Source of the DNA: Elusimicrobiota bacterium
GTDB lineage: Bacteria > Elusimicrobiota > Elusimicrobia > UBA1565 > JACRDR01
Direction: 5' to 3'
DNA length: 64,000 bases
Assembly: GCA_041694815.1 (NCBI GenBank)
Contig: JBGFSC010000021.1
Location: forward strand, 1-64,000
Notes under the pieces: generated by a model
What the model was told of the DNA's origin: nothing
Database searches by the model: none
Seen by the model: the letters and a program-made list of their open reading frames with translations, nothing else
In this document: in pieces, positions 1 through 64,000 of the stretch
Position numbering within the stretch: the stretch's first letter is position 1
Layout: each line of letters starts with the position of its first letter
Position numbers and translations under genes: made by a program

Positions 1-127
1 TGTCACGAATTCGCGTTCTGTCAGGGAGTGCTTGCGCCTCATTCTTTTTAATTCTTTAAACGACATCCAACAGATTTCTCGTTCTTTCGGTAGGTGGTAA
101 CGATGTGCCCGACGAGTTCTATCCAAA

Positions 128-168
128 TAGGCCCTTAGGCCCCCGGCGGCATAGGCCTTTCGCACCTG
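128..168. promoter_or_regulatory. Tandem GGNCC-N3-GGNCC-type palindromic motif (site A)
   Basis: TAGGCCCTTAGGCCC at 128 and TAGGCCTTTCGCACC at 152, 24 bp apart, upstream of CDS 202. Confidence 0.55.
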
Positions 169-201
169 TAAAAAAGCCTGACGCGGGCCCACCCTTAGGG
201 C

Positions 202-1410
202 ATGAGCGCCATCAAACGCCTGGCCGCGGTACTGACCGCGGCGGCGGTCCTACCCCCCTTCGCCCTCGGGGACGATTCATTCGACAAGCTTCACGCCAAT
301 CCGCGCGAGGCGGTGGTCAATTACGAGGGAGTCAAGGTCAGCGGCCGGGCGGCCATGTACTATAAGGAAGTCCACCGCATGGCCGACGAGCTCAAGTCCC
401 GGGGGCTCGACCTTCGGGAGAGCCTCGACGTCATGGACGACAGCTACGCCGCGGTGTGGGCCAAACTCAGCGTCATCGAAGCCGTCTCCAAGAGCCGTAA
501 CGTCGACCGGCATAACACCCATCTCGAGCAGACCCTGATGTGGGTCGACGGCGTGATGCGCGATCGCGGCAGAAACGTCGCCATCCATACCCATCAGGTC
601 TTTTTCCACCACGCCAAGAACCCCCAGTCCGAGATCAACGAGGGCATCCGCCGCATGGGCAAGACAATCGAAGAGCTCGTCGAGAACCTGGGGAGCGGCG
701 GCAAGGCGGAGGAGAAGCTCGGGAGAATCGACGAGGTGATCCTGGGATTCGACACGCGCGGGCATGAGCCGATCAAACAGTACTTGAAGGGCCAGGAGCT
801 GCAGATCGCCGCAAAGCACGGAAAGCGTTTTCGTTTCGTCTACGTCGACGAGCTCGTCCGGGTCCCTTCGGATACGCAGGCGATGCGCGCCGAGCTCAAC
901 GCCCTGACGGCGCGCTACCGGGGCCAGGGCCTGCAGAAGATCATCGAGGGAGTCATCTACAGCCGCTACGTGGGGGTTCTGCTCGAACTCAAATCCATCG
1001 AATACTTCCTCCAACGGGGCTATGCCGTGCTTCAAAGCGGGCGCGAGCTCTTCGACGCCGAGGGGATGTATATCACCGAGTTGGACGCGGTGGTGCGCGG
1101 CCCCGAGGGCCGAATCGGGATCGTCGAGGCCAAGTCGGCGCGGGTACCGATCCCCCTGGAGCAGGCGTTGGCCGACAAGGTCCTCTACAAGCTCGAGACC
1201 TACGCCAAGCACCGCGCGGCTCTGGAGTCCGCCGTCGGATCCAAGCTCGACGATGTTTTCTTCACCTTCGACGTGGGCTGCGACAACGAGGCGCTGCCGC
1301 CTTTTCTCTCCAGGCGCGAATCGGAGCTTTCGAAGCAATACGCCCTAAATGTCAAGTTCCTTTTCCTGCACAGCGATCCGCAGCCCTGCGCCGAAGCCCG
1401 CCGTCGTTGA
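202..1410 (+). CDS. Exported hypothetical protein with a C-terminal PD-(D/E)XK nuclease-like motif
   Basis: 402-aa ORF; N-terminal signal peptide (MSAIKRLAAVLTAAAVLPPFALG); motif ELDAVV...GIVEAKS. Confidence 0.65.
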   Translation: MSAIKRLAAVLTAAAVLPPFALGDDSFDKLHANPREAVVNYEGVKVSGRAAMYYKEVHRMADELKSRGLDLRESLDVMDDSYAAVWAKLSVIEAVSKSRNVDRHNTHLEQTLMWVDGVMRDRGRNVAIHTHQVFFHHAKNPQSEINEGIRRMGKTIEELVENLGSGGKAEEKLGRIDEVILGFDTRGHEPIKQYLKGQELQIAAKHGKRFRFVYVDELVRVPSDTQAMRAELNALTARYRGQGLQKIIEGVIYSRYVGVLLELKSIEYFLQRGYAVLQSGRELFDAEGMYITELDAVVRGPEGRIGIVEAKSARVPIPLEQALADKVLYKLETYAKHRAALESAVGSKLDDVFFTFDVGCDNEALPPFLSRRESELSKQYALNVKFLFLHSDPQPCAEARRR

Positions 1411-1431
1411 TTATTGTATAATCCGCTCGTT

Positions 1432-1504
1432 GAGCCCGTAGCTCAGTTGGTAGAGCACCTGACTTTTAATCAGGTTGTCGTGGGTTCGAGTCCCACCGGG
1501 CTCA
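1432..1504 (+). tRNA. tRNA-Lys(UUU)
   Basis: Canonical cloverleaf; anticodon arm CCTGA-CTTTTAA-TCAGG; GTTCGAG T-loop; TATAAT at 1417-1422 upstream. Confidence 0.97.
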
Positions 1505-1526
1505 ATGTTTCTGTATCCGGTCTTCC

Positions 1527-1598
1527 GGCCCTATCGTCTATCGGCTAGGACGCGTCCCTTTCAAGGACGAAAGAGGGGTTCGACTCCCCTTAGGGCCA
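1527..1598 (+). tRNA. tRNA-Glu(UUC)
   Basis: Acceptor GGCCCTA/TAGGGCC; anticodon arm CGTCC-CTTTCAA-GGACG. Confidence 0.95.
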
Positions 1599-1616
1599 TT
1601 CTTAACCGTCTATCAG

Positions 1617-1644
1617 GGAACTAATTCTTTGCTCGTTCGTATAT
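1617..1644 (+). promoter_or_regulatory. Putative ECF-sigma promoter of atypical tRNA 1
   Basis: GGAACT(1617-1622)-N15-CGTATAT(1638-1644); same boxes and spacing at 2952-2925 on the minus strand. Confidence 0.65.
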
Positions 1645-1654
1645 TAATTAGACC

Positions 1655-1725
1655 TGCGGGGTAGTTCAACGGTAGAACGGTCGACCGTCAATCGGACAAT
1701 GTGGGTTCGACTCCCACCCCCGCAG
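1655..1725 (+). tRNA. Atypical tRNA, anticodon GUC (Asp) on a tRNA-Asn-like body
   Basis: Acceptor TGCGGGG/CCCCGCA, G73; D arm GTTC/GAAC; T arm GTGGG-TTCGACT-CCCAC; loop CCGTCAA has C33 instead of U33; weak anticodon stem. Confidence 0.8.
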
Positions 1726-1731
1726 CGTCCA

Positions 1732-1771
1732 GAAAGCCGCAATTTCCGTAACGGTCGATATTGCGGCTTTC
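1732..1771 (+). other. Trailer hairpin of atypical tRNA 1
   Basis: GAAAGCCGCAAT/ATTGCGGCTTTC 12-bp inverted repeat with a 16-nt loop partly complementary to the anticodon arm. Confidence 0.75.
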
Positions 1772-1778
1772 GGCCTTC

Positions 1779-1807
1779 TTGACCACTATAGAAGAGTCTG
1801 CTAAGCT
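1779..1807 (+). promoter_or_regulatory. Sigma70-type promoter of small RNA 1
   Basis: TTGACC-N17-TAAGCT with TG extended -10. Confidence 0.7.
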
Positions 1808-1813
1808 ATTGCT

Positions 1814-1868
1814 GACGGTCGACTTGTTGAACTACCGGGCCCCGGGCAACCGGGGCCTTCGTTTTTCT
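1814..1868 (+). ncRNA. Small RNA antisense to atypical tRNA 1
   Basis: 1813-1823 complements tRNA 1680-1690; 1826-1836 complements tRNA 1660-1670; ends in GGCCCCGG-GCAA-CCGGGGCC plus T-tract terminator. Confidence 0.75.
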
Positions 1869-1964
1869 GTGGCGAATAGCGTGCCTTACTCCGGACGCAG
1901 CGATTTCCGGCTGCGACCCAATGCCTTCAGACAGTTGTATAATGACGGGTCGCAGCGCCCAGGC

Positions 1965-2312
1965 ATGGACATCCGACTCGTTAAAACGCCCATCCCCTTT
2001 TCGGAAGTCGCGCAATTCGCCAAAAGCCAGTTCGGCGAAATGATCAAGGCGACGGTCGACGTCCAACGGGCGGTATTGGCCCTCGGGGGAGAGCTCCATT
2101 CCGACGAGGAGGCCCTATTGATCGAGGACGGCTCCAGGCAAGAGGATCTCTGGGGAATCAACATTTACCCGGAACAGTCCGGAGAGGATCGAGTCGAATT
2201 CGACTCGATGATCAACGTCAGGCCCTCGCAAAATAACCGCTCCCGCGGCGTGGAGAACGCCGAAACGAGGGCGCGCATCCTGGAAATCGTCGGCCGACTG
2301 CTCCTCTCCTGA
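1965..2312 (+). CDS. DUF5674-like hypothetical protein
   Basis: Recognised motifs KATVDV...GGELHSD.E..L...GS.QEDLWGINIYP...FDSMINVRPSQNNRSR; ATG at 1965; TATAAT about 22 nt upstream. Confidence 0.75.
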   Translation: MDIRLVKTPIPFSEVAQFAKSQFGEMIKATVDVQRAVLALGGELHSDEEALLIEDGSRQEDLWGINIYPEQSGEDRVEFDSMINVRPSQNNRSRGVENAETRARILEIVGRLLLS

Positions 2313-2635
2313 TGGCCCAGCACGCGGACTTGGCGGCGGGCCGTTGGGCGACGCTCTCCTTACTGGAGCAGATGGGAAATATCGGAAGCGAGATTAGCCG
2401 GGCCCGGCGTTGGCAGTCGAGGGACCCGAAGCTTTTCGACGGCGCGATGATACGCGCGCTCGAATTGCTGGACCTGTCCATCGGCGACCCTCGCTGGCGG
2501 CGCCGACTCAAGGAGTTGCTGCGGGCCCGGGAGCTGCTCTGCGACGCCTGGCTCGGCGGCATGGAATATCAAACGGATCTAGAAGGGCTGGACCGCTACT
2601 TCTTCCACTTCGCCGTTGCGGCCAGGAACTCCTGA
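2312..2635 (+). CDS. Small helical hypothetical protein, partner of the DUF5674-like gene
   Basis: 107 aa, TGATG-coupled; motif RW..LSLLEQMGNIGSEISRA. Confidence 0.75.
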   Translation: MAQHADLAAGRWATLSLLEQMGNIGSEISRARRWQSRDPKLFDGAMIRALELLDLSIGDPRWRRRLKELLRARELLCDAWLGGMEYQTDLEGLDRYFFHFAVAARNS

Positions 2636-2651
2636 GCTAAGGGGCGTAATC

Positions 2652-2708
2652 AAAACTAAGAAGGGCTTCGGTTTTCCCGAAGCCCTCGGTCGTCTAAGGC
2701 TGCCTCTC
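2652..2708 (-). ncRNA. Small RNA antisense to atypical tRNA 2
   Basis: TTGAGAGGCAGC (2710-2699) and TTAGACGAC (2697-2689) complement tRNA segments 2889-2878 and 2908-2900; ends in AGGGCTTCGG-GAAAA-CCGAAGCCCT plus T-rich tail. Confidence 0.75.
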
Positions 2709-2714
2709 AATGCT

Positions 2715-2742
2715 AGTTTAGCAGATCGCCCACATAAGTCAA
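2715..2742 (-). promoter_or_regulatory. Sigma70-type promoter of small RNA 2
   Basis: TTGACT-N16-TAAACT with TG extended -10; shares TCTGCTAARCT with the promoter at 1797-1807. Confidence 0.7.
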
Positions 2743-2796
2743 TATTTTTAATAGGGCGAGTGCTCTGTGCCGTGAACAGACTCGAAGATGGCAGTC

Positions 2797-2837
2797 GGAA
2801 CCGATCAATCTGCCCCCTTACAGCCATGATCGGCTCC
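2797..2837 (-). other. Trailer hairpin of atypical tRNA 2
   Basis: GGAGCCGATCA/TGATCGGTTCC 11-bp stem (one GU) with a 19-nt loop near-complementary to the anticodon arm. Confidence 0.7.
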
Positions 2838-2843
2838 ATAAGG

Positions 2844-2913
2844 CTGGGAGGCCGGGATTCGAACCCGGATAGGCTGTTTGAGAGGCAGCTGTCTTACCGT
2901 TAGACGACTCCCA
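2844..2913 (-). tRNA. Atypical tRNA, anticodon CUC (Glu) on a tRNA-Gln-like body
   Basis: TGGGAG-TC-GTCT-AACGGTA-AGAC-A-GCTGC-CTCTCAA-ACAGC-CTAT-CCGGG-TTCGAAT-CCCGG-CCTCCCA-G; 5' acceptor strand one nt short; C:A mismatch closes the anticodon stem. Confidence 0.78.
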
Positions 2914-2924
2914 GACCCACCTCG

Positions 2925-2952
2925 ATATACGAATAACTCCGCAAAAAGTTCC
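2925..2952 (-). promoter_or_regulatory. Putative ECF-sigma promoter of atypical tRNA 2
   Basis: GGAACT-N15-CGTATAT on the minus strand. Confidence 0.65.
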
Positions 2953-2976
2953 ATCCTCTCGTTGCGTCTGAGCCAA

Positions 2977-3059
2977 TAGGTCCTTAGGCCTATCTTCTGG
3001 TAGGCCCTTTCCCTTAGCTTCTTTTCCCTAAAGGCCCCTGCCCCTGGGCCCCGCGTACC
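2977..3059. promoter_or_regulatory. Tandem GGNCC-N3-GGNCC-type motif (site B)
   Basis: TAGGTCCTTAGGCCTA at 2977, TAGGCCCTTT at 3001, two weaker units about 22 bp further on; TACTAT at 3063. Confidence 0.55.
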
Positions 3060-3072
3060 GCATACTATCGAC

Positions 3073-5367
3073 ATGAAAATAAGAATCCACTTCCTGTTTA
3101 TATTCGGCTCCCTTTTATTCGGCCTTCTGCAACGCGGCGACGCCCTAGTCCCAAAGACCTGCAACGATGAATTCGCTCGCGGCGTCCGCGCGGGCGCCAA
3201 TACGCTACTTGCATTTAATGTTTCTGGAGAGGAGATATACAACGCGTTTGCCAGCGGAACTCAAATTGAATTTGACCTAGAAAGACAGTATGGCCTTCCC
3301 GAGCATATCCGTCAAAGTCTGCCCGCCGTCTTTGTGATGGCGCTGCACGATGACGAATATTACCAAGGGGTACTACGGTGCCTCGATGCGAAGGGCTATA
3401 AGACCGATAATCTCGTCGCATGGGTTAAAAAATATCGGGATTACACCACCTCGGCGGAAATCAAACAACGCTTGGAGGAGTTGAAGCACCTTCAAGCGCC
3501 AAAAATCGCCGACGTAGCCTTTGATGGTCGCCATCTGACTGCTGAGGAGGCAGCGGCCGTGGCCGCAGGCGCCGAGGGTGGTAAAACACCGAGCCTAAAC
3601 GAATTCTCAATCGACCTGACTTCCATGGCCGCCCAGGGGAAGCTCGACCCGATCGAGGGCAGAAAGAACGAAATCAAGGCATTGGTCCAGATCCTGCTCC
3701 GCCGCAGCAAGCCCAACGCCGTGTTGATCGGCGAGCCGGGAGTCGGCAAGACCGCCATCGTCGAGGGCCTCGCCCAGAAGATCGCCGCCGGCGAGATCCC
3801 GGAACTTGCCGGAAAGCGCGTGATGCAGCTCAACATCGGAGCGCTCATCGCGGGGACGAAATACCGCGGGGAATTCGAAGAACGGGTGCAGAATATCATG
3901 AAGGAACTTAAGGCCAGCCCGGACACCATCGTGTTCATCGATGAGTTCCACACCATCATGGGCGCCGGCGCCGCGGAGGGCGCCGTCGACATCTCCAACC
4001 TGCTTAAGCCAGCGATGGCCCGCGGGGAGATCCAGATCATCGGCGCGACAACCTTGGACGAATTCCGCCGCTTCGTCGAGAAGGATGGGGCCTTGGCTCG
4101 GCGCGTGGAAGGGGTGCGGGTGGACGCCCCGACGCCCGAAGATACCCTCGCGATTCTTAAGCGCCTCAAACCGAATTACGAAAAGCACCACAAGGTGAGC
4201 TACAGCGACGCCGCGCTGGAGGCCGCCGCCCGCACGGCTCCCCGCTACCTGCCGCAGCGGCAGCTGCCCGACAGCGCCATCGACCTGATGGACAAGGCGG
4301 GAAGCCTCGCGCGCACCGCTAAAAAAACCGTAGTCGAAGAGGAGGATATACTGGCCATCCTCGCGCAGATGACCGGAATTCCGGTCGACAAGCTCAGCGT
4401 CGACGAGCAGGAACGGCTGGTCCGCATGGAGGAGCACCTGCGCAAGCGGGTCAAGGGGCAGGAACACGTGATCAAGGCGGTTTCGGAAGCGGTCCGGAGG
4501 GCTTATGCGGGGCTGCGGGTCTCGCAGGGCCCCTTGGCCAGTTTCGTCTTCTTGGGACCCACCGGCGTCGGGAAAACGGAGCTCGCGAAAGCCCTGGCCG
4601 AATTCCTTTTCGGCACGGAAAAGGCGCTTATCCGCGAGGACTTGACGAATTACATGGAGCAACATTCCGTCTCAAAGCTTATCGGCTCGCCTCCCGGCTA
4701 CGTCGGCTACGAGGACGCTCCCTTTACCGAGCGGGTGCGCCAGAAGCCGTTTTCGGTCATCCTGCTCGACGAGCTCGACAAGGCGCATCCCGCGGTGCTC
4801 AACATCCTGCTCCCGGTATTAGACGACGGACATCTGACGGACAGCCATGGCAAGACCGTCGATTTCAAGAACACGATCATCATCATGACCTCCAATCATA
4901 TGAGCCAGGCCTTTTTCGCGAAGAAGACGAAATCAGTGGGCTTCCAAAAAGCCGAGCCCCCCGCGCCGCCTAAGGCGGCAAGCAAGGAAGCGATCGTGGC
5001 CGGCTTTAAGAGTTTCCTTAAACCCGAGCAGTTTAACCGCATCGACGAGGTCGTCGTGTTCAATACCTTGACGCCGGAGATACTCGAGTCCATCCTGGAC
5101 CAAATGATCTCGTCGTTCGTCGCGGAGCTGGAGAAAACGAAGAAGGTCCGCTTAGAAGTGAGCCCGCAGGCGCGGGCATTCCTTATCCAACAGGGCTACG
5201 ACCCCGAATTGGGCGCCCGACCAATGCGCCGGGCGATCCAGACCCAGCTTCTGACGCCGCTGTCGATGGAGATCCTAAAGCCCAAGCACGGCTCGCATCT
5301 TGTCGCCAAGCTCTCGGAGGACGGCGGCAGGATCGTGGTCGTCAGCACGGATGGAGGGCGTCAATGA
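3073..5367 (+). CDS. ClpA/ClpC-type double AAA+ ATPase with a signal peptide and non-canonical N-domain
   Basis: Walker A GEPGVGKT and GPTGVGKT; Walker B FIDEFH and LLDELDK; pore loops KYRG and GYVG; SVGF loop; GARPMRR; no M-domain. Confidence 0.92.
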   Translation: MKIRIHFLFIFGSLLFGLLQRGDALVPKTCNDEFARGVRAGANTLLAFNVSGEEIYNAFASGTQIEFDLERQYGLPEHIRQSLPAVFVMALHDDEYYQGVLRCLDAKGYKTDNLVAWVKKYRDYTTSAEIKQRLEELKHLQAPKIADVAFDGRHLTAEEAAAVAAGAEGGKTPSLNEFSIDLTSMAAQGKLDPIEGRKNEIKALVQILLRRSKPNAVLIGEPGVGKTAIVEGLAQKIAAGEIPELAGKRVMQLNIGALIAGTKYRGEFEERVQNIMKELKASPDTIVFIDEFHTIMGAGAAEGAVDISNLLKPAMARGEIQIIGATTLDEFRRFVEKDGALARRVEGVRVDAPTPEDTLAILKRLKPNYEKHHKVSYSDAALEAAARTAPRYLPQRQLPDSAIDLMDKAGSLARTAKKTVVEEEDILAILAQMTGIPVDKLSVDEQERLVRMEEHLRKRVKGQEHVIKAVSEAVRRAYAGLRVSQGPLASFVFLGPTGVGKTELAKALAEFLFGTEKALIREDLTNYMEQHSVSKLIGSPPGYVGYEDAPFTERVRQKPFSVILLDELDKAHPAVLNILLPVLDDGHLTDSHGKTVDFKNTIIIMTSNHMSQAFFAKKTKSVGFQKAEPPAPPKAASKEAIVAGFKSFLKPEQFNRIDEVVVFNTLTPEILESILDQMISSFVAELEKTKKVRLEVSPQARAFLIQQGYDPELGARPMRRAIQTQLLTPLSMEILKPKHGSHLVAKLSEDGGRIVVVSTDGGRQ

Positions 5368-6095
5368 GCGCGCTAAAGGCCGTGTCGCTCGCGATATTTC
5401 TGGCGTCGAGCCTCACCATGCCGGGATTCTCCCAATTCGAAGGTGATGTGATCAATATTCCACTTATACTTACGCCGGAAGAAGAATTTACCCTAGCCAT
5501 GAAGCGCTGGTTACGGGGGCGTGATATTCCCATCGTCAATCCTCCCGAAGAATTGATCGGTGTCTGGAATCTCAGCGCCCAGATATGGAGGATCCGAAGC
5601 AAGCACGAGCGTTCAGGAGACTTTCCTACGGAACGGGAAGAAGGTTCCACTCTCATCAGCCAGCACTGGGGCTGCCTGCGCTTCGTTCCCGCTCGGCACC
5701 CGGGAAACTTGACGGATCAAAATCGGTACGTTCAAGTCGGCGTCGGTTCCAACCTGGTCCCGAATCGCGACCTCGGGCGCAACGAATTTTTCAGTAACCT
5801 GACCGGAACGCGCTACGATTGCGGCGAGCATCTTAGCTTCGCCACGAACTTTGTCCCGAACAGCATCGATGACGCCTGGAGGAACCTTTTTATTTTCTCG
5901 GTGCCCGGTGACGAGATGAGGTTCGGCTGCCGCTTCCTCTCGGAATCCCAAGAGCGCATCGGCTGCCTCGTCAATTATCGCAACGGCACGCACGGGATCG
6001 TCGAATACGTGCGCGAGCAGCCCGGCGAAAAGGCCGCGCGTCGCGGCAGAAGCAGCAACTTCCTGCGGGTCCACCCCGACTGGCAGCCCGAATAA
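5364..6095 (+). CDS. Exported hypothetical protein
   Basis: 243 aa, ATGA overlap with the clp gene, N-terminal signal peptide. Confidence 0.65.
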   Translation: MSALKAVSLAIFLASSLTMPGFSQFEGDVINIPLILTPEEEFTLAMKRWLRGRDIPIVNPPEELIGVWNLSAQIWRIRSKHERSGDFPTEREEGSTLISQHWGCLRFVPARHPGNLTDQNRYVQVGVGSNLVPNRDLGRNEFFSNLTGTRYDCGEHLSFATNFVPNSIDDAWRNLFIFSVPGDEMRFGCRFLSESQERIGCLVNYRNGTHGIVEYVREQPGEKAARRGRSSNFLRVHPDWQPE

Positions 6096-6109
6096 ACTAT
6101 AATGGCGGC

Positions 6110-6820
6110 ATGCCGCCATTGCGCGTCATCATTTGCGGGGCCCTGGGCCGCATGGGCGGCCGGGTCGCGGCCTTGGCCCAGGAAGACTCCCGTTTCGCCG
6201 TGGTCGCCGGGGTCGTCTCTTATCTTCCCGCCAACCCTCGCGCCCTTTTTCCCCTTTTGACGGAGAAAGAATTGCCCGCGCAGCTTCCCGGCGCGGATAT
6301 GCTCATCGATTTCACCTCCCCCGCGGCCAGCGCGCGCTTCGCGCGCCTGGCGGCCAAGGCGAAGACCCCCATCGTCATCGGCACGACGGGCTTAAGTTCC
6401 GCCCAGCTTTCCCTCCTTCGCCAGGCCTCCCGCAAAACCGCCGTATTCCTCTCTCCCAATTTCAGCCCCGGGATGAATGTGGTTTTCCAACTCGCGCGCA
6501 TCGCCGGAGCGGCCCTGCCGGCCTGGGACGCCTCGCTCCATGAGATCCATCACTCCGCCAAAAAGGACGCTCCCAGCGGCACCGCGCTCCGCCTGGCCGA
6601 GTCCGCGCGTCCCAAAGGGAAGGCTCCCATCGTCAGCGAGCGCGCAGGCGACATCGTGGGCGATCATACCCTGACCCTCGCCGGCCCATTCGAGCGACTC
6701 GAGCTCGTCCACCGGGCCCAGTCCCGCGACGTGTTCGCCCAGGGGGCCCTGTCGGCGGCCCTATGGCTGCGCGGGCGCCGCCCGGGCCTTTACGGCATGC
6801 AGGACATGCTCCGGTTATGA
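6110..6820 (+). CDS. dapB: 4-hydroxy-tetrahydrodipicolinate reductase
   Basis: GALGRMG, IDFT, VIGTTG, EIHHSAKKDAPSGTA motifs. Confidence 0.96.
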   Translation: MPPLRVIICGALGRMGGRVAALAQEDSRFAVVAGVVSYLPANPRALFPLLTEKELPAQLPGADMLIDFTSPAASARFARLAAKAKTPIVIGTTGLSSAQLSLLRQASRKTAVFLSPNFSPGMNVVFQLARIAGAALPAWDASLHEIHHSAKKDAPSGTALRLAESARPKGKAPIVSERAGDIVGDHTLTLAGPFERLELVHRAQSRDVFAQGALSAALWLRGRRPGLYGMQDMLRL

Positions 6821-7194
6821 GCCGCTTATCGGATTCGGCCCGTAAGACCCTGCGCCGGCTCGATGAACTGCTCCAAGAGGATCCCCGGGAACCGATCTAC
6901 GACCCCGTGCATCTGGGCGCTGCCGTCGCCATCACGATGGCCGCCCTGGGCTGCCTGTACTGGCTGCTCTGGACCCTGCTGGTCTACGAGGGCGGGATCT
7001 TCCTGAAGATCCGGGCGCTGGCCCGCCTGTTATTCACCCCGACGACCCTCAAGGATCTAGGCTACGAGGGCATGCCTTACGCGATGGGCGCATTCGAGGG
7101 TTGGGTAGGCAACGTCGGCGCGCTCGTTTTCGCTATCGCCTTCGTATGGGCCCTTCGAAACCTCTATCGCCGCGCCCAGTCGCGCGCGCGGTGA
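6817..7194 (+). CDS. Small membrane protein
   Basis: ATGA overlap with dapB; two hydrophobic segments. Confidence 0.7.
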   Translation: MSRLSDSARKTLRRLDELLQEDPREPIYDPVHLGAAVAITMAALGCLYWLLWTLLVYEGGIFLKIRALARLLFTPTTLKDLGYEGMPYAMGAFEGWVGNVGALVFAIAFVWALRNLYRRAQSRAR

Positions 7195-7640
7195 TCCGGC
7201 CAGAACAATCCTGCATCCTCGCACTCGGCTCCAATCTCGGCGACCGTGAACGCGCCCTCCGCAAGGCCCTGCGCTGGATTTCCCGCCTCCCCGGCACCCA
7301 TCTAGAACGCGTCTCCTCCATCGTCGAATCCAAGCCGCTGGGAGGAAAGCGCCAGCGGGATTATCTTAACTGCTGCGCCCTGATCAAGACCCGCCTATCT
7401 CCCATGGGCCTGCTGGTGGAACTCAAGCGCCTGGAGGCACGGGCGGGACGCAGGCCCGCGCCCCGCTGGTCTTCGCGGCCGCTCGACATCGACCTCATCG
7501 CCTACGGCCGCCGGCGCATCCGCTCCCGGTTTCTGACCATCCCCCACCCGGGCGCCATGCGCCGTGACTTCGTGCGCGGGCCTCTTTGCGAACTGGGCCG
7601 GCAAAGTGTTACAATTCTTCGTCGTGGCGCGAACCGATAA
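7191..7640 (+). CDS. folK: 2-amino-4-hydroxy-6-hydroxymethyldihydropteridine diphosphokinase
   Basis: LALGSNLGDR, RPLDIDLI, LTIPHP motifs; GTG start overlapping the previous stop. Confidence 0.93.
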   Translation: MIRPEQSCILALGSNLGDRERALRKALRWISRLPGTHLERVSSIVESKPLGGKRQRDYLNCCALIKTRLSPMGLLVELKRLEARAGRRPAPRWSSRPLDIDLIAYGRRRIRSRFLTIPHPGAMRRDFVRGPLCELGRQSVTILRRGANR

Positions 7641-8460
7641 AGTCACCACCTCCCGGCTCACCGAGATGAAGCAGAAGGGTCAGCGCATCAGCGCGCTGAC
7701 CGCCTACGACGCGCCGACAGCCGCCCTCCTGAACGAGGCCGGCGTCGACGTGATCCTCGTGGGCGACTCCGTGGGCAACGTCAAGCTGGGCTACGAAAAT
7801 ACCCTCCCCGTGACGATTGAGGAGATGCTCCACCACGTCAAGGCGGTCAAGCGGGGCAATTCCAGGGCGCTTTTGGTCGCCGACCTGCCCTACCTCTCCT
7901 ACGAGCTCGATCTGAAGGAGGCGGCGCGAAACGCCGGGCGCCTTGTCAAGGAAGGAGGCGCCGAGGCGGTCAAGCTCGAGGGGGGTCTTGAGGTGGCTCC
8001 CGTGATTAAAGAGCTGCTCCGCGTCAACATCCCCGTGATGGGACATCTCGGCCTGACCCCGCAGGCGATCCATCGCCTGGGCGGCTACAAGGTGCAGGGC
8101 CGCCGGCCGCAGGAGGCCGAGAAGATGCTCACCGACGCGCGCGTGCTCGAGGGCTCCGGCGTCTTCGCCCTCGTGCTCGAGTGCGTCCCCGAGGGGCTCG
8201 CCCGCGAGATCACGCGCAAGCTGCCGGTGCCGACCATCGGCATCGGCGCCGGCGCCGAGTGCGACGGGCAGGTGCTCGTCGTCGACGACATGCTCGGGCT
8301 CTCGCCGCAGCCGACCGCCAAGTTCGTCAAGCGCTTCGCCGAGCTCCGTCCCCTCGCGCTCAAGGCCGCGCAACAGTACGTCGCCGAGGTGCAAAACGGC
8401 GGCTTCCCCGCCCCCGAGCACAGCTACGCGAGCCCGTCGACCAAACTCAGCGAACGTTGA
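7624..8460 (+). CDS. panB: 3-methyl-2-oxobutanoate hydroxymethyltransferase
   Basis: LTAYD, ILVGDS, AVKLEGG, GHLGLTPQ, IGIGAG. Confidence 0.97.
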   Translation: MARTDKVTTSRLTEMKQKGQRISALTAYDAPTAALLNEAGVDVILVGDSVGNVKLGYENTLPVTIEEMLHHVKAVKRGNSRALLVADLPYLSYELDLKEAARNAGRLVKEGGAEAVKLEGGLEVAPVIKELLRVNIPVMGHLGLTPQAIHRLGGYKVQGRRPQEAEKMLTDARVLEGSGVFALVLECVPEGLAREITRKLPVPTIGIGAGAECDGQVLVVDDMLGLSPQPTAKFVKRFAELRPLALKAAQQYVAEVQNGGFPAPEHSYASPSTKLSER

Positions 8461-9329
8461 TCCTTCTCGCCTCGATCCTCGCCATACTGCTCGCCGCGCT
8501 TTTGGCCGTCTGCTGGTGGGGCTCCAACATCATCTTCCATTCACCGAAGATGCTCGACATGTCCGTCTGGCCGGAGCATTACGGCTTGAAAGGGGAATCG
8601 GTCGAATTCTCCACGGCGGACGGGCTGCGCCTGCGCGGCTGGCTGCTGCGCGCCGCCGAGCCCACGGAGCGCTGCGTCCTGCTGCTGCACGGCTGGGGCG
8701 ACAACAAGGGCGACCTGCTCCGACACACCCACCATTGGAACCGCAAGCTCAATCTCTTTTACATCGATTTCCGCCATCACGGCGAGAGCGAAGGCCCCCG
8801 GTCCACCATCGGCTGCGAGGAGAGTCTCGATGTTTCCGCCGCCGTCGATTTCCTGAAGAAGCATCGTCCGGCCTGGGCCGATCGCCTCGGGGTATACGGA
8901 ATCTCGATGGGGGGCGCCATGGCCCTATGGGCCGCGGCCGAGCACCCGGAGATCCGTTGCGCCGCGGTGGAGGCCCCCTTCTCCTCCTTCAATGAGGTGG
9001 TCCACCGATGGTGTCGGCTTTCGCTGGGCCTCCCCTATTTCCCCTTCGTCTGGCTCTGCCTCTGGATCATCCGCTTGCGCTTGGGGCAGAACCCGGACGC
9101 CTATAGCCCCATCCACCACGCGCATCGCGTGGCCCCACGGCCGCTGCTGTTTATCGCGGGCGCCGAGGACGCCTTGATGCCCTTGGCCGACGTCCGGCGC
9201 GTGTTCGACCGGGCCGGGGAGCCCAAGGAGCTATGGGTCGTCGATCGCGCCGCGCACGGCAAATGCGAGGAGACGGCGAAGGAGAGCTACCATCAGAAGC
9301 TCATGGAATTCTTCGAGGCGCATCTATGA
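8457..9329 (+). CDS. Membrane-anchored alpha/beta hydrolase
   Basis: N-terminal TM, LLHGWG, HGESEG, GISMGG nucleophile elbow; TTG start overlapping the panB stop. Confidence 0.88.
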   Translation: MILLASILAILLAALLAVCWWGSNIIFHSPKMLDMSVWPEHYGLKGESVEFSTADGLRLRGWLLRAAEPTERCVLLLHGWGDNKGDLLRHTHHWNRKLNLFYIDFRHHGESEGPRSTIGCEESLDVSAAVDFLKKHRPAWADRLGVYGISMGGAMALWAAAEHPEIRCAAVEAPFSSFNEVVHRWCRLSLGLPYFPFVWLCLWIIRLRLGQNPDAYSPIHHAHRVAPRPLLFIAGAEDALMPLADVRRVFDRAGEPKELWVVDRAAHGKCEETAKESYHQKLMEFFEAHL

Positions 9330-10183
9330 AGGTCTTGCGCGGCGCCGCCGCCATTGCCGCGTTGAGCGCGCGCTGGCGCGCGCGGGGGCAATCTATCGGC
9401 TTCGTCCCCACGATGGGAGCGCTGCACGCGGGCCACCGCTCCCTCATCGAGCGCGCGCGGCGGGAGAACGACCGGGTGATCGTTTCGATCTTCGTCAATC
9501 CGCTTCAATTCGGCCCCGCCGAGGATTTCGCGCGCTATCCCAGGTCCTTTTCAAAAGACCGCCGATTCTGCGCGAAGGCCGGCGTCGACGCGCTCTACCA
9601 TCCCGGCGTCGACGAGATGTATCCTCCGGGCTTCCAGACGCGGGTGGAGCTCCCGGCGCTCTCCGAAAAACTCTGCGGGAAATTCCGGCCCGGGCATTTC
9701 CAGGGCGTGGCGACCGTCGTGCTGAAGCTCTTCGAGCAGGCGCGCCCGGACCGCGCCTATTTCGGGGAGAAGGATTTCCAACAGCTCGTCGTCATCCGCC
9801 GGATGGCGAGGGACCTGGCCCTCGGAGTCCGCATCGTCGGCTGCCCTACCGTGCGCGAAAAGGACGGCTTGGCCTTGTCTAGCCGCAACGCCGGCTTGAC
9901 GCCCCGTCAGCGCTCGGAGGCTCCCGCGCTTTACCGCGCCCTACGCCTCGGGCTTACCGCTATCAAGCAGGGGGCTTCGCTTTCCCAAGCTCGAAGCATG
10001 ATGCGGAGGCGGCTCCAGGAAATCCCCGGCGCTAGGATAGACTACGCGGAGATCGTCGATCCGGATACGCTCGAGGCTCCGCGCCGAACCGATGGCCGGC
10101 TGCGCGCCCTCGCCGCGATACGCCTGGGCAAGACGAGGCTCATTGACAATATCCCGCTCTTGTGCCAGGATGGGGATCGATGA
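9326..10183 (+). CDS. panC: Pantoate--beta-alanine ligase
   Basis: FVPTMGALHAGH, SIFVNPLQF, RPGHFQGV, FGEKDFQQ, RLIDN. Confidence 0.97.
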   Translation: MKVLRGAAAIAALSARWRARGQSIGFVPTMGALHAGHRSLIERARRENDRVIVSIFVNPLQFGPAEDFARYPRSFSKDRRFCAKAGVDALYHPGVDEMYPPGFQTRVELPALSEKLCGKFRPGHFQGVATVVLKLFEQARPDRAYFGEKDFQQLVVIRRMARDLALGVRIVGCPTVREKDGLALSSRNAGLTPRQRSEAPALYRALRLGLTAIKQGASLSQARSMMRRRLQEIPGARIDYAEIVDPDTLEAPRRTDGRLRALAAIRLGKTRLIDNIPLLCQDGDR

Positions 10184-10737
10184 GCGAGCCCAAGCGCAAG
10201 CGGTTTTGGATCGACCAGCCTCTCCAATTGCGAGTCCTGCTTTTCGTCCTCTCGCTCTTGGCCGCGGCGCTCGCGCTCGCCTATCTCAGCATGGACCGCG
10301 GGCTCCTGGAGGCCTCCGAGCGCAGCCGGCGCCTGTTCTTGCCGGTCGACTGGGCGCGCGAATCCCTGCGCCAGCCCTTCCTTTTTACCGGCGCCATCGT
10401 GATGGTCGGCGGGGCCCTCTTGACCCTGCTGTGGTCGCACCGGATCATCGGCCCCCTGCTCGTCCTCATGGCCGGGCTGCGCCGCATCCGCGACGGCAAT
10501 CTCAAGGTGGACATCCGGGTGCGCGACTCCGACGCGCTGCACCGCGCCGTCGAGGATTTCTCGGCCATGCAGGCTTCCTTGCGCAAGAAGATCTCCGAGG
10601 ACCGCGAGCGGGTTGCGGCCGTTGACGAACGCCTGGCCGGGCTGGCCGAGCGGCTCAGGCATGAGCACGGCGCCCGGCGGGAGCTGGAGTCCATCCGCGA
10701 CGAGCTCCGGAAAATCACCGCCTCCTTTCATTTATAA
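10180..10737 (+). CDS. Two-TM HAMP-domain protein with a coiled-coil tail
   Basis: Two TMs, SHRIIGP...GNL..IRVRDSD HAMP pattern. Confidence 0.8.
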   Translation: MSEPKRKRFWIDQPLQLRVLLFVLSLLAAALALAYLSMDRGLLEASERSRRLFLPVDWARESLRQPFLFTGAIVMVGGALLTLLWSHRIIGPLLVLMAGLRRIRDGNLKVDIRVRDSDALHRAVEDFSAMQASLRKKISEDRERVAAVDERLAGLAERLRHEHGARRELESIRDELRKITASFHL

Positions 10738-10764
10738 TCCTAACCACGCTCGCCTAACACAAGG

Positions 10765-10825
10765 TAGGCCCTTCGCTCCATACTGCGGGGGTCCAAATGC
10801 CGGACAGGGGCTAGGCCATTGGCCT
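10765..10825. promoter_or_regulatory. Tandem GGNCC-N3-GGNCC-type motif (site C)
   Basis: Three units with centres at 10773, 10796, 10819 (23 bp period); TACAAT at 10850; GGAGG RBS. Confidence 0.55.
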
Positions 10826-10883
10826 CAGGCGTGGCTTGCTCGCCGGTGATACAATTCGATCATATTCGGATCGGAGGAATCAC

Positions 10884-11570
10884 ATGAAATCACTGCTGTC
10901 CATTATTCTTCTGCTGTGCTCGACGGCCGCGCGCGCGGCCGATCTGACGGCTCAGGTCAAGCTGACCCTTCCAGACGATCGCGTGATCGACGTCCAGGAA
11001 ACGATGCCGGAGCATTACTGGAAAAACGAGGCCCTGCGCCAGGGCGCCGATCGCGCGGCCAGCATCGCCATCAAGCAACTCTCGACGGAAAAGGGATACG
11101 GGATTCTCGCTTCGATCCAAGGCATCGATGTCATCTACGACCTCTCGCTCGAAACGATGACCGACGTATTCAAGGTCCATATCCATTTGAAGGACGGCGT
11201 GACTCGGCGCTACACGGTCGAGGTCAAGCTCATGCCGGCCTCGGCACCCGTTCCCCCCAGGGGAGCCTACGATGCCTTCTCCGGAAATCGCGCCTGCTCG
11301 CTTACCGATGCCAAGCCGATCCGCGCCTGGACCCGCGAGGAAGCGGAAGACGCCGCCCGGCGTTGCGCGGCCGAGCTCGGCCAATACTACGGCGTGAAAA
11401 TCAGCGTCAGCTTCATCAGAGATATCTATTTCTCTATCAGCGCCGGCTCGGCAAACGCCAAACAGGCACAGGCGGATATCTCGTCGGCCTTGGCCAAGCG
11501 CGGCAATCTCTTCTTCGGCTACCCCGCATGGGCCTTTATTAAACCGGATCCTGCACCTGCCCGCCCTTGA
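10884..11570 (+). CDS. Exported hypothetical protein
   Basis: GGAGG RBS; signal peptide MKSLLSIILLLCSTAARA. Confidence 0.75.
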   Translation: MKSLLSIILLLCSTAARAADLTAQVKLTLPDDRVIDVQETMPEHYWKNEALRQGADRAASIAIKQLSTEKGYGILASIQGIDVIYDLSLETMTDVFKVHIHLKDGVTRRYTVEVKLMPASAPVPPRGAYDAFSGNRACSLTDAKPIRAWTREEAEDAARRCAAELGQYYGVKISVSFIRDIYFSISAGSANAKQAQADISSALAKRGNLFFGYPAWAFIKPDPAPARP

Positions 11571-12364
11571 TGCGCTTAAGCGCCGCCATTCTGGCGGCCG
11601 CCCTCTCTTACCCCCTGCTCGCTGGCGCTGAGGAAAACGTTACGGCGGAGGAGCAGGCCACGACGGCTGGAGAGATGTTCACCGGCCCCGGGACCAAGGA
11701 CGCCGCTGCCGCGGTCCGAACATCGGCCGTGTCCGCTCCCCGCTCGGCGTCATTGGCCGACGGCGCGACGCCCGCTTCCATAAAAAAGGCTGTGCCGCCT
11801 CCGAAGCGAAGCAGCGCGCCGCAAAAAAGCGGCCCCCGAAAAATCGCGGGCGCGATGCTAGCCGCTCTTTTGGCCGTCGGCCTGCTGACCGGCTGCGGGA
11901 GCCTCGCGGCGGCGCCTCCCAAGCTCGACCCGTGCGACGTGAGCATAGCCGCGGTGCACAAGGTCGAATATTCCGTCCATAGCGCTGGCATCGCCGCGCG
12001 CTCGGCGGACACGATCGTCAAGCGCGGGGGCACGGAGGAGCCCGTGCCCGGCGTGAACGTGCTCTACGAGATCATCGGCGACGCCTACGCCAAGAACAAC
12101 GACGCCCACGTGGCCGTCGAGGAGGCCGAGTGGGCGGCGCCCGAATGCGGCCCCGAGGCCGTCTCGGCCGTCGAGAAGGCCAAGGACGCCCTGGCCAAGG
12201 CCGACGCCGCGATCGAGTCCATCGATACGGCGTTGAGTCTCAAGGACATCAATCCTCCGAAGGCGAAGGAGGAGCTCCAGATCGCGATGGAATTCTCCAA
12301 GACCAGCTCCGCCCAGGCGGACGCGCTCAAGCAAGAAGCCGGGAAGATCCCGGTCCGGGTATGA
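11570..12364 (+). CDS. Exported protein with an internal lipobox-like segment (paralog 1)
   Basis: Signal peptide, Pro/Ser/Ala linker, ALLAVGLLTGC, helical Cys-pair domain. Confidence 0.75.
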   Translation: MRLSAAILAAALSYPLLAGAEENVTAEEQATTAGEMFTGPGTKDAAAAVRTSAVSAPRSASLADGATPASIKKAVPPPKRSSAPQKSGPRKIAGAMLAALLAVGLLTGCGSLAAAPPKLDPCDVSIAAVHKVEYSVHSAGIAARSADTIVKRGGTEEPVPGVNVLYEIIGDAYAKNNDAHVAVEEAEWAAPECGPEAVSAVEKAKDALAKADAAIESIDTALSLKDINPPKAKEELQIAMEFSKTSSAQADALKQEAGKIPVRV

Positions 12365-13179
12365 TGAGAAAAGCCCCCCTCCTGCTCGCCGCCCTGCTGC
12401 TTGCGCCCACAAGCGCGTTTTCGGCCGAAAAGGATATCGAAAAAGAGCGCGTGGCCGCCGGCGCGATGTTCACCGGAGAAGCGGCGCGTCCGGACGCGCC
12501 GCAGGCGCTTCTTCCCTCGGCGGGACCGGCATCCCCGGCGGCGCTTTCCTCCGGAAGGCCGAGCGGCTCGCAGGCCGTCTCCTCCGTGCCGCCGCCGCAG
12601 GCCCCGGGCGCTCCCAGCGCCAGCAAGGGCGGGTTACGAAGGCTCTTCGGACTGGCCGCGGCGGCGCTATTGGCCGTCGGATTATTGACCGGCTGCGGAC
12701 AAGGGTTGCGCCCGCAGTTCCAGCTCAATCCCTGCCAGGTCAGCTCCGCCGCGGTCACCAAGACGATTTATGCCGTCAGCAGCGCCTCGACGGCGGCCCG
12801 CGTGACCAAAACGCTTATCAAGCATATGGCGCCGGAGTGGGACGGCATGCCCGACCAGCTCTATTACCGGATGGTTCAGGAGGCCTTCGCGAGAAACCAC
12901 GAGGCCCATCTGGCCGTCGATTACGCCTCCAAGGTGGCCGCCGATTGCGGCCCGGAGGCCGTTGAAGCGATCGAAAGCGCTAAGGAGGCGCTCGCCCAAA
13001 CCGACGCGGCCTTCAACGCCACCGCCCGCGCCTACGATATGGCCCTGACCCGCTCCTATGATCCGGCGCACCAGGAGTGGGCCTACAACGAGCTTAAGCC
13101 CGCGCTCGAGTTCGCCCAGAAAAGCCACGAGGTTTCCCAGGACCTCGAGCAGGCCGCCGCGAAGATCCCGCCGAAATAA
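12361..13179 (+). CDS. Exported protein with an internal lipobox-like segment (paralog 2)
   Basis: Shares AGxMFTG, VPPP, ALLAVGLLTGCG, PCxVS, CGPEAV, AxKIP with paralog 1. Confidence 0.75.
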   Translation: MMRKAPLLLAALLLAPTSAFSAEKDIEKERVAAGAMFTGEAARPDAPQALLPSAGPASPAALSSGRPSGSQAVSSVPPPQAPGAPSASKGGLRRLFGLAAAALLAVGLLTGCGQGLRPQFQLNPCQVSSAAVTKTIYAVSSASTAARVTKTLIKHMAPEWDGMPDQLYYRMVQEAFARNHEAHLAVDYASKVAADCGPEAVEAIESAKEALAQTDAAFNATARAYDMALTRSYDPAHQEWAYNELKPALEFAQKSHEVSQDLEQAAAKIPPK

Positions 13180-13316
13180 ACGGCAGCTTTTACGCGCTTT
13201 GGGCGCGTTGCTTGGCGCCTGCGGCGCCAAGCTTGGAATGCTCGCGAGAAACCTCGAACTTGGTCGCGCGAAGCGCGACCAAGTCACGCGCCCGAGGCGC
13301 GTAAAAGTCGCCGTTT
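13178..13316. repeat. REP-like palindromic element, inverted pair
   Basis: AAACGGCAGCTTTTACGCGC...GCGCGTAAAAGTCGCCGTTT enclosing four hairpins; related copies at 19813, 45116, 60694. Confidence 0.85.
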
Positions 13317-13377
13317 TTTCATTATTGATTTTTTAACATACGGCTGTTACACTGCATCGGGCGTTCGGAAAGACAAC

Positions 13378-14922
13378 TTGCTTACGCGTCTCTACTGCTT
13401 GCTGCTCTGCCTACCCCTGGCGGCCCAAGCCGCCACCGTCGCCTCCACCTACCGCGAGATCGAGGCCAAGGTCGCACTGGAGAATTCGCTCGAAAAGAGG
13501 CTGGAAGCCGTTCTCCAGAAGGTCCTGGATACGGAGGACTTAGTCGTCATCCTCAACGTGCAGATGCAGTCGGAGGCTGACAGCAAGGACGGCGAGATCA
13601 TGCCGGGGGTGCCTCGGCAGGACAGCTCCGCCTTCCCGGGGCTCCTGGACCCCACACGCACGGTGGTGCGCCGGGTCAGCGCGAATATCTTAATCGGCCC
13701 CTCCTCCAGCGAGGAGGACATCCAGCTGGTCAAGACCACCGCCGAGCGTCTGCTTGGGCTCATGCCCGAGCGGGGCGACAAGCTCCTAGTGGAAAGGGCG
13801 AATTTCCGCAAACAGGCCGCGGCTTCCGAACCTTTCCTTCAGAAGATGCTCCAGCCCGCCATCCTGCTGTCGGCGGGCTGGCTGATCATCGCCCTTTTCT
13901 GCTTCTTCTGGCTTTACCGTAAATTCCTGGACCCGCTGATCGCGACCATCCGGGACCTTTTTATCGCACGCCAAGGGCAGATCAACGAGCCGGCGAAACG
14001 GGAATTCGAGGAGCCAGCCGCCGACCCCGAGCCCGCTCCATCGGCCCCGGCGCCGACGGCGGGCGTTCCGGACTCCGAACCCTTGCCATTCTCCTTCATC
14101 CAAGACGGCGATCTTCCCACGCTGGCATGGATGCTAAACCTGGAATCGGCCGAGGTAGCGGCGGTCGTCATTCATTACCTCCCCCCCGCCCTGGCGGCCC
14201 GGGCCCTGGCCACCCTCGAGCCGCAGCGGCGCCAAGAGGTGAGCGCGCTACTGGGTTCGGTAACCGAACTCGATCCGGAACAGGTCCGAGCCGTCGAGCA
14301 ATCCATCAAATCACGGGTCCACTACCTGATGGGCGGGGAAGACAAGATCGTGGAGATTCTCACCAATTGCGCTCCTAGCCTCCAGCAGCAGATACTCGAA
14401 AGCCTGGCCATGCACCTGCCCGAATTGTCCGAACGCCTCAACCGGCGCCTGGTACGCTTAGAGGACCTACTCTCGCTCAGCGAAGCGGAGCTAAAGCGAC
14501 TGGCCCGGCAGGTCCCCGTCAAGAGCCTGGCGGCCGTATTCAAATCCAACCCGCAGCTGGGAGCTCAGCTCCTGCCCAAGCTGCGCAGCGGGCTCGGCGA
14601 ATGGCTCGCGCAGGAAATCGAGCTGCACGGGGAGCTTTCGCCCGCCGCGGCCGAAGAGGAGCAAAAACGCCTTCTGACGGCGTTGACCGAACTGGCACGC
14701 GCCGGGAAGGTACGCTTGCAAAAGGAGCTCGGGAGCCAAGCGCCATCCACCACGCCGCCCGCGCGGCTCAATTTATTCAAGAATGGGAAGCGGCCGCCGC
14801 TCGCCGTTCCAGCCCCGGCCCAAAAATCCGAGCTGGCCTCCGAATCGGCGGCCAAGACCTTCATCCATGAGATTTCGGTCTTGGAGCGAGAACTCCAGGG
14901 AATCGAGCTGCCGAAGGAATAG
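13378..14922 (+). CDS. Membrane-anchored FliG-domain protein with an exported N-terminal domain
   Basis: Signal peptide; TM near residues 160-180; FliG-M-like (LNLESAEVAAVVIHYLPPALAA), GG linker (MGGEDKIVEIL), FliG-C-like (RLEDLLSLSEAELKRL); promoter TTGATT-N17-TACACT upstream. Confidence 0.75.
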   Translation: MLTRLYCLLLCLPLAAQAATVASTYREIEAKVALENSLEKRLEAVLQKVLDTEDLVVILNVQMQSEADSKDGEIMPGVPRQDSSAFPGLLDPTRTVVRRVSANILIGPSSSEEDIQLVKTTAERLLGLMPERGDKLLVERANFRKQAAASEPFLQKMLQPAILLSAGWLIIALFCFFWLYRKFLDPLIATIRDLFIARQGQINEPAKREFEEPAADPEPAPSAPAPTAGVPDSEPLPFSFIQDGDLPTLAWMLNLESAEVAAVVIHYLPPALAARALATLEPQRRQEVSALLGSVTELDPEQVRAVEQSIKSRVHYLMGGEDKIVEILTNCAPSLQQQILESLAMHLPELSERLNRRLVRLEDLLSLSEAELKRLARQVPVKSLAAVFKSNPQLGAQLLPKLRSGLGEWLAQEIELHGELSPAAAEEEQKRLLTALTELARAGKVRLQKELGSQAPSTTPPARLNLFKNGKRPPLAVPAPAQKSELASESAAKTFIHEISVLERELQGIELPKE

Positions 14923-14927
14923 AACCC

Positions 14928-15713
14928 ATGGACCTGATGACGCTCATCGGCGGCGTTTCCGGCCTGGGCGTCGTCCTCTTCATACTACAGAAAGGCCAGA
15001 TGGTGCATTTCCTGCTCAATTCCGAGGCGATCGTCCTGATCTTCGGGGGCACCTTCGGTTCGGTGCTCATCAGCTACCCCTGGTCGGTGCTGCGCCAGCT
15101 CCCGACGGCGGTGAACCTGATGCTGTTCCCGCCCAAGCGCCCGGACCCCTTGCTCCTGATCGAGACCTTCTCTCGGCTCGCGGAAAAGACGCGCAAGCAG
15201 GGCGTGGAGTCCCTTGTAGTTGAAATTCCATCGGCCCCCCACCCCTTCCTGGCCGACTGCCTGCAGGCATTGGTCGACGGCCTCGACGAGCATGTTCTCT
15301 CGGACCGCTTCGCTCGGGACATCCTCGCGACCAGGCACCGCCACCAGCAGATTAGCTCCGTATTCCGATCCGCGGGCACCTTCTCTCCCATCTTCGGCCT
15401 GCTGGGCACGCTCATAGGAGTCGTGCAGGTACTGCGCAATATTACCAACCCCACGGCAATGGGCGCTTCCATGTCGGTGGCCATGACCGCCTCCTTCTAC
15501 GGCATCTTCGCCGCCAACTTCCTGTTCCTTCCGATCGCCAACAAGCTTAACTTCTACACCGAAGAAGAGATGCTTAACCGGGAACTCATTGCGAAGGGAG
15601 TGCTCGCCCTCCAACAGGGTGAGGCTCCCTGGCTGGTGTCGCGCAAGCTGGAAGCCTACCTTTCCTTTCATCTGCGGCGCGGTGGAGTCCGGCGCCAACG
15701 CGTTCCCGCGTAA
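14928..15713 (+). CDS. motA: MotA/PomA-family stator subunit
   Basis: IFGGTFG, RKQGVESL, PIFGLLGTLIG, ASFYGIFAANFLFLPIANKL. Confidence 0.92.
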   Translation: MDLMTLIGGVSGLGVVLFILQKGQMVHFLLNSEAIVLIFGGTFGSVLISYPWSVLRQLPTAVNLMLFPPKRPDPLLLIETFSRLAEKTRKQGVESLVVEIPSAPHPFLADCLQALVDGLDEHVLSDRFARDILATRHRHQQISSVFRSAGTFSPIFGLLGTLIGVVQVLRNITNPTAMGASMSVAMTASFYGIFAANFLFLPIANKLNFYTEEEMLNRELIAKGVLALQQGEAPWLVSRKLEAYLSFHLRRGGVRRQRVPA

Positions 15714-15718
15714 GCGCC

Positions 15719-16369
15719 ATGCTCCCGTTCCTCCACCGCGCCACTCCTACGACCATGGAGGAAAATCCCCTCTGGCTCGTGGTGCTGGCCGACATGATGA
15801 CCAATCTCATGCTCTTCTTCCTCGTCCTTTTCGCCCTGACGAGGCAAAACCTCGCCACGCAGAAGCTGGCGGAGCGCGTCTTCGCGGCGGAGGAACTCAT
15901 CGATACGCGCCATCCGAGCGAGGAGGCCGCGCGATTCCAGGAGGAGAAGTCCATCGCCGCCCTGCGCGAGCTTTTCGAGGACGTCAGCGAGACGGAGAGG
16001 CAGGTGCGCGTCCGCCTCAAGGACCGCATCCTATTCGCGACGGGCAAGGCCTCCCTATCGCCCGAGAGCGCGCGGACCTTGGAGGCCTTGGCACGGATCT
16101 TGAACCAAATGCCCAACGAGGTCGTCGTGGAGGGCCACACCGATGACGCGCCCATCGTCGGTGGGCCGTACCGGACCAACTGGGAGCTCTCGGTGGCACG
16201 CTCTTATTCCGTCATCGAGGGGCTTATCCGTTCGGGGGTCGACGCCAAGAGGCTGGTGACCTCCGGCTACGGCCCACACCATCCCTTGGTCCCCAACGAC
16301 GGCCCCACGGGCCGCGCCAGGAACCGGAGGGTGGAGATCGTCATTCTGCGCCCGGACGCCGATGGATGA
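15719..16369 (+). CDS. motB: MotB-family stator subunit 1
   Basis: WLVVLADMMTNL TM with conserved Asp; OmpA-like domain VEGHTD, NWELSVAR, NRRVEI. Confidence 0.92.
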   Translation: MLPFLHRATPTTMEENPLWLVVLADMMTNLMLFFLVLFALTRQNLATQKLAERVFAAEELIDTRHPSEEAARFQEEKSIAALRELFEDVSETERQVRVRLKDRILFATGKASLSPESARTLEALARILNQMPNEVVVEGHTDDAPIVGGPYRTNWELSVARSYSVIEGLIRSGVDAKRLVTSGYGPHHPLVPNDGPTGRARNRRVEIVILRPDADG

Positions 16370-17009
16370 GGATTTAAGCCAGCTGTGGATGGTTCCCTAC
16401 GCCGACCTGATGTCGACCCTGGTCATTCTTTTCATGTCCCTATTTGCCCTTTCCTACTCCGAGCGTTCGGCCGAATACCAGAGGGCCTTGGCTGACATCG
16501 AGGCGGGAATGGCCCCGAAAGAGAAATCGGCGCGAGCGCGTCAGCGCCTGGAGGAGGCCCATCTCGCCGTCCAATTGCAGGAAGATCTCCGCGGCCTGGC
16601 CCTGGCCGAGTTCGGGCTCAAGGTCACGGCGCGCCAGGTGCGGCTCAGTCTCCCATCACCCGTTTTGTTCGCCGAGGGCTCGGCCTCCCTGAGCCCCGCG
16701 GCCGCGCGACTCCTGGAACCCTTATCGAGATTGCTTTCCAAGGTGGACAATCCGATACTTGTCGAAGGGCATACGGACAACGTCCCTATCGCCTCGGGGC
16801 ATTACCGGACTAATTGGGAGTTATCGGCGGCGCGGGCCTTCTCGGTGATCGATTATTTCATCGCCCAGCGGGGGCTCAGACCCGAACGCTTCCATGCTCG
16901 TGGATTCGGCGAGCACCGTCCGGTCGCCTCCAACGACGACGCGATCGGACGGCGGCGCAACCGGCGCATCGAGATAAGCCTCATCCGGGAGCTCGAGCCG
17001 AACCCATGA
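16362..17009 (+). CDS. motB: MotB-family stator subunit 2
   Basis: WMVPYADLMSTL; VEGHTD, NWELSAAR, NRRIEI. Confidence 0.92.
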   Translation: MDEDLSQLWMVPYADLMSTLVILFMSLFALSYSERSAEYQRALADIEAGMAPKEKSARARQRLEEAHLAVQLQEDLRGLALAEFGLKVTARQVRLSLPSPVLFAEGSASLSPAAARLLEPLSRLLSKVDNPILVEGHTDNVPIASGHYRTNWELSAARAFSVIDYFIAQRGLRPERFHARGFGEHRPVASNDDAIGRRRNRRIEISLIRELEPNP

Positions 17010-17890
17010 GAGCGCCGCTTTTTCTGCTGTTGTGGCTACCCGCGCCCGCCCACGCGGTCGACGCCTCCCAGACGGCGGCCATCCAGGAATACTATAAAGA
17101 CGCCCTGAGGCTCTACAGCGAAGGCGACTATCGCCGCGCGGTGGCGAAATGGACCGAGATACTCAAGGTGGATCCCGATCAAAAGTCCGCCCAGGAGATG
17201 ATCGTCAAGGCCAGGGAGCTAATTGAGGCCGCCACCGCGGAGCGGCACAAGCGCATCCGCCAGCGCATCACCGAGGGCCGCTACAACGACGCCAGGCTCG
17301 AACTCCAGGCCTTGCTCGACCAGGACCCCAATGAACCCGTGCATCTGGAGACGCAGCGGCGTTTGGCACAGATCATTGATATCGTCGGAGAACGCGCGGG
17401 GACGGGAAAGGCCTGGCGCATGGCGGCATTGGGTCTTTCCGGCTATCTCGGGAGCCCCGAGCGGCCGCATCTTGCCTTCGACGCCCTGCGCTACGCCAAG
17501 GAGCTCGACCCCGCCGAGCCCAAGTTCTCCGCACTGCTCGATCTGCTCTTGACCGCTCATCCGGCCTTCTCCGAGGAGCGAATCACCTCTGGCATGAAAT
17601 TGCTCGAATACAAGCATTTCATGGCCCTGCACAACATCTACGGCGGCAATTATCCCGGGGCCGTCACCCTGCTCGAGGAGATACTCGCATTGGAGCCGAA
17701 CGACTTGACGGCCTTAAAGCGGCTGGGCACCGCCTTCTACTCCTTGAAGGAATGGGATAAAGCCAGGAGCGCCTGGAGGCGGGCGCAGGCCATGGCTCCC
17801 AAGGACCCGATGCTCAAAAAGTTTATTGCCCGGGCCGAGCGCCAGCTCAGAACGAATAAGAGATCCGCAATGAGACGGTCATCTCGGTGA
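17006..17890 (+). CDS. Exported tetratricopeptide-repeat protein
   Basis: Signal peptide MRAPLFLLLWLPAPAHA; several TPR-like helical pairs; overlaps the convergent gene by 44 bp. Confidence 0.82.
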   Translation: MRAPLFLLLWLPAPAHAVDASQTAAIQEYYKDALRLYSEGDYRRAVAKWTEILKVDPDQKSAQEMIVKARELIEAATAERHKRIRQRITEGRYNDARLELQALLDQDPNEPVHLETQRRLAQIIDIVGERAGTGKAWRMAALGLSGYLGSPERPHLAFDALRYAKELDPAEPKFSALLDLLLTAHPAFSEERITSGMKLLEYKHFMALHNIYGGNYPGAVTLLEEILALEPNDLTALKRLGTAFYSLKEWDKARSAWRRAQAMAPKDPMLKKFIARAERQLRTNKRSAMRRSSR

Positions 17891-19766
17891 TGTCTATAGG
17901 CGATATCCCCTTATCTTTCTGTTTATTGGCGCCCAGGCCGAAGGCGAGATTGAGCTGGCGGTCATAATTCCACGTGAACTCGGAGTTTGCCGAGGCGTTC
18001 GTACTATCGGTCGGGAACTTCGGCGATGTATTCTTCGTCGTGTTGTAACTCCCCCAAAACTGCCCGGTCCAATTCTTGGCCATCGGGGTGGTGAAGCTCG
18101 GGCCCACCGAACGACTGGTTCTCTTGGAGCCGTCGATCCTGTTCTTGGTCTCCGAGGAGGTCACTCCGAAGGAGAGGCCTCGAGACTTGGGCAGCCTCCA
18201 GCTCGAGGACAAGGTCAGGGTCAAGGTATCGAGGTCGTGCGCCAGTTTGTTCTTGTCCCTGAATTGGCTCAATTGCCCCCCGAGGGAAACCCCATGCCCC
18301 GCCTGGAAGCTCTGGCCCAGGCTCAGGCCGACGGTGGTCGTTTGATTGTTTAACGCCGTAGAAGGTTTTCCCTGGGCCGTGTTGAGATTCGCGCTGAGAT
18401 TGACGTTGGTTCTAGTCGGCAATTGCAGCCCTTGCAGCAGGGTCACGGAACGCTGCGTCGTGGTGACGAAGCGCGGGTTGTTGTCCAAGTTGTCGCGGAA
18501 CTGATTGAATGAGATGTTGGCGTTATACCAGGACACTGGAAAGACGGTCAGGTTGCCGTCATAAGTGAGACGGTTGCCGATCACTGCGGGAGCCCCAAAG
18601 GTAATGAAATTCGGTCCCGCGCGTTGGATGAAGGTCTTGATCTTAAAGAAGGAGTGCTCCCAGGAGATATCCCCCCGCCATGCCTTGTCCTGGGCTCCGG
18701 CCTTGGTGGTGTCCGCGAAGAAGCGGTCGATCTGGTAGGCTCCCGAAAAGGAAAGCTTGGGGCGAGGATTCCATGCCAGCGTCCCTCCATAGCCGCTATT
18801 TTTCTGCGCCGCCAGGGTAGGGCCTCGATAATTCGGGGATTTGGGATCGGTGCTGAGCGATCCGGTCTCATCGGCGCTTAGGAAATAATTGATCGAGGCG
18901 CGCAGGTTCCATGGCAGCTCGCGGCCGAGCTTGGCCCCGTAAAGCGAGCGGGCGTAACGGCCGTTGACCGTCAGGGTGCCCGGCTGCGAGGTGATGGTCT
19001 GCCCTCCCAGTACCGTCCACTCCCAATCGTTGCGCCGTTGCTCCAAGGCCGCGCCGCGCATACCCTGGCCGGCGACCGAAAGGGGGCCAAGCACCGGCGC
19101 GACGTCGCCGGCATAGATCGTGCCCCAGGGGGCGTAATAGGTGGCTAGGATGATGGCGGGGTCGAACACGTTGCCCGGTAGATGCCGCAGGTACGCGTTG
19201 ATGAGGTAGGAGGAGTCGCGCAGCTTACCCACCGCGTTGAGGCTGGTCGCGCCTTGATGATTGCTCCAGCCGTTCCGGCTGAAATTCTTGTAAAACGCGG
19301 TGATGTTGCCTTCCAAACGATAATTGACCACCTCGGGAGGCGGCGGGATGGGACGTTCGACGACTTGGAAAGGCTTGAAATCGGATTGGATCAACGTGCG
19401 CCCTTCCTTAATGAGAAAGACGCGGTAGAGATGCCTTCCAAACATCGTCGGAGGAACCGGGAAGGGCACCGAGATGGAGGCGACGCCGCCAGGCGCCACC
19501 GCCTCGCGCGGCGAGATCTGCTCGGTCCGAGCGACCATTTGATTCTCGAGATCATAGATCTCGGCATACCAATAATAGCTTCCGCCTTCCCAGCTCAGCG
19601 CTCCCGTGTTGACCGCCAAGGCTTGGATGGAGAGCACCTCACCCGCGGGCACCGGATCAGGAGCGGGAATCGTGAATTGAAGGCTGGCCGAATCGGTGGT
19701 TTGCGCCGCGGCGTGGCGGAGGCAGAAGGCAAGCGCGAAGACGAGGAGACTAACTCGCCGGCGCAT
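17847..19766 (-). CDS. Outer-membrane beta-barrel protein with an N-terminal Ig-like domain
   Basis: Signal peptide, alternating beta-strand pattern, C-terminal LRISYSF. Confidence 0.78.
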   Translation of the reverse strand: MRRRVSLLVFALAFCLRHAAAQTTDSASLQFTIPAPDPVPAGEVLSIQALAVNTGALSWEGGSYYWYAEIYDLENQMVARTEQISPREAVAPGGVASISVPFPVPPTMFGRHLYRVFLIKEGRTLIQSDFKPFQVVERPIPPPPEVVNYRLEGNITAFYKNFSRNGWSNHQGATSLNAVGKLRDSSYLINAYLRHLPGNVFDPAIILATYYAPWGTIYAGDVAPVLGPLSVAGQGMRGAALEQRRNDWEWTVLGGQTITSQPGTLTVNGRYARSLYGAKLGRELPWNLRASINYFLSADETGSLSTDPKSPNYRGPTLAAQKNSGYGGTLAWNPRPKLSFSGAYQIDRFFADTTKAGAQDKAWRGDISWEHSFFKIKTFIQRAGPNFITFGAPAVIGNRLTYDGNLTVFPVSWYNANISFNQFRDNLDNNPRFVTTTQRSVTLLQGLQLPTRTNVNLSANLNTAQGKPSTALNNQTTTVGLSLGQSFQAGHGVSLGGQLSQFRDKNKLAHDLDTLTLTLSSSWRLPKSRGLSFGVTSSETKNRIDGSKRTSRSVGPSFTTPMAKNWTGQFWGSYNTTKNTSPKFPTDSTNASANSEFTWNYDRQLNLAFGLGANKQKDKGISPIDITEMTVSLRISYSF

Positions 19767-19812
19767 GGTGTCGTACAAAGGAACTCATTTCAAAAACAGC
19801 CTCCGTACCGCT

Positions 19813-19892
19813 AAACGACAGCTTTTACGCGCTTTGAGCGCGTGACTCGTCGCGCTTCGCGCGACGAGTTCGAGTTTCCTCGCGAGTATTCC
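19813..19892 (+). repeat. REP-like element, single unit
   Basis: AAACGACAGCTTTTACGCGCTTTGAGCGCGT plus hairpin CTCGTCGCGC-TTC-GCGCGACGAG. Confidence 0.85.
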
Positions 19893-19893
19893 G

Positions 19894-20628
19894 CTACTGC
19901 TTCTCAAACTTCAACTTAATCGACTTCTGCTTGCCCCCCTTATCGATCATGTTGAGCTCGAGATTCCGTATCCGATCCGCTTCCTTATTGAGTCTCTCGA
20001 TATTCTGGTCCAGGTTGACCGGCAACAACTGGCTTTGCCAATTGCCGTAATCATTGGCGCCCATCGGCCGCGGCGCCTCAGGCGCCTGACCGGCCCCCCC
20101 GACCTGGGTCATCTCCCCTGCCTTGAGCGACGATCTCCCCTGGTCGTTGTAGACATCGACCAATCCCTCGTAGACCTTGACCGTCATCCGCTTGCCGATG
20201 TCGACGTCGGCCTCCGTTCCGCGCACCGAGGCCACCGCGATCGGCCCCCGCATCAATAGTCCCGCGTGTCCGTGCAAAAGGCGCGTCCACGCCTGGCCCA
20301 GCTTGGTCTTAAGGCTGGCGGGCTTCGAACCCCCGCCAGACTCGACCTCGAAGCTCGAGTTCTCGTTGATGCGGAACTCCGCTCCGCCAATGAGCGCCAA
20401 GGACACGCGCTCGCCGTTGCGAGTCTCAATGGTGTCTCCCTCGTAGACGAACTGATTAAGCTTGAGGGCCTTCATGCCTGCCTTGTCGGCTGATTGAACC
20501 CTTGGCTTGCCAACGATCGCCACGACGACCCCCGCCGCGGGGCGCTGAGCCCAGGCGGGCTGCGCCGCGGCGAGGGCCAGCGCGCAGACAGCCGCCAGCC
20601 TACCGAACGCCATCATTAAGTTTTTCAT
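19894..20628 (-). CDS. FecR-domain exported protein
   Basis: Signal peptide; GDTIET, INENS, AVASVRGT, VYEGLVDV. Confidence 0.85.
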   Translation of the reverse strand: MKNLMMAFGRLAAVCALALAAAQPAWAQRPAAGVVVAIVGKPRVQSADKAGMKALKLNQFVYEGDTIETRNGERVSLALIGGAEFRINENSSFEVESGGGSKPASLKTKLGQAWTRLLHGHAGLLMRGPIAVASVRGTEADVDIGKRMTVKVYEGLVDVYNDQGRSSLKAGEMTQVGGAGQAPEAPRPMGANDYGNWQSQLLPVNLDQNIERLNKEADRIRNLELNMIDKGGKQKSIKLKFEKQ

Positions 20629-22387
20629 TATAAGCCTCCGCTTTTTGGAATTGGACCTCGCCTTCCGGCTTGGCGATAACGCGCAAAAGATAGGGCACGC
20701 GGCTTCGGCTCGCGGCCATCCGGGGGCCCATCACCCCGAGCATGCGCTCATGCACGACCAAACGGTAGCGCACAAGCGCCTTGCCCACTAGCTCCTGCAC
20801 CGACTCGATCTCCACGCGATCGGCTCGATCCGACGGATTGGCCAGGATGCCGATGACCGCGTATCTCTCGAAATCGATCTCGGGAGGCTCATCGTCCCTT
20901 AGGCGGCTCCACAATCGCTTAAAGCTCGAGCCGTTCTTGACGGATCCAAGGAAAATCTTATTTCCCGGGCCCGGCTCGGCCATTCCGGCCCATTCCCGCC
21001 CCACCAGGTCCTTTGCCTTCTCCTCGGTCGGAGCCGGCGGCTGAGCGGCGGGAGGCCTGGCGACGACTGGAATCAGAGGCTGGGCCCGGCGCTGGGAAGG
21101 GATATGGACCACCGGCGGACCGGTGAGATTAACTAACGCCTGTCCCTGCCTTAAGGCATCGAGGAGGGCTGCGAGCTCGTCGGCGGTCAGGCTACCGTCC
21201 ATCCCGACAAGCCTGAAACCGTCCAAGGATATGCCGCGAGCCTTGAGCAACTCCTTAATTGCCTGCCAGATCTGATCGCGGGTCATCGGGGCCGAGGAGA
21301 GCCCTCCGGAGGCGGGGGCCGTCGATGAAGCGGCCTGGGTGACACTGAGCGTCTTGCAATTATTAATGACAATATCATCGAAGAGCTCCACGCAGGCAAT
21401 GGCCAGGCTCTGGCTCTGCCCGGTCGGGAAGCTGGCTGTAAAATCGTATTGACGCGTGTCGCCCGGGTTCATCGAAGCGACGGTGACGGGCGTGTTAGGG
21501 GCCGGCAACCCGCCCAGGCTAAAGCGCAGCGGGAAGTTTCCCTCGCTCGTGCTGCCCTGATCCTTGATCGTGACACGGAAGGGAATGGCCCCGCCGGGAC
21601 CCGGCGCGCCCGCCGCCTCCACCGCGGTGACGGCGATGTCCTTGGTCATGGCCACTAATTGCACCGAAAAGCTGAAGGGGATCTGGCTCACTCCGATCAG
21701 ATTGCCCACCGAGTCGAGGGCCTCGACCTGCCAATAATAGACGGTTCCCGCCGTCAGGCGCTGCAGGGCATCGGTCGGATTTTGGGGATATGTCAGGAAG
21801 CTCTCGCTAGCGGAGGTCGTCTGCACGAAACGGGCGTTGTAGAGCGAAGGATTGTCCGCCACCGTTACGCGGTAGCGCGAGGCGCCGCTGGAGATCCAAC
21901 GAAAGGTCAAGGGATTGTCGGTTAAATCGCGGGCGCCGTTGGGCGGATAGGTCAAGAGTATGTTCGGGGACGAGACGACAAAGCTCGCCGTCTGGGTCAC
22001 GGTCTGCCCGTCTAGCGTTGCGGAAGCCTGGAGATTGTAATTGCCGGGCGAGGTGTAGAACCGGGAGATGGGGATTCCCGAGACCTGGCTGGCGGCGTTG
22101 CCCACGCTTCCGGGGACGGCGTTGCCGTTATGTTCGAACACCTGGGAGCCGTTGGGACCGAAGATCTGGAAGCGAAAAACCGTGCGGCCCGAACTGGCGG
22201 CCCCGTTGAACACCCGCTGCTGTAGGGTGATGGACTCCGTATTGGTGAAGGAGGTCCGAGCCCCCCCGGTTTGGTCCAAGATCGACACCCCTTGGGCCGA
22301 GAGCAGGCCGGCCCAGGCCGTTTTCCCGACAATAGCGGTCAACGCCGCCAGCAACGCCACTGCGCTTAGAGTTTGCGGTCTCTTCAT
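20600..22387 (-). CDS. Exported multi-Ig protein (FN3/CARDB-like; PrcB-C-like tail)
   Basis: Signal peptide; FRW, LTAGTVYYWQVEA; DIAVTAV...NNC; PPEIDFERYAVIGI. Confidence 0.7.
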   Translation of the reverse strand: MKRPQTLSAVALLAALTAIVGKTAWAGLLSAQGVSILDQTGGARTSFTNTESITLQQRVFNGAASSGRTVFRFQIFGPNGSQVFEHNGNAVPGSVGNAASQVSGIPISRFYTSPGNYNLQASATLDGQTVTQTASFVVSSPNILLTYPPNGARDLTDNPLTFRWISSGASRYRVTVADNPSLYNARFVQTTSASESFLTYPQNPTDALQRLTAGTVYYWQVEALDSVGNLIGVSQIPFSFSVQLVAMTKDIAVTAVEAAGAPGPGGAIPFRVTIKDQGSTSEGNFPLRFSLGGLPAPNTPVTVASMNPGDTRQYDFTASFPTGQSQSLAIACVELFDDIVINNCKTLSVTQAASSTAPASGGLSSAPMTRDQIWQAIKELLKARGISLDGFRLVGMDGSLTADELAALLDALRQGQALVNLTGPPVVHIPSQRRAQPLIPVVARPPAAQPPAPTEEKAKDLVGREWAGMAEPGPGNKIFLGSVKNGSSFKRLWSRLRDDEPPEIDFERYAVIGILANPSDRADRVEIESVQELVGKALVRYRLVVHERMLGVMGPRMAASRSRVPYLLRVIAKPEGEVQFQKAEAYNEKLNDGVR

Positions 22388-22418
22388 GGAATTGTCAATG
22401 CTATTTTCGTCACTCTCA

Positions 22419-25400
22419 TTATTTCACCACCGCAATTTTCTTAGTCACCGAGGCCGTCTGCTGTTCGGAACCCCCTCTCACCTTCACCGTAAATAAATAT
22501 ACGCCGGAGGCCACCCCTTCTCCCCTTGAGTTATTCAAATCCCATGCCGCGTGGTAAACGCCGGGAGCACTCGATACCATCTCGGAGCCGGGGATCTCGC
22601 GCAGCAGGTTGCCGGCGATATCGAAGATCATCACCTGGGCCTCCAGGGGTGCCAAGGACGTCGCGAAACGGATCGTCGTGGATCGGCGGGCCGGGTTCGG
22701 GAAGGCGAAGACCTTATCGTTGGGTAGGGGATTGACGACGAAACCCACGTCCTTGGTCTCGCCCTCCCCGAGCTGTATGGTATTCATCTCCGTGTATTCG
22801 AGGCCGTTGTAGGCGCGCACCCCGTACTTACCGGGGAGCAAATTCGGGATCGTCCATCGCCCGTTAGGCGCGACCGCGACCTCCGCGGCCTTCCTGCCCT
22901 CGACATAGAGCTCGACGTGGCTCTTGGCGAAATCTTGGGCCGTGATGATCGAGGAGGCCGGGGCGTAGCGGGAGGGCGAAAATCCCCCGGACTTGGAGAC
23001 GGTCAAGGTATGGAGCGTCCCTGTCAAGGTCGAGAGGGTATAGTTGACGTTGAGCACGAAGTCCACGTTCACCGAACCCACGGCGATATTATCCTGCCAC
23101 ACCGAGCTCGTGATGCCGTTGGCCGTCCACGTCGCCTGCAGCTTATAGACGCCGGGGGGCACGTTGTTCAAGGTGAAGCTGCCGCTGCCGTCGGCGACGG
23201 TGAAGACGGTCTGCGAATAGCCGCTGGCCGTGCAGTCGATCTGCACCGCGGTGATGCCCTGGCTGCTCACGTTCATGACATGGCCCGTGATCTGCGTAGC
23301 GCCAAAGGCCACGGCAGCGGTCGAGTTCGAGATGCCGGACCAATTGCCGATCGTGTCCTGCACCCACATCCGGAAAAAGTACGTGGTCCCGGGCGTCAAA
23401 CCGCTGATGGTCTGACTACGTTTGGTGCCGGGAATCATGTTCGCCGTTACGGTAACGACCTGGGCGTTTTGGGTCGAATAGACCACCCCCGCGGTGAAGG
23501 TCGAATACTGGACGGCGGTCTTACCCGTCGTGATCGTCCCCACCGCCCCATCGTCACCCGGAGAGGTCCAGGTCAGAAGCACCTGCCCGGCGCTGACCGT
23601 CGTCGACGAGGCGGAGGCGCTCAAGTCCGTGACCGCCGCCGGGGGCGTGACGTCGACGGTCAATTGCGTGAGCGTGGACCCTAGCACGGCGAACGCCGTG
23701 GCCACCCCGTTGTGATTGATCGCCTGGACGTCGACGTAGTAGGTCACGTTGAGCGTCAAGCCGGAGAAGAGGGAAGAAAGGCTTAGGGTCGTGGAGCTCA
23801 AATTTCCGGCGAAGCCGTTCGTCGAGGGCGATGCGCCCGAGGAAAGCACCGCGCGGTAGCGGGTACCCGCCGGATTGCCGTTCGCCGTCCAGTTGGCCGT
23901 CAACGCGCTGCTCGAGACGTTGGTGAAGGCCGCCGCCGTCGGGACCGTGGCCAAGGTCGCCGTCGATCCAATGTTTAGGAACGCGCTTGCCGCCGCGCCG
24001 TTGGTGGCCCGCACGCGCAGGTAATGCGTCGTGTTTGGAGTAAGGGTAAAGGCGCCGCCGCCGAAGACCGCGGAGGTGCTCAACGTAGTCGAGGTCAGCA
24101 GGACTGTCGCGAAATTATCGACCGAGATCTCCGCCGCGTAGCTCGTTTGCGGACCGTTGTCTCCGGGGCTCCAACGCGCCTCCAAGGAGAATTCGGAGAC
24201 GTTCGCCAGGGCCGGGACGACCGCCCCCGGCGGCGGGATTAGGGTCCGCGTGGAACCCAGGGCGACAAAGGCCGTCGACTGCGAGTAGCCCTCCGCCCGG
24301 ACCTGGAAGGCATAGGTGGCACCCGGGGCGAGGCCGGAGAACACCGCCGAGGTATTGAGCGTACGGCTCGAATCGTTGACCGTATTGAAGCTGTCCGTCG
24401 ATATCTGCGCCAGGTAGAAGGTGTTGGTGGAATTGCCGTTGCCCAGCCAATTGGCCGTGATGGAGTACGAGCTGATGGCCGTCTGCGCGGCGGCGATAGG
24501 CGGCGCGGGCAGGGTCGCGGAAGAGGGCGCGGGAACGGCCGCGGTGGCCGCGCCGCTGAAGCTGATCGCCGACACCTGCAGGTAGTAGGTCGTATTGGAA
24601 GCGAGCCCGGAGAAGGTCGCCGTGCTGCTTAAGGTCTGGCTCGAGGCGCTGACCGTGGAGAAATTATCCGTCGAAACCTGGGCCAGGAAGGTCGTGCCCG
24701 CGGGATTGGAGTTCGTATTCCAGCTCATCGTAATGGCGGAAATCCCTGCGGCCACGGCGGCGGGGGAAGTCGGGGCGTTGGCGAGCGTCGCCGTCGAGCC
24801 CATGGAGGCGAAGGCCGTGGCCATGCCGTTGAAATTGAGCGCCTGGACCTCCACGAAATAGACCGTGTTCGGGGTCAGGCCGGAGAAAACCTTGGAGGTG
24901 GCGGTGACGCTCGAGAGCTGGTTGCCGCCGAAACCGTTGGTGCTAGGCGAGGCGCCGCTGGAAAGGACGACGGTATAGGTGGTGCGGTTCAATGGATTTC
25001 CCGCATTCGACCAATTCGCCTGTAGGGAAGCCCCGGTCACCGCGGTATAGGGAAGCGCCGTCGGCAGCGCCGCCAGCGTGGCCGTCGATCCCAAGGGGAC
25101 CACGGCCGTCGCGACATCGTTATTATTGATCGCCCGTACATCGACGAAATAGGTGGTGTTCGGTATCAGCGAGACAGGGGCAACGGCGAAGGAATTGAGC
25201 GTGCTGGAGCTCGCATTGCCTGCGAAGGCGTTCGTGCTGGGCGACGCGCCGGTGGAAAATACCGCCACGTAACGGGTTCCGAGGGGGTTGGTCGAAGTCC
25301 AGTTGGCCCGGATGGACTCGGAGCTCAAGGCGGTAAACAGCGGCGTATCCGCCACAGGGGCCGCGGCCAAGGTGGAGGTCGAGCCGAGTTGGATGAAGCC

Positions 25401-28400
25401 GCTCGAAAGAGAACCATTGGTTGCCTTGACCTGGAAGAAATAGGTGGTATTCGCGATGAGGGCTCCCCCGGCTCCGCCCGTGCCAAAATTCGCCGAGAGA
25501 TTCGCCGTCGAAGAGCTAAAAAGAACCGGCGAGAATCCGGCGTTGTCGGCGATCTCGGCGACGTAGACGGTCCCCGGACCGTTGCCGCCGTCCGACCACT
25601 GGACCACGATATTCGAGACATTCGTAGCTAGGAAACGCGGGGTCGCGACGGCAGGAGGCAGCGGGGTGGTGATCGTCGAGGGCAGGATCACGAAGGCCGT
25701 CGTCGCACTGTAGCCGCGAGCTTGCACTCGCGCATAGTAGGTGGTACTGGCTAGAAGGCCCGAAAAGGCTACGGAATTATTGAGAGTATCCGTAGTCGCG
25801 CTGATCTCGTTACTGCCGCTCGCCGGAGAAAAGCTCGCATAAGTCGATATTTGTGCGGTATAAACCGTATTCGTTGAATTGCTATTGCCTCCCCAATTGA
25901 GCGTCAGTGACGTGGCCGCCACGGCGCTGGGAGCTTGGGAAATCGGTAGGGCGACCGTCGTCGCGGTCGCGGCGGCCGTCACGAAGCCCGTGGCCAGGCC
26001 GAAGCCGTTGATCGCCTCGACGCGGAGAAAATAGCTCGTGTTGGCCAACAACCCGACGAAGACCGCCGCCGTGCTCAGGGTTTGGCTGGAGTTGTTGACG
26101 GTGGCAAAGCTGTCCGTGGAAATTTGGGCCCGGTAGAGAGTACCGACCGGATTCACGCTCGGGGACCAAACCAATACCGCCGAAGACACGCTCACACTGG
26201 TGGTCGGGCTCATAGGATATACTGCCTGCGTAAACGTAGAACCGATAACCGTAAACGTGGAACTAACGCCGTTGTAATTGACCGCCTTGGTTCTCAGATA
26301 ATAGAGCGTGTTGGCAGCGAGGGCTGGACCATAACCCCCGGCCCCAAAGCGCGCTGAATTGCTTGCGGTCGTTGAAGATAGGTTAACGGTTACAAAGTTA
26401 TCCGTGGAGATTTCCGCCACGTATAATGTGCCGGTCGGATTATTATTGGGAGTCCACACGGGTGACACCCAGCTCTCGCCGAAGACGATGTTCGAAGCGA
26501 TGGGGGCGGCCGCCCATGTGACCGTAGACCCCAATGCCGCGACGCTCGTTTCGATCCCGTTATGGTTTCTCGCCCGCACGTCGAAGTAGTACGTGGTATT
26601 GGGCGTCAAGCCGGGGCGCATCAGGCTGGTGTAGAGCGTGTTCGAGCTGAGATTGCCCGAGAATCCGTTATTGTAAGGGGATGGGCCCGTCGAGACGAGA
26701 ACGGTGAAGGTCGTCTTCATCATCGGATTCCCGTTGCCGCCCCAATTGACCTGGACGGTCGTCGTATCGATGTTGCTCACGGCTGCGGCGATGGGGGCGG
26801 CGGCCAGGGTCGCGGTCGAACCCAACGGCAGCACGCTGCTCCCCAAAGCGCCATTGTTGGCCTGGACTCGGAAATAGTAGCTCGTGTTGGCGATAAGGGC
26901 CGGCCCTTCTCCCGTGGCTCCGAAAAGCGCCGAGAGGCTCAGTGTCGAGGAGGAGGCGTTGATCGTCGCGAAATCATCGGTCGAGACCTGGGCGACATAG
27001 AGCGTCGACGGGCCGTTGCCGTTGGCGGTCCATTGCACGCTGACGCTCGATATTTCAACCTTGGTGTAGGTCGGGGAGGCAAGGCCCGGCGGCTGCGGCA
27101 GGGTGATCGTGGAAGGCAACATCACGAAGGCGGTCTCTCCCGTGAACCCCTGCGCCTTCACGCGGAAATAATAGGTATTGGCCGACAACAACCCCGCGAA
27201 GATGGCATTATTATTGAATGTCTGGCTGGATTGGCCGACTTCGGCGTTCGGGCTGCTCGGAGAGAATCCGCTATAGGTCGAAATCTGGGCGGTATAGACA
27301 GTGTGCGTCGAGTTGCCGTTGATTCCCCAATTCGCGGTGATCTGTCCCGAGCCGACTCCGCTTGGCGCCAAGGCGACGGGAGCGGCGACCAATGTCGCCG
27401 TGGTCAATGCCGAGGTGAAGGAGGTTCCCGTCCCCCCGCTGTTGAGCGCCTGCACCTTTAGGTAATAGGTCGCGTTAGACGTCAGTCCCGCGAAGGTCGC
27501 CGTGGAGCCGAAGGTGACGCTAGAGGCGTTCACGCTGCCGAAGCTATCGGTGGATATCTGCGCGTTATAGAGAGTCCACGTAGAGTTGGCATTGGTATTC
27601 CACGTCAAGGAGATCGAGGTAACGTTGGTCGCGAGGGACGCGCTCGTGGGCGGGTTGGCCAGCGTGCTCGTCGAGCCCAGGGCGGTGAAGCTGGAGCTCA
27701 CATTGTCGGCGCTGATGGCCTTGACCTTGAGGAAATAGGTCGTGTTCGCCAGAAGGGCGGGGCCGAAACCGCCCGTGCCGAATTGGGCGAATGAGTTTAC
27801 GGTGGTCGAGGCAAGATTAAGCGAGATGAAATTATCCGTTGAGATTTCGGCGACGTACTGGGTTCCGACCGGATTGCCGTTGGCGTTCCAGTTGGCGCGG
27901 AGGCCGGCCGCAGACACGTTACTGAAGGCGGCGGCACCGGGAGGAGCCGCGCGAGTCCTCGTGGAGCCGATCGAGGCGTAATCCGTCTCGGTGCCGTAGG
28001 TATTCCTGGCCTTGGCGCGGAGATAATAGAGGGTGTTCGGGATAAGGCCGAGGGCGCTGCTAGAACCCATTACCCCCCACGCGGAGATCTGATCCCCGGG
28101 GAAGTTGAAAGCCGCGCTGGAGGAGATTTGGAAGCGGTATTCGGTGCTTCCCGGATTATTATTGGCGCCCCACTGGAAGGTGACGGAATCGGCGTGGATG
28201 GACAAAAACGGGGCGGCGAGTTCCAGCGGCTGGGCGGCGAACGTATAGGTCGAGAAGGAGGGCGATTCGGGGCTTTCCGTGCCGGCGGCGTTGCGGCTCT
28301 TGGCCTTGAAGGTGTAGAGCGTGTTCGGGGTCAGGCCGTTGAACACCGCGGAAACGCCGGGGTCGTACTCCTCGTTGCGATTATGCCCCGTGCCGTCGTC

Positions 28401-31400
28401 GCCGCCGATGGCGTAAATCTTGCCTCGGGCAGCCGCGGCGGCAAGCCCCATGCGCGCGTTCGGCATCGGGGCCCGCGCGGTCCAAGTGTCGGCCGCTGGG
28501 TCGTATTCTTCGTTGATATTGAGTCGGGAACCGTTCGTGCCGCCGAGGACGTAGATCTTGCCTCCGATGACTGCCGCCGCCATACGGCTCCGGCCGGTCG
28601 GCATCGGCGCCTTCGTCACCCAGTTGTTGGCTTGGAGGTCGTATTTTTCGGTCTTGGTTAATGCGGCCGAACCGCCGATTACATAGACATTGCTCGAAAC
28701 GGAGGCGGCAATCATGTAGCTCCGGGTGATCGGCGCCTTCGAATCCCATTGATTCGTCAGGGTGTCGTAGGCGTCCGTCTCCGCGAAGTCCCCGCCAAAG
28801 GCGTAGATCGTCTTGTTGATGGCCGCCGCGGCCAATCCGGCCTTGGCGGAGGTAATATCCGGCAGGCCCGCCCAGGTTTCGCTCGCGGGATTATAAGCCT
28901 CAAACGCCTGGGTAGGTATCGGTCCGGTAGTCTTACCTGCCACTACGTAAATCTTCCCATCCAGCGCCGCGGCCGCGGCCTCGGTACGCGGTGTGGTGAT
29001 CGGCTTGGTGGAGGTCCAGGTATTGAAAGCGGGGTCATACACCTCGTTTTTATCCAGAATGCTAGCTCCATTGTAGCCGCCGACCGCGTAAATTTTGCCC
29101 AAGACTGCCGCGGCCGTAAGATCATAGCGGCCCGTGATCATGGAGCTGACGACCGTCCAAGTATTTCCCTTTCTCCAAGCGCCATAGGCTCCATCCTTGG
29201 CGATATTCGTGGCCGACAGGCCCTGGTCGAGGTTCATGAAGGCCGGAGTCGGGGCATAGGCCGAGGCGACAATGGTGTTGCTCGTCACCTCATCAATGTA
29301 GACCTGAGTCGGGGTGGCCGAGAGTGTCAAGGTCGAGCCGATGGTCAGATAGGGGCTGGCGACGGAATTATGATTGACGGCCCGGACGAAGGCCGTATAG
29401 GTAGTGTTGTCGAGCAGGCCGCTCACCGTCGCGAACGGAGTGGCGCCGGTCGGCGCAGTCGACAGCCTCACGTCACCACTGTAGTTTAAAGTGGGCAAAC
29501 TGCCCGTTGTGAACACGACCGTGTATGTGGTCACATTGATTGGATTCCCGTTGCTGTTCCACTTCACGCTGACATTGTTGGCGTTGACCTTCGCGATGGC
29601 ATTGGCCACCAAGGACGGGGTCGCCGCAAGCGACGCGGTGGAACCCAAGAAGGAGTAATTCGTCTGAACGCCGGCATGGTTAACCGCGTTGACGAATAGA
29701 GAGTAGGTGGTGTTGGGGGAGAGGCCCGCCAGCATCACGGAGGCGAAGTTAATCGTGACGGTCGACGCGTTTCCGCTGTTGGAATTTGGGTAGTCCGAAG
29801 AGGTCGTCAACACGACCGTGTAGGTCGTGACCCCGATCGGGTTCGTGCCGCCAAGCCACGTGGAGGCGATCGAGTACGAGGAGATCGAAGTAAACGTCGG
29901 GCTCGCCTGGACCGCGAGCGCGGCGAGGGTCACCGTCGACACTGAAGTCGGGTTATAGGCGATATAATCGCCCCAGACGGCCGCCACCCAGAAGTGATAG
30001 GTCGTATTTGTCAACAAGGAACCGGGTGACAGCGGGGAAGCGGCTCCGACGGCGCTATAGATGTCGCCGCTGAAATCTGATGCCGTCGTCGCATCCACCC
30101 GATAGGCGTCGGCGTTCGGGGTAGTACCGCTGAAGGCGATCGTGGCGCTCGAGACGTATGACGCGCTGACCGAAGGCGCGCCGGGCGGATCGGGCGTCTT
30201 CGAGGCCTCGGCGGTCCCTCCAGTGGAGCCTAGGTTGGCCCTAGCCCCATTGGGCGAGGGCTCGGAGGAAAACGCCTCGCTGGGCTCTGCGGCGTCTAGG
30301 GTTCCCGAGGTAGTCGTATCGCTGACAAAGCCGCCGGGAGTCCAGCGTCCTGCCTGCGAGCGAGGATGGAAATTTTCTGTTCCTACGGAGGGATCGAACC
30401 ATCGCGGATTTAGGGAGATCGAATCGCGGTCATAACCCGTCGCGTTCTGCCAGCCGCCCGAAGACAGGGAGTAGGCGTAATTTCCCCATATCGCCGTATT
30501 GACGCCGTTGGGGCTAAACCAGTCGTTATAGTCGGAATAAAACGTCGATTGGCTGTCGGTTCCGACTACGATCGAGGCCGACGAGCCGCTCACCGTCCAG
30601 GAACTTAAAAAGATGTTGCTTTTCACGGTATTGCCAGTTGAAAACGAGCTCAGGCGTATCTGGTAGGCGTCCGTCAGACTGGTACCGGTGCTGTTGAAAT
30701 CGTTGAATTTCAAGGCGCTGCCAACCGTCGCCGAGAAGAATATGGTTTCGACGCTGCCCGCGTTGATCATGCCCGGATTTGAAAAGCGGTTGTGGTCGAT
30801 CGCCAATTGCGAGGAGTTGTAGGCATATAGGCCGTAACTGCGGTTCCCCGCGCCGCCTCCCGCGTTGCGCCAATAAATCCCATTATTTCGAACGACAGCG
30901 CTGCTCACCTTGCTGAAATAGAGCCCATACGTGCTCCAGCTCGCTGGCGGAGTTACCAATACCGTATTGGAGGTAAGGAAAATAGACGCGCTGGCCACGG
31001 GCGTCGAAATCAAAATTCCGTACCGCGCCCCGGATAAGACGGTATTGGTCGCAAGAACAATACTGCCGGCCGCGCCGATATCGATCGATACTCCAGCTCC
31101 CTGGCTGCCGCCGACAATCGTGTTCAACGACGCCGTCAGGCTTACATTCCCTCCTGTAAGCCTTAGGCCGTCTCCGGTCGAGGCGCTGGCCTCGAATTGG
31201 CAGGCGTTAAGCGTTGTCCCCGTTGAGCCAAAGACGCGGATGGCGCCTGAGCCTCGAATATAGGTCCCGGTGATCGTGATGGAAGACACGGCGTCGAGGT
31301 CGGCCCCAAAGCCGCCTCCGCTGGTGATACTGCTGTTGCTTATCGTATTGTACGCGGCACCGCTGTACAATGACGCCGCCGTAGCGTTGATGCCGGAATT

Positions 31401-32987
31401 GGATATATAGCTCTGAGTAATGGTGTTTGAGGAAGCACCCCCGACCGCTAAGGTGGCCCAGCCGCCATTACTGATCATGGAGCTTTGGCCTATCGTATTG
31501 TTGTAAACACCCGAGCCGGATAGCGCGGCCGCGGCGCCGGAGGGGTTGGACATCGTGCTGCCCAAAAATTGATTCCAAGCGGAATAATAAAGATAGAGGG
31601 CGTACTGCGAGCCGTTGCTGGTGATGGTGCTTTGGCTGATCACGTTGTAGGAAGAAAATTCCAAGTAGGCGGCGATGCCTGAAGGATTCGACATATAGGA
31701 CTGGGTAACCGTATTAGAAGAGGAAGAAATGAGGCGCAACGCCCCCGCGCCAGAAACGTTGCTCGTCATGGAGCTTCGACTGATCGTGTTATAGTTCGAG
31801 GCAGACTCAATTTTAACCGCGTTGTCTGCTGGATTGGCGAAATTGCTTTCAATAATGCTGTTGGAGGAAGCGGCGATAAGCGATAGAGCGGCTGCCGATA
31901 GCACATTGGTCGTAGCCGTGCTGTTGGAGATCGTCGAATTGCTCCCGACGAGCTGAATGCCGTGGGCGCTAGTCATCGTGACGCTGGAATAAGACAGCGA
32001 TGAGAAACTGCTGATAACGATGCCCGCCGTAGTAATGGGAGTATAGACGGAGACGCTGCTGATACGCACCTGCGCCGAAGAGGCGAAAATGCCGTATTTG
32101 TGGTCCATCGCGGTCATCGGCCTGATCTCGAGGCCCTGCACCACGACGCTGGTGTTGCGGATCGTAAATACCGCGCTGCTTGTCGCCACGGTATTAGGCC
32201 CCAACACAGGCCTCGAACTCACGAAGGTCGGGTCCGACATGACCTTAAGCAGATAGCCGTTGCTGGCAAAGCCCTCCACCGTTACCCGCTCCGTGTATGT
32301 CGCCGTATCCCGGATCACCACGCAGGTATCCGTCGTCAGATTTTTGTTTAGAGCGCTGATGGCGGCCTGAATACTCGAATAGGTTCGGCTGCCGTCCTTG
32401 GCCACGTTATTGCCTGCGCCGCAGCCGGGGGGCAACTCGGGATGTGTCGTGGCGCTGCTCAAATTCAGCGGCCCCGCATCGTCGCCATCCATATAAGACG
32501 TAAAAATCCGGGCGAAATAGGTGGTATTATCGCGCAGTCCGATAACTGTGGCACTATTGCCGAAACTAAAAGCGGTAAACGTGCTGCCGCTGAAATCGGA
32601 CATGGACGACACCGTAACGATGTACTGCGCCCCGGCAGGGTTGCCGGGGTTAGACCACTGGAACGTGATGGAGGTGATGAACACGGTCGACGAGACGTTG
32701 ACGGGAGACTGCACGAGCGCCGAGAAATAGCCGGCCTCGGCCGTCGTTTTCGACACGAGCTCCTGCATCCCGAGCGTGCCAACTTGACCGAGGCTTACGT
32801 CGACCGTCACCCCACCGCCGCTCAAACCCACGCTGCCGGCCGCGCCGGTGGTCAGGTCATCGACGATGACGGTGCTCCCATTGGATTTCTGCCCAGCCGC
32901 GAACAGCGGCTGAACGGCCCATAGAGCGGCCGCGCAGAGCATCAGCGGCGCTTTTCGTGCGATCGTCTTTAGGTGACTACCGATCAC
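22419..32987 (-). CDS. Giant (3522 aa) surface protein: beta-helix, many FN3-like repeats, Kelch propeller, T9SS-type/FlgD-Ig C-terminal domain
   Basis: Repeats W..NGNP.GT.Y.A.ISTDNF...L..NTTYY..V.A; GKIYxxGG Kelch blades; C-terminus FPNP..IFDIAG..WDL.N..G..VASGVY..KIAVVK. Confidence 0.9.
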   Translation of the reverse strand: MIGSHLKTIARKAPLMLCAAALWAVQPLFAAGQKSNGSTVIVDDLTTGAAGSVGLSGGGVTVDVSLGQVGTLGMQELVSKTTAEAGYFSALVQSPVNVSSTVFITSITFQWSNPGNPAGAQYIVTVSSMSDFSGSTFTAFSFGNSATVIGLRDNTTYFARIFTSYMDGDDAGPLNLSSATTHPELPPGCGAGNNVAKDGSRTYSSIQAAISALNKNLTTDTCVVIRDTATYTERVTVEGFASNGYLLKVMSDPTFVSSRPVLGPNTVATSSAVFTIRNTSVVVQGLEIRPMTAMDHKYGIFASSAQVRISSVSVYTPITTAGIVISSFSSLSYSSVTMTSAHGIQLVGSNSTISNSTATTNVLSAAALSLIAASSNSIIESNFANPADNAVKIESASNYNTISRSSMTSNVSGAGALRLISSSSNTVTQSYMSNPSGIAAYLEFSSYNVISQSTITSNGSQYALYLYYSAWNQFLGSTMSNPSGAAAALSGSGVYNNTIGQSSMISNGGWATLAVGGASSNTITQSYISNSGINATAASLYSGAAYNTISNSSITSGGGFGADLDAVSSITITGTYIRGSGAIRVFGSTGTTLNACQFEASASTGDGLRLTGGNVSLTASLNTIVGGSQGAGVSIDIGAAGSIVLATNTVLSGARYGILISTPVASASIFLTSNTVLVTPPASWSTYGLYFSKVSSAVVRNNGIYWRNAGGGAGNRSYGLYAYNSSQLAIDHNRFSNPGMINAGSVETIFFSATVGSALKFNDFNSTGTSLTDAYQIRLSSFSTGNTVKSNIFLSSWTVSGSSASIVVGTDSQSTFYSDYNDWFSPNGVNTAIWGNYAYSLSSGGWQNATGYDRDSISLNPRWFDPSVGTENFHPRSQAGRWTPGGFVSDTTTSGTLDAAEPSEAFSSEPSPNGARANLGSTGGTAEASKTPDPPGAPSVSASYVSSATIAFSGTTPNADAYRVDATTASDFSGDIYSAVGAASPLSPGSLLTNTTYHFWVAAVWGDYIAYNPTSVSTVTLAALAVQASPTFTSISSYSIASTWLGGTNPIGVTTYTVVLTTSSDYPNSNSGNASTVTINFASVMLAGLSPNTTYSLFVNAVNHAGVQTNYSFLGSTASLAATPSLVANAIAKVNANNVSVKWNSNGNPINVTTYTVVFTTGSLPTLNYSGDVRLSTAPTGATPFATVSGLLDNTTYTAFVRAVNHNSVASPYLTIGSTLTLSATPTQVYIDEVTSNTIVASAYAPTPAFMNLDQGLSATNIAKDGAYGAWRKGNTWTVVSSMITGRYDLTAAAVLGKIYAVGGYNGASILDKNEVYDPAFNTWTSTKPITTPRTEAAAAALDGKIYVVAGKTTGPIPTQAFEAYNPASETWAGLPDITSAKAGLAAAAINKTIYAFGGDFAETDAYDTLTNQWDSKAPITRSYMIAASVSSNVYVIGGSAALTKTEKYDLQANNWVTKAPMPTGRSRMAAAVIGGKIYVLGGTNGSRLNINEEYDPAADTWTARAPMPNARMGLAAAAARGKIYAIGGDDGTGHNRNEEYDPGVSAVFNGLTPNTLYTFKAKSRNAAGTESPESPSFSTYTFAAQPLELAAPFLSIHADSVTFQWGANNNPGSTEYRFQISSSAAFNFPGDQISAWGVMGSSSALGLIPNTLYYLRAKARNTYGTETDYASIGSTRTRAAPPGAAAFSNVSAAGLRANWNANGNPVGTQYVAEISTDNFISLNLASTTVNSFAQFGTGGFGPALLANTTYFLKVKAISADNVSSSFTALGSTSTLANPPTSASLATNVTSISLTWNTNANSTWTLYNAQISTDSFGSVNASSVTFGSTATFAGLTSNATYYLKVQALNSGGTGTSFTSALTTATLVAAPVALAPSGVGSGQITANWGINGNSTHTVYTAQISTYSGFSPSSPNAEVGQSSQTFNNNAIFAGLLSANTYYFRVKAQGFTGETAFVMLPSTITLPQPPGLASPTYTKVEISSVSVQWTANGNGPSTLYVAQVSTDDFATINASSSTLSLSALFGATGEGPALIANTSYYFRVQANNGALGSSVLPLGSTATLAAAPIAAAVSNIDTTTVQVNWGGNGNPMMKTTFTVLVSTGPSPYNNGFSGNLSSNTLYTSLMRPGLTPNTTYYFDVRARNHNGIETSVAALGSTVTWAAAPIASNIVFGESWVSPVWTPNNNPTGTLYVAEISTDNFVTVNLSSTTASNSARFGAGGYGPALAANTLYYLRTKAVNYNGVSSTFTVIGSTFTQAVYPMSPTTSVSVSSAVLVWSPSVNPVGTLYRAQISTDSFATVNNSSQTLSTAAVFVGLLANTSYFLRVEAINGFGLATGFVTAAATATTVALPISQAPSAVAATSLTLNWGGNSNSTNTVYTAQISTYASFSPASGSNEISATTDTLNNSVAFSGLLASTTYYARVQARGYSATTAFVILPSTITTPLPPAVATPRFLATNVSNIVVQWSDGGNGPGTVYVAEIADNAGFSPVLFSSSTANLSANFGTGGAGGALIANTTYFFQVKATNGSLSSGFIQLGSTSTLAAAPVADTPLFTALSSESIRANWTSTNPLGTRYVAVFSTGASPSTNAFAGNASSSTLNSFAVAPVSLIPNTTYFVDVRAINNNDVATAVVPLGSTATLAALPTALPYTAVTGASLQANWSNAGNPLNRTTYTVVLSSGASPSTNGFGGNQLSSVTATSKVFSGLTPNTVYFVEVQALNFNGMATAFASMGSTATLANAPTSPAAVAAGISAITMSWNTNSNPAGTTFLAQVSTDNFSTVSASSQTLSSTATFSGLASNTTYYLQVSAISFSGAATAAVPAPSSATLPAPPIAAAQTAISSYSITANWLGNGNSTNTFYLAQISTDSFNTVNDSSRTLNTSAVFSGLAPGATYAFQVRAEGYSQSTAFVALGSTRTLIPPPGAVVPALANVSEFSLEARWSPGDNGPQTSYAAEISVDNFATVLLTSTTLSTSAVFGGGAFTLTPNTTHYLRVRATNGAAASAFLNIGSTATLATVPTAAAFTNVSSSALTANWTANGNPAGTRYRAVLSSGASPSTNGFAGNLSSTTLSLSSLFSGLTLNVTYYVDVQAINHNGVATAFAVLGSTLTQLTVDVTPPAAVTDLSASASSTTVSAGQVLLTWTSPGDDGAVGTITTGKTAVQYSTFTAGVVYSTQNAQVVTVTANMIPGTKRSQTISGLTPGTTYFFRMWVQDTIGNWSGISNSTAAVAFGATQITGHVMNVSSQGITAVQIDCTASGYSQTVFTVADGSGSFTLNNVPPGVYKLQATWTANGITSSVWQDNIAVGSVNVDFVLNVNYTLSTLTGTLHTLTVSKSGGFSPSRYAPASSIITAQDFAKSHVELYVEGRKAAEVAVAPNGRWTIPNLLPGKYGVRAYNGLEYTEMNTIQLGEGETKDVGFVVNPLPNDKVFAFPNPARRSTTIRFATSLAPLEAQVMIFDIAGNLLREIPGSEMVSSAPGVYHAAWDLNNSRGEGVASGVYLFTVKVRGGSEQQTASVTKKIAVVK

Positions 32988-33020
32988 TTTTCCTCGATCT
33001 GGAGAATCACTGAACCAGCA

Positions 33021-34664
33021 TTATTGGCACACGATCCTGACACAGGCTCCGCCCGACACCGAGCTGACGCTGCACGAATTAACCCCGACGCAGTCAAATT
33101 TGATAAAGCGAGTGGCACCGCCCATATAGAGTATCGATGGACAGGTGCTGCTGGAGTCGTCGCCGACGGCGAATGTCACCACCCTTCCGGAACTGCAGTT
33201 GGCAGTCGCCGTACACGGATGCATGCAGCCGGCTGGGACCACTTCCGGCGTGCGGCTGAGTCCGAGGTATGTTCCCCCGTTCTCGGACACCTGGAATTTG
33301 TTAGACGTTGAATCGAAGTAAATCGCCCCTTGGCCTGCCGAGGAGAGAGGGGGCGCCGAGACGCCGGCGAGTGTCATGGAACTGCGCAGGATCATGCCGC
33401 CGTCGACGTCCAGCTTTCTTGCCGGCGACGTGGTGCCGATGCCGACGCTCCCTACGCTTGTTACGGTCAATGTTGCGGTTCCCACTTGGAATAAGGTTCC
33501 TGCTGCCGGCGCTGACACTCCCAAGGTCAACGTGTCGTAAATACGGACATTCCTGCTACCGACCACGGTTCCGGCTCCTACGACGCTCATGGAGTTTGCA
33601 TCAAAGATTCGGTAATCGATTGATCCGGCGTCGGTGGCGTCTCCCGCATTCTGCTGCATCCGCCACTGCCTGCCTCCCAGGTTCGCCATCGATGTGGAAT
33701 CGCTGCCCGCCGAACCGCTGATGCTCAACGGCGCCTGCGGATTCGTCGTCCCGATCCCTACCCTTCCGGTGCTTGTAATCTGCATGACCCGATCGTTTAT
33801 ATTCGGTCCCGTGCTCACGATTAACGGGATGACGCCGGCGGACCCTTGGATCTCCATTCTCGATATGGGGCTGGTGGTCCCGACTCCGACGGTTCCATCC
33901 GCCCGCACGACGAGCCGATCCTGCCCCCCGCCCGAGGAAGCCTGAAATACGAAAACCGACGCGGAGCCCACCGATGTGGAGACATGCAAGGTCGCGGTCG
34001 GCGCTGTCGTCCCGATGCCCACGTTTCCGCCCTGGTTGATCTGGAAAACCTTCGCGTTTACGGACGAGTCGTAAAAAGCGATGTTGTCCGCAGGAGCCCC
34101 GTAATTCTCGGTCAAAAGCCATTTCTCCGAATCAGAGCGCGAGAAGGTGAGGGTAGGATTGGAGCCTCCGGACTCATTGATCCTTATGGCCGGATTGCTG
34201 CCGGTAATCTTGAAGTTCCGGCTATTGATGAACACCTCGGTAGATATCGTCACTCCGGCCCCGTAGGGATTGCCGACCAGCGTCGTCGCGCTGGAGGCGT
34301 ACATGGCAAAAGGGGTGGCGGTCAGCCGCTCGCGCGGAGATAACGTTGTCGCGGGTGGATCGATGCTGCCGACGACTACCTCGACCCACCATTGCCCGCT
34401 GGTCAGGTCCACGCTGGCGGGCACCGTGAACGTGGAGCGGAAAAGACCGTTCGTGACGCCGACGCCCTGGCTGCCCGTATCGATGCAGCCGCCGCCGCTC
34501 TCGCTGGGGCAGAGATAAATCCTCACGAATCGATTGCCCGTGACGGGTATATTCGACTCCTTCAGTCGTCCCTGATACGTCGCGATGCTGGGCGCCGCCC
34601 CCCATGTTTCGCCAGCCGAAAAGGCCGCCAGGGTGGCCGCCAGGATAATGTTTGTCCTTTTCAT
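33021..34664 (-). CDS. Exported fibre-like protein with GxVGIGTT repeats
   Basis: AAGGAG RBS, signal peptide, YQGRL N-domain, four GNVGIGTT-type repeats, Cys-rich tip. Confidence 0.8.
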   Translation of the reverse strand: MKRTNIILAATLAAFSAGETWGAAPSIATYQGRLKESNIPVTGNRFVRIYLCPSESGGGCIDTGSQGVGVTNGLFRSTFTVPASVDLTSGQWWVEVVVGSIDPPATTLSPRERLTATPFAMYASSATTLVGNPYGAGVTISTEVFINSRNFKITGSNPAIRINESGGSNPTLTFSRSDSEKWLLTENYGAPADNIAFYDSSVNAKVFQINQGGNVGIGTTAPTATLHVSTSVGSASVFVFQASSGGGQDRLVVRADGTVGVGTTSPISRMEIQGSAGVIPLIVSTGPNINDRVMQITSTGRVGIGTTNPQAPLSISGSAGSDSTSMANLGGRQWRMQQNAGDATDAGSIDYRIFDANSMSVVGAGTVVGSRNVRIYDTLTLGVSAPAAGTLFQVGTATLTVTSVGSVGIGTTSPARKLDVDGGMILRSSMTLAGVSAPPLSSAGQGAIYFDSTSNKFQVSENGGTYLGLSRTPEVVPAGCMHPCTATANCSSGRVVTFAVGDDSSSTCPSILYMGGATRFIKFDCVGVNSCSVSSVSGGACVRIVCQ

Positions 34665-34674
34665 ATTCGTCTCC

Positions 34675-35688
34675 TTACCTGCCATGGGTGCCTCCGAAGC
34701 GGAGGGATGCGGAAAAGCGATGGGCGTTGCCGAGCTCCCCGTAAGGCATGATGGCGTAGTCCAGGCTGCCCAATTTCGAATTAAAGCCCGCGCCCATGAA
34801 CATGCCGTAGAACTCCGAAAGGCCCGAGCCCGTGCTGCCTAAGGCCTTGCCCAGCACCGCCCCGCGCTGGACGCTGCTGAAGGTGCGGTACCCCGCGCGG
34901 AGGTTGAACGGCCCGAAGGCCGCGTACTCGAAGCCGAGCCGCAGCACCGGGTCGGAATCCCGCGCGAAATCCATGCCGATGCTCAAGGCGTGCGGGAAGG
35001 ATTTCGAGAGCCCGTAGGTCACGCCGGTGCGCAGGACCAGTGGCAGCGGCGAACTTTCCTCCACGAATTTAAGCCCGGTGCCGATATTGGCGAGCCCGAC
35101 GCCGATGGAGAAGGGACGGGAGAAGCGGTAGAGCGCCCCCAAATCCGCGGCGTAGGCCGTGGCCGAATAGGTTCCGATCGTTTCCCGGATGTACTTTCCC
35201 GTGACCCCCAGTCCCAAGCCGCCGAATTTGCGGCCGTAGCTGAGCCCCAAGCACATGTCGGAAGCGCCGAAGGAGCCGTCCGGAGCGGCCGTCTCGCTGG
35301 TGCGCGCCTCGATATCGCCCAGGGTAAGATAGGTCATGCTGATGCCAAAGGGCCGGCGGGCGAAGGCCATCTGCGTGAGCCGGATGTCCTGGATATGAAA
35401 CGACTGAGACATGAATACCTCGTAAGGGCGATATCCCGGCGAGGAAAATGAGGCGGGATAGGCAAGCCCGGCTGGATTGTAATGGATCCCCGACACATCG
35501 TCAGCCATGGCCACGAAGGATTCCCCCATCCCCAGGGCCCGCGCGCCGAAGCCCAGCTTGAGGAAAGCTGCCGACGAGGTTCCCGGGCCGGCGGCCTGAA
35601 CGCCGAGTGAAAAAAGCATTGGGGCTAAAGCGGAAAAGAATATCGCCAGGGCAAGGCGGCGGTGGACGGCTTGAAGCGGGTGTATTAT
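34675..35688 (-). CDS. PorV/PorQ (UPF0164)-family beta-barrel protein, probable ATA start
   Basis: AAFLKLGFGARALGMGE, YNPAGL, DYA..PYGELG.AHRFS; signal peptide complete only from ATA 35688, with AGGAG upstream. Confidence 0.85.
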   Translation of the reverse strand: MIHPLQAVHRRLALAIFFSALAPMLFSLGVQAAGPGTSSAAFLKLGFGARALGMGESFVAMADDVSGIHYNPAGLAYPASFSSPGYRPYEVFMSQSFHIQDIRLTQMAFARRPFGISMTYLTLGDIEARTSETAAPDGSFGASDMCLGLSYGRKFGGLGLGVTGKYIRETIGTYSATAYAADLGALYRFSRPFSIGVGLANIGTGLKFVEESSPLPLVLRTGVTYGLSKSFPHALSIGMDFARDSDPVLRLGFEYAAFGPFNLRAGYRTFSSVQRGAVLGKALGSTGSGLSEFYGMFMGAGFNSKLGSLDYAIMPYGELGNAHRFSASLRFGGTHGR

Positions 35689-35808
35689 CGATTTCTCCTG
35701 ATAAATACCGCACTAATATGGAAGGCTCGTTTGACGATTTTGTTACGGCGGTTATACAAAAATGAGTCGTGACAAAAGTCACAAAGAAGCCTGAAGGAGC
35801 CTCCAAAA

Positions 35809-35837
35809 TTGACAAGAATGGACGCCTCTGTTATCCT
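35809..35837 (+). promoter_or_regulatory. Sigma70-type promoter
   Basis: TTGACA-N17-TATCCT. Confidence 0.7.
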
Positions 35838-35846
35838 ACCCGCGAA

Positions 35847-36476
35847 ATGGGTCGCTTCTCGATAGGAGCGGCGACGGCCCTTGCCTTCTCGATCCATGCG
35901 ACGCCGCTGGCGGCCGTCGAACCGAGCCGCCCCGCGGCTTCCTCCTCCACCTCGCCCGCGGTCGGCATGCCTTCGACGCTCGGCGAGCTGTTGGCCGAAA
36001 TCAAGTCGGCCTACGGCCGCGGCGACTACAACCGTGGGCTGGCGCTGGTCCAGCGGGCCTTCGAGCTCGAGGGCACCGACGTCTCCTCGATGGACCGGAT
36101 CGGCTCGGTGTACTACGTCCTCGGCCGCTACGGGGAAGCCATAACGATCTGGCAGCGCTCGCTCCCTTTGGAGCACAGCCCCTTGCGTCGCCGCCAACTG
36201 GAGAATTCGATCGCGGTCGCCCGCCGCAGCCTGGGGCTGGCCCCGCCGCCGACGGCCGGCGCCCCCGCCGCCAAGCCCATCCGCCGCCGCGCGCGCAAAC
36301 GCGCCGACCCGCGCCAAGTCGCCAAGCTTTACAAGAGCGGCATACGCTACTACGCGCAGGGGGAGTACCTGCAGGCCACCACCGCGTTCCTGCGCGTGCT
36401 GGAGCTCGATCCCGAGAACGCGGACGCCAAACGAGCCCTCAAGCGGCTGCGTTTGGAGCCGGGCCCCGCCCCATGA
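35847..36476 (+). CDS. Exported TPR protein
   Basis: Signal-like N-terminus; TPR motifs (IGSVYYVLGRYGEA; VLELDPEN). Confidence 0.82.
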   Translation: MGRFSIGAATALAFSIHATPLAAVEPSRPAASSSTSPAVGMPSTLGELLAEIKSAYGRGDYNRGLALVQRAFELEGTDVSSMDRIGSVYYVLGRYGEAITIWQRSLPLEHSPLRRRQLENSIAVARRSLGLAPPPTAGAPAAKPIRRRARKRADPRQVAKLYKSGIRYYAQGEYLQATTAFLRVLELDPENADAKRALKRLRLEPGPAP

Positions 36477-37825
36477 CGATACAGGCAAAACTCGCCTCCG
36501 TCCTAAGCGTCACGGTGGCGCTCTCCGTCGCCGCATGCTGCCTCGCCTTCGTGGAAATCCAGCGCGACGCCCTCCGTCGCTCGGAGACCGAGAAGGAGAA
36601 TCTGCTGCTGGAAAGCGTGGGGAAAGTCGCCCAAGAATCCCTGGTGGCCTCTGACCCCTTGATGCTGATCTCCTATCTCACCTTCCTGCGCCGCGAGCGG
36701 CATGAGATCGTGGGCTGCCGGGTGCTCATCGATGGCGACTGGCAAGACATCCTGGCCCCGCGCCCCTCGGACCCCGTTTCGCCCTCCGACGGCAGGGGGC
36801 CGCGCCTCGTCGAAGCCGAACTCCCGGGAGCCAAACGCGCCGTGGAGCTCTCCCTCTCTTCGAGCCTGCTCGCGCGGCGGGAGCGCCTGGAGTTCGAGGC
36901 CATGCTGCGCCGGGTCGCCGCAGTCGGTGTCTCGGCCGTGCTCCTGGGGGCGTTACTGTCGGTCCCGCTAAGCCGGACCATGACCCGGCGCCTCGTCGCC
37001 GTCGAGCGCGCCTTGGGCGAGATCGGCGCCGAGAATTACGCGCAGGCCGTCGAGGTAACCGGCAACGACGAGATCGCCCGCCTCTCGCGCGGCGTCAACG
37101 AGATGGCCCGAAAGCTCGGTGAGTTGGAGGAGATGAAAAAGCTGCTTGTCGCCTCCGTCAGCCACGAGCTCCGCTCGCCCCTGGGAGCCATCGAAAGCCA
37201 GGTGCGCCAAATGCTCTCCGAGAACGGGCATCTGGGCGAGGCGGCGCGCGCCCATCTGGATTCCATCCGGAAGCACGCCTCACGCCTAGAACATTTCGTC
37301 TCCTCGATGCTCGAGGTCGCCAAGATCGAACGGGGGCGGTTGGAATACTTCCCGCGAGTCTCCCACATCGGCCCCGTCGTCGAGGACGCCGCCCTCTTTT
37401 TCTCGCAGCGCGCCCGCGATGCCTCTCTCCGCCTGGAAGCGGACGTCGAGCCGGGCTTGCCGGCCTCCAAGTTCGACCCGGACCTCATCGGCCAGGCCCT
37501 CGCCAACCTTCTCTCGAACGCGATCAAGTTCACTCCGGCGGGGGGCCTCATCCGGCTCCGCGCGGGGCGGGCGGGGGATCGGATCATCCTCTCCGTCGAG
37601 GATACCGGGGTCGGGATTCCCGCCGAGGCGATGGGCCGTATCTTCGCCCCCTTCGAACGGGTCGCCAATCCCCTGCACGCCACTGGGACCGGACTCGGCT
37701 TGGCCATCACCAAGGCGATCGTGGAACGGCATAGGGGCCGCATCCGAGTCCAGTCGACGCCCGGCAAGGGCAGCGCCTTCTCCATCGAACTGCCGATCTC
37801 GGAAACTAAGCCCGCCGCGTCTTAG
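36473..37825 (+). CDS. HAMP sensor histidine kinase
   Basis: SHELRSPL, NLLSNAIKF, DTGVGI, GTGLGL. Confidence 0.95.
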   Translation: MTIQAKLASVLSVTVALSVAACCLAFVEIQRDALRRSETEKENLLLESVGKVAQESLVASDPLMLISYLTFLRRERHEIVGCRVLIDGDWQDILAPRPSDPVSPSDGRGPRLVEAELPGAKRAVELSLSSSLLARRERLEFEAMLRRVAAVGVSAVLLGALLSVPLSRTMTRRLVAVERALGEIGAENYAQAVEVTGNDEIARLSRGVNEMARKLGELEEMKKLLVASVSHELRSPLGAIESQVRQMLSENGHLGEAARAHLDSIRKHASRLEHFVSSMLEVAKIERGRLEYFPRVSHIGPVVEDAALFFSQRARDASLRLEADVEPGLPASKFDPDLIGQALANLLSNAIKFTPAGGLIRLRAGRAGDRIILSVEDTGVGIPAEAMGRIFAPFERVANPLHATGTGLGLAITKAIVERHRGRIRVQSTPGKGSAFSIELPISETKPAAS

Positions 37826-38507
37826 CCTCCGCCTCGCGTAACCGGTAGCCGATGCCTACGAGGGTCTCAAGCAGGCCCCCATAGGCCCCCATTTTGGTCC
37901 TCAGCGAATGGATATGGCGGTCGACGGCCCGCGCCCCTCGGGAACCGTCGCCGCGCCATAGGGCATGAATCAAATACCCGCGCGTGAGCACTCGTCTGGG
38001 ATTGCGCATGAATTGAAGGAGGATGTCGAATTCCAAGCGGGTCAGCCTCCTTTCCTCGTCGTCGATGCGGCAGACACGGCTTTCCGGATAGACGGCAATC
38101 CCGGCGCATCGCAAGCTTGTCTCCGGCGCCGCGAGGGCCTCGCGCGAAAGCAGGGAATGCAACCTGGCCACCAGCAGCCTAGGATCCGGCGGCTTGAAGA
38201 AGAATTCGTCCGCCCCCGCGTCGAAGACGGCCGCCACATCCTCCTCGGCGCGCGGCTTGCCCGATAGGGCGATGATGGGAAGGCGCCGCGTCTTAGGGCT
38301 GCCACGCAGGGCCCGCAGCATCTCGCGACCTTCCATCCCCGGCATATGCAGGTCCATGAGCAGCGCATCGAAGGAGGCGCGCAGTAGAGAATCCAAGAAC
38401 CTGCCCAAGGTGGCGAACAGGAAGACTCGAAACCCCTGCTCGATCAAAAGGTGCTCGATGCCGCGCGCCGCCCGTAGGTCCGCATCCACGAGGGCCGCTC
38501 GCTTCAT
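37806..38507 (-). CDS. OmpR-family response regulator
   Basis: MDLHMPG receiver; LTRLEF...VDRHIHSLR...GIGYR winged helix. Confidence 0.92.
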   Translation of the reverse strand: MKRAALVDADLRAARGIEHLLIEQGFRVFLFATLGRFLDSLLRASFDALLMDLHMPGMEGREMLRALRGSPKTRRLPIIALSGKPRAEEDVAAVFDAGADEFFFKPPDPRLLVARLHSLLSREALAAPETSLRCAGIAVYPESRVCRIDDEERRLTRLEFDILLQFMRNPRRVLTRGYLIHALWRGDGSRGARAVDRHIHSLRTKMGAYGGLLETLVGIGYRLREAEAKTRRA

Positions 38508-38866
38508 CCCAGCGCGGCGCGCACTCGTCGCAGAAGATCGTCTGGGTCGAACGGCTTGAGCACGTAGTCGACCGCCCCCCCTTCGACGGCGCGGGCCAAG
38601 GAGGAGGCCGCGGAACGCACGGTGCAAAAGAGCACCGGCGTCGCCCGAGCGCCCTTGGAGCGAAGCTGCTTGTATAATTCGAAACCCGTCATATCGGGAA
38701 GCACGACGTCGAGAAGGATCAAGTCGGGCTTGCCGCCCTCGAAGAGCTCCAAGGCCTTACGCCCGTTGGCCGCGGCGGCGACCTCGTAGCCGGCCTCTTG
38801 CAGCACTCGGCCAAGCAGAAGCCGATATTCCGCCTCATCCTCGGCGACGAGTATCTTTTTCGGCAC
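38504..38866 (-). CDS. Single-domain response regulator
   Basis: ILVAEDE, LLDVVLPD, DYVLKPF; GTG start just after TTGACA-N17-TATCCT (38901-38873). Confidence 0.92.
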   Translation of the reverse strand: MPKKILVAEDEAEYRLLLGRVLQEAGYEVAAAANGRKALELFEGGKPDLILLDVVLPDMTGFELYKQLRSKGARATPVLFCTVRSAASSLARAVEGGAVDYVLKPFDPDDLLRRVRAALG

Positions 38867-38918
38867 GGGGCTAGGATAACCCGGCCTCCTGGCCTTGTCA
38901 AGCAACCCCGGCCGAGGC

Positions 38919-38956
38919 TTGACTTATTCATATTCATATAGCATAATATGCATATG
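38919..38956 (+). promoter_or_regulatory. TA operon promoter/operator
   Basis: TTGACT-N17-CATAAT overlapped by CATAT/ATATG repeats. Confidence 0.6.
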
Positions 38957-39190
38957 CCCAGAACCACGGTAGTCGCGGAAAATGCCCTATTGTTTCAGGC
39001 ACGCTCCTTGGCGCGTCGCCGACGGGTATCCCTGTCCGAAATCGTGCGTTGCGCGCTCGCGGAGTACGTCGCGCGCGCGGAGTCCAAGGAGGGAAAACCC
39101 TCTTTCATCGGCATAGCCGCCAGCGGGGGTAAACGCAATCTTTCGGAGCGAGCGGAGGAATTGCTTTTCGAGGAAAAAAGAAAAGGCTGA
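38954..39190 (+). CDS. Ribbon-helix-helix antitoxin (VapB-like)
   Basis: RTTV...ARRRRVSLSEIVRCAL; TGATG-coupled to the PIN gene. Confidence 0.85.
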   Translation: MPRTTVVAENALLFQARSLARRRRVSLSEIVRCALAEYVARAESKEGKPSFIGIAASGGKRNLSERAEELLFEEKRKG

Positions 39191-39600
39191 TGACGATCAC
39201 TTTGCTCGACACCGGGGTGCTGATAGCGATGCTCGACCGCGACGACCGCCACCACGCCCAGGCACGGGCGATATTTGATGCCGGCAAAGGCCCCCTGATC
39301 GTCCCCTTGGTCGTAGTTCCGGAAGTCTGCTATCTTTCCCACAAATACTTGGGACCCAACGCGGAACAGGCGTTCCTTTCAAGCCTGGCGGACGAGGAGT
39401 TGGCCATTGACTGGGGGGTACCGGCCGATCTGCGCCGCGCCGTGGAATTGCTTCGTGAGCGTCCCGAATTAGGCTTCGTGGACACGATGATCGTCTCGGT
39501 GGCTGAACGCCTCAAGGTGCGCCGGATCGCCACCTTAGACCGGCGTCACTTCGCGACTTTAAGGCCACGGCATTGCACGGCGTTCGAATTAGTGCCTTAG
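39190..39600 (+). CDS. vapC: PIN-domain toxin (VapC family)
   Basis: LLDTGVL, PEV, GFVD, IATLDRRHF. Confidence 0.92.
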   Translation: MTITLLDTGVLIAMLDRDDRHHAQARAIFDAGKGPLIVPLVVVPEVCYLSHKYLGPNAEQAFLSSLADEELAIDWGVPADLRRAVELLRERPELGFVDTMIVSVAERLKVRRIATLDRRHFATLRPRHCTAFELVP

Positions 39601-39602
39601 CG

Positions 39603-40304
39603 CTAACGACTGCTGGCGTCGAAGCGGTACCCTAGTCCGGGCACGCTGACGATCCTGCGGCCGAGTCGGGGACCGAGCTTTCGCCGGAGCGAGGAGACAT
39701 GGGTTTCGATGGTATGGGGGTCGTTGTATTCCGCCGTATCGTAGCCCCAGATGGTCTCGAGCAGGAACTCGGGATTGAGCACCCGGCCGGGCTTGCGCAG
39801 GAAGGTGCTCAAGAGATCGAACTCCTTGCGAGTCAGCGCGATGCGCTCCTTCTTGAGTGCCGCCGTCCGTGCCGCGCAGTCGAGCACTAGTCCCTGGAAT
39901 TTGAGCAGCTCCCCCGGCTCCCCGTTCGATTGCGAGCGCTTGAGCAGCGAGCGGATTTTAGCCAACAGCAGTCGGGGGGTGAACGGCTTGAGCAGATAAT
40001 CGTCGGCACCCTGCTCGATGCCCACGGCCTGCTCCTCGAGTCCTTTTTGAACCCCGGACATCAGGATAAGCGGGATGGCCGCGGTAACGCGGTCGCCCTT
40101 GACCGCCTTGCAGAGGCCGAGCCCACCCATGCCGGGCATGAAGACGTCGGAGAGAATCAAATGAGGGCGAGCGTCGCGGGCGGCGACCATGGCCTCAGCG
40201 GCGCGGTCCGCCACGGTGACGGAGAAGCCCTCTTTTTCAAGCAATCCCTTGAGGAAATTAAGATTGTCGCGATCGTCGTCGACGACAAGCAGGCGGGGCC
40301 TCAT
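39603..40304 (-). CDS. OmpR-family response regulator
   Basis: VVDDD, SDVFMPG, GADDYLLKPF, LTRKEFDLL, GLGYRF. Confidence 0.95.
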   Translation of the reverse strand: MRPRLLVVDDDRDNLNFLKGLLEKEGFSVTVADRAAEAMVAARDARPHLILSDVFMPGMGGLGLCKAVKGDRVTAAIPLILMSGVQKGLEEQAVGIEQGADDYLLKPFTPRLLLAKIRSLLKRSQSNGEPGELLKFQGLVLDCAARTAALKKERIALTRKEFDLLSTFLRKPGRVLNPEFLLETIWGYDTAEYNDPHTIETHVSSLRRKLGPRLGRRIVSVPGLGYRFDASSR

Positions 40305-40498
40305 CGCAGGGATCGGACCAGTTTCTTGCAGCGGTTGGCGGCCCGCTCGATCGCCCGTAGATACGTCGCGGCCGGATGTCCGTCTGGCAGGCTCTCCAAG
40401 GCCACGTGGCAGCAGCCGAGGATAATGGTCAGCGGATTATTGAGCTCGTGCGCCAGCGCCAGCGGCTGCGCGGCCTTCCCGTTGGAAAGCTTGGTCAA
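40301..40498 (-). CDS. Stand-alone HisKA (DHp) mini-protein
   Basis: 65 aa with H-box AHELNNPL; AGGAGG RBS before TTG; ATGA overlap with the regulator. Confidence 0.7.
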   Translation of the reverse strand: MTKLSNGKAAQPLALAHELNNPLTIILGCCHVALESLPDGHPAATYLRAIERAANRCKKLVRSLR

Positions 40499-40565
40499 CA
40501 GGGCCTCCTACCGACTAACAGTTAACTATACGGGCCTACGGGAGGCAAGCAAAGTTCTGGTAAAC

Positions 40566-42395
40566 TTATCGTAACTTTTGAAGCAGCGCCGAAGCGTCCT
40601 TTAAATGATCGCCCGCCTCGGCCGGATCGTCGGGACGGGAAACGGCGAAAAGCCTTTCGAGCAGCGCCTTGGCCTTCTCCCGCTCGCCCATAGCCATATA
40701 GAATTCCGCCAAGGGCGGATAGGCCGCCGTGTGCGTCGGCCGCAGCTCGATGCTTTTCTCCAGGTGCTTGATCGCCTCCCGCTTGGATCCTCCGGCCATG
40801 CGGGGCAATTGCCATAGCATTTCTCCCAGCACGTGGTAGGCCGGAGCGTAGGCGGGATCGAGGGCGATGGCCTGGCGCAGCTCGCGGCGGATTGGATCCA
40901 CTAGGAAAAGGGACTTGAAAAGTCCTTGAACCTCCCCGCGGCGACCGTACGCGATGGCCAGCCAGCAATGCGCCGGGGCGCTCTTAGGATCCAAAAGCAC
41001 GGACTGCTCGAGCGCGCGCTCGGCCTCGCGGATCGCACTCAACTTCATTTCCTTAGACGGCTCACCCTCCGATCGGCGCAACAGGCATCTTCCGAGCCGC
41101 CAGAGCGCCTCCGGATCCGCTTCGTCCTGCTTGAGCGACGCCCGCAACAGGACCTCAGCCTCCCGGAGCCGGCCAGGCCGGTTCCGCTCGAAGTAGAGCT
41201 TGTCAGCACGCGTGATCATCTCCGTGCTCGAGGGCTGCGCCGCGCCGGGAAAGGGGAGAAGGGCGGCCAGGAGGGCGGCTAGCGACGAGGCTGCGGTCCG
41301 AGCGGCCCTGCGCAACCGGCCCCGGGCTTGGGCCATGGCGGCCTCTGGGCGGCCGTCCGCCGACAGGTTGAAGACGGCCGCGCCGTAATCCCGCTCTAAG
41401 CGTCGCGCGGCCCTAGGCTCGGCGCTCCCGCAGATGAAGCCTACGGGAATGCACCGATTCCGCGCCCGAGCGGCCAGAGCGACCGGGGCCTTCCCGAAAA
41501 AACTCTGCCGGTCGAGCCGGCCCTCGCCCGTGAGCACCAGGTCGGAGGCCGCGATCCTACGCGCGGCGCCCAGCCGGCGCAGGACCCAGGGCGCCCCGTC
41601 TAGAAGCGGGGCGCCGCAGAACGCGGCGAGGCCGGCCCCGGCCCCCCCCGCCGCCCCCGCCCCGGGCATGCGCCTCACGTCAACGCCGAGATCGCGACGC
41701 AGCACCCTCGCATAGCGCGAAAGCGCCTTCTCGAGCACGGCCACCTCGCGGGGGCCGGCGCCCTTTTGGGGCCCGTAGACGCGGGCGGAGCCGTCGGGTC
41801 CCGTCAACGGGTTGCGCACGTCCGAGATCCCGATTACGCGCACGCCACGCAGGAAGGACCTGAGTCTCGACGCGTCGACCCGATCCAATCGGAGAAGCGC
41901 CGCGGCGCCCGCCGGCAGCCTGCGGCCGCCCTCGCCCAAAAGCTCCGCGCCGAGCGCCGCCGCCAGGCCGGCCCCGCCGTCGCTGGAGGCGGAGCCGCCC
42001 AACCCGAGCACGACGCGCCTGGCCCCGCGGCGGAGAGCGTCGGCGATCAGCTCCCCTGTCCCCCAGGAGCTCGCGCCCAAGGGATCCAGGAGATCCTTGG
42101 GCAAGCCCGCTATTCCCGAGGCCTGCGCCATTTCGACGACGGCGGTAGCACGTCCGATCATCGCGTAGCACGCCCGCCTCCGCTCACCAAGGGGGCCTTG
42201 GACCATCCTATAGATCCGCCGTCCCCCGAAACGGCGCAGCAGCACCTCCATGAGACCGTCGCCCCCATCGGAAATAGGCATAAGGTCGATGGTGGCCCGG
42301 GGCCTGGCGCGGCGAACGCCGGCCGCCATGGCGCGCGCGGCGGCGAAGGCGCTCAGGCAGCCCTTAAACGCGTTGGGCGCGATCAGTACTCTCAT
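40566..42395 (-). CDS. Glycerate kinase in frame with a C-terminal exported-type TPR domain
   Basis: APNAFKG, SDGGDG, GLGGSA, GAGAAGG, TGEGRLD; then a signal-like segment and TPR repeats with no intervening stop. Confidence 0.88.
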   Translation of the reverse strand: MRVLIAPNAFKGCLSAFAAARAMAAGVRRARPRATIDLMPISDGGDGLMEVLLRRFGGRRIYRMVQGPLGERRRACYAMIGRATAVVEMAQASGIAGLPKDLLDPLGASSWGTGELIADALRRGARRVVLGLGGSASSDGGAGLAAALGAELLGEGGRRLPAGAAALLRLDRVDASRLRSFLRGVRVIGISDVRNPLTGPDGSARVYGPQKGAGPREVAVLEKALSRYARVLRRDLGVDVRRMPGAGAAGGAGAGLAAFCGAPLLDGAPWVLRRLGAARRIAASDLVLTGEGRLDRQSFFGKAPVALAARARNRCIPVGFICGSAEPRAARRLERDYGAAVFNLSADGRPEAAMAQARGRLRRAARTAASSLAALLAALLPFPGAAQPSSTEMITRADKLYFERNRPGRLREAEVLLRASLKQDEADPEALWRLGRCLLRRSEGEPSKEMKLSAIREAERALEQSVLLDPKSAPAHCWLAIAYGRRGEVQGLFKSLFLVDPIRRELRQAIALDPAYAPAYHVLGEMLWQLPRMAGGSKREAIKHLEKSIELRPTHTAAYPPLAEFYMAMGEREKAKALLERLFAVSRPDDPAEAGDHLKDASALLQKLR

Positions 42396-43368
42396 CCCGG
42401 ACGTTGGGATTGACAGAATTGGAAGGCAGCGCGCCGCGGACCAGGAAATCCACCAAACTCGACGCGGCGAGATTGCCCATGGCGGTTCGAGTCTCCACCG
42501 TGGCGCTGGCCAGATGCGGCGCGAGCACGACATTGGGCAATTGCAATAGGCCCGGAGCGGTCTTAGGCTCGTCCTCGTAGACGTCTAAGGCGGCGCTGCG
42601 GATCCAGCCGGAGCGCAAGGCCTTCACCAGGGCCTTCTCGTCGACGATCGGGCCTCGGGCCGAGTTGACCAGGCAGGCACTCGGCTTCATCCGCCGCAAC
42701 CTCGACTCGTCGATGAGATGCCGGGTCGAGGGGTCCAAGACGGTATGGATCGAGACGAAATCGGCCTTCTCCAACAGCTCCTCCAGCCCGACCTTCGAGG
42801 CCCCGAGCTTGCCTTCAACCTCCGGGCTGGCGCGTTGAGTGTCGTGATAGAGCACGCGCATGGAAAAACCCAGGGCGCGCCGAGCCACGGCCTGCCCGAT
42901 CCTGCCGAAGCCGATTAGCCCCAAGGTCTTGCCGTGCACGTCGCCACCCAGAAGCATCAGGGGATCCCAGGCTTTATAGCGGCCGGCGCGCATCATCCTC
43001 TCCCCCTCGGGGATGCGGCGGGCCGCCGCCAAGAGCAGGGCCCAGGCGAAATCCGCGCAGGTCTCGGTCAGCACACCCGGAGTATGCGTCACCAGCACCC
43101 TGCGCCGAGTCGCCTCGGCCACGTCGATATGGTCGAGCCCTACGGAGAACGTCGCGACGATCCTAAGTTCCGGCGCGGCGTCTAAGAGCCCCGCGTCGAT
43201 CTTTTCCGTCAGAAGGCAAAGCAAGCCTTGCGCCCCACGAACGCGCCTGAGGAGTTCGCGCCGGGGGATGGGCACGGAACGACCATAATAATCGATGTCG
43301 AAATGGGGCCTGAGCATGCTCAACGACGGCTCGGGGATGTTGCGGGTGACGAGGATGCGGGGTTTTAT
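42364..43368 (-). CDS. D-glycerate/glyoxylate reductase (D-2-hydroxyacid dehydrogenase), probable ATA/ATT start
   Basis: KPRILVTR N-terminus; GFGRIG, NSARGPIVDE, ALDVYEDEP, PHLASAT. Confidence 0.93.
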   Translation of the reverse strand: MKPRILVTRNIPEPSLSMLRPHFDIDYYGRSVPIPRRELLRRVRGAQGLLCLLTEKIDAGLLDAAPELRIVATFSVGLDHIDVAEATRRRVLVTHTPGVLTETCADFAWALLLAAARRIPEGERMMRAGRYKAWDPLMLLGGDVHGKTLGLIGFGRIGQAVARRALGFSMRVLYHDTQRASPEVEGKLGASKVGLEELLEKADFVSIHTVLDPSTRHLIDESRLRRMKPSACLVNSARGPIVDEKALVKALRSGWIRSAALDVYEDEPKTAPGLLQLPNVVLAPHLASATVETRTAMGNLAASSLVDFLVRGALPSNSVNPNVRDESTDRAQRV

Positions 43369-43380
43369 AATCCCCCCGTC

Positions 43381-44685
43381 TTAAGGAAAAACGCCGCGGA
43401 TGCGCACCGCCTGTGCCAAGCGCCTGAGCCCCAGCATGAAGGCCGCCAGGCGCAGGTCCACCTTCTCCTTCTCGTGGATCTCGTAGACCTCCCGGAAGCT
43501 CTTGACGATGATGTCCTGGAGCTTCGCGTTGACGGCCTTCTCATCCCAGAAGAACGCCTGGATGTCCTGCACCCACTCGAAATAGCTGACCGTGACTCCC
43601 CCGGCGTTGGCCAGGATATCGGGCACCACGGTGATACCCCGCTGGTTGAGGATGCGGTCGGCCGCCGTCGAGGTTGGCCCGTTGGCGCCCTCGACGATGT
43701 ACTTGGCCTGGACGCGCGGGGCGTTGACGTGCGTGATCTGGTTCTCCATCGCGGCCGGGATAAGAAGCTCGCACGGCACCTCGAGGAACCGCTCGGTAGG
43801 GATTTTTTGAGCCTTGGGAAATTTCGCGATCGATTCGTGCCGCGCGCGGTATTCGATCAGGGCATCGATGTCTATGCCCTCCGGGTTGTAGAGTCCCCCC
43901 ATCACGTCGCTGACGCCCACCACCTTGCAGCCGTGCTGGGCGAAAATCTTGGCGGCATTCATGCCCACGTTGCCGAAGCCCTGGATGGCGACCGGAGCGT
44001 TGCGCAGGTCAAACTGCTTCATCGCGGCCAATTCCCGGGACACGTAGAAAACCCCGCGCCCCGTCGCCTCCCGCCGCCCCAAGGAACCGCCAACCTCCAG
44101 GGGCTTGCCCGTTACGACTCCGGGGGCGGAGTAGCCGATGGTCATGGAGTAGGTGTCCATGATCCAGCCCATGATCTGCTCGTTGGTATTAACATCGGGG
44201 GCAGGGATATCCTTGTCGGGACCGATGATGATGGAAATCTCCGCCGTATAGCGCCTCGTCAAGCGCTCGATCTCTCCCCGAGACATTTCCTTGGGGTTGC
44301 AGATCACACCGCCCTTGGCGCCCCCATAGGGAAGGTTCACCACGGCGCATTTCATGGTCATCCAGAAGGCGAGCGCCTTGACCTCGTCCATCGAAACCTG
44401 AGGGTGGAAGCGTATGCCGCCCTTCGCCGGGCCCCGGTCCAAATTGTGCTGGACGCGGTAGCCTTCGAATATCCTTACATGGCCGTCGTCCATTTTCACC
44501 GGCACCGAAACGGTCAGGATGCGCTTGGGATGGCGCAACCGCTCGGCAATGTAATCCTCGAGATTCATTTTCCGCGCGGCGCGGTCGAGCTGCTCCATCG
44601 CCTGGCTCCATGGATTGGCCTCTTGGGCGCTCAGTGCGCCATTGAGGTTCTCCTTGGCGGCCTTTCCAGAAACTTTTACGGCCAT
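43381..44685 (-). CDS. gdhA: Glu/Leu/Phe/Val (glutamate) dehydrogenase
   Basis: KGGIRFHP, GGAKGG, DIPAPD, QGFGNVG, NAGGVTVSYFEWVQ. Confidence 0.95.
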   Translation of the reverse strand: MAVKVSGKAAKENLNGALSAQEANPWSQAMEQLDRAARKMNLEDYIAERLRHPKRILTVSVPVKMDDGHVRIFEGYRVQHNLDRGPAKGGIRFHPQVSMDEVKALAFWMTMKCAVVNLPYGGAKGGVICNPKEMSRGEIERLTRRYTAEISIIIGPDKDIPAPDVNTNEQIMGWIMDTYSMTIGYSAPGVVTGKPLEVGGSLGRREATGRGVFYVSRELAAMKQFDLRNAPVAIQGFGNVGMNAAKIFAQHGCKVVGVSDVMGGLYNPEGIDIDALIEYRARHESIAKFPKAQKIPTERFLEVPCELLIPAAMENQITHVNAPRVQAKYIVEGANGPTSTAADRILNQRGITVVPDILANAGGVTVSYFEWVQDIQAFFWDEKAVNAKLQDIIVKSFREVYEIHEKEKVDLRLAAFMLGLRRLAQAVRIRGVFP

Positions 44686-44691
44686 AGTACG

Positions 44692-45102
44692 TTACCTCCC
44701 CAATCGGCTCAGATGCTGTCGCATCAGGCAATCGTCCATCACGACCCGCAGCCCCGCCTGGCGGGCCATGGCCGCCGCCTCGGGGACGCTGATGCCGTCC
44801 TGCATCCAAATGGCTTTGGCCTTGATCTCGACGGCCTCGCGAGTCAGCTCGAGCACTTCCTCCGGACGGCGGAAGATATCGACGACGTCGACGCTTTCCT
44901 GCACGTCGGAGAGCCGGCCGTAGCACTTCTCGCCCAGGATTTCTCCATGCAACGGATTGACCGGGATGACGCGGTAGCCGGCGTCCATCAAATAGGAAGC
45001 CACCTGGTAGGAGGGCCTCTCCCGTTTAGGCGAGCAGCCGACCACGGCCACGCTCTGCATTTTCAAGATGGCCTCGATATCCTCGTTGGAATTGGGCGCC
45101 AT
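44692..45102 (-). CDS. CoA-binding protein (YccU-like)
   Basis: VAVVGCSP, GYRVIPVNP, DVVDIFR, IWMQDG. Confidence 0.92.
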   Translation of the reverse strand: MAPNSNEDIEAILKMQSVAVVGCSPKRERPSYQVASYLMDAGYRVIPVNPLHGEILGEKCYGRLSDVQESVDVVDIFRRPEEVLELTREAVEIKAKAIWMQDGISVPEAAAMARQAGLRVVMDDCLMRQHLSRLGR

Positions 45103-45115
45103 CGGGGCCATGATA

Positions 45116-45187
45116 GCAGTTTTAGGCTTTTACGCGCCTTGGGCGCGTGGCTTCGTCGCGCTTTGCGCGACGAAGCTCGAAAACTGC
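45116..45187 (+). repeat. REP-like element, single unit
   Basis: GCTTTTACGCGCCTTGGGCGCGT plus GCTTCGTCGCGC-TTT-GCGCGACGAAGC, closed by GCAGTTTT/AAAACTGC. Confidence 0.8.
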
Positions 45188-45214
45188 CACTCCCAAATTT
45201 TATATTTTAGAAGC

Positions 45215-45673
45215 ATGGACCTCGCCAACCGGAAAAAGGCGATGGTTTGGATCGCAACCGCCGCCGCGCTGGCGCTGGTGACCGTTCCCTCGGCGATGCT
45301 GTTGCGTACCCTGCGGAATTATTACCGCTTCCTTTCCGGTTGGGACCCGGGGGTGCTCAAGCCCGTTGAGGTCCGTCGCGTTCCGCACCGAGGGGCTGCC
45401 GCCGGCGAGGCTCCCCGCGTCCGCTTCGTCGAATTCTCGTTGCATGCCCCGCGGGCAAAAAAGGTATTCTTGGCGGGCGATTTCAACCATTGGAAGCCCG
45501 AGACAATGCCTCTTTCCAAGGCGAGATCCGGACGATGGCAGATACTACTTCCCCTACCGCCGGGACGCTATAGCTATTTATTCCAAGTCGATGGAGACTG
45601 GGTGCTGGATCCATCGGCCCGCGACACCTCTGTTTACGGTGAAATGAAAACTTCCATGAGGCATATCCAATGA
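45215..45673 (+). CDS. Membrane-anchored glycogen-binding (CBM48/AMPK-beta-like) protein
   Basis: VFLAGDFNHW, LPPGRYSYLFQVDGDWVLDP. Confidence 0.88.
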   Translation: MDLANRKKAMVWIATAAALALVTVPSAMLLRTLRNYYRFLSGWDPGVLKPVEVRRVPHRGAAAGEAPRVRFVEFSLHAPRAKKVFLAGDFNHWKPETMPLSKARSGRWQILLPLPPGRYSYLFQVDGDWVLDPSARDTSVYGEMKTSMRHIQ

Positions 45674-47073
45674 AAAAAGTCCTATGGCTCCTGCTGATCT
45701 GCGTTTTATCCGTCCCTCGGGCCTCGGCAGCCAACCCGGCGCTCGGCGCGGCCATGCAGCTTCAGGAGGCCTTCGCCGAGGTCGCTTCCAAGGCCAAGCC
45801 GGCCGTCGTGAATATATCCACGGTCTACGAGGGTCGCGTGCAGGTCCCAGCCCCCCCGTCTTTCTTTTTCGGCGATCCCGAGGACATGTTCCAGCAGTTC
45901 TGGGGCCAGCCGCCGTATCGGACATACAAGTACAAGAGCCAGGGAACCGGCTCAGGGTTCATTATCGACGCGAGGGGGTACGTGCTCACCAATTACCACG
46001 TAGTCGAAGGCGCCAACGAGATCCAAGTAGCCCGCACTCTTGCCGACGGCAAAATCGTGACGCACCCCGGCCGCGTCATCGGGCGAGACCCGACCCTGGA
46101 CCTGGCGGTCATCAAGATAGACTCCAAGGAGACCTTCCCGCATTTGGGCTTCGCCGATTCCTCGAAGCTCCGCGTCGGCGAATGGGCGATCGCCATCGGC
46201 TCGCCCTTCTCCTTGGAGCAGACCGTCACCGCCGGGATCATCTCGGCCGTCCGTCAATCGCTGACGATCGAGGGCCGCCGCTACACCGGCATGATCCAGA
46301 CCGACGCGGCCATCAACCGCGGCAATTCCGGAGGCCCGCTCCTCAACCTGCGCGGCGAGGTGATCGGCATCAATACCGCCATCTATTCTCCCAGCGGCGC
46401 GTCGGCGGGGATCGGGTTCGCGATCGCCTCCAACGAGGCCAAAACCGTGCTGGATGTGCTGCTCGCCGGGAAATCCCGCGGCTGGATCGGCGTCGAGGCG
46501 GCGCCGGTCGATGAAGTGATCCGCCGGCGCTTCGCCCTCCCATCGGCGCAGGGCGTGCTCGTCAACGCGGTGTTCAAGGGTAGCCCCGCGGAAAAGGCCG
46601 GGATACGCCGCGGCGATGTCATCTTCAGCTTCGATGGGACCCTGATCAAGGCGCCCCAGGATTTGGTCGCTGCGGCCGCGCATAAGGCCGCCGGGCAGAA
46701 GGTGGAGCTGGAGCTCTACCGCCGGGGGGCCCCGTTGACGGTCAAGCTGACGCTGGGGCGCAGGCCTGAGGAAGGCCGCCTGGAGCCCGCCGGACCGCCG
46801 GCTGCGGAGGAGGAAGCCGCACCGCGCGCGAAATACACCTGGGAGGGGGTGGAGTTCGGCTCTACGGAGCACGGCGTACGCGTCGAAAATATCCGCAGGG
46901 ACTCTCCCCTATTCGGCTTCCTGAAAAAGGACGACATCGTTCGCGGCCTGGGAGACGTTTCGATCGAAAGCTTGGACGATCTCAAGCGGGCCGCTGCCAA
47001 GTCCAAGCCCTCCGAAGGTCTCTTCCTCGACATCGTCCGCAACGGCCAGGAGATGTATCTGAGCATCAAGTAG
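45670..47073 (+). CDS. HtrA/DegP-family serine protease with two PDZ domains
   Basis: GSGFII, TNYHVV, DLAVIK, QTDAAINRGNSGGPL. Confidence 0.95.
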   Translation: MKKVLWLLLICVLSVPRASAANPALGAAMQLQEAFAEVASKAKPAVVNISTVYEGRVQVPAPPSFFFGDPEDMFQQFWGQPPYRTYKYKSQGTGSGFIIDARGYVLTNYHVVEGANEIQVARTLADGKIVTHPGRVIGRDPTLDLAVIKIDSKETFPHLGFADSSKLRVGEWAIAIGSPFSLEQTVTAGIISAVRQSLTIEGRRYTGMIQTDAAINRGNSGGPLLNLRGEVIGINTAIYSPSGASAGIGFAIASNEAKTVLDVLLAGKSRGWIGVEAAPVDEVIRRRFALPSAQGVLVNAVFKGSPAEKAGIRRGDVIFSFDGTLIKAPQDLVAAAAHKAAGQKVELELYRRGAPLTVKLTLGRRPEEGRLEPAGPPAAEEEAAPRAKYTWEGVEFGSTEHGVRVENIRRDSPLFGFLKKDDIVRGLGDVSIESLDDLKRAAAKSKPSEGLFLDIVRNGQEMYLSIK

Positions 47074-47081
47074 TTCCTCTG

Positions 47082-48500
47082 TCATGGCTCATAGGTCACT
47101 ACCCGAACGACCTCCTTCTCTCGGCCGCGCCCGTCGCTGATGACGAATCTGTAACGGTTTTCCCCCTTTTGGAGGGACACGTCGAAGGAGAAATTGCCTT
47201 CCTCGTCCGGATTGATCGGGATATTATTCATCAGTACAGTAAATTCGCTGTGGGTCTTGCCAACGATCCGGTATTGCGGGAGATGAGCCGTTTCCCCCTC
47301 CTCGGGAGGCCGGATCACCTCGAAGCGTCCCGCAAAGGGATCCCGTTCTATCGAAGCGCCCTGTGCGCCGACTAAGTACTGCCGGGGCTCCGAGAATCCG
47401 CCTTTAGCACCCAGCAGGTCGACGATGGCCACGCGGACCCAGTAGCGTCCCGCCGGCAGCCCTAGCTCGACGCGCTCGTCCGCCTCGAAGGTCTTCTGCA
47501 CGACCAGACTGGTGAAATCGGGGGTCTTGGCCACCTGGACATGATAGGCCGCGACCGGTATACCGACCTGGAGGGCCTTGAGGTCGAAGCGGATCTGTTC
47601 GATATCCCGCGGGTCGTCGGCCGACAGAAGCGTGCTCCAGTTAGGGACCGCTCCGGCCAGCACCCTTTCCCGCTCGGCCTCGGCCAGGGTCGCCTTGACC
47701 GGCGGCAGCACCTTCGCGGCAAAGACGTCGCCGCCCGACATCCGCTCCATGAATTCGGCAGTCCGGGGCAGGGCGACGGGCTCTATCGGCGGACGATTGA
47801 GGGAAATTTCCGTTCCGTGGCCCGCGCGCACCTCCACCACCTTGCCCTGCCCCTCCACGTCCGCCGCGCCTGTGTAGACTTGAACGGAGGTGCTCAAGTC
47901 CTCGCGCACCTTGGCGCTGTAGCGGGTTCCCTTAAGCTTGGGCGTTATGCGGGCCGCAGGAGTAATCACGCGAGAGGCGCCGGCATGTATCTCGCCGCGG
48001 CGGAGCTCCAGGTCGGCGTTGCTGTTCTTGGGTTTGAGTATGGCCATGGAATTTTCGTCCAGGTTGAGCAATTCACCGTTGACGAATCGCACCCTGGCCC
48101 TGGAGGCCTTAAGGGTCCTGAGCCCATCGTCGCGAAACAGCTGCATCTTGAGCACGGCAGCCTTCCATTCGGGAGTCTGGCGTTTTCTCGCCAGCACCTC
48201 GTTAATCGTATAGACCAAGGACGCGGCCAACATGTTTTCCTTAATAAGGGAGACGGGCACTCGAAGGACGAGCCCGGGCAAAGCCACGGTCGGATCGGAG
48301 CTGGGAAGGGTATTGTGCTTTAAAATCTCATTCCAACGCGTGGGGTCCTTCAAATACCTATTGGCGATCGCCCAAAGCGTGTCTCCGGGCCGGACGGTGA
48401 CTTCCTGGAAACCCCTTTCGGCGCGCGCCTGGGCCGCGAGCTCGGCAGGGAAGACGAGCGCGATCCAGAACGCCCATAGGAAAAGCGTGGCAGCCTTCAT
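47082..48500 (-). CDS. LysM + FecR-like exported protein with Ig-like C-terminus
   Basis: VRPGDTLWAIA LysM; D.LRT...LDENS...KGT...VYTG FecR pattern. Confidence 0.85.
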   Translation of the reverse strand: MKAATLFLWAFWIALVFPAELAAQARAERGFQEVTVRPGDTLWAIANRYLKDPTRWNEILKHNTLPSSDPTVALPGLVLRVPVSLIKENMLAASLVYTINEVLARKRQTPEWKAAVLKMQLFRDDGLRTLKASRARVRFVNGELLNLDENSMAILKPKNSNADLELRRGEIHAGASRVITPAARITPKLKGTRYSAKVREDLSTSVQVYTGAADVEGQGKVVEVRAGHGTEISLNRPPIEPVALPRTAEFMERMSGGDVFAAKVLPPVKATLAEAERERVLAGAVPNWSTLLSADDPRDIEQIRFDLKALQVGIPVAAYHVQVAKTPDFTSLVVQKTFEADERVELGLPAGRYWVRVAIVDLLGAKGGFSEPRQYLVGAQGASIERDPFAGRFEVIRPPEEGETAHLPQYRIVGKTHSEFTVLMNNIPINPDEEGNFSFDVSLQKGENRYRFVISDGRGREKEVVRVVTYEP

Positions 48501-50671
48501 GCGGGGCCGACGGCCGCCGCCTTCCGGACGACTTTTCCGCCCTCCCCGGGAGCCAGGTCCTTGGGCACGGAGGCGTAAAAACGAGCCCCGTGCCCTGGCT
48601 CGGACTCCACCCAAATGCGTCCTAAATGCGCTTCCAGGATCAAGCGGCAAATCGTCAAGCCCAGGCCCGTGCCGCCGCGCCTCTGCCCCGGAACCTGCTC
48701 GAATTTCTCGAAGATCTTGCCCAAGAACTGGGGCGGGATGCCCTCGCCATCGTCGGCGACGCAGAACTCCACGGCGTCGCCCTTGTCCTGGACGCTCACC
48801 TTCACCTTTCCGTCCTCGGCGGCGAATTTGATCGCGTTGCCCACCAGGTTGATCAGCACGCGCTCCATGAGGTCCCCGTCGGCCATGATCGTAAATTCCT
48901 CGGCCGCCTCCAACTCCATCTTGAGCCCGCGCCGCTGCGCCAGCGGGGTCAGAAGGTTGAGGGCGTGCCCGGCCACGCCCGCCATGGACACCTCCTGCAG
49001 CTTAACTTCCAAATGGCCCGCCTCCATCTTGGCCAAGTCGAGTATATTGTTCACCATGCCCAATAGCCTAGTAGCGGCCTTGCGTATCGATTCCACCATC
49101 GAGGACTGCTGCGGGTTGAGCACGCCGACGACCCCCTTGAGCAGGAACTCGGAGAAGCCGACCACGGAGCCGATCGGATTGCGCAAGTCGTGCGTGATGG
49201 AATGGAGAAACTCCTCCTTCATCTTGTCTAGCTCTTTCTCGTAGGTCACGTCCCGCACCGCGGTGACGACTCCCAGCTCGATGCCTTTCTTGGGCACCAT
49301 CACCGGCTGGGCGGACACCCGGATGATCCTCCGGTACTGATCGCTCGACAGGTTCACCTCGTGGAACGCGTTGGGCTTCGGATCTTGCCGCGCCCGTTCG
49401 AGAGCCTCGCGCAACGGGCCCTCGGCCACGCATTCGACCAGGGCGCGCCCGTTAATGTTCTCCTCCATGCTCACGCCCAGGAGCTCCTTGGCTCGCCGAT
49501 TCGCGAGCTGGATACTCCCCTCCTTATCCGTCATCAAGATCCCGTCCCCGATCGAGAATAGGATGGCCTCGGTTTTGCGCTGCTCCTCCACCAGGCGGTC
49601 GACCTGCATTTCCGCGTACATCCTCAGGCGCCCGACCATGAGGTTGAACGTATCCGCGAGGTCTTGCAGCTCGTCTCCCGTCTGGATGCCGACCGGCTCG
49701 GGAAAACTCCCGTCGGCGACCTGGGTCGCGGCGCGGGTCAGCGCCAGCAGGGGGCGCGTCAGGCGGCCCGCCATCCATACCGCCAACGCGAAGGCCAAGA
49801 CGCCGAAAATGACGAACCAGATCGTGGCGGTGCGGATCATCTGGGCGGCCGCATGGTAGGCCTCGTCCTTGGGCTGCTCGATGATGACGGCTCCTTGCAT
49901 CTCCTGCAGCGGGGCGTACGCGCCGACCCGCCAGAGCCCCCGAAGGTCGCGAAATTCGCTGGAACCCACCGTGACGGCCCGAAGCGCCTGCTGCACGATC
50001 AATAGCCGGTTGAGCTGGGGGCGCAGGCCGGCCTCAAGCCTCTGCGGCGGATAAAACAGTGGCCGGCCCTCGCCGTCGATCACCATCGCGAACCCAGTCC
50101 CGCCCACGCTTTCGGCGCCGATGCTTTCCCAAAGCCTCCGGGCGGACAGGGAAACGCGCAGACTGACGACCTCGTTCAACGGGTAATATATTTCAAGCTG
50201 CGGGGCCTGGTCCTCGCGGGGCGTTATCCAAAGCGTCCGGCTCTTGGATTTATTGAAGCGCTGGAAGGCGGGCTCCGCTGCCCGCGACGACAGCTCCGGC
50301 CGACCGGGCAGAGAGGGGCTGTAGACCTTAAGGAGCTCTAAACCGCGCCGATTGAGGACCGAAATCTCCTCGATGTCGGCGTTCGCGTCGATGAGGCCCC
50401 GCAGAAGCTCCTGCTTCTCCGTCCAGCCCATATTCGACCGAGAGAGCACGCCGAGAGTGAAACGCAGCTTGTCATCGAGGGCGCGGAGATAGCCGTCGAC
50501 GCCCTCCGCCAGCTTTTCGGCGAGCTTGGTATGGAGTTCCAGCACGGAGGCCTGCAGTCCCTTACGATTGATCTGAAGCAACAGCGCCCCGATGAATACC
50601 GATGGGATCAGCGCCAGCGCGACGGTAGCGGAAATGAAACGAAAATAGAGGCCGGCTCGGATTCGGCGCAT
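48497..50671 (-). CDS. Cache-HAMP-PAS sensor histidine kinase
   Basis: Two TMs, TGDELQDL, THDLRNP, NLVGNAIKF, GTGLGL; TTGACA-N17-TATCCT at 50722-50694. Confidence 0.95.
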   Translation of the reverse strand: MRRIRAGLYFRFISATVALALIPSVFIGALLLQINRKGLQASVLELHTKLAEKLAEGVDGYLRALDDKLRFTLGVLSRSNMGWTEKQELLRGLIDANADIEEISVLNRRGLELLKVYSPSLPGRPELSSRAAEPAFQRFNKSKSRTLWITPREDQAPQLEIYYPLNEVVSLRVSLSARRLWESIGAESVGGTGFAMVIDGEGRPLFYPPQRLEAGLRPQLNRLLIVQQALRAVTVGSSEFRDLRGLWRVGAYAPLQEMQGAVIIEQPKDEAYHAAAQMIRTATIWFVIFGVLAFALAVWMAGRLTRPLLALTRAATQVADGSFPEPVGIQTGDELQDLADTFNLMVGRLRMYAEMQVDRLVEEQRKTEAILFSIGDGILMTDKEGSIQLANRRAKELLGVSMEENINGRALVECVAEGPLREALERARQDPKPNAFHEVNLSSDQYRRIIRVSAQPVMVPKKGIELGVVTAVRDVTYEKELDKMKEEFLHSITHDLRNPIGSVVGFSEFLLKGVVGVLNPQQSSMVESIRKAATRLLGMVNNILDLAKMEAGHLEVKLQEVSMAGVAGHALNLLTPLAQRRGLKMELEAAEEFTIMADGDLMERVLINLVGNAIKFAAEDGKVKVSVQDKGDAVEFCVADDGEGIPPQFLGKIFEKFEQVPGQRRGGTGLGLTICRLILEAHLGRIWVESEPGHGARFYASVPKDLAPGEGGKVVRKAAAVGPA

Positions 50672-50735
50672 GGAGGGAATTTCTCCGTCCGTTAGGATAA
50701 GGCCGGCCGAGTGCTTTGTCAAGGCGATGACATCC

Positions 50736-50811
50736 TAGGCCTGAGGGCCCAATCCCCGTGGGCCTTTTGGCCAAAATCTCCTAGGCCTAAAGACTCCTGC
50801 ACAATAGGCCG
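50736..50811. promoter_or_regulatory. Tandem GGNCC-N3-GGNCC-type motif (site D)
   Basis: GGCC units at 50738, 50761, 50784, 50807 (exact 23 bp period); CATACT at 50820. Confidence 0.6.
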
Positions 50812-50831
50812 GGTTGTGGCATACTACGCTC

Positions 50832-51824
50832 ATGTCGGGGCGAACATCCGGCGGCGCTTGGCGGGAATCGTCAGTCCACTCCGTCATTGCCGCGTATTTT
50901 TTAGTGTTATCTTTTAGCATCTGCCCCAGATCCGCCAAAGCCTCCGAAGCCGAGAAGGACAAGGCCGGCACGGACGCCAGTTGGGAGCTCATCGAACGGG
51001 AAGCGAAGGATCCCGTCCACAGCACGCTCTGGGCCAACAAGCTTTTCTTGCGGGCCCTTCCGCCGCAGTGGCTCGCGGAGATCAACCGGAAAGAAACCGA
51101 ACGCTTGAACCAGACCCCGCCGGAAGTTCCCGTTTCCACCGACGCCCTTCCCTCCGAGGGACGCATCGCCCGGGTCGTCGACGGCGATACGCTGGAAATC
51201 GAGGGACTGGGGCAGGTGCGGCTGGCGGGCGTCGACACCCCCGAAAAGAGCCACCCCACCAAGCCGGTGCAATTCCTATCCGAGGAGGCCACTCAGTTCG
51301 TCAAGGAGCTCGCGCCACAAGGCACGGCGATCAAGATCGAGGCCGCCAGTGACGAATTGCGAGACATCTTCGGCCGGCTCATCCTGGTACTTTACCTTCC
51401 GGACGGACGGATGTTGAACGCGGAAGTGGTGAAGGCCGGATATGGAATCGCCTTCACGCGCTACCCCTTCAAGTACGAGACGGAATTCGTCGGCTACATG
51501 GACGAAGCAATCGCGCAACGCAAAGGCCTATGGGCCAAATCAGGCCTCGAAGAGATTGAGTGGCTGCGCGCGAAAGGCAAGGAGGACCAGTTCGTCGTAA
51601 CGCCGCTGAGCTACGAGCGGTGGGCCGTGCGCTACGGCAAGCTGCTCTTGGCGGGGCTCACGCAGCATCAGCTGCTGGTGGAGCTCAAGTGGCTTCGCAG
51701 GGACCTGTACACGTTCGGGCCGATGGACTTGGATGCCGAACTTCGGCGCAGGGGATACCAGGACGATCCGGGCCCCGGCCCGGAATCGGGGGAAGAGGGG
51801 CAACCGCAGGCGAATCAAAGCTGA
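50832..51824 (+). CDS. Exported thermonuclease (SNase family)
   Basis: RVVDGDTL, VRLAGVDTPE, RDIFGRL, NAEVVKAGY, RKGLW. Confidence 0.9.
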   Translation: MSGRTSGGAWRESSVHSVIAAYFLVLSFSICPRSAKASEAEKDKAGTDASWELIEREAKDPVHSTLWANKLFLRALPPQWLAEINRKETERLNQTPPEVPVSTDALPSEGRIARVVDGDTLEIEGLGQVRLAGVDTPEKSHPTKPVQFLSEEATQFVKELAPQGTAIKIEAASDELRDIFGRLILVLYLPDGRMLNAEVVKAGYGIAFTRYPFKYETEFVGYMDEAIAQRKGLWAKSGLEEIEWLRAKGKEDQFVVTPLSYERWAVRYGKLLLAGLTQHQLLVELKWLRRDLYTFGPMDLDAELRRRGYQDDPGPGPESGEEGQPQANQS

Positions 51825-51840
51825 TCATCAAGGGGGATGG

Positions 51841-52662
51841 ATGAGCCGAATTCTCGCCGTAGGCTGGCTGTTGTTGTGTCCGTGGATTGCGGGAGCGAAC
51901 GAGCCGGACGCTAAGCCGCCCGCTCTAGGCCAATTATCGTCGCAGGTCCCGCAACAGCTGGGCGAAGTTCCGGAAGTGCTGGCCGTTCCCGTCGAAGGAA
52001 ACGGCTCCCCGACCCCTCCGGCCTCAATCGACTGGAAAGAAGCCTCCAAATTCGTCGGGCAGAAGGTCCAGGTGGAGGGCGAGATCGTCGCCGTCTACCA
52101 TTTTGAAAAGGTCACTTTCCTCAAATTCAGCAATACCCGAAGCCAGCTCGCGGGGGTCATCTTCAAGTCCGTCTACGGGAAATTCTCACAGGACCCGGCC
52201 GCTTTCGATCCGAAGGCCGCATTCGCGCGCAAGATCGTGCGCATCGTGGGGACCGTCAAGGAATACAAGGGCGGCCTGGAAATCGTCATCGACGATCCGG
52301 CGCAGATCACCGTCATAGGGCAGAAAGAAATCAAGGTGCTCAATTGGGAGGAAGTTACGCCAGCCCTCCTGGGCCAGCAGGTTACGATCGAAGGAACCGT
52401 AGTCTCCGGCTACTCCTCCGCCAAGGTCGTATTCCTCAACTTCCACAATAATTGGACCCGCTACGTTGCCGTCGTCATGTTCCAACGGACCTTCCCCGGA
52501 CTGATCCGCACGCCGGAGCCCGACCCCGAGGCGCAGGGCAAGAAGGTGCTTGAGCTGTTCAAAGGCAAAAAGATCCGCGCCACCGGCACCATCAAGACCT
52601 TCAACGAAAGGCTGGAACTGATCGTCAATACAGCCTCCGACATCCAAATACTGCCCGACTGA
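51841..52662 (+). CDS. Exported tandem OB-fold protein
   Basis: Signal peptide; two repeats W.E....GQ.V..EG.V....FL.F...K.VR..GT.K.Y...LEIV. Confidence 0.78.
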   Translation: MSRILAVGWLLLCPWIAGANEPDAKPPALGQLSSQVPQQLGEVPEVLAVPVEGNGSPTPPASIDWKEASKFVGQKVQVEGEIVAVYHFEKVTFLKFSNTRSQLAGVIFKSVYGKFSQDPAAFDPKAAFARKIVRIVGTVKEYKGGLEIVIDDPAQITVIGQKEIKVLNWEEVTPALLGQQVTIEGTVVSGYSSAKVVFLNFHNNWTRYVAVVMFQRTFPGLIRTPEPDPEAQGKKVLELFKGKKIRATGTIKTFNERLELIVNTASDIQILPD

Positions 52663-52669
52663 GGCCGTC

Positions 52670-53758
52670 GTGAAATTGCTCGCGCTGTTCTTGGCCGCCG
52701 CTTCGGCGGCCCAAGCTCCGGCGACTTATTCAGGGCTTAACCTCCACAACCACAGCTACTGTTCCGACGGCCAGGACACCCCGGAGACGCTCGTAGCCAA
52801 GGCCAAGGCCGCGGGGATACGCTACCTGGGCCTCACGGATCACGACAACGTGGAATGCCTATCGCGAGCCAGGGCGGCGGCCCGGCAGGCGGGCTTAAAT
52901 CTCGTCGCCGGCATCGAGGTCAGCACGGAGGACGATTCGATCCATCTACTGGGGCTCCATATCCGCCCATCCGACCCCGAGATCCTCTCCTTGATCCGCC
53001 AGACCCTCAAAGCGCGGCTCGACCGCGCCCGCGCCATCCTGGCGAAGCTGCGCAAGCAGGACATCCCTGTCTCCTTTAAGGATCTGTTGGTCTCCAAATT
53101 GCGCTTCCGGCGCGGCCTGGATCCATCCCTGCCCCCCTACCGCCCGGGCGAACTAGAAGCCAAGGGTGAAAAGGCACTGCTCGCGGAGCTGGGCGAACTG
53201 CCCCTCACTCGTCCGGATATCGCGCGGTTGCTCATCGAGAAGGGCGTGGCCTCCGATCACAAGCTTCTCTACGACAAGTACCTGGGCGAGAACGGCTGCT
53301 GCGGCGTGCCCCTGGCCGGGCCCTCGTACCGCCGCGTCATCGACGCCGTCCACCGGGCCGGAGGGATCGTGGTCCTGGCCCACCCGTACACGCTGCACCA
53401 ATTCACCGCGTTTCCCCGCAAATACTCCGGGCTGGAGTTCCAGGATTTCGAGTCCCTGGCCGGGGCCTTGCTGGACGCCGGCCTGGATGGCTTCGAGCAG
53501 TACAAGCAGCGCTCGGGGCCAGAGGAGCAGGTTCTCAAGGTCATCGCCGATTTCAGCCGGCGCTCGAAACGGACGGTATACCTGACGCCCGGCTCCGATT
53601 ATCACGGCGATTCGACCGGCAAGATCGGTCCCGCGGAGCTTAAGGCCATCTCCATCCCCCAGCCGGAAGCCGACAAGCTGCTGCGGGTCGTCGATCCACT
53701 CGCCGCCTGCCGCGACCTAAAAAACTCCCGGACATTCCAGAACCCGCCGAATTTTTAG
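52670..53758 (+). CDS. PHP-family phosphoesterase with a signal peptide
   Basis: LHNHSYCSDG, LTDHD, GIEVS, IHLLG, VLAHP, GSDYHG. Confidence 0.9.
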   Translation: MKLLALFLAAASAAQAPATYSGLNLHNHSYCSDGQDTPETLVAKAKAAGIRYLGLTDHDNVECLSRARAAARQAGLNLVAGIEVSTEDDSIHLLGLHIRPSDPEILSLIRQTLKARLDRARAILAKLRKQDIPVSFKDLLVSKLRFRRGLDPSLPPYRPGELEAKGEKALLAELGELPLTRPDIARLLIEKGVASDHKLLYDKYLGENGCCGVPLAGPSYRRVIDAVHRAGGIVVLAHPYTLHQFTAFPRKYSGLEFQDFESLAGALLDAGLDGFEQYKQRSGPEEQVLKVIADFSRRSKRTVYLTPGSDYHGDSTGKIGPAELKAISIPQPEADKLLRVVDPLAACRDLKNSRTFQNPPNF

Positions 53759-53759
53759 T

Positions 53760-54771
53760 TGGTGCCAGGCATCCACTTTCTACACTTTCTCAACTTTTGG
53801 AACTTTTAGGCCTCCTCATTCGTACTTGAGGTATGGGCCGCCAACCGAGACTGCATTTCCCCGGAGCTATCTTCCATGTGAGCGCCCGCGGCAATGGACG
53901 ACAGACTATCTTTTTTGATTCTCAAGACTGGAACAAGTTTCTTGATATTCTAGGCGAATTAAAACGAATCCGTCCCTTCAAGCTTTACGCTTACTGCCTT
54001 ATGGGCAATCATATCCATTTGCTGATCGAACCTTCTGGTCCCAAATTGTCCCTAATTATGGGCTTATTACTTGCGCGTTATGCCAAGTACCTTAACGCCA
54101 GATTTAAGCGCAACGGGCATGTTTTTCAGAATCGATTTCATGCGCGTCTTTGTGGAAAAGACTCTTATTTCCAACAAGTCATCCGATATATTCATTTAAA
54201 TCCCGTAGAGGCGGGACTTGCCGATGAACCGTCACGGTGGCCGTACTCGGGACACCTGGAATATCTCGGAAAATCTACCCGCCATCTTATCGATCAGGAA
54301 CAGCTTTTATCAATGTTGGGCTCTGATATTAGAACGGCACGGGCCGCCTATAGCCAATTTGTCTTGGGTGCGTTAAAAGACGATTATCTTTCTGTGGGCG
54401 AGACCGAGGACTTATCCAACGCTCGCGAATCTGACATTCACTTTAAAGCCGTCCAAGTCCATGTTAACGAGAAAAGTCTAGATGAAATTTGCGCGGAATT
54501 TAAGCCGATCTCATTGGAAATACTGCGAAGCTCGAGCAAGGTACGGACGGTTTGTCGCGCTCGACATCGTTTTATCGCCTGTGCTTTTGCGGCAGGCTAT
54601 TCGCTCACTGAAGTCGCGGCCTATCTTGGATTATCTTTGTCTGCGGTTTCAAAAGCACTAAACACCAAAGAACCTAAGGCTTGCCTGAGATCAGCTAATC
54701 GAATTTATGTGGACGACGGCAGGCAGCTATTAGAAAGTCAATAAAGTGTAGAAAGTGGATGCCTGGCACCA
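53760..54771. mobile_element. Y1-transposase element bounded by perfect 29-bp inverted repeats
   Basis: TGGTGCCAGGCATCCACTTTCTACACTTT at 53760-53788, reverse complement at 54743-54771; visibly AT-richer than the flanks. Confidence 0.85.
53833..54744 (+). CDS. RAYT-like HUH (Y1) transposase with a C-terminal HTH
   Basis: FHVSARGN, AYCLMGNHIHLL, GHVFQNRF, YIHLNPVEAGL, WPYS. Confidence 0.92.
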   Translation: MGRQPRLHFPGAIFHVSARGNGRQTIFFDSQDWNKFLDILGELKRIRPFKLYAYCLMGNHIHLLIEPSGPKLSLIMGLLLARYAKYLNARFKRNGHVFQNRFHARLCGKDSYFQQVIRYIHLNPVEAGLADEPSRWPYSGHLEYLGKSTRHLIDQEQLLSMLGSDIRTARAAYSQFVLGALKDDYLSVGETEDLSNARESDIHFKAVQVHVNEKSLDEICAEFKPISLEILRSSSKVRTVCRARHRFIACAFAAGYSLTEVAAYLGLSLSAVSKALNTKEPKACLRSANRIYVDDGRQLLESQ

Positions 54772-54774
54772 CAA

Positions 54775-55791
54775 TCAGTCCTTCTTATCGTCAGGTACGA
54801 AGGACAGGAGAAGCTTCTTAATATCACTGTCGAATTGCTCGACGACGGGCTTATCCATTCCCCAGCCGCCCCGTTTGCGCGCGGCCTCGAGCTGCATAAC
54901 GGCCTGGCGGATGGGGACCGCCATGGTGATGCCGCCGAACTGGGTCGACGGCAAGCGGGTGACGATGATCTCTACGATCCCGACGACCTCGCCGCGGCTG
55001 TTGAGCAGCGGGCCGCCGGAATTGCCCGGGTTGGCGACCGCGTCGGTCTGGATCACCCGGCGCATGACGCGCCGCCCCATGGGGTCGGTCAACGGCTCCC
55101 CGTTCTCCGTCTCGACCGGCCATAACCTCTCCGGACCGCTGATGGAGCCGCAATTGAAGCTCCAGTCATAGCCCATGCCGTGGCCGATGGAGCAGACGAT
55201 TTCGCCGATCTTGGGCGTCTCCTGGGCCAAGGGGAGGGTGGGCAGGTTTTCCCCCTCGATCTTGATGAGCGCCACGTCGAGGTACTTGTCGGCCGCGACC
55301 ACCCGCGCGTCCACACGCTTCTTCTCATCGCCAAAGAGCTCCACCGAGATATCGGCGCCGGTTTCAACCGCTTCGATCACGTGGTGATTGGTAAGTATGT
55401 AGCCGGAGGGATGGATTAAAAATCCCGTTCCCCCTCCCACCGGCTCGCGGTCGGCACCGCGCTGTTCCTCGGCCAATGGGGAGACGGGATTCACCTTCCT
55501 ACTGCTGTTGACCTTGACCACCGCCGGAGCCGCCTGTTCGAATAGCGCGTTCATCTCCATGCCCAGCTCGCGGAGCAGGCGCCCTCCACCGTTGGGGTTG
55601 GGGTTGAGCCGCCGGACGCCTTTAAGGTCCGGTATCTCGGGGGAATTAAACGGCGTGAAAGACCTTATCTGATCGAGGAAATCCGGAGCGCCGTCCGGCT
55701 CCTGGGAATGAGCCCGAAGGGCGCCCGCATGGACGAGGATAGAGACGGAAAGGAAAAACACGCCCGCCGCCCGGAACGCACGACACATCAT
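54775..55791 (-). CDS. Exported trypsin-like serine protease (HtrA-like, no PDZ)
   Basis: AGGAGG RBS; GTGFLI, TNHHVI, DVALIK, NPGNSGGPL. Confidence 0.9.
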   Translation of the reverse strand: MMCRAFRAAGVFFLSVSILVHAGALRAHSQEPDGAPDFLDQIRSFTPFNSPEIPDLKGVRRLNPNPNGGGRLLRELGMEMNALFEQAAPAVVKVNSSRKVNPVSPLAEEQRGADREPVGGGTGFLIHPSGYILTNHHVIEAVETGADISVELFGDEKKRVDARVVAADKYLDVALIKIEGENLPTLPLAQETPKIGEIVCSIGHGMGYDWSFNCGSISGPERLWPVETENGEPLTDPMGRRVMRRVIQTDAVANPGNSGGPLLNSRGEVVGIVEIIVTRLPSTQFGGITMAVPIRQAVMQLEAARKRGGWGMDKPVVEQFDSDIKKLLLSFVPDDKKD

Positions 55792-55834
55792 GAACCGCCT
55801 CCTGTCCTCTATTAGTACGCGCCGTCGCGGTATT

Positions 55835-57103
55835 TTAACGTTCGCCGTCGGCCCGGGCAAGGCACGAAGGGCCTACGCTGTCTTGGGTCCTAGGGCCTGG
55901 GAACTTCAAGCGAAGCAGGCGCGGCAGGGACTCGACGTATTGGAGCGCGACGAGGACGCATACGCACGCGCCGATGCTGACCGTCCATGGCGCGCCAACC
56001 TTGGTGGCGAGCCAGCCGGCCCCGAAGTTCCCGATCGGCGTGGCCCCCATGAACATCATGGTGTAAAAGGCCATGACCCTGCCCCGGAAACGATCCGAGG
56101 AAAGGTCCTGGAGCAAGGTATTGACCCCCGCCATCTGCAGCATCACCCCGAGCCCCACGACGGCCATGAGCAACGCCGACAGCCATAAGGCGCGCGAGAG
56201 CGAGAAGCCGATCAAGGCCGCCCCGAAGAGAAGGGTGGTGCGCAGGACCAGGCGGTCGAGCCCATCGGGACCGGGGCGCCGAGCCAAGAACAATGATCCC
56301 AAGGTCGCCCCGACTCCGGAAGCCCCCATCAGCAAGCCCAAACCCGCCGAGCCGGCATGCAGCACCTCCTCGGCGAATACCGGCATGAGAACGACGAAGG
56401 GCATGCCCGCCAGGCTGACGACTCCCAGGAGGATCAAAATGATCCGGATGGGCTCCTCGCGGAGCACGTAATCGACGCCGCTGCGGATCTCCTTGAGCGC
56501 GGAGGCACCCGCCTCCGGCGCGGCCGGCCCAGGGAGGCCGCGCATCATCCGCAGCCCGACGAGCACGGCCAGGAAGCTGGCGGCGTTGATCGCAAAGCAC
56601 ACGCCCTCGCCCCAGAGACCGACAATCAGGCCCGCCGCGGAGGGGCCCAAGATCCGCGAGCCGTTGACGATCGTCGAATTCAAGGCGATGGCGTTGTGCC
56701 GGTCGGAGGCCGGCACCAGCTCGCCAATGAGCACTTGGCGCGCCGGTATGTCGAAGGCGTTCACGATCCCCAGCAGTGCGGCCAGCGAGTAGATATGCCA
56801 GACCTCGATGCGCCCCGACAGCGTTAAGAAGGCGAGCAGCAGCGCCTGCGCCAGGGCCAGGGCTTGGGTCCACAATACCAGCCGCCTCCTGTCGGTGCAG
56901 TCTACGACCACACCGGCATAAAGGCCGGCCAAAAAGCCCGGAAACTGCCCGGCGAAACCCACCAGTCCCAACTGGAACGGGTCTCGGGTGAGGCGATAGA
57001 CGAGCCATGACAATGCTACCTGCTGCATCCAAGAGCCGGTAAGCGATACGAATTGCCCGATAAAAAACAGTCGATAATTCCTATATTTTAGGGACTTAAA
57101 CAC
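55835..57103 (-). CDS. MFS transporter
   Basis: About 12 TMs; RNYRLFFIGQFVSLTGSWMQ, GVVVD..DRRR, PARQ. Confidence 0.93.
   Translation of the reverse strand: MFKSLKYRNYRLFFIGQFVSLTGSWMQQVALSWLVYRLTRDPFQLGLVGFAGQFPGFLAGLYAGVVVDCTDRRRLVLWTQALALAQALLLAFLTLSGRIEVWHIYSLAALLGIVNAFDIPARQVLIGELVPASDRHNAIALNSTIVNGSRILGPSAAGLIVGLWGEGVCFAINAASFLAVLVGLRMMRGLPGPAAPEAGASALKEIRSGVDYVLREEPIRIILILLGVVSLAGMPFVVLMPVFAEEVLHAGSAGLGLLMGASGVGATLGSLFLARRPGPDGLDRLVLRTTLLFGAALIGFSLSRALWLSALLMAVVGLGVMLQMAGVNTLLQDLSSDRFRGRVMAFYTMMFMGATPIGNFGAGWLATKVGAPWTVSIGACVCVLVALQYVESLPRLLRLKFPGPRTQDSVGPSCLARADGER
55861..55898. promoter_or_regulatory. Tandem GGNCC-N3-GGNCC-type motif (site E)
   Basis: GGCACGAAGGGCCTA and GGTCCTAGGGCCT, centres 24 bp apart, upstream of the minus-strand protease. 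Confidence 0.5.
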
Positions 57104-57152
57104 TTGATTAGTATAACAAATCGACTTCGGCGGGCTTTTGGTATAATAAACT

Positions 57153-59207
57153 GTGAGTTCTTTTCGACTTATTTCCGATTTCAAACCCGCCGGAGACCAG
57201 CCCAAGGCGATCGAGGAGTTGAGCGCGGGCCTGAGGGGCGGCGCTCAACCGCAGGTCCTGCTCGGAGTCACCGGCTCGGGGAAGACGTTCACCATGGCCG
57301 CCGTCATCGAGCGGCTCGACCGACCCACCTTGGTCATATCTCCCAATAAGGTCCTCGCCGCGCAATTGTACGCGGAATTCAAGGCCTTTTTCCCCCAAAA
57401 CGCCGTGGAGTACTTCATATCGTACTACGACTATTACCAGCCGGAAGCCTACGTACCATCGACCGACACCTACATCGAGAAGGATTCGGCGGTCAACGAG
57501 CATATCGACATGCTGCGGCTGAAGGCTACCAGTTCCCTCTTGTCCCGGCGCGACGTCATCGTGGTGGCCTCGGTGTCTTGCATCTACAACATCGGCTCCC
57601 CCGAAAACTACAAGGAGCTTTGCCTCGGGCTGCGCGTCGGACAGGCGATCTCGCGAGAGGAGATACTGGGCGGCCTAGTCGCCACCCATTACGAACGCAA
57701 CGAGACGGAGTTCGCCCGTGGCAAATTCCGGGTCAAGGGCGGCGTCATCGACGTATTCCCCGCCTACGGCGACAGCGCCGTGCGCGTCTGCCTCGAGGAC
57801 GGGCGTATCGCCTCCTTGAGCGGCCTGCATCCCTTGACGGGATCGAAGACCGCCGAGTTCGAGCAATGCTTCATCTACCCCGCCAAGCACTATCTCACGA
57901 CCCGGCCAGAGCTAGACCGGGCCCTCGGCACCATCGAGGCCGAGCTCCAGGAGCGCCTCGCCTACTTCAAGGACCGGGGCAAGCTGCTGGAGGCGCAGCG
58001 GCTCGAGCAGAGGACCCGCTACGACATGGAGATGCTCCGCGAGCTGGGTTTCTGCCATGGCGTCGAGAATTACTCGAGGCACCTTTCGGGGCGGCCTCCC
58101 GGCGCCCGTCCCTTCTGCCTGCTCGACTATTTCCCCCGGGATTACCTCCTCTTCATCGACGAGTCTCACGTGACGGTGCCGCAGATACGCGGCATGTACG
58201 AGGGCGACCGCGCGAGGAAGGCGACCTTGGTCGACTTCGGCTTCAGGCTGCCGTCGGCGATGGACAATCGGCCCCTCAAGTTCGACGAGTTCGAGTCCCT
58301 GGTGGGGCACAGCGTCTTCGTCTCGGCCACTCCCGGCCCTTACGAGCTGCGCAAGTCCGGCGGCGCGGTCGTCGAGCAGGTGATACGGCCCACCGGCTTA
58401 GTCGACCCCGAGGTACTGCTACACCCGACGGAAGGACAGATCCCGCACCTCATCGGACTCATCGCGGAGCGCGCGGCGAAAAAAGAGCGCACGCTCGTGA
58501 CCACCCTGACCAAGAGGACCGCCGAGGATCTGACCACCTATCTCGCGGGCAAGGGGCTCAAGGTCCGCTACCTCCACTCCGATATCGACTCGCTCACCCG
58601 GGTGGAGATACTCAAGGAGCTGCGCCTCGGACGATTCGACGTGCTCGTCGGCATCAACCTGCTCCGCGAGGGGCTTGACCTTCCCGAGGTTTCCCTGGTC
58701 GCCGTGCTCGACGCCGCCAACGAGGGCTTCCTGCGCAGCGAGACGACCCTGATCCAGATCGCGGGGCGCGCCGCCAGGCACCTGGGCGGCCAGGTGGTCT
58801 TTTACGCCGACGCCGTCACGGGCTCGATGCGCCGCGCCTTGGATGAGATGCAGCGGCGGCGGGCCCTCCAACTGGAATACAATCGGACGCATCATATCAC
58901 GCCGAGGGGCATACAAAAGGCCGTGCAGGACTTAGAGGAATTCCAGACCCATGCCAAGACCGAAGCGCTCTCCATGGTGCGCAGCGCCCAAGCCAAGCCC
59001 CTCAACAGAAAAAATTTGCCCCATCTGGTGGCGGACTTGGAGCGCCAGATGAAGGAGGCCGCCGACAATCTCGACTTCGAGCTGGCGGCGGCCCTGCGCG
59101 ACAGCATCATCGAGCTCCGGGAGATGAGCGGACTCAAAGCCCCTCTTTCGCGCGAACGCCGGGACGGCTCGACCCGGCGCGGCGCCAAGCGCGCCGTCCG
59201 CAGGTAA
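57153..59207 (+). CDS. uvrB: Excinuclease ABC subunit B
   Basis: GVTGSGKT, YYDYYQPEAY, IDESH, GINLLREGLD, C-terminal UVR domain. Confidence 0.98.
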   Translation: MSSFRLISDFKPAGDQPKAIEELSAGLRGGAQPQVLLGVTGSGKTFTMAAVIERLDRPTLVISPNKVLAAQLYAEFKAFFPQNAVEYFISYYDYYQPEAYVPSTDTYIEKDSAVNEHIDMLRLKATSSLLSRRDVIVVASVSCIYNIGSPENYKELCLGLRVGQAISREEILGGLVATHYERNETEFARGKFRVKGGVIDVFPAYGDSAVRVCLEDGRIASLSGLHPLTGSKTAEFEQCFIYPAKHYLTTRPELDRALGTIEAELQERLAYFKDRGKLLEAQRLEQRTRYDMEMLRELGFCHGVENYSRHLSGRPPGARPFCLLDYFPRDYLLFIDESHVTVPQIRGMYEGDRARKATLVDFGFRLPSAMDNRPLKFDEFESLVGHSVFVSATPGPYELRKSGGAVVEQVIRPTGLVDPEVLLHPTEGQIPHLIGLIAERAAKKERTLVTTLTKRTAEDLTTYLAGKGLKVRYLHSDIDSLTRVEILKELRLGRFDVLVGINLLREGLDLPEVSLVAVLDAANEGFLRSETTLIQIAGRAARHLGGQVVFYADAVTGSMRRALDEMQRRRALQLEYNRTHHITPRGIQKAVQDLEEFQTHAKTEALSMVRSAQAKPLNRKNLPHLVADLERQMKEAADNLDFELAAALRDSIIELREMSGLKAPLSRERRDGSTRRGAKRAVRR

Positions 59208-60067
59208 TGAAAACCCCGGAGGTATCCGCACTGATCCGCGCGGCGTTGCGGGAGGACTTAGGAAACGGCGGAGACCTCAGCACGCGTTTCTTCGTGCCCG
59301 TCGGCGTCCGGCTCCGCGGCAGGATCGTGGCCAGGCAGTCCGGCGTCATTTGCGGGATGGGGGTCGCCAGGGAGGTGTTCAAGGCCGTTTCGCCGGCTAT
59401 CCGATTCAAAGCCTTGGCGCGAGACGGCGACCGGGTCGGGCCGCACGCCGTCGTGGCGCGACTGGAGGGGCCGCGGCAGATCCTGACGGCGGAACGCACC
59501 GCGCTTAATTTCCTCCAACGCCTCTCGGGCGTCGCGACCCGGGCCCGCGCGTTCGCCGAGCGCGTCCGGGGGACGCGCGCCCGCGTCTACGATACCCGCA
59601 AGACCTTGCCGGGATGGAGGGCTCTCGATAAATACGCGGTCCGCTGCGGCGGGGCCAGCAACCACCGCATGGGCCTCTATGACATGGCCATGCTCAAGGA
59701 CAATCATCTGCGATTCGGTGGCGCGCGCCTCAAGAAGGCCGTGGCGGCTTTCCGTAGGCGCCACCCCAGGACGCCGCTGTTGATGGAGGCCAAAACCCGC
59801 GCGCAGGTCAAAGCGGCCCTCTCCTGCGGCGCCGACATCATCTTGCTAGACAACATGCCGCTGCGGCGCCTGCGCCGCGAGATCGCGCATATCCGCCGCG
59901 CCGCGCCCTCCAAGCACATCGAAGTCTCGGGAGGCGTCTGCTTGTCGAACGTGCGCCGCATCGCGCGCCTGGGCCCGGACCGCATCTCGGTGGGCGCGCT
60001 CACCCATTCCGCTCCCGCCCTAGACCTCAGCCTGGAGATCGACCATGGAATTGCCCGGAATACGTAA
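59207..60067 (+). CDS. nadC: Nicotinate-nucleotide diphosphorylase (carboxylating)
   Basis: ERTALNFLQ, DTRKTLPG, HRMGLYD, KDNH, LLDNM, GALTHS. Confidence 0.96.
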   Translation: MKTPEVSALIRAALREDLGNGGDLSTRFFVPVGVRLRGRIVARQSGVICGMGVAREVFKAVSPAIRFKALARDGDRVGPHAVVARLEGPRQILTAERTALNFLQRLSGVATRARAFAERVRGTRARVYDTRKTLPGWRALDKYAVRCGGASNHRMGLYDMAMLKDNHLRFGGARLKKAVAAFRRRHPRTPLLMEAKTRAQVKAALSCGADIILLDNMPLRRLRREIAHIRRAAPSKHIEVSGGVCLSNVRRIARLGPDRISVGALTHSAPALDLSLEIDHGIARNT

Positions 60068-60695
60068 GCTCGTCCATCGCCCACTCGTGGACTCGACGCA
60101 GACCGTCGCCCGTGAATTGGCGGAGCACGGCGCCGAGGAGGGAACCCTCGTCTGGGCGGACGAGCAAAGCCGCGGCCGAGGCCGCATGGAGCGCAGCTGG
60201 CAGTCGCCCCCCGGGGGGCTTTACCTCTCGCTCATCCTGCGCCCCAAGATGGCACCGCAGCGCCTAGCGGAGCTTAGCCTCGCCGCGGCCGAAGCCGTCG
60301 CCAAGGCCCTCAGCCATGCCACCGGGCTCGAGACGGCGGTCAAACCCCCCAACGACGTTTTCGCCAAGGCGCCCGGCCCCTCCCCTGAAGCCGAGGCCTC
60401 GCCTAATCCCGGGCGCCTCAGCGCCCAAGACGTTCCCGCTGGATATAAGAAGGTGTCGGGAATACTCGTCGAAGCGTCCGGAGGGCCTTCCCACATCGAT
60501 TGGATCCTCATCGGCATCGGCGTGAACGTCAACAACGAGGCCCCTAAATCCATCCCCTTGGCCGGGTCCCTCAAGGATTTGGCTGGCAGGCAGTTCGAGA
60601 TCGAGGCTCTGCTGCGCCTCATCTTGGAGGAATTTCAGTCTAAATACCGCGGTATCCTGAGCGCCTCCAATGGGCACATGGAAAAGCCGCATTAA
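60045..60695 (+). CDS. birA: Biotin--protein ligase (catalytic domain only)
   Basis: VDSTQ, QSRGRGR, KPPND, KVSGILVE, GIGVNV. Confidence 0.9.
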   Translation: MELPGIRKLVHRPLVDSTQTVARELAEHGAEEGTLVWADEQSRGRGRMERSWQSPPGGLYLSLILRPKMAPQRLAELSLAAAEAVAKALSHATGLETAVKPPNDVFAKAPGPSPEAEASPNPGRLSAQDVPAGYKKVSGILVEASGGPSHIDWILIGIGVNVNNEAPKSIPLAGSLKDLAGRQFEIEALLRLILEEFQSKYRGILSASNGHMEKPH

Positions 60696-60721
60696 CGGCA
60701 ATTTTTACGCGCTTTGAGCGC
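60694..60721 (+). repeat. REP-like element, partial
   Basis: AACGGCAATTTTTACGCGCTTTGAGCGC. Confidence 0.65.
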
Positions 60722-60782
60722 TTTTAGAAAGGCCGCCGTTGAAAATGCGGCGGCCTCGAAGAAAAAATGGTATAAAATGCCG

Positions 60783-61256
60783 ATGGCAGAGACCTATTTG
60801 ACACGCGCCGGCTACGAGAAGCTCGTAAGCGACCTACAGGCCCTCAAGCGGCGCAAGACCCAGCTCTCCAAAGAAATCGGGGAAGCCGCCGAGAAAGGAG
60901 ACCTCCGCGAGAACGCCGACTACACCTCCGCCAAGGAAAAGCAGGCCGAGGTGCTGCGCCGCATCCACGAGCTCGAGGACAAGCTCAAGGGCGTACGTCT
61001 CATCGATGATCTCAAGATCAAGGACGGCGAGGTGCAGATCGGCGTGCGGGTGACGCTCCGCGAAAAGGATTCGGGCGAGGAATACGTATGGACCTTGGTC
61101 GGCGCCGACGAGGCCGATCCGGCCGCCGGGAAGATATCCGTATACGCCCCGCTTTCCCAAGGGATCCTCGGCAAGAAGGTGGGCGAAGAGGTCAAGGTCC
61201 AGCTTCCCGCCGGCCCCAAATCCTTCAAGATCCTGAAAACGGAACCGGCGCTTTAA
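60783..61256 (+). CDS. greA: Transcription elongation factor GreA
   Basis: GDLRENADY, ISVYAPL, GKKVGE. Confidence 0.95.
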   Translation: MAETYLTRAGYEKLVSDLQALKRRKTQLSKEIGEAAEKGDLRENADYTSAKEKQAEVLRRIHELEDKLKGVRLIDDLKIKDGEVQIGVRVTLREKDSGEEYVWTLVGADEADPAAGKISVYAPLSQGILGKKVGEEVKVQLPAGPKSFKILKTEPAL

Positions 61257-61269
61257 GCGCCGCCAGGCG

Positions 61270-62313
61270 ATGGACGCCAAGACGCTCTCGGATTCCATCC
61301 GCGCCAAGGCGCGCTCCCTCGGCGCCGATCTGGTCGGCATTGCCCCGGCTCTCCTTCCAGAGGCTTCCGGCGGCCCTCAAGCCTACCGCGAGTGGATCGA
61401 GAACGGCATGCACGCGACGATGGCCTATATGGCCCGCGATCCCCAGGGCCGGGACTCCATCACCCGTTGGTTTCCTGCCGCCAAGTCCGTCGTCCTGCTG
61501 GGATTTAGCTACGCCGGACAGCCGCCTCTTTCCGGCCCCGACGAGCCCTCGGGCACCGGCCGCGTCGCCCGTTACGCCGTTTCCAAGGACTACCACGACA
61601 CGCTCAAGCACAAGCTCAAGGAGCTCCTGGCTTGGATCCGTGAGCAGTCCGCGCCCATCTCGGGGAAGTTCTTCGTGGACAGCAGCCCCGTACTCGAGCG
61701 GCTCTATGCACGATACGCGGGGCTCGGCTGGGTCGGAAAGAACACCCTCCTGATCCACCCGAAACTAGGCTCCTTTTTCTTCCTGACCGGCCTGGCATTG
61801 GACCGCGAGCTCGAGGCCGACGAGCCGCTGCCCGACCATTGTGGAAAATGCAACCGCTGCGTCGAATCCTGCCCGACGGACGCCTTCCCCCAAGCCCGGG
61901 TATTGGACGCCTCGCGCTGCATCGCGTACCTGACCATCGAGCATCGAGGCCCCATCCCTGAGGGACTTCGGGAGGGGACCGGCGACTGGATTTTCGGCTG
62001 CGACATTTGCCAGGATGTCTGTCCCTGGAACCGGTTTTCGAGGCCGAATCCCCTGTTTTCCCCACAGATCCCCCAACGCCTTGAGCTCGAGTCCGTCGCG
62101 GCGCTTTCCGACACCCAATTCGACGAGCGCTTCGCCCAGACGCCGGTAGAGCGCGCCGGCCGGCGGGGCCTAGTCCGCAACGCCCTCCTGGCCATGGGGA
62201 ACTCCGGCGACCCGGCGCACCGCCCGCAGCTGGAGAAATTCGCCGAAGACCACGATCCGATGCTCGCCGAACAGGCCCGCTGGAGCCTGGCCCGCTTGGG
62301 GAGGATCGCATGA
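61270..62313 (+). CDS. queG: tRNA epoxyqueuosine reductase
   Basis: DYH, VDSSPVLER, GKNTLL, CGKCNRCVESCPT, GCDICQDVCPWN. Confidence 0.96.
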   Translation: MDAKTLSDSIRAKARSLGADLVGIAPALLPEASGGPQAYREWIENGMHATMAYMARDPQGRDSITRWFPAAKSVVLLGFSYAGQPPLSGPDEPSGTGRVARYAVSKDYHDTLKHKLKELLAWIREQSAPISGKFFVDSSPVLERLYARYAGLGWVGKNTLLIHPKLGSFFFLTGLALDRELEADEPLPDHCGKCNRCVESCPTDAFPQARVLDASRCIAYLTIEHRGPIPEGLREGTGDWIFGCDICQDVCPWNRFSRPNPLFSPQIPQRLELESVAALSDTQFDERFAQTPVERAGRRGLVRNALLAMGNSGDPAHRPQLEKFAEDHDPMLAEQARWSLARLGRIA

Positions 62314-63611
62314 TCCGCGCGGGCCTTTTGCTGATGGCGTTAAACGCCGGCGCCTGGGCCTCCCCCATCCCGCATGACCGCCATGACCCGCATGAGGTGG
62401 TCCCTCCCAAGAAAATTCCCGAAGGGATGGGGGAAGACGAAGGGGAGCCCTGGCCGGTGCGCCTAATCGTATGGCCCATCCGACGCGGCATGTTCCTGCC
62501 CTTGCCCGTCGTCGACACGGACCCCAATCGAGGCGTGACCATGGGCATGATGCCGATCTGGGTGATCCAGCACCGCAGCGAGGAGCGCATCGAGCATATC
62601 TTCGCGCCTTCGCTGACGTACAACCATATTTTCCAAGGTAACCCGACCCTGCGCTACTATTATTACCGGACCCCGCAATCCCAAATAGTCCTGCGGGGCT
62701 CGATGGCCTTCCTCAACGACCGGGAACTCTTCGGGGAATACGTCGACAGCGATTTCCTGGGCAGGGGCATGGTGGCCGAGCTGCAGGGGCAATACAACGT
62801 CGATGGCTCGATGCGTTTTTTCGGCATCGGTCCGGCGACGCCAAGATCCAACGAGACCAATTACAGCCTGGACGTCATCTCCTACCGCGCCGCCCTGGGC
62901 CTCCCGATGTTCTCTAAGGGAAGCCCCTGGATGTTCAAGTTCTCGCACGAAATGGCCGGCACCAAGATTTCCAACGGGCCCATCAACTCCGTGCCCGATC
63001 TCCGAGCGCGTTTCCCGCAGCTCGAGCCCGCCCACCGCCACCAGATTTCGCGCTTTAGGTGGATGCTGGAGTACGATACCCGCGACAACGAGATCACCAC
63101 GTCCCGCGGCAGCTACGCGCATATCTTCATCGATGGCTCGCGCCGTGGCTTCGGCAGCGAATACCTCTACCATTTCTACGGCGCCGACCTGCGACAATTC
63201 TACCGGCCTTCCCCCGAATCCCCATTCGTGACAGCGGGCAACGTCAAATTCCAGCAGATCGTCGGGGACGCCCCTTTTTGGTTGATGCCCCAATTGGGAG
63301 GCAAATACATCCACCGCGCCTACGGCGACGGCCGCTATATCGACAACGGCCTCCTGGTCGCCAACATCGAGGAGCGCTACACTTTTTATCAAGTGAGGAT
63401 GTCGGGGGTCACCACCGAATTCGAGCTCGCCCCCTTCGTCGGCGTGGGCACGGTCTTCGACACGCCGGGGCGTATGCGTTCCAATTACGCCCGGCCGGTT
63501 TACGGCGCCGCGATCCGGGCCGTCGCGCGGCCCCAGGTGGTCGGCTCCGTCGATTTCGGCGTGGGCCAGGAAGGCCTGGCGGCCTTCATGGACATCAACT
63601 ACTCGTTCTAG
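62310..63611 (+). CDS. Omp85/BamA-TamA-like barrel protein without POTRA domains
   Basis: YDTRD, LGG...RAY...RY.D motif; C-terminal INYSF. Confidence 0.75.
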   Translation: MIRAGLLLMALNAGAWASPIPHDRHDPHEVVPPKKIPEGMGEDEGEPWPVRLIVWPIRRGMFLPLPVVDTDPNRGVTMGMMPIWVIQHRSEERIEHIFAPSLTYNHIFQGNPTLRYYYYRTPQSQIVLRGSMAFLNDRELFGEYVDSDFLGRGMVAELQGQYNVDGSMRFFGIGPATPRSNETNYSLDVISYRAALGLPMFSKGSPWMFKFSHEMAGTKISNGPINSVPDLRARFPQLEPAHRHQISRFRWMLEYDTRDNEITTSRGSYAHIFIDGSRRGFGSEYLYHFYGADLRQFYRPSPESPFVTAGNVKFQQIVGDAPFWLMPQLGGKYIHRAYGDGRYIDNGLLVANIEERYTFYQVRMSGVTTEFELAPFVGVGTVFDTPGRMRSNYARPVYGAAIRAVARPQVVGSVDFGVGQEGLAAFMDINYSF

Positions 63612-63631
63612 ACAATTTCTCACGCCGGGGC

Positions 63632-63668
63632 GGACCTAAAGGCCTATCGCCCCCAGGACCATTGGCCC
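63632..63668. promoter_or_regulatory. Tandem GGNCC-N3-GGNCC-type motif (site F)
   Basis: GGACCTAAAGGCCTA and GGACCATTGGCCC, centres 23 bp apart. Confidence 0.55.
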
Positions 63669-63706
63669 ATGCGACTACGCTATTTTAATGGCATACCTAT
63701 TAGGTC

Positions 63707-64000
63707 ATGCCTTCGTTTACCCGTAAGGCACTCTATTTCACGATAGTTCCATATTACCTGGCGCTCCCCGCGCGCCTGGCCGCAGAATTCGACAATGCGG
63801 ACCTCGTTGAGTGGGCCAGGAAAGAGATCCATCAGGAAAATGGACCTAATCTTAAAGTACATGAGAATCCGAATCCGGTGCAGTTGCCTCTGCGCAACTC
63901 GGAAGGCACCTTATTCTTGCCCGAAGAGTGCTTTCCCGACTCGAAATTAAGCGCCGCCGTCATGAACGAGGTAGATGCCTATCTGGCTGTTGCCCCGAAC
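63707..64000 (+). CDS. Hypothetical protein with a possible signal peptide (runs off the window)
   Basis: 98 open codons from ATG: MPSFTRKALYFTIVPYYLALPARLAAEFDN... Confidence 0.55.
   Translation, partial: MPSFTRKALYFTIVPYYLALPARLAAEFDNADLVEWARKEIHQENGPNLKVHENPNPVQLPLRNSEGTLFLPEECFPDSKLSAAVMNEVDAYLAVAPN

Follow-up and report, generated by a model that had tools for sequence, protein, structure and literature searches.

The window analyzed here, a 64-kb stretch of DNA from the genome of an uncultured Elusimicrobiota bacterium (the source genome), harbors two convergent units at 1617-1868 (plus strand) and 2952-2652 (minus strand). A preceding sequence-only reading of this DNA had described them as two matched cassettes, and every part that it named was recovered in place. 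The first unit begins with an ECF-sigma-type promoter (1617..1644, plus strand), read from the sequence as GGAAC (1617-1621), 16 nt and CGTATAT (1638-1644). It precedes a tRNA-like RNA (tRNA-like 1; 1655..1725, plus strand), which is recognized by ARAGORN as tRNA-Asp(GTC) at 1655-1726 and scores 58.7 bits with the Rfam tRNA model and 105.3 bits with the R1 model. Downstream thereof, an inverted repeat, a direct repeat and the predicted fold define a spacer hairpin (1732-1771, plus strand), the loop of which carries ACGGTCGA, antisense to nt 28-35 of the tRNA-like RNA. The adjoining sigma70-type promoter (1779..1807, plus strand) comprises TTGACC (1779-1784) and, at a spacing of 17 nt, the extended -10 element TG-n-TAAGCT (1799-1807). 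It is assigned to a small RNA, sRNA 1 (1814..1866, plus strand; presumed 5' end), which scores 73.1 bits with the R2 model and contains a terminator hairpin (1837-1858, plus strand), detected by a terminator scan and featuring a GNRA cap followed by a U run.

The second unit repeats this arrangement on the minus strand. Its ECF-sigma-type promoter (2925..2952, minus strand) was located by motif scans and forms an inverted repeat with cassette 1, and tRNA-like 2 (2843..2913, minus strand) is called by ARAGORN as tRNA-Glu(CTC) at 2842-2913, with 45.0 bits for the Rfam tRNA model and 100.7 bits for R1. Spacer hairpin 2 (2797..2837, minus strand) is predicted by folding, and its loop matches the anticodon arm imperfectly, with 5 nt being exact. 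The sigma70-type promoter of sRNA 2 (2742-2715, minus strand) consists of TTGACT, 16 nt and TG-n-TAAACT, and was found by a scan with 9 of 12 matches plus the TG. sRNA 2 itself (2652..2708, minus strand; 5' end again presumed) scores 63.1 bits with R2 and contains a hairpin at 2687-2661 (minus strand) that was returned by the terminator scan. Both sRNA promoters that had been proposed earlier are present in the sequence; the one in unit 1, however, was missed by the consensus scan and was read directly from the sequence, being conserved in the sRNA alignment.

The longest closed ORFs inside the units have median lengths of 35 codons on the plus and 31 codons on the minus strand, given as raw lengths. 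An ORF for a toxic peptide is not evident inside the units, and no start context was seen for the longest closed ORFs. Between both cassettes lies a pair of DUF5674 genes, which was considered as a linked partner and rejected, as none of the 16 DUF5674 loci of relatives features a tRNA-like RNA within ~1.5 kb.

The upstream element had been reported as GGAACT-N15-CGTATAT, which is confirmed and is the same motif as GGAAC-N16-CGTATAT. Not mentioned at that time was its occurrence elsewhere: as the same extended motif it precedes ~30 other genes of the source genome, with 28 matches compared to one in a reversed control, and matches occur in 94 of the 101 genomes of the order. Among the sites of the GGAAC-N16/17-CGTA type is one in front of an operon encoding a protein with Sigma70_r2 and r4_2 domains followed by a zf-HC2 anti-sigma protein. 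As judged from sequence, the motif upstream of the cassettes is a real ECF-sigma promoter, of the type also used by a sigma/zf-HC2 operon predicted to regulate itself. The terminator of the sRNA is the sole terminator of each cassette, none being located between tRNA-like RNA and sRNA; hence, read-through from the ECF promoter would yield a self-pairing precursor. Predicted read-through transcripts indeed fold with long-range pairing of the tRNA-like part to the sRNA part, and transcription from the ECF promoter probably extends across the sRNA, giving an RNA that pairs with itself. Such predicted co-transcription with the antisense RNA speaks against a simple stress switch.

Recurrence in one order and asymmetric loss

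The layout recurs in ~70 cassettes distributed over ~28 of the 101 genomes of one Elusimicrobiota order, and 72 distinct units with conserved layout were collected from related genomes of this order; since these genomes are mutually related, the counts do not represent independent samples. The order of parts is an ECF-sigma-type promoter, a tRNA-like RNA with U1:A72, often a hairpin, a sigma70-type promoter and an sRNA of ~55 nt, the terminator of which is conserved and GNRA-capped. In agreement with the earlier description of the cassettes as an RNA-only system, no recurrent protein family was encountered among the 81 ORFs neighboring 27 loci, and these ORFs comprise neither a synthetase gene nor a nuclease gene travelling with the cassettes. 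Some neighbors are toxin-antitoxin parts (HicB, Gp49, Phd/YefM).

In a sample of 151 genomes of the phylum, no cassette was found outside the order, all cassette-bearing genomes belonging to it. Four matches from outside the order in this sample correspond to two tRNA-Asn, one tRNA-Gln and one partnerless U1:A72 tRNA with a GTC anticodon. A collection of genome contigs gave 50 pattern matches, six of which originate from other phyla and are devoid of a tRNA. Searching Rfam with the sRNAs and hairpins, at gathering thresholds as well as at E-values of up to 5, returned no family; the best scores (RT-8, 20.8 bits versus 87; BjrC68, 15.1 versus 39) were dismissed as noise. Neither Rfam nor literature searches yielded a described equivalent of such a cassette, combining a tRNA look-alike with a private antisense RNA, which is in line with the sequence-only reading.

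The two partners decay asymmetrically and the sRNA outlives the tRNA-like RNA. Among 77 matches to the sRNA model of at least 50 bits, 20 have no tRNA-like match nearby, a number that derives from model scores and may include loci with divergent tRNA-like RNAs below 65 bits. Inspection of 19 such orphan loci revealed no trace of a tRNA-like RNA in 11 cases, a retained ECF promoter with a deleted or truncated tRNA-like RNA in four, a tRNA-like RNA split by an insertion in one and a contig end in another, while two loci were left unclassified. The reverse case, a tRNA-like RNA without matching sRNA, was met in one of 69. The orphans are also compatible with the sRNA having a job of its own. The source genome itself contains a third, orphan sRNA elsewhere, which had not been noticed before.

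Antisense pairing of each sRNA with its own tRNA-like RNA

Each sRNA had been proposed to contain two blocks complementary to its own tRNA-like RNA, and these blocks exist as exact inverted repeats. In unit 1, the anticodon arm (1680-1690) is matched by 1813-1823 and the 5' strand of the D-arm (1660-1670) by 1826-1836, each over 11 nt. In unit 2, 12 nt of the anticodon arm (2878-2889) are matched by 2699-2710, and 9 nt of the D-arm (2900-2908) by 2689-2697. A 10-nt stretch, GACGGTCGAC, within a DUF5674 ORF (2051-2060) is identical to the seed of sRNA 1 and was treated as a chance match because it holds a palindrome occurring often in the source genome.

This complementarity is maintained in related genomes, where co-varying pairs had been expected. 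Of the units with enough flanking sequence, 68 of 69 exhibit at least 8 nt exactly antisense to their own anticodon arm, and 34 of the 69 show in addition at least 8 nt antisense to the 5' D/acceptor strand. The mean exact match to the anticodon arm amounts to 12.4 nt for the unit's own downstream region versus 6.4 nt for those of other units, the cognate match being strictly best in 42 of the 69 units and tied for best in 13. Across 65 distinct units, nt 27-36 of the tRNA-like RNA pair with the corresponding sRNA in 83-100% of cases, with three to six pair types per position, although this table leans towards pairing because the longest exact match serves as its anchor; U33 or C33 of the tRNA-like RNA is answered by A or G in the sRNA, respectively. 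The spacer hairpin, the antisense character of which had escaped the earlier reading, carries a loop with at least 7 nt antisense to its own anticodon arm in 30 of 40 units, compared to 129 of 1560 non-cognate pairs. Three elements accordingly co-vary with the 5' strand of the anticodon stem: the 3' strand of the same stem, the sRNA and the loop of the spacer hairpin.

Predicted net binding of the cognate pairs reaches -19.4 kcal/mol in unit 1 and -16.6 kcal/mol in unit 2, as opposed to 0 to -1.2 kcal/mol for the cross pairs of each sRNA with the other tRNA-like RNA of the source genome and 0 to -7.6 kcal/mol for the canonical tRNA-Asp, tRNA-Glu, tRNA-Asn and tRNA-Gln. By these predictions, paralogous cassettes are insulated from one another. 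A scan of the 2.77-Mb source genome for 11- and 12-mers complementary to the sRNA seeds gave only scattered single short matches as further sites.

Identity elements of the tRNA-like RNAs

Both tRNA-like RNAs form a cloverleaf with a canonical T-loop and the D-loop residues G18G19, and their scores lie above the Rfam tRNA (RF00005) gathering score of 29 bits. They share U1:A72, G73 and a 7-nt D-loop (AACGGTA), and CCA is not encoded; several canonical tRNAs of the source genome likewise lack an encoded CCA. The anticodon loop reads CCGUCAA in tRNA-like 1 (GUC, C33) and CUCUCAA in tRNA-like 2 (CUC, U33), and apart from C33 in unit 1 both coincide with the loops found in tRNA-Asp and tRNA-Glu(CUC) of the source genome. 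Ordinary tRNA-Asp(GTC) and tRNA-Glu(CTC) with G1:C72 are encoded elsewhere in the source genome (at C6 and C54), and their D-loops are larger than those of the tRNA-like RNAs. Descent from tRNA-Asn or tRNA-Gln found no support, the identity being 0.70 (Asn) and 0.67 (Gln); the closest tRNAs of the source genome by identity are tRNA-Gly(TCC) for unit 1 (0.80) and the Trp and Pro tRNAs for unit 2 (0.71).

In an alignment (A2) of 81 homologues, which was fitted to the model, cloverleaf pairing is kept in 97.5% of cells and 16 of the 18 cloverleaf pairs show compensatory changes on both sides, a level attained by none of 500 shuffles. The T-loop motif TTCRA and the D-loop GG are almost invariant among the 81 members, and a hypervariable anticodon stem carries a conserved loop. 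G34 occurs in 64, U35 in 62 and C36 in 71 of the 81 members, and position 33 is occupied by U in 47, by C in 33 and by A in one. The first pair has T at position 1 in 64 and A at position 72 in 67 members, one subtype carrying G1. About one fifth of the members display other anticodons (GTA, GAT, GCC, GCT, GAC) or loops that deviate from 7 nt.

According to two studies (PMC1635274, PMC2811023), U1:A72 promotes amidation, while G1:C72 and an extra D-loop base block it. The tRNA-like RNAs exhibit these features of a GatCAB substrate, i.e. U1:A72 and the absence of a supernumerary D-loop nucleotide (U20A). In the source genome, U1 is confined to tRNA-Asn, two tRNA-Gln and both tRNA-like RNAs, GatB is present with 573 bits, and neither AsnRS nor GlnRS was found with a score over the cut-off; of the 101 genomes of the order, 96 have a GatB above the cut-off. 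The suppositions behind the amidation route suggested earlier, namely a U1:A72 end otherwise restricted to tRNA-Asn and tRNA-Gln, the presence of GatB and anticodon loops of Asp/Glu type, are therefore sound. Absence of AsnRS and GlnRS was rejected as a correlate of the cassettes, which occur in genomes with as well as without these enzymes.

Candidate functions and known counterparts

The reading that we favor, at somewhat under an even chance of being correct, is a toxin-antitoxin-like module made of RNA only: the sRNA would unfold and neutralize a harmful, stable tRNA-like RNA. This alternative, likewise named in the sequence-only reading, fits the evidence better than the mistranslation idea put forward at first. 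In such a module, the sigma-E-like ECF promoter would give rise to a stable, properly folded tRNA-shaped RNA that joins an anticodon loop of tRNA-Asp/Glu type to a U1:A72 end otherwise reserved for tRNA-Asn/Gln, and the strong sigma70-type promoter directly downstream would drive synthesis of the ~55-nt sRNA. The single-stranded 5' part of the latter would pair exclusively with its own tRNA-like RNA, at nt ~5-16 and ~26-40, whereby the acceptor arm, the D-arm and the anticodon arm would be opened and the tRNA-like RNA put out of action, and the hairpin loop in the 3' trailer of many cassettes may act as a second, shorter antisense copy. Free tRNA-like RNA would appear only after loss of the shorter-lived sRNA. 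What we infer from the sequence is that both RNAs are expressed, that the tRNA-like RNA is harmful to the cell and that its pairing with the sRNA leads to its inactivation or destruction. The likeliest source of harm, though doubtful in itself, would be charging by non-discriminating AspRS/GluRS, amidation by GatCAB and incorporation of Asn/Gln at Asp/Glu codons; by another route, the tRNA-like RNA might block those enzymes or the ribosome. Similarly questionable is an addiction module whose toxin would be a hybrid-identity tRNA writing Asn at Asp and Gln at Glu codons proteome-wide, kept unfolded by sRNA and cis hairpin for as long as the sRNA persists, the module as a whole answering to a sigma-E-like stress sigma factor. 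The presence of a stress-sigma promoter ahead of a toxin gene counts against the toxin-antitoxin reading, which does not account for it.

The division of promoters, ECF on the tRNA-like RNA and sigma70-type on the sRNA, would provide the right logic for a sponge circuit, in which the sRNA is a regulator with mRNA targets and the tRNA-like RNA a decoy induced under envelope stress, and the solitary sRNAs seen at no fewer than 11 of the inspected loci, as well as in the source genome, would also suit it. Such a circuit is nevertheless unlikely: the sRNA devotes its entire single-stranded part to complementarity with the tRNA-like body, the conserved D-arm of which is covered as well, and the seed is hypervariable among paralogues and orthologues, so that no conserved target set is apparent. 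Moreover, the 11-/12-mer scan disclosed no other site of comparable complementarity in the source genome, and since the two promoter types are shared by all cassettes, nothing would be gained in regulatory logic from insulated pairs. The adaptive mistranslation switch that constituted the main idea of the sequence-only reading implies charging with Asp or Glu, amidation by GatCAB and deliberate Asn/Gln insertion under stress, with the sRNA setting the dose to the benefit of the cell rather than of a selfish element. It draws on the U1:A72 amidation rule (PMC1635274, PMC2811023), on the restriction of U1 and the widespread GatB described above, on the loops matching those of tRNA-Asp and tRNA-Glu(CUC) except for C33 in unit 1 and on the prevalence of G34, U35 and C36; the natural mistranslating tRNA-ProX likewise lacks U33 (PMC11415595). 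A general Asp/Glu-to-Asn/Gln conversion is nonetheless opposed by C33 in 33 of 81 members and by the G1 subtype, and in about one fifth of the members the anticodon is not explicable by any amidation route or the loop is of aberrant size. Furthermore, lock-and-key diversification and orphan antidotes are unexpected for a cell-serving switch, and predicted co-transcription with the antisense RNA argues against simple induction, which renders this switch distinctly improbable.

Long-range pairing in the predicted read-through transcripts and the lack of a terminator separating the two RNAs would both be expected if the tRNA shape served as a processing scaffold, recruiting RNase P and RNase Z for cleavage of the ECF-driven precursor and thus for release or stabilization of the downstream RNA, with the complementarity reflecting precursor folding. 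This is judged very unlikely, given that the sRNA has a strong promoter of its own, that a cutting signal requires neither an Asp/Glu-type loop nor U1:A72 nor a hypervariable stem with matched partners, and that pairing would ruin the fold needed by the processing enzymes. Hardly credible, finally, are decoy or spare tRNAs directed against anticodon nucleases or tRNA-targeting toxins of phages or competitors, the stems of which would vary to escape recognition: a dedicated antisense RNA for each copy is left unaccounted for, U1:A72 makes a poor spare tRNA-Asp or tRNA-Glu, and no nuclease gene accompanies the cassettes at the 27 loci, notwithstanding the hypervariable stem next to a conserved loop and the toxin-antitoxin parts HicB, Gp49 and Phd/YefM near some cassettes.

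With regard to described systems, type VIII toxin-antitoxin modules consist of an RNA toxin and an RNA antitoxin, e.g. SdsR/RyeA and CreT/CreA. As in these modules, both partners of the cassettes are RNAs encoded side by side, with a base-pairing antidote of which orphans are tolerated, and the adjacency of RNA genes with specific antisense pairing that characterizes type VIII is found in the cassettes. Unlike there, the putative toxin has the full shape of a tRNA and is preceded by an ECF promoter, the proposed antidote matches the folded body of this RNA in two blocks, and many insulated paralogues exist per genome. Paralogue-specific antisense RNAs are known from the type I systems Ibs/Sib and hok/sok, which likewise comprise a short antisense sRNA with promoter and terminator adjoining its target and diversified specificity regions, each sRNA recognizing its own partner only. 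The cassettes differ from them in that no toxic peptide ORF is evident and in that the trans-encoded sRNA lies downstream of its target on the same strand and does not overlap it. In the case of 3'ETS-leuZ of E. coli, a tRNA-operon spacer that sponges RyhB and RybB, a tRNA-gene transcript also pairs with trans-encoded sRNAs; however, there it is the spacer that pairs instead of the tRNA body, the sRNAs have known mRNA regulons, and co-varying paralogue pairs are absent. The sigma-E-dependent sRNAs MicA, RybB and MicL of enterobacteria resemble the cassettes insofar as small non-coding RNAs arise from a sigma-E-like ECF promoter of the GGAAC-N16 type, but they are Hfq-dependent mRNA repressors that are not tRNA-shaped and have no dedicated antisense partner.

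Dual-identity mistranslating tRNAs are represented by tRNA-ProX with ProRSx in Streptomyces and Kitasatospora, expression of which is toxic in E. coli according to the reports on them (PMC10404621, PMC11415595). As described therein, tRNA-ProX genes are extra tRNA genes that place the anticodon of one amino acid on a body with the identity of another and have an odd position 33, which also applies to the tRNA-like RNAs; in contrast, the cassettes have no adjacent dedicated synthetase (27 loci), the proposed route being GatCAB, and provide the tRNA-like RNA with a stress-sigma promoter and with an antisense sRNA of its own.

If pairing works as predicted, the cassettes would form the first family to combine an entire tRNA-shaped molecule with an antisense RNA dedicated to it, and toxin-antitoxin biology would then include a pair that involves neither protein nor peptide. 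Provided that charging and amidation take place, the tRNA-like RNAs would constitute a genetically encoded, controllable device for Asp-to-Asn and Glu-to-Gln mistranslation and make programmed mistranslation directly testable. The ~70 natural, mutually insulated lock-and-key pairs offer tests of antisense invasion of a folded tRNA and might be reused as orthogonal parts. In addition, the cassettes expose a large ECF-sigma regulon of apparently leaderless genes in a phylum almost devoid of molecular genetics.

Cognate complementarity within the window

In the window, ARAGORN calls four tRNA genes, comprising two ordinary ones, tRNA-Lys (1431-1505) and tRNA-Glu(TTC) (1527-1598), and two odd ones, namely tRNA-like 1 with an "Asp" GTC anticodon (1655-1726, plus strand) and tRNA-like 2 with a "Glu" CTC anticodon (2842-2913, minus strand). 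The latter two score 58.7 and 45.0 bits, respectively, with the Rfam tRNA model (gathering score 29) and share U1:A72, discriminator G73, a 7-nt D-loop and the lack of an encoded CCA; tRNA-like 1 also features C33. Among the 48 tRNA genes of the source genome, G000 (2.77 Mb in 54 contigs, completeness 97.8%), are a canonical tRNA-Asp(GTC) with G1:C72 and a canonical tRNA-Glu(CTC), both with a larger D-loop and CCA; hence, the two tRNA-like genes represent extra copies. In terms of identity within G000, tRNA-Gly, tRNA-Trp and tRNA-Pro are at least as near to them as tRNA-Asn and tRNA-Gln.

The sequence-only reading had described two blocks in each sRNA that are exactly complementary to its own tRNA, and this description is accurate. 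In unit 1, 1680-1690 of the anticodon arm is complementary to 1813-1823 and 1660-1670 of the D-arm to 1826-1836 (11 nt each), and in unit 2 the corresponding pairs are 2878-2889 with 2699-2710 (12 nt) and 2900-2908 with 2689-2697 (9 nt). As these are exact inverted repeats, each sRNA contains the reverse complement of tRNA nucleotides ~6-16 together with that of ~26-37, and the D-loop and 3' D-stem are left unmatched. With the cost of unfolding paid, the predicted net binding energy amounts to -19.4 kcal/mol for tRNA-like 1 with sRNA 1 and -16.6 kcal/mol for tRNA-like 2 with sRNA 2, compared with 0 to -1.2 kcal/mol for the cross pairs and 0 to -7.6 kcal/mol for the canonical tRNA-Asp, tRNA-Glu, tRNA-Asn and tRNA-Gln. 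Scanning the whole of G000 with the 11- and 12-mers of both sRNA seeds yielded no second site of comparable complementarity.

The promoters proposed for the two sRNAs were likewise recovered: that of sRNA 2 is called by the scan as σ70-type at 2742-2715 (minus strand), and that of sRNA 1 is visible in the sequence as TTGACC, 17 nt and TG-n-TAAGCT. Terminator-like hairpins were detected by a terminator scan at 1837-1858 (plus strand) for sRNA 1 and at 2687-2661 (minus strand) for sRNA 2. Between the cassettes lie a DUF5674 gene (1965-2312, plus strand) and an ORF of 107 aa of no recognized family (2312-2635, plus strand), which overlap via their stop and start codons. This gene pair is conserved in 16 relatives (66-74% DNA identity), and it was rejected as a cassette partner because none of the 16 loci features a nearby tRNA-like gene. 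In agreement with the notion of an RNA-only system, the neighbors of 27 cassettes (81 ORFs in total) fall into unrelated housekeeping families, and only three of them are toxin-antitoxin-type matches (HicB, Gp49 and Phd/YefM).

Occurrence and co-variation across the order

Cassette copies were found by BLAST of 60 relatives and by searching 101 genomes of the order with R1, a covariance model of the promoter and the tRNA-like gene. R1 yielded ~86 matches of at least 65 bits in ~28 of the 101 genomes, above the ~63 bits that ordinary tRNAs reach at most; since every genome was assembled from metagenomes and the genomes are related, these counts do not represent independent events. Individual genomes carry up to seven or more cassettes, and R1 detected none in the 38 genomes of the largest genus of the order. 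In a sample of 151 genomes of the phylum, cassettes are confined to this order. When one genome per GTDB species was scanned with an exact pattern, 50 matches emerged, 39 of which are titled Elusimicrobia or Elusimicrobiota and five "bacterium"; the six in other phyla lack a tRNA and were dismissed as chance.

The upstream motif is present in 72 distinct units, 69 of which come with a flank of 200 nt or more. In 68 of these 69, an exact antisense stretch of 8 nt or longer to the own anticodon arm is present, and in 34 of the 69 the 5' D/acceptor strand is likewise matched over 8 nt or more. Measured by its longest antisense stretch, a unit matches the own downstream region over 12.4 nt on average, versus 6.4 nt for those of other units (12.0 versus 6.3 nt in a 24-unit set). 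The own region is strictly the best in 42 of the 69 units and tied in 13, the ties being due to near-identical orthologues. In a pair table of 65 distinct units, whose anchoring at the longest match favors pairing, each tRNA nucleotide from 27 to 36 finds a partner in the own sRNA in 83-100% of the units, with three to six pair types per position, and the sRNA offers A or G opposite U33 or C33. Of the cells in this table, 83.8% are paired for cognate sRNAs compared with 59.6% for sRNAs dealt to other units.

The tRNA-like fold itself is also maintained. In 81 sequences, whose alignment was fitted to the model, 97.5% of cloverleaf cells are paired and 16 of 18 pairs exhibit both-sided change, which none of 500 shuffles matched; in the anticodon stem, pairing reaches 92.8% and compensatory changes are numerous. 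The anticodon loop is conserved (C32 in 76, G34 in 64, C34 in 13, U35 in 62, C36 in 71, A37 in 72 and A38 in 72 of the 81). In these patterns, the anticodon stem is the variable "key", and the loop is under a constraint of its own. In addition, 40 of the 69 units contain a spacer hairpin between the tRNA-like gene and the sRNA promoter, and in 30 of these 40 the spacer bears a stretch of 7 nt or more that is antisense to the own anticodon arm, as opposed to 129 of 1560 non-cognate combinations. In minimum free energy folds, this stretch sits partly or mostly within the hairpin loop; the match comprises 8 nt in unit 1 and is weak in unit 2 (5 nt exact).

Two further subtypes have the ECF promoter in common with the cassettes, and their antisense sRNAs are likewise cognate (L059 and L074 in G010:C34, L122, L131, L130, L136, L095 and L049). 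In the first, the acceptor reads TGCTCCC or TGCCCCC, the loops are GCT or GCC and the sRNA begins directly after the tRNA; the second is characterized by G1 (GCCCCGG), GAC loops and an sRNA directed against the anticodon arm's 3' half. At L187 (G110:C33), which belongs to a different family within the phylum, a tRNA with U1:A72, a GTC anticodon and a σ70-like promoter lacks an antisense partner and is possibly a free-standing relative. Dense tRNA arrays of unusual sequence, including an ATA 'Tyr' anticodon, occur at L045 (G024:C9, ten genes) and L056 (G042:C39, five genes) and resemble phage or mobile tRNA arrays.

The two promoters and the orphan sRNAs

The extended motif upstream of the cassettes, GGAACTTTT, ~11 nt and TCGTAT, occurs 28 times in G000, compared with once for the reversed control. 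It precedes a gene for a Sigma70_r2/r4_2 protein of 180 aa, behind which a zf-HC2 anti-sigma factor (Pfam) is encoded, and a sigma and anti-sigma gene behind their own motif is the usual auto-regulated layout. By its sequence and setting, the motif is thus a putative ECF-sigma promoter. Its regulon in G000 appears to be large, with about 30 sites elsewhere (e.g., C36:17539 and C41:33007/33493/33979) and a window copy before a RayT-like gene (53799-53825, plus strand). Apart from the sigma operon, to which the Pfam scan was confined, the genes behind the motif were named from their translations (DUF222/HNH-like, retropepsin-like, ORF6N, RayT-like, ComM-like, MT-A70, SpoVG and RelE/ParE-like). 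Often merely 7-10 nt separate motif and start codon, so these mRNAs are apparently leaderless. Since the motif is enriched in 94 of the 101 genomes, including cassette-free ones, the cassettes seem to plug into a pre-existing regulon.

In an alignment of 40 sRNA genes, a common promoter (TTGAC -35 and extended -10 TG-n-TA-n-ACT) is followed by the variable antisense block, the anti-D-arm block and the terminator. The 5' part is hypervariable, and the terminator stem sequence and GNRA loop (GAAA, GCAA, GAGA, GCGA or GTAA) are kept even between families; the terminator may constitute a protein handle. In G000, it is found only in sRNA 1, sRNA 2 and one further gene, an orphan (C19:20737-20834, minus strand) with promoter and terminator and no upstream tRNA-like gene, whose predicted binding to tRNA-like 1 is moderate (-9.3 kcal/mol).

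Throughout the order, R2, a model of the sRNA gene, gave 77 matches of at least 50 bits, 20 of them without a nearby R1 match. Inspection of 19 of these 20 loci revealed no trace of a tRNA-like gene in 11, a retained ECF promoter with a deleted or truncated tRNA-like gene in four and a tRNA-like gene broken by a ~68-nt T-loop insertion in one; another is a whole cassette cut by a contig end, and two are too short to judge. The converse, a tRNA-like gene without a matching sRNA any more, was observed in one of the 69 units. Such outlasting of the tRNA-like gene by the sRNA is expected if the former is costly and the latter its antidote, and an sRNA with independent work fits as well. The ~68-nt insertion, which has two-hairpin potential, occurs in two different genomes (L213, G023:C5:55600-56220; L209, G092:C33:3900-4520) and is a candidate small mobile element or intron-like insert.

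Proposed working and nearest known systems

The sequence-only reading had considered either a mistranslation module, in which charged and amidated tRNA-like RNAs would insert Asn or Gln at Asp or Glu codons, or an RNA-RNA toxin-antitoxin pair. According to PMC1635274 and PMC2811023, U1-A72 is a positive signal for bacterial GatCAB, while G1-C72 and an extra D-loop base block it. In G000, U1 is restricted to tRNA-Asn, two tRNA-Gln and the two tRNA-like genes; GatB is present (573 bits), and the best scores for AsnRS (83 bits) and GlnRS (63.5 bits) are below their cut-offs of 342.6 and 425.8. Moreover, the loops CYGUCAA and CUCUCAA equal those of the tRNA-Asp and tRNA-Glu(CUC) of G000, C33 excepted, and a non-U33 is not fatal to the idea, as natural mistranslating tRNA-ProX carry A33 (PMC11415595 and PMC10404621). 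On the unfavorable or neutral side, about a fifth of the units display GTA, GAT, GCC, GCT or GAC "anticodons" or loops other than 7 nt, and one subtype has G1. Across the 101 genomes, GatB exceeds its cut-off in 96, AsnRS in 58 and GlnRS in 27; absence of the two synthetases was discarded as a correlate, since cassettes occur with and without both. Overall, the tRNA-like RNAs might be charged and amidated.

No terminator lies between the tRNA-like and sRNA genes, and in predicted read-through transcripts the sRNA part is folded onto the tRNA part; on modelled grounds, a mere stress switch is therefore less likely than a toxin-antitoxin-like logic. With both promoter types shared among them, the paralogues have diversified in lock-and-key fashion, a pattern typical of selfish modules insulated from one another and hard to account for as regulation. 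Under the toxin-antitoxin-like logic, excess cognate sRNA, supplied partly in cis and partly from its own promoter, would hold a stable tRNA-shaped RNA unfolded; the sRNA would probably be shorter-lived, and its loss would free the tRNA-like RNA. For the cassette RNAs, we infer 5' ends, processing, charging, duplex formation and toxicity.

No described equivalent emerged from Rfam or from the literature covered (open-access papers and bioRxiv; subscription papers could differ). The nearest kinds are type VIII (RNA-RNA) and type I toxin-antitoxin pairs, the mistranslating tRNA-ProX, the 3'ETS-leuZ sponge and σE-dependent sRNAs; what sets the cassettes apart from all of these is that an RNA of complete tRNA shape has an antisense partner dedicated to it.

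Follow-up and report, generated by a model that had tools for sequence, protein, structure and literature searches.

The window, i.e., the whole stretch of 64,000 nucleotides that was analysed, belongs to an Elusimicrobiota genome of 2.77 Mb with 63% G + C on 54 contigs. Two housekeeping tRNA genes are followed on the same strand by the gene of a tRNA with an aspartate anticodon (henceforth called the window tRNA), and a second unusual tRNA gene lies further downstream on the opposite strand. The following features were recorded at the locus:

1432-1504, + strand: housekeeping tRNA-Lys(UUU), the only copy in the genome (ARAGORN, Rfam)
1527-1598, + strand: housekeeping tRNA-Glu(UUC), the only copy in the genome (ARAGORN, Rfam)
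1616..1621, + strand: −35-like element GGGAAC of a putative ECF-sigma-type promoter (motif GGAAC-N16/17-CGTA)
1638..1642, + strand: −10-like element CGTAT of the same putative promoter (spacer of 16 nt; 13 nt from CGTA to tRNA position 1)
1655..1725, + strand: accessory tRNA with anticodon GUC, U1:A72, G73, C33, 7-nt D-loop, and no encoded CCA (ARAGORN, Rfam, family model)
1732..1771, + strand: hairpin with a 12-bp stem, beginning 7 nt past the tRNA (RNAfold)
about 1837..1868, + strand: terminator-like G + C-rich hairpin with T run (consensus scan)
2844..2913, − strand: second family-type tRNA with anticodon CUC, U1:A72, and G73 (ARAGORN; Rfam, 45 bits; family model R1, 59.7 bits)
2927..2952, − strand: motif of a putative ECF-type promoter for the CUC tRNA (GGAAC at 2952-2948, CGTAT at 2931-2927)

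No terminator-like site was found by consensus scan between the end of tRNA-Glu (1598) and position 1655, so that read-through into the window tRNA is possible and its expression may not be restricted to stress. The 65 nt downstream of the window tRNA folded with −22.6 kcal/mol (z −2.6; RNAfold), and the corresponding stretch reached −18 kcal/mol or lower in 35 of 54 members of the tRNA family described below. The CUC tRNA lacks one G in the 5′ strand of its acceptor stem when compared with two homologues, and carries a C31·A39 mismatch.

Fold of the window tRNA and comparison with the canonical tRNAs

The window tRNA was predicted by ARAGORN as tRNA-Asp(gtc) at 1655-1726, and matched the Rfam model RF00005 over 1655-1725 with 58.7 bits (gathering score 29; E 4e-10). 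Its 71 nt form a standard class I tRNA according to the sequence and the ARAGORN drawing, and the elongator-type cloverleaf of RF00005 (7-bp acceptor, 4-bp D, 5-bp anticodon, and 5-bp T stem) was found to be backed by covariation. The first pair, U1:A72, corresponds to T1655 opposite A1724, and the discriminator G73 to G1725. The D region, TAGTTCAACGGTAGAACGG, comprises a stem of four pairs and a loop of 7 nt; the anticodon loop CCGTCAA provides C32, C33, the anticodon G34 U35 C36, A37, and A38; and the variable loop has 4 nt. The anticodon stem contains a G27·A43 mismatch and a U28·G42 pair. The original prediction, made without database searches, had named U1:A72, G73, the D region, the CCGTCAA loop, and the G:A and U:G positions of the anticodon stem, all of which were recovered in the sequence, and it had called the acceptor and T arms perfect, in agreement with the 7/7 and 5/5 pairs that were counted in the ARAGORN drawing. 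Free energy minimisation of the unmodified RNA retained the acceptor and T arms but lost the D and anticodon arms (z −1.77); support for the cloverleaf is thus taken from covariation and not from folding energy.

Position 33, directly before the anticodon, is the U-turn position and is almost invariably occupied by U in elongator tRNAs. U33 was found in 47 of the 48 ARAGORN tRNAs of the genome, the sole C33 being that of the window tRNA, which is thus exceptional. The loop had also been described as two T>C changes away from the loop CTGTTAA of tRNA-Asn, and CTGTTAA is indeed the loop of the genome’s own tRNA-Asn. C(−1), located at position 1654, is able to pair with G73 as had been pointed out; this pair carries no special weight, as a pyrimidine occupies position −1 in seven of the eight canonical G73 tRNAs of the genome. 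Pairing between positions −1 and 73 would be possible in 13 of 45 canonical tRNAs. An eighth acceptor pair of the tRNA-His kind was considered and rejected, since pyrimidines are favoured at position −1 in general.

The genome also encodes a canonical tRNA-Asp (G1:C72, G73, 11-nt D-loop, encoded CCA) and a canonical tRNA-Asn (U1:A72, G73, 7-nt D-loop, loop CTGTTAA), which settles the earlier question of whether a separate, normal tRNA-Asp exists. About 75 of the 101 genomes of the order have a near full-length canonical tRNA-Asp with G1:C72 (85–100% identity), and matches to canonical tRNA-Asp at E ≤ 1e-8 were obtained in 93 of the 101, the short ones among them perhaps being other tRNAs. The ordinary tRNA-Asp of this lineage is of the G1:C72 type; the window tRNA is an accessory tRNA and not the lineage’s ordinary tRNA-Asp. 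Of the features of bacterial tRNA-Asp, it has the anticodon G34 U35 C36 and G73; it lacks G1:C72, which is reported to be strictly conserved among bacterial tRNA-Asp, as well as the extended D-loop with 20A and G49·U65, and only G51:C63 matches. Of the features that make tRNA-Asn a GatCAB substrate, it has U1:A72 and a D-loop without 20A; the anticodon GUU and A51:U63 of tRNA-Asn are absent.

The description of the scaffold as Asn-like was borne out in part. Like the canonical tRNA-Asn of this lineage and of organisms with ND-AspRS and GatCAB, the window tRNA has U1:A72, G73, a short D-loop, and G49:C65, and tRNA-Asn was the best-scoring canonical tRNA under the covariance model of the family (72.7 bits, followed by canonical Glu with 44.5 and canonical Asp with 42.3 bits; these scores are a rough substitute for isotype scoring by tRNAscan-SE). 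In contrast, the anticodon is GUC instead of GUU, the variable loop has 4 instead of 5 nt, pair 51:63 is G:C as in tRNA-Asp instead of A:U, and the promoter is of another type; most tRNA-Asn genes of the order also end in GCCA, whereas no CCA is encoded here. Counted by identical positions, the window tRNA is closest to Gly(UCC) within the genome (56 of 68, compared to 48 of 68 for Asn), and “Asn-like” therefore denotes functional marks and not ancestry. Among the 47 Rfam tRNAs of the genome, U1:A72 is restricted to five, i.e., tRNA-Asn, two tRNA-Gln, and the two unusual tRNAs of the window.

Distribution and covariation of the tRNA family

BLAST searches in 41 relatives returned homologues of the window tRNA at 78–88% identity, the U1:A72 body being common to all of them and the anticodon GUC to all except one. 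In an alignment of eight sequences, 94% of the cells were paired and nine pairs were changed on both sides, values as high not being reached in any of 500 shuffles. From this alignment, the covariance model R1 was built and run over 101 genomes of the order, and the best hits were checked by ARAGORN. Family members were verified in at least 23 of the 101 genomes of this one Elusimicrobiota order (hits above about 68 bits inspected), several of which carry three to five copies. Within the window’s own taxonomic family, the only one of six genomes with a member is that of the window, whose tRNA scored 91.7 bits, the second-highest value of all model hits. In an even sample of 151 genomes across the phylum, 26 of 38 hit loci not yet examined were inspected; one genome outside the order carried a member, and the other 25 loci held ordinary tRNA-Asn.

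When 57 matches (55 distinct) were aligned to the model, 95.9% of the cells were paired and 19 of 21 pairs were changed on both sides (193 cells; 0 of 500 shuffles as high), in an alignment that is fitted to the model and hence favours structure somewhat. Sliding the partner strand in the family alignment lowered pairing to 40–52%. The homologues thus keep the cloverleaf by compensatory change, in line with the earlier argument against random decay. Some relatives are broken by a 66-nt hairpin insert.

Features of the family were tabulated for 59 sequences, after ten of 69 aligned rows had been left out (eight canonical or unrelated tRNAs and two duplicates of the same place). The anticodons were GUC (41), CUC (10), UUC (3), GAU (2), GUA (1), GCU (1), and CCA (1), such that 54 of the 59 members have an Asp (41) or Glu (13) anticodon and five an Ile, Tyr, Ser, or Trp anticodon. 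Conservation was high for G10 (59/59), C32 (57/59), A37 (55/59), pair 2:71 as G:C (55/59), and pair 1:72 as U:A (53/59, missing in the other six); the D-loop has 7 or 8 nt and the variable loop 4 or 5 nt. In the T stem, G49:C65 occurs in 44 and G51:C63 in 49 of the 55 distinct members. At position 33, the 59 members are divided between U (31) and C (27), with A in a single one, and pair 27:43 is unpaired in 30 of the 55 distinct members. The discriminator is G in 46 members, including 38 of the 41 with GUC, and A73 is concentrated in the members with Ile, Tyr, and Glu anticodons (GAU 2/2, GUA 1/1, Glu anticodons 6/13).

No recurring partner gene was detected around 51 member loci by all-against-all BLAST of open reading frames. 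The neighbours reflect synteny at the level of the lineage, e.g., a glycosyltransferase, a HEAT-repeat protein, and a dihydropyrimidine-dehydrogenase-like protein together with a CN hydrolase. Phage origin was also considered: a scan of viral contigs (87 stretches) yielded 77 short-D-loop GUC tRNAs, none of which had the family acceptor when inspected by eye, and this origin was rejected. At least three phage tRNA-Asp with C33 were encountered in the same scan.

Promoter motif and ECF sigma factor

GGAAC and CGT are the usual −35 and −10 consensus of ECF promoters. The motif GGAAC-N16/17-CGTA was found ahead of 47 of the 55 distinct members, including both tRNAs of the window, at 10–16 nt (mostly 13–14 nt) between CGTA and tRNA position 1, and a CGTC variant precedes three further members. 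The member outside the order has a TTGACA-N17-TATAAT promoter instead. The motif was absent within 60 nt upstream of all 45 canonical tRNAs of the genome. It recurs with 16-nt spacing directly upstream of the genome’s ECF sigma gene (Sigma70_r2 and r4_2 domains), after which come the genes for a zf-HC2 anti-sigma factor and a MucB/RseB/LolA-like protein. All but one of the 101 genomes of the order encode homologues of this sigma factor (34–61% identity), and the motif was found upstream at all of the 12 orthologue loci inspected (the best 12). The motif thus combines AAC at −35 and CGT at −10, 16–17 nt apart, with a second occurrence before the sigma gene itself. ECF sigma factors often regulate themselves, which is the standard route to finding their motifs, and they need near-consensus promoters, according to the available text of PMC7776599. 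From the motifs, we infer that the GUC tRNA carries its own predicted ECF-type promoter. The family appears to be functional and selected, is accessory, and is probably regulated separately; neither the family, nor its members with Glu anticodons, nor the predicted dedicated promoter had been seen in the original prediction. Tentatively, on a limited literature search, tRNA genes dependent on ECF sigma factors appear to be undescribed.

A strict genome-wide scan for the motif returned 14 sites, compared to about 13 expected from composition alone; about ten of the 14 share an extended form and precede genes. These genes encode a BrnA-like antitoxin and an HI1420-type antidote, ORF6N and HTH proteins, an HNH endonuclease, an amine oxidase, and a restriction-modification pair of an MT-A70 methylase and a BglII-type endonuclease.

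Predicted charging and amidation, and alternative readings

Neither AsnRS (best match 83 bits, cut-off 342.6) nor GlnRS (best match 63.5 bits, cut-off 425.8) was found in the genome, which encodes one bacterial AspRS (716 bits), one GluRS (544 bits), GatB (573 bits), and GatA (630 bits). Asn-tRNA and Gln-tRNA of this organism must therefore be made by the indirect route. In the available text of Bailly et al. 2006 (PMC1635274), the determinant of bacterial GatCAB is U1-A72, tRNA-Asp is kept out by G1-C72 and the extra D-loop nucleotide U20A, the enzyme is indifferent to the anticodon, and a U1-A72 start is limited to Asn and Gln tRNAs, apart from one tRNA-Thr. The variant tRNAAsn(C36), i.e., tRNA-Asn with GUC, was aspartylated and amidated with a kcat/KM of 1.35 compared to 0.53 for the wild type, and tRNAAsp(U1-A72, deltaU20A) with 0.25, wild-type tRNA-Asp not being amidated; Asn-tRNAAsp was predicted to bind EF-Tu well and to lead to misincorporation (PMC1635274). 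The rules for GatCAB derive from Neisseria, Thermus, and Staphylococcus, all outside the Elusimicrobiota phylum.

It is quite possible, and we put this forward as a tentative reading of the sequences, that the window tRNA is a functional accessory tRNA under ECF control that would end as Asn-tRNA(GUC). Asp and Glu anticodons in 54 of 59 members, together with the identity set for GatCAB in organisms dependent on this enzyme, point to Asn-tRNA(GUC) and Gln-tRNA(YUC). Transcription would start at the putative ECF promoter, under the module of sigma factor, zinc-finger anti-sigma factor, and RseB-like protein, and might also proceed by read-through from the upstream Lys-Glu tRNA genes, and the transcript would be trimmed and receive its CCA post-transcriptionally, as CCA is not encoded. 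The single, necessarily non-discriminating AspRS would be expected from published identity rules to load aspartate, because G34 U35 C36, G73, and G2:C71 are present. GatCAB would then convert Asp into Asn, because U1:A72 and a D-loop without 20A are the two features that bacterial GatCAB reads; engineered equivalents from other bacteria provide the in vitro precedent. After delivery by EF-Tu, GAC and GAU may be read at some level as Asn, and C33 and the weak anticodon stem probably hold this misreading low. Members with CUC or UUC would follow the same route from Glu to Gln.

The identity and T-stem nucleotides bear on the individual steps as follows. G73, G34, U35, C36, and C38 are listed as strong aspartate determinants (review PMC9976931), and the window tRNA has all of them except C38. 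The A38 found instead speaks against the amidation reading, although the canonical tRNA-Asp of the genome likewise has A38. tRNA-Asp binds EF-Tu strongly via G49-U65 and G51-C63, whereas the weak binding of tRNA-Asn is attributed to G49-C65 and A51-U63; the Asp form of a tRNA-Asn given G51-C63 bound about 100-fold more weakly than Asp-tRNAAsp, according to the available text of Roy et al. 2007 (PMC1904265). The canonical Asp/Asn pair of the genome obeys this rule at 49:65 and 51:63, and the T stem of the window tRNA, like that of most members of the family, is mixed, with G49:C65 in the Asn and G51:C63 in the Asp state. An Asp form bound about 100-fold more weakly would leave time for amidation. 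Since G51:C63 is the tRNA-Asp state, EF-Tu might still capture part of the Asp form first.

That 54 of the 59 anticodons belong to Asp and Glu, the two amino acids that GatCAB amidates, favours the amidation reading, and five members with anticodons irrelevant to GatCAB and six without U1:A72 count against it. C33, A33, the G27·A43 mismatch, and the energy fold that departs from the cloverleaf may point to inefficient decoding or to the lack of any function on the ribosome. Furthermore, the promoter class is shared in this genome with toxin-antitoxin, restriction-modification, and HNH genes, which agrees with a role in genetic conflict just as well as with mistranslation. AsnRS occurs in eight of the 23 family-bearing genomes, which likewise counts against amidation, compared to 50 of the other 78 genomes of the order. 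A link between the absence of AsnRS and the family was considered and set aside as a weak trend confounded by relatedness.

The window tRNA might instead continue to deliver aspartate as a spare tRNA-Asp for certain conditions, GatCAB rejecting it via an unrecognised feature or EF-Tu winning the competition, such that the family would simply raise or replace Asp and Glu decoding when the ECF sigma factor is active; we regard this as somewhat unlikely. The identity elements GUC, G73, and G2:C71 fit such a spare tRNA, as do G51:C63, which is shared with tRNA-Asp, and the tertiary-core nucleotides, which are kept in the alignment. The discriminator, moreover, tracks the anticodon across the family (G73 with GUC; A73 with GAU, GUA, and about half of the Glu anticodons), which points to each member being charged by the synthetase of its anticodon. 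What such a spare tRNA leaves without evident reason is the GatCAB-type body next to an existing canonical tRNA-Asp: U1:A72 is retained in nearly all members and is otherwise confined to the Asn and Gln tRNAs in this genome, amidation of engineered equivalents approached or exceeded that of wild-type tRNA-Asn (available text of PMC1635274), and the U typical of strong EF-Tu binders is missing from G49:C65.

A role outside normal decoding is unlikely. The tRNA would in this case serve as a nuclease-resistant back-up or decoy in a conflict with toxins or phages, or as an amino-acid donor for a tRNA-dependent transferase, in keeping with the relaxed position 33 of the family, compared to U33 in 47 of 48 tRNAs of the genome, and with the promoter class that it shares with the BrnA-like and HI1420-type antitoxins, the ORF6N and HNH genes, and the MT-A70/BglII pair. 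For phage tRNAs with changed anticodon loops, evasion of the host’s anticodon nucleases has been proposed (van den Berg et al. 2023, available text of PMC10264068), and the phage tRNA-Asp with C33 from the viral scan are consistent with this. Such a role would, however, have to be reconciled with syntenic housekeeping genes as neighbours in place of a conserved partner gene, with the 77 viral-scan GUC tRNAs, none of which was a family member, and with the conservation of C32, A37, A38, and the full elongator core. C33 as an escape from a colicin E5-type nuclease was rejected specifically, as an enzyme of this type needs just a pyrimidine at position 33 and C33 would give no protection (PMC1635277). 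Decay of the window copy into a pseudogene, within a family that otherwise functions, is very unlikely: the copy does combine the weakest features (C33, G27·A43, U28·G42), its neighbour at 2844-2913 has lost an acceptor nucleotide, and the 66-nt insert disrupts some relatives, but C33 and an unpaired 27:43 are common in the family, the acceptor, D, and T stems are perfect, the family-model score is the second-highest, and the promoter motif and downstream hairpin are intact.

The reading as Asn-tRNA(GUC) can be extended to a regulon of hybrid tRNAs, switched on by an envelope-stress-type ECF sigma factor, in which AspRS or GluRS together with GatCAB would yield Asn-tRNA(GUC) and Gln-tRNA(CUC/UUC), i.e., an inducible, programmed mistranslation without a dedicated synthetase, in which acidic residues would give way to amides in part of the proteome under stress. 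This extension is somewhat unlikely.

Judged by its sequence, the window tRNA is the natural counterpart of the engineered GatCAB substrates. Like the Neisseria meningitidis constructs tRNAAsn(C36) and tRNAAsp(U1-A72, deltaU20A) described in the available text of Bailly et al. (PMC1635274), it has GUC, G73, U1:A72, and no 20A. Whereas the constructs are laboratory mutants for identity mapping, the window tRNA belongs to a natural, conserved family with its own predicted promoter, and differs by C33 (in about half of the members), the 4-nt variable loop, and G51:C63; its amidation is a prediction. With its Asp anticodon and GatCAB set, the sequence also fits a hybrid identity, as in tRNAProX/ProRSx of Streptomyces and Kitasatospora (Schuntermann et al. 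2023, available text of PMC10404621), which is likewise natural, combines the anticodon for one amino acid with recognition elements for a second, and has a patchy distribution. It has been proposed to serve deliberate, possibly beneficial mistranslation (PMC10404621). According to the same text, tRNAProX usually lies beside a dedicated synthetase isoform and inserts Pro, and its mistranslation was shown; the window family, in contrast, has no linked partner gene, and a switch of identity is predicted here via housekeeping AspRS and GatCAB from an ECF-type promoter. Phage anticodon-loop-mutant tRNAs (PMC10264068) are likewise extra tRNAs with loops off the host consensus, as far as the available text describes them. 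The window family is unlike them in being chromosomal, with syntenic housekeeping neighbours and without representatives in the viral scan, and nuclease escape would leave U1:A72 unexplained. The available text of a 2024 review of bacterial mistranslating tRNAs (PMC11415595) covers Sec/Cys hybrids and tRNAProX and no Asp/Asn kind, and that of Mukai et al. (PMC5389517) mentions GUC only among allo-tRNAs, a different structure. Our literature search yielded no report of a naturally occurring tRNA in which U1:A72 is combined with an anticodon for Asp or Glu.

The accuracy of bacteria that make Asn-tRNA and Gln-tRNA indirectly is thought to rest on U1:A72 and a short D-loop being limited to the Asn and Gln tRNAs. 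A conserved, selected family breaks this rule in the very organisms that depend on it. If its members are amidated, this would be a natural acid-to-amide recoding by housekeeping enzymes alone, under a stress sigma factor; mistranslation would then be open to regulation by a route of a new kind, and its adaptive value could be studied in a simple system. If they are not amidated, the GatCAB of this lineage must read a further, so far unrecognised determinant.

In addition, three AsnB-type asparagine synthetases scored over the cut-off in the genome, and a tRNA dedicated to the making of free asparagine is unlikely next to these enzymes.

Second odd tRNA of the window and putative ECF regulon

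A second tRNA of the accessory family lies close to the GUC tRNA under study, and the features of this region are as follows:

1761-2312 (+): DUF5674 protein gene (Pfam), between the two odd tRNAs
2844-2913 (-): second family-type tRNA, anticodon CUC (Glu), with U1:A72 and G73
2927-2952 (-): ECF-type promoter motif of the CUC tRNA, of the same type as that of the GUC tRNA
3073-5367 (+): ClpA/ClpB-type double AAA+ ATPase gene, beyond both odd tRNAs

The CUC tRNA is followed by a hairpin, has lost one G from the 5' strand of its acceptor stem relative to its homologues in two relatives' genomes (loci L100 of G097 and L073 of G082), and is mismatched at C31.A39. Contig C54 of the same genome (G000) additionally encodes a canonical tRNA-Glu(CUC). 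As the Pfam match of the 1761-2312 reading frame begins only at residue 73, the true start of the DUF5674 gene is probably located 3' of the terminator-like hairpin.

The same promoter form, GGGAAC...TCGTAT, was also found in G000 at C8:701, C11:4597, C18:11097, C18:54971, and C20:13108 as well as at C21:58991, C21:60780, C38:10032, and C52:11329. Genes behind this form included antitoxin-like genes (BrnA-like, HI1420-type), an MT-A70 methylase gene alongside one for a BglII-type endonuclease, and genes for ORF6N, an HTH protein, an HNH endonuclease, and an amine oxidase. Accessory and conflict genes are therefore abundant in the putative ECF regulon.

Hairpin inserts in T-loops

Four family tRNAs from two relatives carry a 66-nt insert composed of two 33-nt hairpins, inserted in all four at the identical point of the T-loop, i.e., after TTCG:

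L054:2335-2472 (-): G023
L007 and L237: G023
L072:2569-2706 (+): G085

The hairpin unit recurs as a dispersed, mostly intergenic repeat: G023 has 22 copies and G085 has 13, whereas G000, G088, and G095 contain none. It appears to be a REP-like element with occasional insertion into T-loops.

Further observations on tRNAs

In many family tRNAs (e.g., L003, L043, L048), a leader GGACY is complementary to a trailer GTCC, which lengthens the acceptor helix in the precursor; for the GUC tRNA, the match is partial (1651-1654 with 1725-1730, GACC with G-C-GTC). Phage tRNA-Asp genes with C33 and the loop CCGTCAA occur on three IMG/VR contigs (L143, L158, L165), their bodies being otherwise ordinary with G1:C72.

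Irregular accessory tRNAs adjoin family members at L008:988-1060 (G016), L040:1771-1843 (G088), and L017:640-713 and 2404-2478 (G010), among them one tRNA-Val(GAC) with C33 and U37 and two with the Ser anticodon GCU, a short variable arm, and U1:A72. Dense arrays, each with 10 to 23 tRNA genes in 1-2 kb, were present in genomes of the same order as G000 (L010 of G024, L028 of G013, L030 of G005), and many of their tRNAs have irregular stems or odd loops.

ARAGORN called a tRNA-Met at G000:C54:94489-94564 (-), whose match to the initiator tRNA of contig C25 is confined to the 3' half and which is absent from the Rfam tRNA matches; it is probably a tRNA fragment, e.g., an integration scar.

What the first reader, a model, noticed from the sequence alone, without database searches (positions are those of the whole stretch)
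1732..2837. Trailer hairpin loops mirror each tRNA's own anticodon arm (possible cis lock)
Seen: loop 1 (1744-1759) TTCCGTAACGGTCGAT resembles the reverse complement of arm 1 (TCCGATTGACGGTCGAC). Loop 2 (2826-2808) TGGCTGTAAGGGGGCAGAT resembles that of arm 2 (GGCTGTTTGAGAGGCAGCT, with GU pairs). Both hairpins begin 6 nt after the discriminator. Inference: the precursor may fold back on its weak anticodon stem and delay maturation, by analogy to fold-back inhibition in hok/sok-type mRNAs.
Basis: partly seen in the sequence, partly recalled or inferred. Interest (0 to 1): 0.72.

Follow-up and report, generated by a model that had tools for sequence, protein, structure and literature searches.

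The report
Stress-promoter tRNAs with own antisense RNAs
Two extra, slightly odd tRNA genes each carry a stress-type promoter, a trailer hairpin and a neighbouring small RNA gene that are both written to base-pair with that tRNA's own anticodon arm, an arrangement that recurs with matching sequence changes in related bacteria and looks like a built-in lock on a special tRNA.

Summary
Both trailer hairpins exist at the stated coordinates, and their loops are complementary to their own tRNA's anticodon arm. In the window alone this is only modestly above chance. Across 17 homologous modules with a trailer hairpin zone, the loops co-vary with the arms (0 of 20,000 permutations).

- an ECF (sigma-E-like) promoter;
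- an accessory tRNA, mostly GUC or CUC, with U1-A72, G73, no encoded CCA and a weak anticodon stem;
- an optional trailer hairpin with an "anti-arm" loop;
- a sigma-70 promoter driving a roughly 40-75-nt sRNA, whose 5' end is antisense to the anticodon loop, the 5' stem strand and often the D-arm;
- a terminator.

The first terminator after each window tRNA is the sRNA's own. A read-through transcript is predicted to fold the tRNA 5' half onto that seed.

My best reading is an antisense (cis fold-back plus trans sRNA) gate on a stress-induced accessory tRNA, formally close to hok/sok logic but with a tRNA as the target. I found no description of this in print.

The boldest reading not excluded: the genome has GatB but no AsnRS or GlnRS, so these U1-A72 tRNAs may insert Asn or Gln at Asp or Glu codons.

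There are no expression data; the function is inferred.

The parts
1617..1642 (+). ECF-type promoter of the accessory tRNA-Asp (GGAAC at 1617-1621, 16-nt spacer, CGTAT at 1638-1642). It ends 12 nt before the tRNA 5' end.
   Evidence: Motif scan of the genome. The same motif lies upstream of 19 of 23 odd tRNAs and 0 of 44 canonical tRNAs. It also precedes the ECF sigma gene of G000 and its orthologues in 10 of 10 genomes.
1655..1725 (+). Accessory tRNA, anticodon GUC at 1687-1689. It has U1-A72, G73, C33, a 7-nt D-loop, a 4-pair anticodon stem and no encoded CCA.
   Evidence: ARAGORN; Rfam 58.7 bits; features. A canonical tRNA-Asp(GUC) with encoded CCA exists elsewhere in the genome, at G000:C6.
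1732..1771 (+). Trailer hairpin: 12-bp stem and 16-nt loop (1744-1759). The loop is complementary to tRNA 1681-1688 and 1693-1696. No U-tract follows.
   Evidence: The terminator scan did not flag it.
1779..1807 (+). Sigma-70-like promoter of the antisense sRNA (TTGACC at 1779-1784, 17-nt spacer, TAAGCT at 1802-1807).
   Evidence: Regex. The equivalent promoter is present in 20 of 23 modules, against 4 of 44 canonical trailers. This copy is weak (3 of 6 in the -10 element) and fell below the threshold of the tool scan.
1813..1868 (+). Anti-tRNA sRNA, about 55 nt. Seed 1813-1823 is an exact complement of tRNA 1680-1690 (5' stem strand plus loop, including the anticodon). Seed 1827-1836 is an exact complement of tRNA 1660-1669 (acceptor end and D-arm). 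Terminator hairpin 1837-1858, then a U-tract.
   Evidence: The predicted tRNA:sRNA dimer is 19.2 kcal/mol better than the two monomers.
2927..2952 (-). ECF-type promoter of the accessory tRNA-Glu(CUC) (GGAAC at 2952-2948, CGTAT at 2931-2927).
2844..2913 (-). Accessory tRNA, anticodon CUC. It has U1-A72, G73, an irregular acceptor stem (one nucleotide short on the 5' strand), C31-A39 unpaired and no encoded CCA.
   Evidence: (45.0 bits). A canonical tRNA-Glu(CUC) with encoded CCA lies at G000:C54.
2796..2838 (-). Trailer hairpin: 12-bp stem and 19-nt loop (2826-2808). The loop is complementary, with G-U pairs, to both strands of the anticodon stem.
2715..2742 (-). Sigma-70-like promoter of the second antisense sRNA (TTGACT, 16-nt spacer, TG-extended TAAACT).
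   Evidence: Promoter scan.
2652..2709 (-). Anti-tRNA sRNA, about 58 nt. Seed 2709-2699 is complementary to the tRNA anticodon loop and 5' stem strand (a 12-nt exact match to 2889-2878 when the preceding T is counted). Seed 2697-2689 is complementary to D-arm 2908-2900. Terminator 2687-2661, then a U-tract.
   Evidence: Dimer gain 13.7 kcal/mol.

Best explanation
Each locus is a self-contained RNA control module for an accessory tRNA.

An alternative (ECF, sigma-E-like) sigma factor transcribes an extra tRNA. Its anticodon stem is unusually weak, and its 5' leader pairs with its 3' trailer. Two antisense elements written against that same tRNA follow.
- The first is a trailer hairpin that presents, in its loop, the complement of anticodon-arm positions about 28-35 and often 39-43.
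- The second is a small RNA with its own housekeeping-type promoter. Its 5' end is the complement of positions about 27-38 and, in many copies, of the D-arm 5' strand.

The first terminator after the tRNA is the sRNA's. The stress-driven primary transcript therefore probably carries the tRNA and its antisense seed together, and can fold back so that the tRNA 5' half is sequestered (a cis lock). The constitutively made free sRNA can do the same in trans: it enters at the exposed anticodon loop, invades the weak stem and unfolds the tRNA. RNase III, which the genome encodes, could then cleave the duplex.

The net effect I infer is a threshold. The accessory tRNA becomes available only when ECF-driven synthesis and precursor processing outrun the antisense pool.

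Shown here: the sequence anatomy, its conservation, the co-variation and the predicted energetics.
Inferred: transcription from the two promoters, read-through, pairing in vivo, the inhibitory outcome, and what the tRNA is for.
For: 1. Specificity in this genome. Of 48 tRNAs, only these two have a trailer strongly antisense to themselves. Scores are 28 and 24, each rank 1 of 48 trailers; the off-diagonal mean is 15 and the 99th percentile 22.

2. Recurrence. I found 23 modules in 18 genomes: three families of one order, one genome of another class, and two named MAG contigs, one labelled Elusimicrobia.

3. Co-variation.
- Seed zone against own arm averages 24.5, against 11.8 for other arms, in 23 modules. 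Loop zone averages 15.3 against 11.0 in 17 modules. In both cases 0 of 20,000 re-pairings reach the observed sum.
- Per position, position 34 is G-C in 19 modules and C-G in 4. Position 35 is U-A 18, C-G 2, A-U 2, U-G 1. Position 33 is U-A 14, C-G 7, A-U 1, with 1 unpaired. Position 31 shows four pair types.
- Anticodons differ between modules (GUC 15, CUC 4, and GCC, GCU, GAC, GAU 1 each), and seed and loop follow them.

4. Promoters.
- A sigma-70-type TTGAnn-N16-18-TAnnnT lies just upstream of the seed in 20 of 23 modules, against 4 of 44 canonical trailers.
- GGAAC-N16/17-CGTA[TC] lies upstream of 19 of 23 odd tRNAs, against 0 of 44 canonical ones.
- That second motif also precedes the gene of an ECF sigma factor (Sigma70_r2 + r4_2), which is followed by a zf-HC2 anti-sigma and a MucB/RseB-like protein. 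It precedes the orthologues of that sigma gene in 10 of 10 genomes.

5. Energetics.
- The tRNA+sRNA dimer is predicted to be 6.7-32.7 kcal/mol more stable than the monomers in 23 of 23 modules.
- The read-through transcripts fold with the tRNA 5' half on the seed (z -7.0 and -4.4).
- Precursors cut after the hairpin fold as cloverleaf plus hairpin.

6. Anticodon stems are weaker than in canonical tRNAs.

7. No intrinsic terminator lies between the tRNA and the sRNA terminator in the window.

8. A free-standing third sRNA gene of the same build sits at G000:C19. This terminator type occurs only twice in the genome, both times on such sRNAs.

9. RNase III is present and Hfq was not found. This fits long-duplex, Hfq-independent antisense control.
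Against: - No expression data of any kind: no sequencing run was listed. Both promoters, the read-through and the sRNA itself are therefore predictions.
- The window's own sigma-70 promoter for the Asp sRNA is poor (3 of 6 in the -10 element; one search did not list it).
- Loop 2 alone is not above chance under Watson-Crick scoring (1,241 of 20,000 shuffles).
- Six of 23 modules have no trailer hairpin, so the hairpin cannot be essential to the module.
- A loop-to-arm contact in cis is a pseudoknot that I could not model. The acceptor end and the anticodon of a folded tRNA are far apart.
- Mismatches in the pairings are not clearly enriched for G-U: 16 of 47 mismatches in seeds and 5 of 43 in loops. 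RNA-level rather than DNA-level selection is therefore not proven.
- Single 10-14-nt complements of the seeds are common elsewhere in the genome, so other targets cannot be excluded.
- The modules were found by similarity to the window's own and are related, so counts and permutation figures overstate independence.
- The direction of the effect (inhibition) is assumed by analogy.
Confidence: 0.6

Rival explanations
1. The roles are reversed. The small RNA is the effector, with mRNA targets of its own. The ECF-induced tRNA-like transcript, with arm, hairpin and trailer, is a sponge that titrates the sRNA under envelope stress.
For: The pairing evidence is symmetrical and does not say which partner is regulated. 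Sponge RNAs derived from tRNA precursors are known: the 3' external spacer of leuZ acts against RybB and RyhB (listing and abstract start of bioRxiv 10.1101/2021.04.25.441314; the details are recalled). Other 12-14-nt complements of the seeds exist in the genome.
Against: Seeds differ between modules and follow each module's own tRNA arm, including the anticodon letters. This is unexpected if conserved mRNA targets constrained them. The tRNAs keep full tRNA architecture and score 45-66 bits on RF00005, which a mere sponge would not need. The trailer hairpin loop has the same sense as the seed, so it cannot bind the sRNA.
Confidence: 0.12
2. The antisense elements are guides, not inhibitors. 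They would position a modifying or processing enzyme on the anticodon arm of the precursor, as archaeal C/D-box or H/ACA guides do for tRNAs (some of those guides are carried by the pre-tRNA itself). Alternatively they act as a folding chaperone for a tRNA with a weak arm.
For: The hairpin loop pairs in two blocks, with positions 28-35 and 39-43, and leaves 36-38 unpaired. This loosely recalls a guide pocket. Antisense guides for tRNA modification exist in archaea (abstract start of PMC6009581).
Against: No C/D or ACA boxes are evident in the sRNAs (read by eye). No Rfam family other than tRNA matched in window 1-6000 at E <= 1, apart from one sub-threshold plastid hit on the opposite strand of tRNA-Lys. 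No guide-RNP system of this kind is known in bacteria (recalled). The seed duplex of 22-25 nt would unfold the whole tRNA rather than present one nucleotide. No protein gene is conserved next to the modules.
Confidence: 0.07
3. The complementarity is a DNA-level by-product. The pieces would be inverted partial copies of the tRNA gene left by recombination or integration at tRNA genes, or sites for a recombinase, with no RNA-RNA function.
For: The seed looks like an inverted, internally deleted copy of the tRNA 5' half. tRNA genes are common integration targets (recalled). Modules sit in variable neighbourhoods and are sometimes tandem. G-U pairs are not clearly enriched among mismatches.
Against: A relic would decay. 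Instead, the seed stays exact over 10-16 nt while the arms diverge. It is always placed between a conserved sigma-70 promoter and a terminator. No integrase or recombinase gene was seen in the 8-10-kb neighbourhoods scanned.
Confidence: 0.05
4. The resemblance is coincidence: ordinary tRNA genes followed by ordinary hairpins.
For: Loop 2 alone is within chance. The tRNA-Asp arm lies in a 12-nt palindrome at 1677-1688, which inflates matches in either orientation.
Against: Everything: specificity to 2 of 48 tRNAs, recurrence in 18 genomes, and compensatory changes.
Confidence: 0.01

Closest known systems
hok/sok-type (type I) toxin-antitoxin RNA control
   Same: The target RNA is kept inert by fold-back pairing between its 5' part and the 3' end of the primary transcript. 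A short antisense RNA is made from its own constitutive promoter and pairs with the target. RNase III is the likely executioner. Copies are scattered and sometimes orphaned. (The hok/sok properties are recalled, not taken from a call.)
   Different: The target is a tRNA, not an mRNA. There is no toxin ORF. The antisense gene lies downstream on the same strand (trans-encoded in cis neighbourhood) rather than overlapping on the opposite strand. The target is driven by a stress sigma factor.
Sigma-E-dependent small RNAs of enterobacteria (MicA, RybB, MicL)
   Same: Non-coding RNA genes sit in the regulon of an envelope-stress ECF sigma factor that is autoregulated and encoded next to an anti-sigma and an RseB-like gene. 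(The MicA, RybB and MicL facts are recalled.)
   Different: Here the ECF-driven RNA is a complete tRNA. The base-pairing sRNA is driven by a housekeeping-type promoter. No Hfq was found.
3' external transcribed spacer of the glyW-cysT-leuZ tRNA operon (sponge for RybB and RyhB)
   Same: It is a tRNA precursor trailer that base-pairs with small RNAs (listing and abstract start only; the details are recalled).
   Different: There the spacer pairs with sRNAs that have mRNA targets, and the tRNA body is not involved. Here both the trailer and the sRNA are complementary to the tRNA body itself.
Natural mistranslating tRNAs (tRNAProA/ProRSx family of Streptomyces and others)
   Same: These are extra tRNA genes whose anticodon and identity elements disagree, proposed to give regulated mistranslation (listing and abstract starts of PMC10404621 and PMC10365949).
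   Different: Those come with a dedicated synthetase. Here no protein partner is linked, the mismatch would arise through GatCAB, and there is a dedicated antisense control layer.
T-box riboswitch
   Same: An RNA element that reads a specific tRNA by pairing with its anticodon.
   Different: A T-box pairs with 3-4 nt of the anticodon plus the NCCA end of a folded tRNA, and sits in an mRNA leader. Here 10-25 nt are paired, which is incompatible with the folded tRNA. No T-box was found by Rfam in window 1-6000.

Membership tests
tRNA (Rfam RF00005) | Cloverleaf scoring above the family's gathering score of 29 bits | tested here: met
   58.7 bits (1655-1725) and 45.0 bits (2913-2844). Relatives L055 score 65.8 and 61.5, and L079 48.5. 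A T-loop GTTCRA is found in 23 of 23.
tRNA (canonical elongator) | U33, a five-pair anticodon stem and a regular 7-bp acceptor stem | tested here: not met
   C33 in 8 and A33 in 1 of 23 (N33 column); the window Asp copy has C33. Fewer than 5 anticodon-stem pairs in 18 of 23. The window Glu(CUC) copy has a one-nucleotide gap in the acceptor 5' strand in the Rfam alignment.
Type I toxin-antitoxin (hok/sok-like) | A small toxic-peptide ORF in the target RNA | tested here: not met
   The target is a tRNA. The ORFs listed over 1655-1870 and 2650-2913 are long spurious frames across RNA genes, not conserved small peptides.
Type I toxin-antitoxin (hok/sok-like) | An antisense RNA with its own promoter, complementary to the target | tested here: met
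   A sigma-70-type promoter followed by a seed in 20 of 23 modules. Complementarity and co-variation are shown. Met at the sequence level only; transcription was not observed.
Type I toxin-antitoxin (hok/sok-like) | Fold-back of the 3' end onto the 5' part of the primary transcript | tested here: inconclusive
   It is predicted as the minimum-energy fold of the read-through transcripts. Read-through itself is only inferred, from the lack of an earlier terminator.
ECF (sigma-E-like) regulon member | A promoter of the same form as the sigma factor's own autoregulated promoter | tested here: met
   GGAAC-N16/17-CGTA[TC] lies before both window tRNAs and before 19 of 23 odd tRNAs against 0 of 44 canonical ones. 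It also precedes the ECF sigma gene of G000 and 10 of 10 orthologues. G000 has a second, 45%-identical ECF paralogue, so which sigma factor reads the promoter is open.
Intrinsic terminator (for the trailer hairpins) | A G+C-rich stem with a short loop, followed by a U-tract | tested here: not met
   The terminator scan does not list either hairpin. The loops are 16 and 19 nt, and no U-tract follows.
GatCAB substrate (tRNA-Asn/Gln type) | A U1-A72 first pair and no supernumerary D-loop nucleotide (determinants taken from the abstracts of PMC1635274 and PMC2811023) | tested here: met
   U1:A72 in 20 of 23, including all 15 GUC copies. D-loops are 7-9 nt, against 11 nt by my count in the canonical tRNA-Asp of G000. 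Whether the tRNAs are charged at all is not testable here.
T-box riboswitch, or any other Rfam family, for the trailer and sRNA | A match to a curated covariance model | tested here: not met
   cmscan of window 1-6000 at E <= 1 gave only the four tRNAs and one sub-threshold plastid hit on tRNA-Lys.

The most novel reading that the evidence does not exclude
These may be deliberately mis-decoding tRNAs that are switched on by envelope stress and otherwise kept silent by their own antisense RNAs. That would make an RNA-only 'toxin-antitoxin-like' pair in which the dangerous partner is a tRNA.

The supporting chain is as follows.
- The genome has GatB but no AsnRS or GlnRS above cut-off. Asn-tRNA and Gln-tRNA must therefore be made by amidating Asp and Glu on tRNAs.
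- Bacterial GatCAB picks those tRNAs by their U1-A72 pair and plain D-loop (abstracts of PMC1635274 and PMC2811023).
- All 15 GUC copies carry U1-A72, G73 and G10 and have D-loops of 7-9 nt.
- If the non-discriminating AspRS charges them, as their GUC anticodon and G73 suggest (identity rules recalled), GatCAB should turn the Asp into Asn. The tRNA would then insert Asn at Asp codons. The CUC copies would likewise insert Gln at GAG.

That 19 of 23 modules carry exactly these two anticodons fits this reading. The GCC, GCU, GAC and GAU copies do not.
Probability: 0.2. Interest if true: 0.95.

Novelty: new variant of a known kind. Interest (0 to 1): 0.85.

Why it matters
tRNAs are usually treated as constitutive housekeeping molecules. 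Dedicated regulators that act on one mature or precursor tRNA by base-pairing are, as far as my six literature searches show, not described in bacteria.

If this module works as read, it shows three things:
- a tRNA can be a member of a stress sigma regulon;
- a tRNA can have its own antisense sRNA and a self-locking precursor, which extends the hok/sok logic from mRNAs to tRNAs;
- the anticodon arm can be tuned (weak stem, C33) to be invadable.

It also gives a directly testable candidate for programmed, stress-gated Asp-to-Asn and Glu-to-Gln mistranslation in organisms that rely on GatCAB.

Practically, the module is a compact, portable design (promoter, tRNA, antisense) for switchable tRNAs in synthetic biology. 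It is also a new RNA family to add to annotation pipelines for Elusimicrobiota-like genomes.

Tried and rejected
- **RNAduplex on whole trailers.** It was too permissive: long internal loops allowed many tRNAs to reach z below -2. I replaced it with local alignment.
- **Scan of genome contigs with the 19-nt terminator core.** Only 2 of 122 loci (L055, L079) held modules. Breadth outside the phylum therefore remains unmeasured.
- **Viral contigs, pattern joining the seed end and the terminator.** 89 loci and 0 tRNAs, so no sign of the module there with this pattern.
- **Sequencing runs.** None was listed and no RNA holder was listed.
- **Linkage to the DUF5674 gene pair between the two modules (1965-2635).** The pair is conserved in relatives, but there it lies on contigs other than those holding the tRNA matches. 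I dropped it as part of the system.
- **A conserved protein neighbour.** Pfam on 127 ORFs around 14 loci found none. LPS and outer-membrane genes recur nearby: GT9 heptosyltransferases in 3 loci, LpxK, BamA+Skp, SecA+Lnt. That is neighbourhood only.
- **Origin of the tRNA body.** The nearest canonical tRNA of G000 is tRNA-Gly(UCC) for 10 of 23, not Asp, Glu, Asn or Gln. This is uninformative about identity.
- **G-U enrichment among mismatches, as a test of RNA-level selection.** Inconclusive.
- **mRNA target search by exact complements.** Many 10-14-nt hits, as expected by chance in a G+C-rich genome, and none outstanding.
- **C/D-box or H/ACA-like guide reading.** No boxes were seen; rejected as membership and kept as a low-probability rival.
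The terminator type of these sRNAs occurs only twice in G000, both times on such sRNAs. I treat the two as different things.
- **Literature.** Searches found no paper describing a bacterial sRNA dedicated to a tRNA or an ECF-driven tRNA. Subscription journals are not covered.
Full report
**What is at the coordinates**

The window holds four tRNA genes: Lys(UUU) 1431-1505, Glu(UUC) 1527-1598 and Asp(GUC) 1655-1726 on the plus strand, and Glu(CUC) 2842-2913 on the minus strand. Rfam scores them at 79.1, 58.9, 58.7 and 45.0 bits against a gathering score of 29.

- Hairpin 1: 1732-1771, with a 12-bp stem and a 16-nt loop at 1744-1759.
- Hairpin 2: 2838-2796 on the minus strand, with a 12-bp stem and a 19-nt loop at 2826-2808.

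Loop 1 contains the exact complement of tRNA 1681-1688 and of 1693-1696. Loop 2 is complementary to both strands of its tRNA's anticodon stem, with G-U pairs in the middle. Neither hairpin is followed by a U-tract, and the terminator scan lists neither.

**Is it more than chance?**

In the window alone the case is only partly made. 33 of 20,000 shuffles of loop 1 match its arm as well as the real loop does. For loop 2 the figure is 1,241 of 20,000, and one unrelated tRNA arm of the genome scores higher.

The tRNA-Asp arm also sits in a 12-nt palindrome (1677-1688), which makes its orientation ambiguous. The decisive evidence is comparative (see below).

**These are not the housekeeping tRNAs**

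The assembly (54 contigs, 97.8% complete) has 48 tRNA genes. It contains a second, canonical tRNA-Asp(GUC) on contig C6 and a second tRNA-Glu(CUC) on C54. Both start with G1 and both encode CCA.

The window copies start with U1 paired to A72, have G73 and lack CCA. The Asp copy has C33. The Glu(CUC) copy has an irregular acceptor stem.

Beyond each hairpin lies a sigma-70-like promoter.
- Plus strand: 1779-1807.
- Minus strand: 2742-2715, listed by the promoter scan.

About six nucleotides after the -10 element comes a stretch that is the exact complement of the tRNA.
- 1813-1823 pairs with tRNA 1680-1690, which is the 5' stem strand, the loop and the whole anticodon.
- 1827-1836 pairs with tRNA 1660-1669, the D-arm side.
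- On the minus strand, 2709-2699 and 2697-2689 do the same for tRNA-Glu(CUC).

A classical intrinsic terminator follows immediately: 1837-1858, and 2687-2661 on the minus strand. Each tRNA therefore has, about 90-130 nt downstream on the same strand, a predicted 55-58-nt small RNA whose 5' end is antisense to it.

A local-alignment score of reverse-complemented tRNA against the 220-nt trailer gives 28 and 24 for these two. Each is rank 1 among 48 trailers. The off-diagonal mean is 15 and the 99th percentile is 22. No other tRNA of the genome stands out.

**The upstream side**

Both odd tRNAs are preceded by GGAAC, a 16-nt spacer and CGTAT, ending 12-13 nt before the tRNA. This is the form of an ECF sigma promoter.

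The motif occurs 42-51 times in the genome, depending on how strictly it is written. Controls with shuffled half-sites gave 2-81 hits, so the raw count alone is not the argument. The arguments are these.
- Many sites sit 0-10 nt before a start codon.
- One precedes a gene with Sigma70_r2 and r4_2 domains, followed by a zf-HC2 anti-sigma gene and a MucB/RseB/LolA-like gene. That is an rpoE-rseA-rseB-like operon.
- The orthologues of that sigma gene carry the motif upstream in 10 of 10 genomes examined.
- Among tRNA genes, 19 of 23 odd ones have it, against 0 of 44 canonical ones.

G000 has a second ECF paralogue that is 45% identical. Which sigma factor reads the promoter is therefore open.

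**Relatives**

Searches of 41 related genomes and of 401 genomes of the phylum, with 55 fetched regions, gave 23 complete modules in 18 genomes:
- G000;
- two named MAG contigs from the terminator-motif scan, one labelled Elusimicrobia.

Three further copies exist. G033 has one cut by a contig end. G023 has two with a roughly 70-nt insertion in the T-loop.

The order of parts is constant: ECF promoter, odd tRNA, optional hairpin, sigma-70 promoter, seed, terminator. A hairpin zone of at least 35 nt is present in 17 of 23.

Anticodons are GUC in 15, CUC in 4, and GCC, GCU, GAC and GAU in 1 each. The tRNA bodies come in two D-arm types that do not follow the anticodon, so anticodons have switched repeatedly.

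**Co-variation**

- Seeds against their own arms score 24.5 on average, against 11.8 for other modules' arms.
- Hairpin zones against their own arms score 15.3, against 11.0.
- In both cases 0 of 20,000 random re-pairings reach the observed sum.

Position by position, the seed pairs with tRNA positions 28-36 in 22-23 of 23 modules, with several pair types per column.
- Position 31: C-G 10, U-A 6, A-U 4, G-C 2.
- Position 33: U-A 14, C-G 7, A-U 1.
- Position 34: G-C 19, C-G 4.
- Position 35: U-A 18, C-G 2, A-U 2, U-G 1.

The hairpin loop pairs with positions 28-34 in 16-17 of 17 modules, with the same kinds of change. The loop is in effect the reverse complement of the arm with the part opposite positions 36-38 shortened.

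Three caveats apply. The modules are kin. The windows were chosen as best matches. G-U pairs are not clearly enriched among mismatches (16 of 47 in seeds, 5 of 43 in loops), so the data do not by themselves separate RNA-level from DNA-level constraint.

**Family traits of the tRNAs**

- U1:A72 in 20 of 23 and G73 in 19 of 23.
- Nucleotide -1 can pair with 73 in 18 of 23, and further leader-trailer pairs extend the acceptor helix.
- D-loops are 7-9 nt.
- None has CCA after position 73.
- C33 in 8 and A33 in 1.
- Anticodon stems have fewer than five pairs in 18 of 23, against 2 of 46 canonical tRNAs. Mean energy is -2.36 against -4.64 kcal/mol.

**Predicted behaviour of the RNAs**

The tRNA plus its sRNA is predicted to form a dimer 6.7-32.7 kcal/mol more stable than the two folded monomers, in 23 of 23 modules.

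No terminator lies between the tRNA and the sRNA terminator in the window. An ECF-driven transcript would therefore probably run to that terminator.

Such transcripts (1648-1868, and 2920-2652 on the minus strand) have minimum-energy folds in which the tRNA's 5' half is paired with the seed and only the T-arm and trailer hairpin remain local. The z-scores are -7.0 and -4.4, and 0 of 200 shuffles fold as well.

Transcripts ending just after the hairpin fold as an extended-acceptor cloverleaf plus the hairpin.

The genome encodes RNase III, but no Hfq was found.

**Interpretation**

I read the locus as an antisense gate on a stress-induced accessory tRNA.
- There is a cis fold-back lock in the primary transcript, mainly through the seed and possibly also through the hairpin loop.
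- There is also a trans-acting, constitutively expressed copy of the same seed.

But the target is a tRNA and there is no toxin ORF, so it is not a member of that family.

The role of the hairpin stays open. It might be a second antisense presented in a loop, a competitor that shields the arm from the sRNA, or a processing signal. It is absent from 6 of 23 modules.

**What the tRNA is for**

This is unknown. Neighbourhoods vary. LPS and outer-membrane genes recur nearby (GT9 heptosyltransferases in three loci, LpxK, BamA with Skp, SecA with Lnt), which fits an envelope-stress regulon but proves nothing.

The most interesting possibility rests on three results.
- GatB is present, and neither AsnRS nor GlnRS is found above cut-off.
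- Bacterial GatCAB selects its substrates by U1-A72 and the absence of an extra D-loop nucleotide (abstracts of PMC1635274 and PMC2811023).
- All 15 GUC copies have U1-A72, G73 and short D-loops.

If they are charged with Asp, they would be expected to be amidated and to read Asp codons as Asn. The CUC copies would read GAG as Gln. The four modules with other anticodons do not fit this, and charging is untested. I give it about one chance in five.

**Novelty**

Rfam has no family for the trailer or the sRNA. Six literature searches found none of the following:
- a bacterial sRNA dedicated to one tRNA;
- an ECF-dependent tRNA gene;
- a self-antisense tRNA precursor.

The library lacks most subscription journals, so this is absence from what was searched, not proof.

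The nearest described things are:
- type I toxin-antitoxin RNA control;
- sigma-E-dependent sRNAs;
- the tRNA-spacer sponge 3'ETS-leuZ;
- natural mistranslating tRNAs;
- archaeal antisense guides for tRNA modification.

I rate it a new variant of a known kind (antisense and fold-back RNA control) applied to a new class of target, with high interest. It could rise to categorically new if the tRNA proves to be a gated mis-decoder.

**Limits**

- There are no expression data.
- Promoters, transcript ends and pairing are predictions.

Noticed in passing
G000:C19, about 20,735-20,840, minus strand (L023): A free-standing third sRNA gene of the same build: TTGACA-N17-TATATT promoter, a 27-nt seed and the family's terminator. 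No tRNA is upstream. Its seed could pair with the window's tRNA-Asp through blocks of 9 and 12 nt. Just upstream of its promoter, a 13-nt piece is complementary to that tRNA's T-arm.
   Followed up: partly
L025 (G023:C23) and L026 (G023:C5): Two modules in one genome where the odd tRNA(GUC) carries a similar, roughly 70-nt insertion inside the T-loop. The ECF promoter and the downstream sRNA are intact. ARAGORN misses these genes, and Rfam scores one of them at 32.7 bits. They may be an intron-like or hairpin insertion.
   Followed up: no
L160, L164, L165, L174 (other families of the same class): Canonical tRNA-Gly(UCC/GCC) genes are followed by a short piece antisense to their own T-arm and anticodon arm. 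After about 110-150 nt comes a direct repeat of the tRNA 3' end. This may be a different small element that targets or regulates tRNA-Gly.
   Followed up: no
Genome-wide in G000; in the window also 53799 (+): About 35-40 promoters of the GGAAC-N16-CGTAT type, many 0-10 nt before the start codon (leaderless mRNAs). The genes behind them include four retropepsin-like paralogues, HNH/DUF222-like proteins, SpoVG, ComM, an IS200-like transposase, an MT-A70 methylase and XRE-type regulators. I assigned these names by eye from N-terminal sequences, not by a family scan. It is an unusual regulon for a sigma-E-like factor.
   Followed up: partly
window 1965-2312 (+) and 2312-2635 (+): A DUF5674 gene (Pfam E 4.5e-33) overlaps by one base with a 107-aa ORF that has no Pfam match. 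The pair sits between the two convergent tRNA modules. It is conserved at 66-74% DNA identity in at least 13 related genomes, but there it is not beside the odd tRNAs.
   Followed up: partly
window 1677-1688: The accessory tRNA-Asp contains a perfect 12-nt palindrome running from the D-stem 3' strand into the anticodon. Because of it, parts of the tRNA, the hairpin loop and the sRNA seed share the same 8-mer in both orientations.
   Followed up: no
L032 (G010:C34) and L055: Modules occur in tandem: GUC then GCU in L032, and GUC then GAC in L055. In L032 each module is followed by the same sigma-70-type promoter and a paralogous short ORF.
   Followed up: no
window 202-1410 (+): A 402-aa ORF directly upstream of the tRNA cluster has no Pfam match at E <= 0.01.
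   Followed up: no
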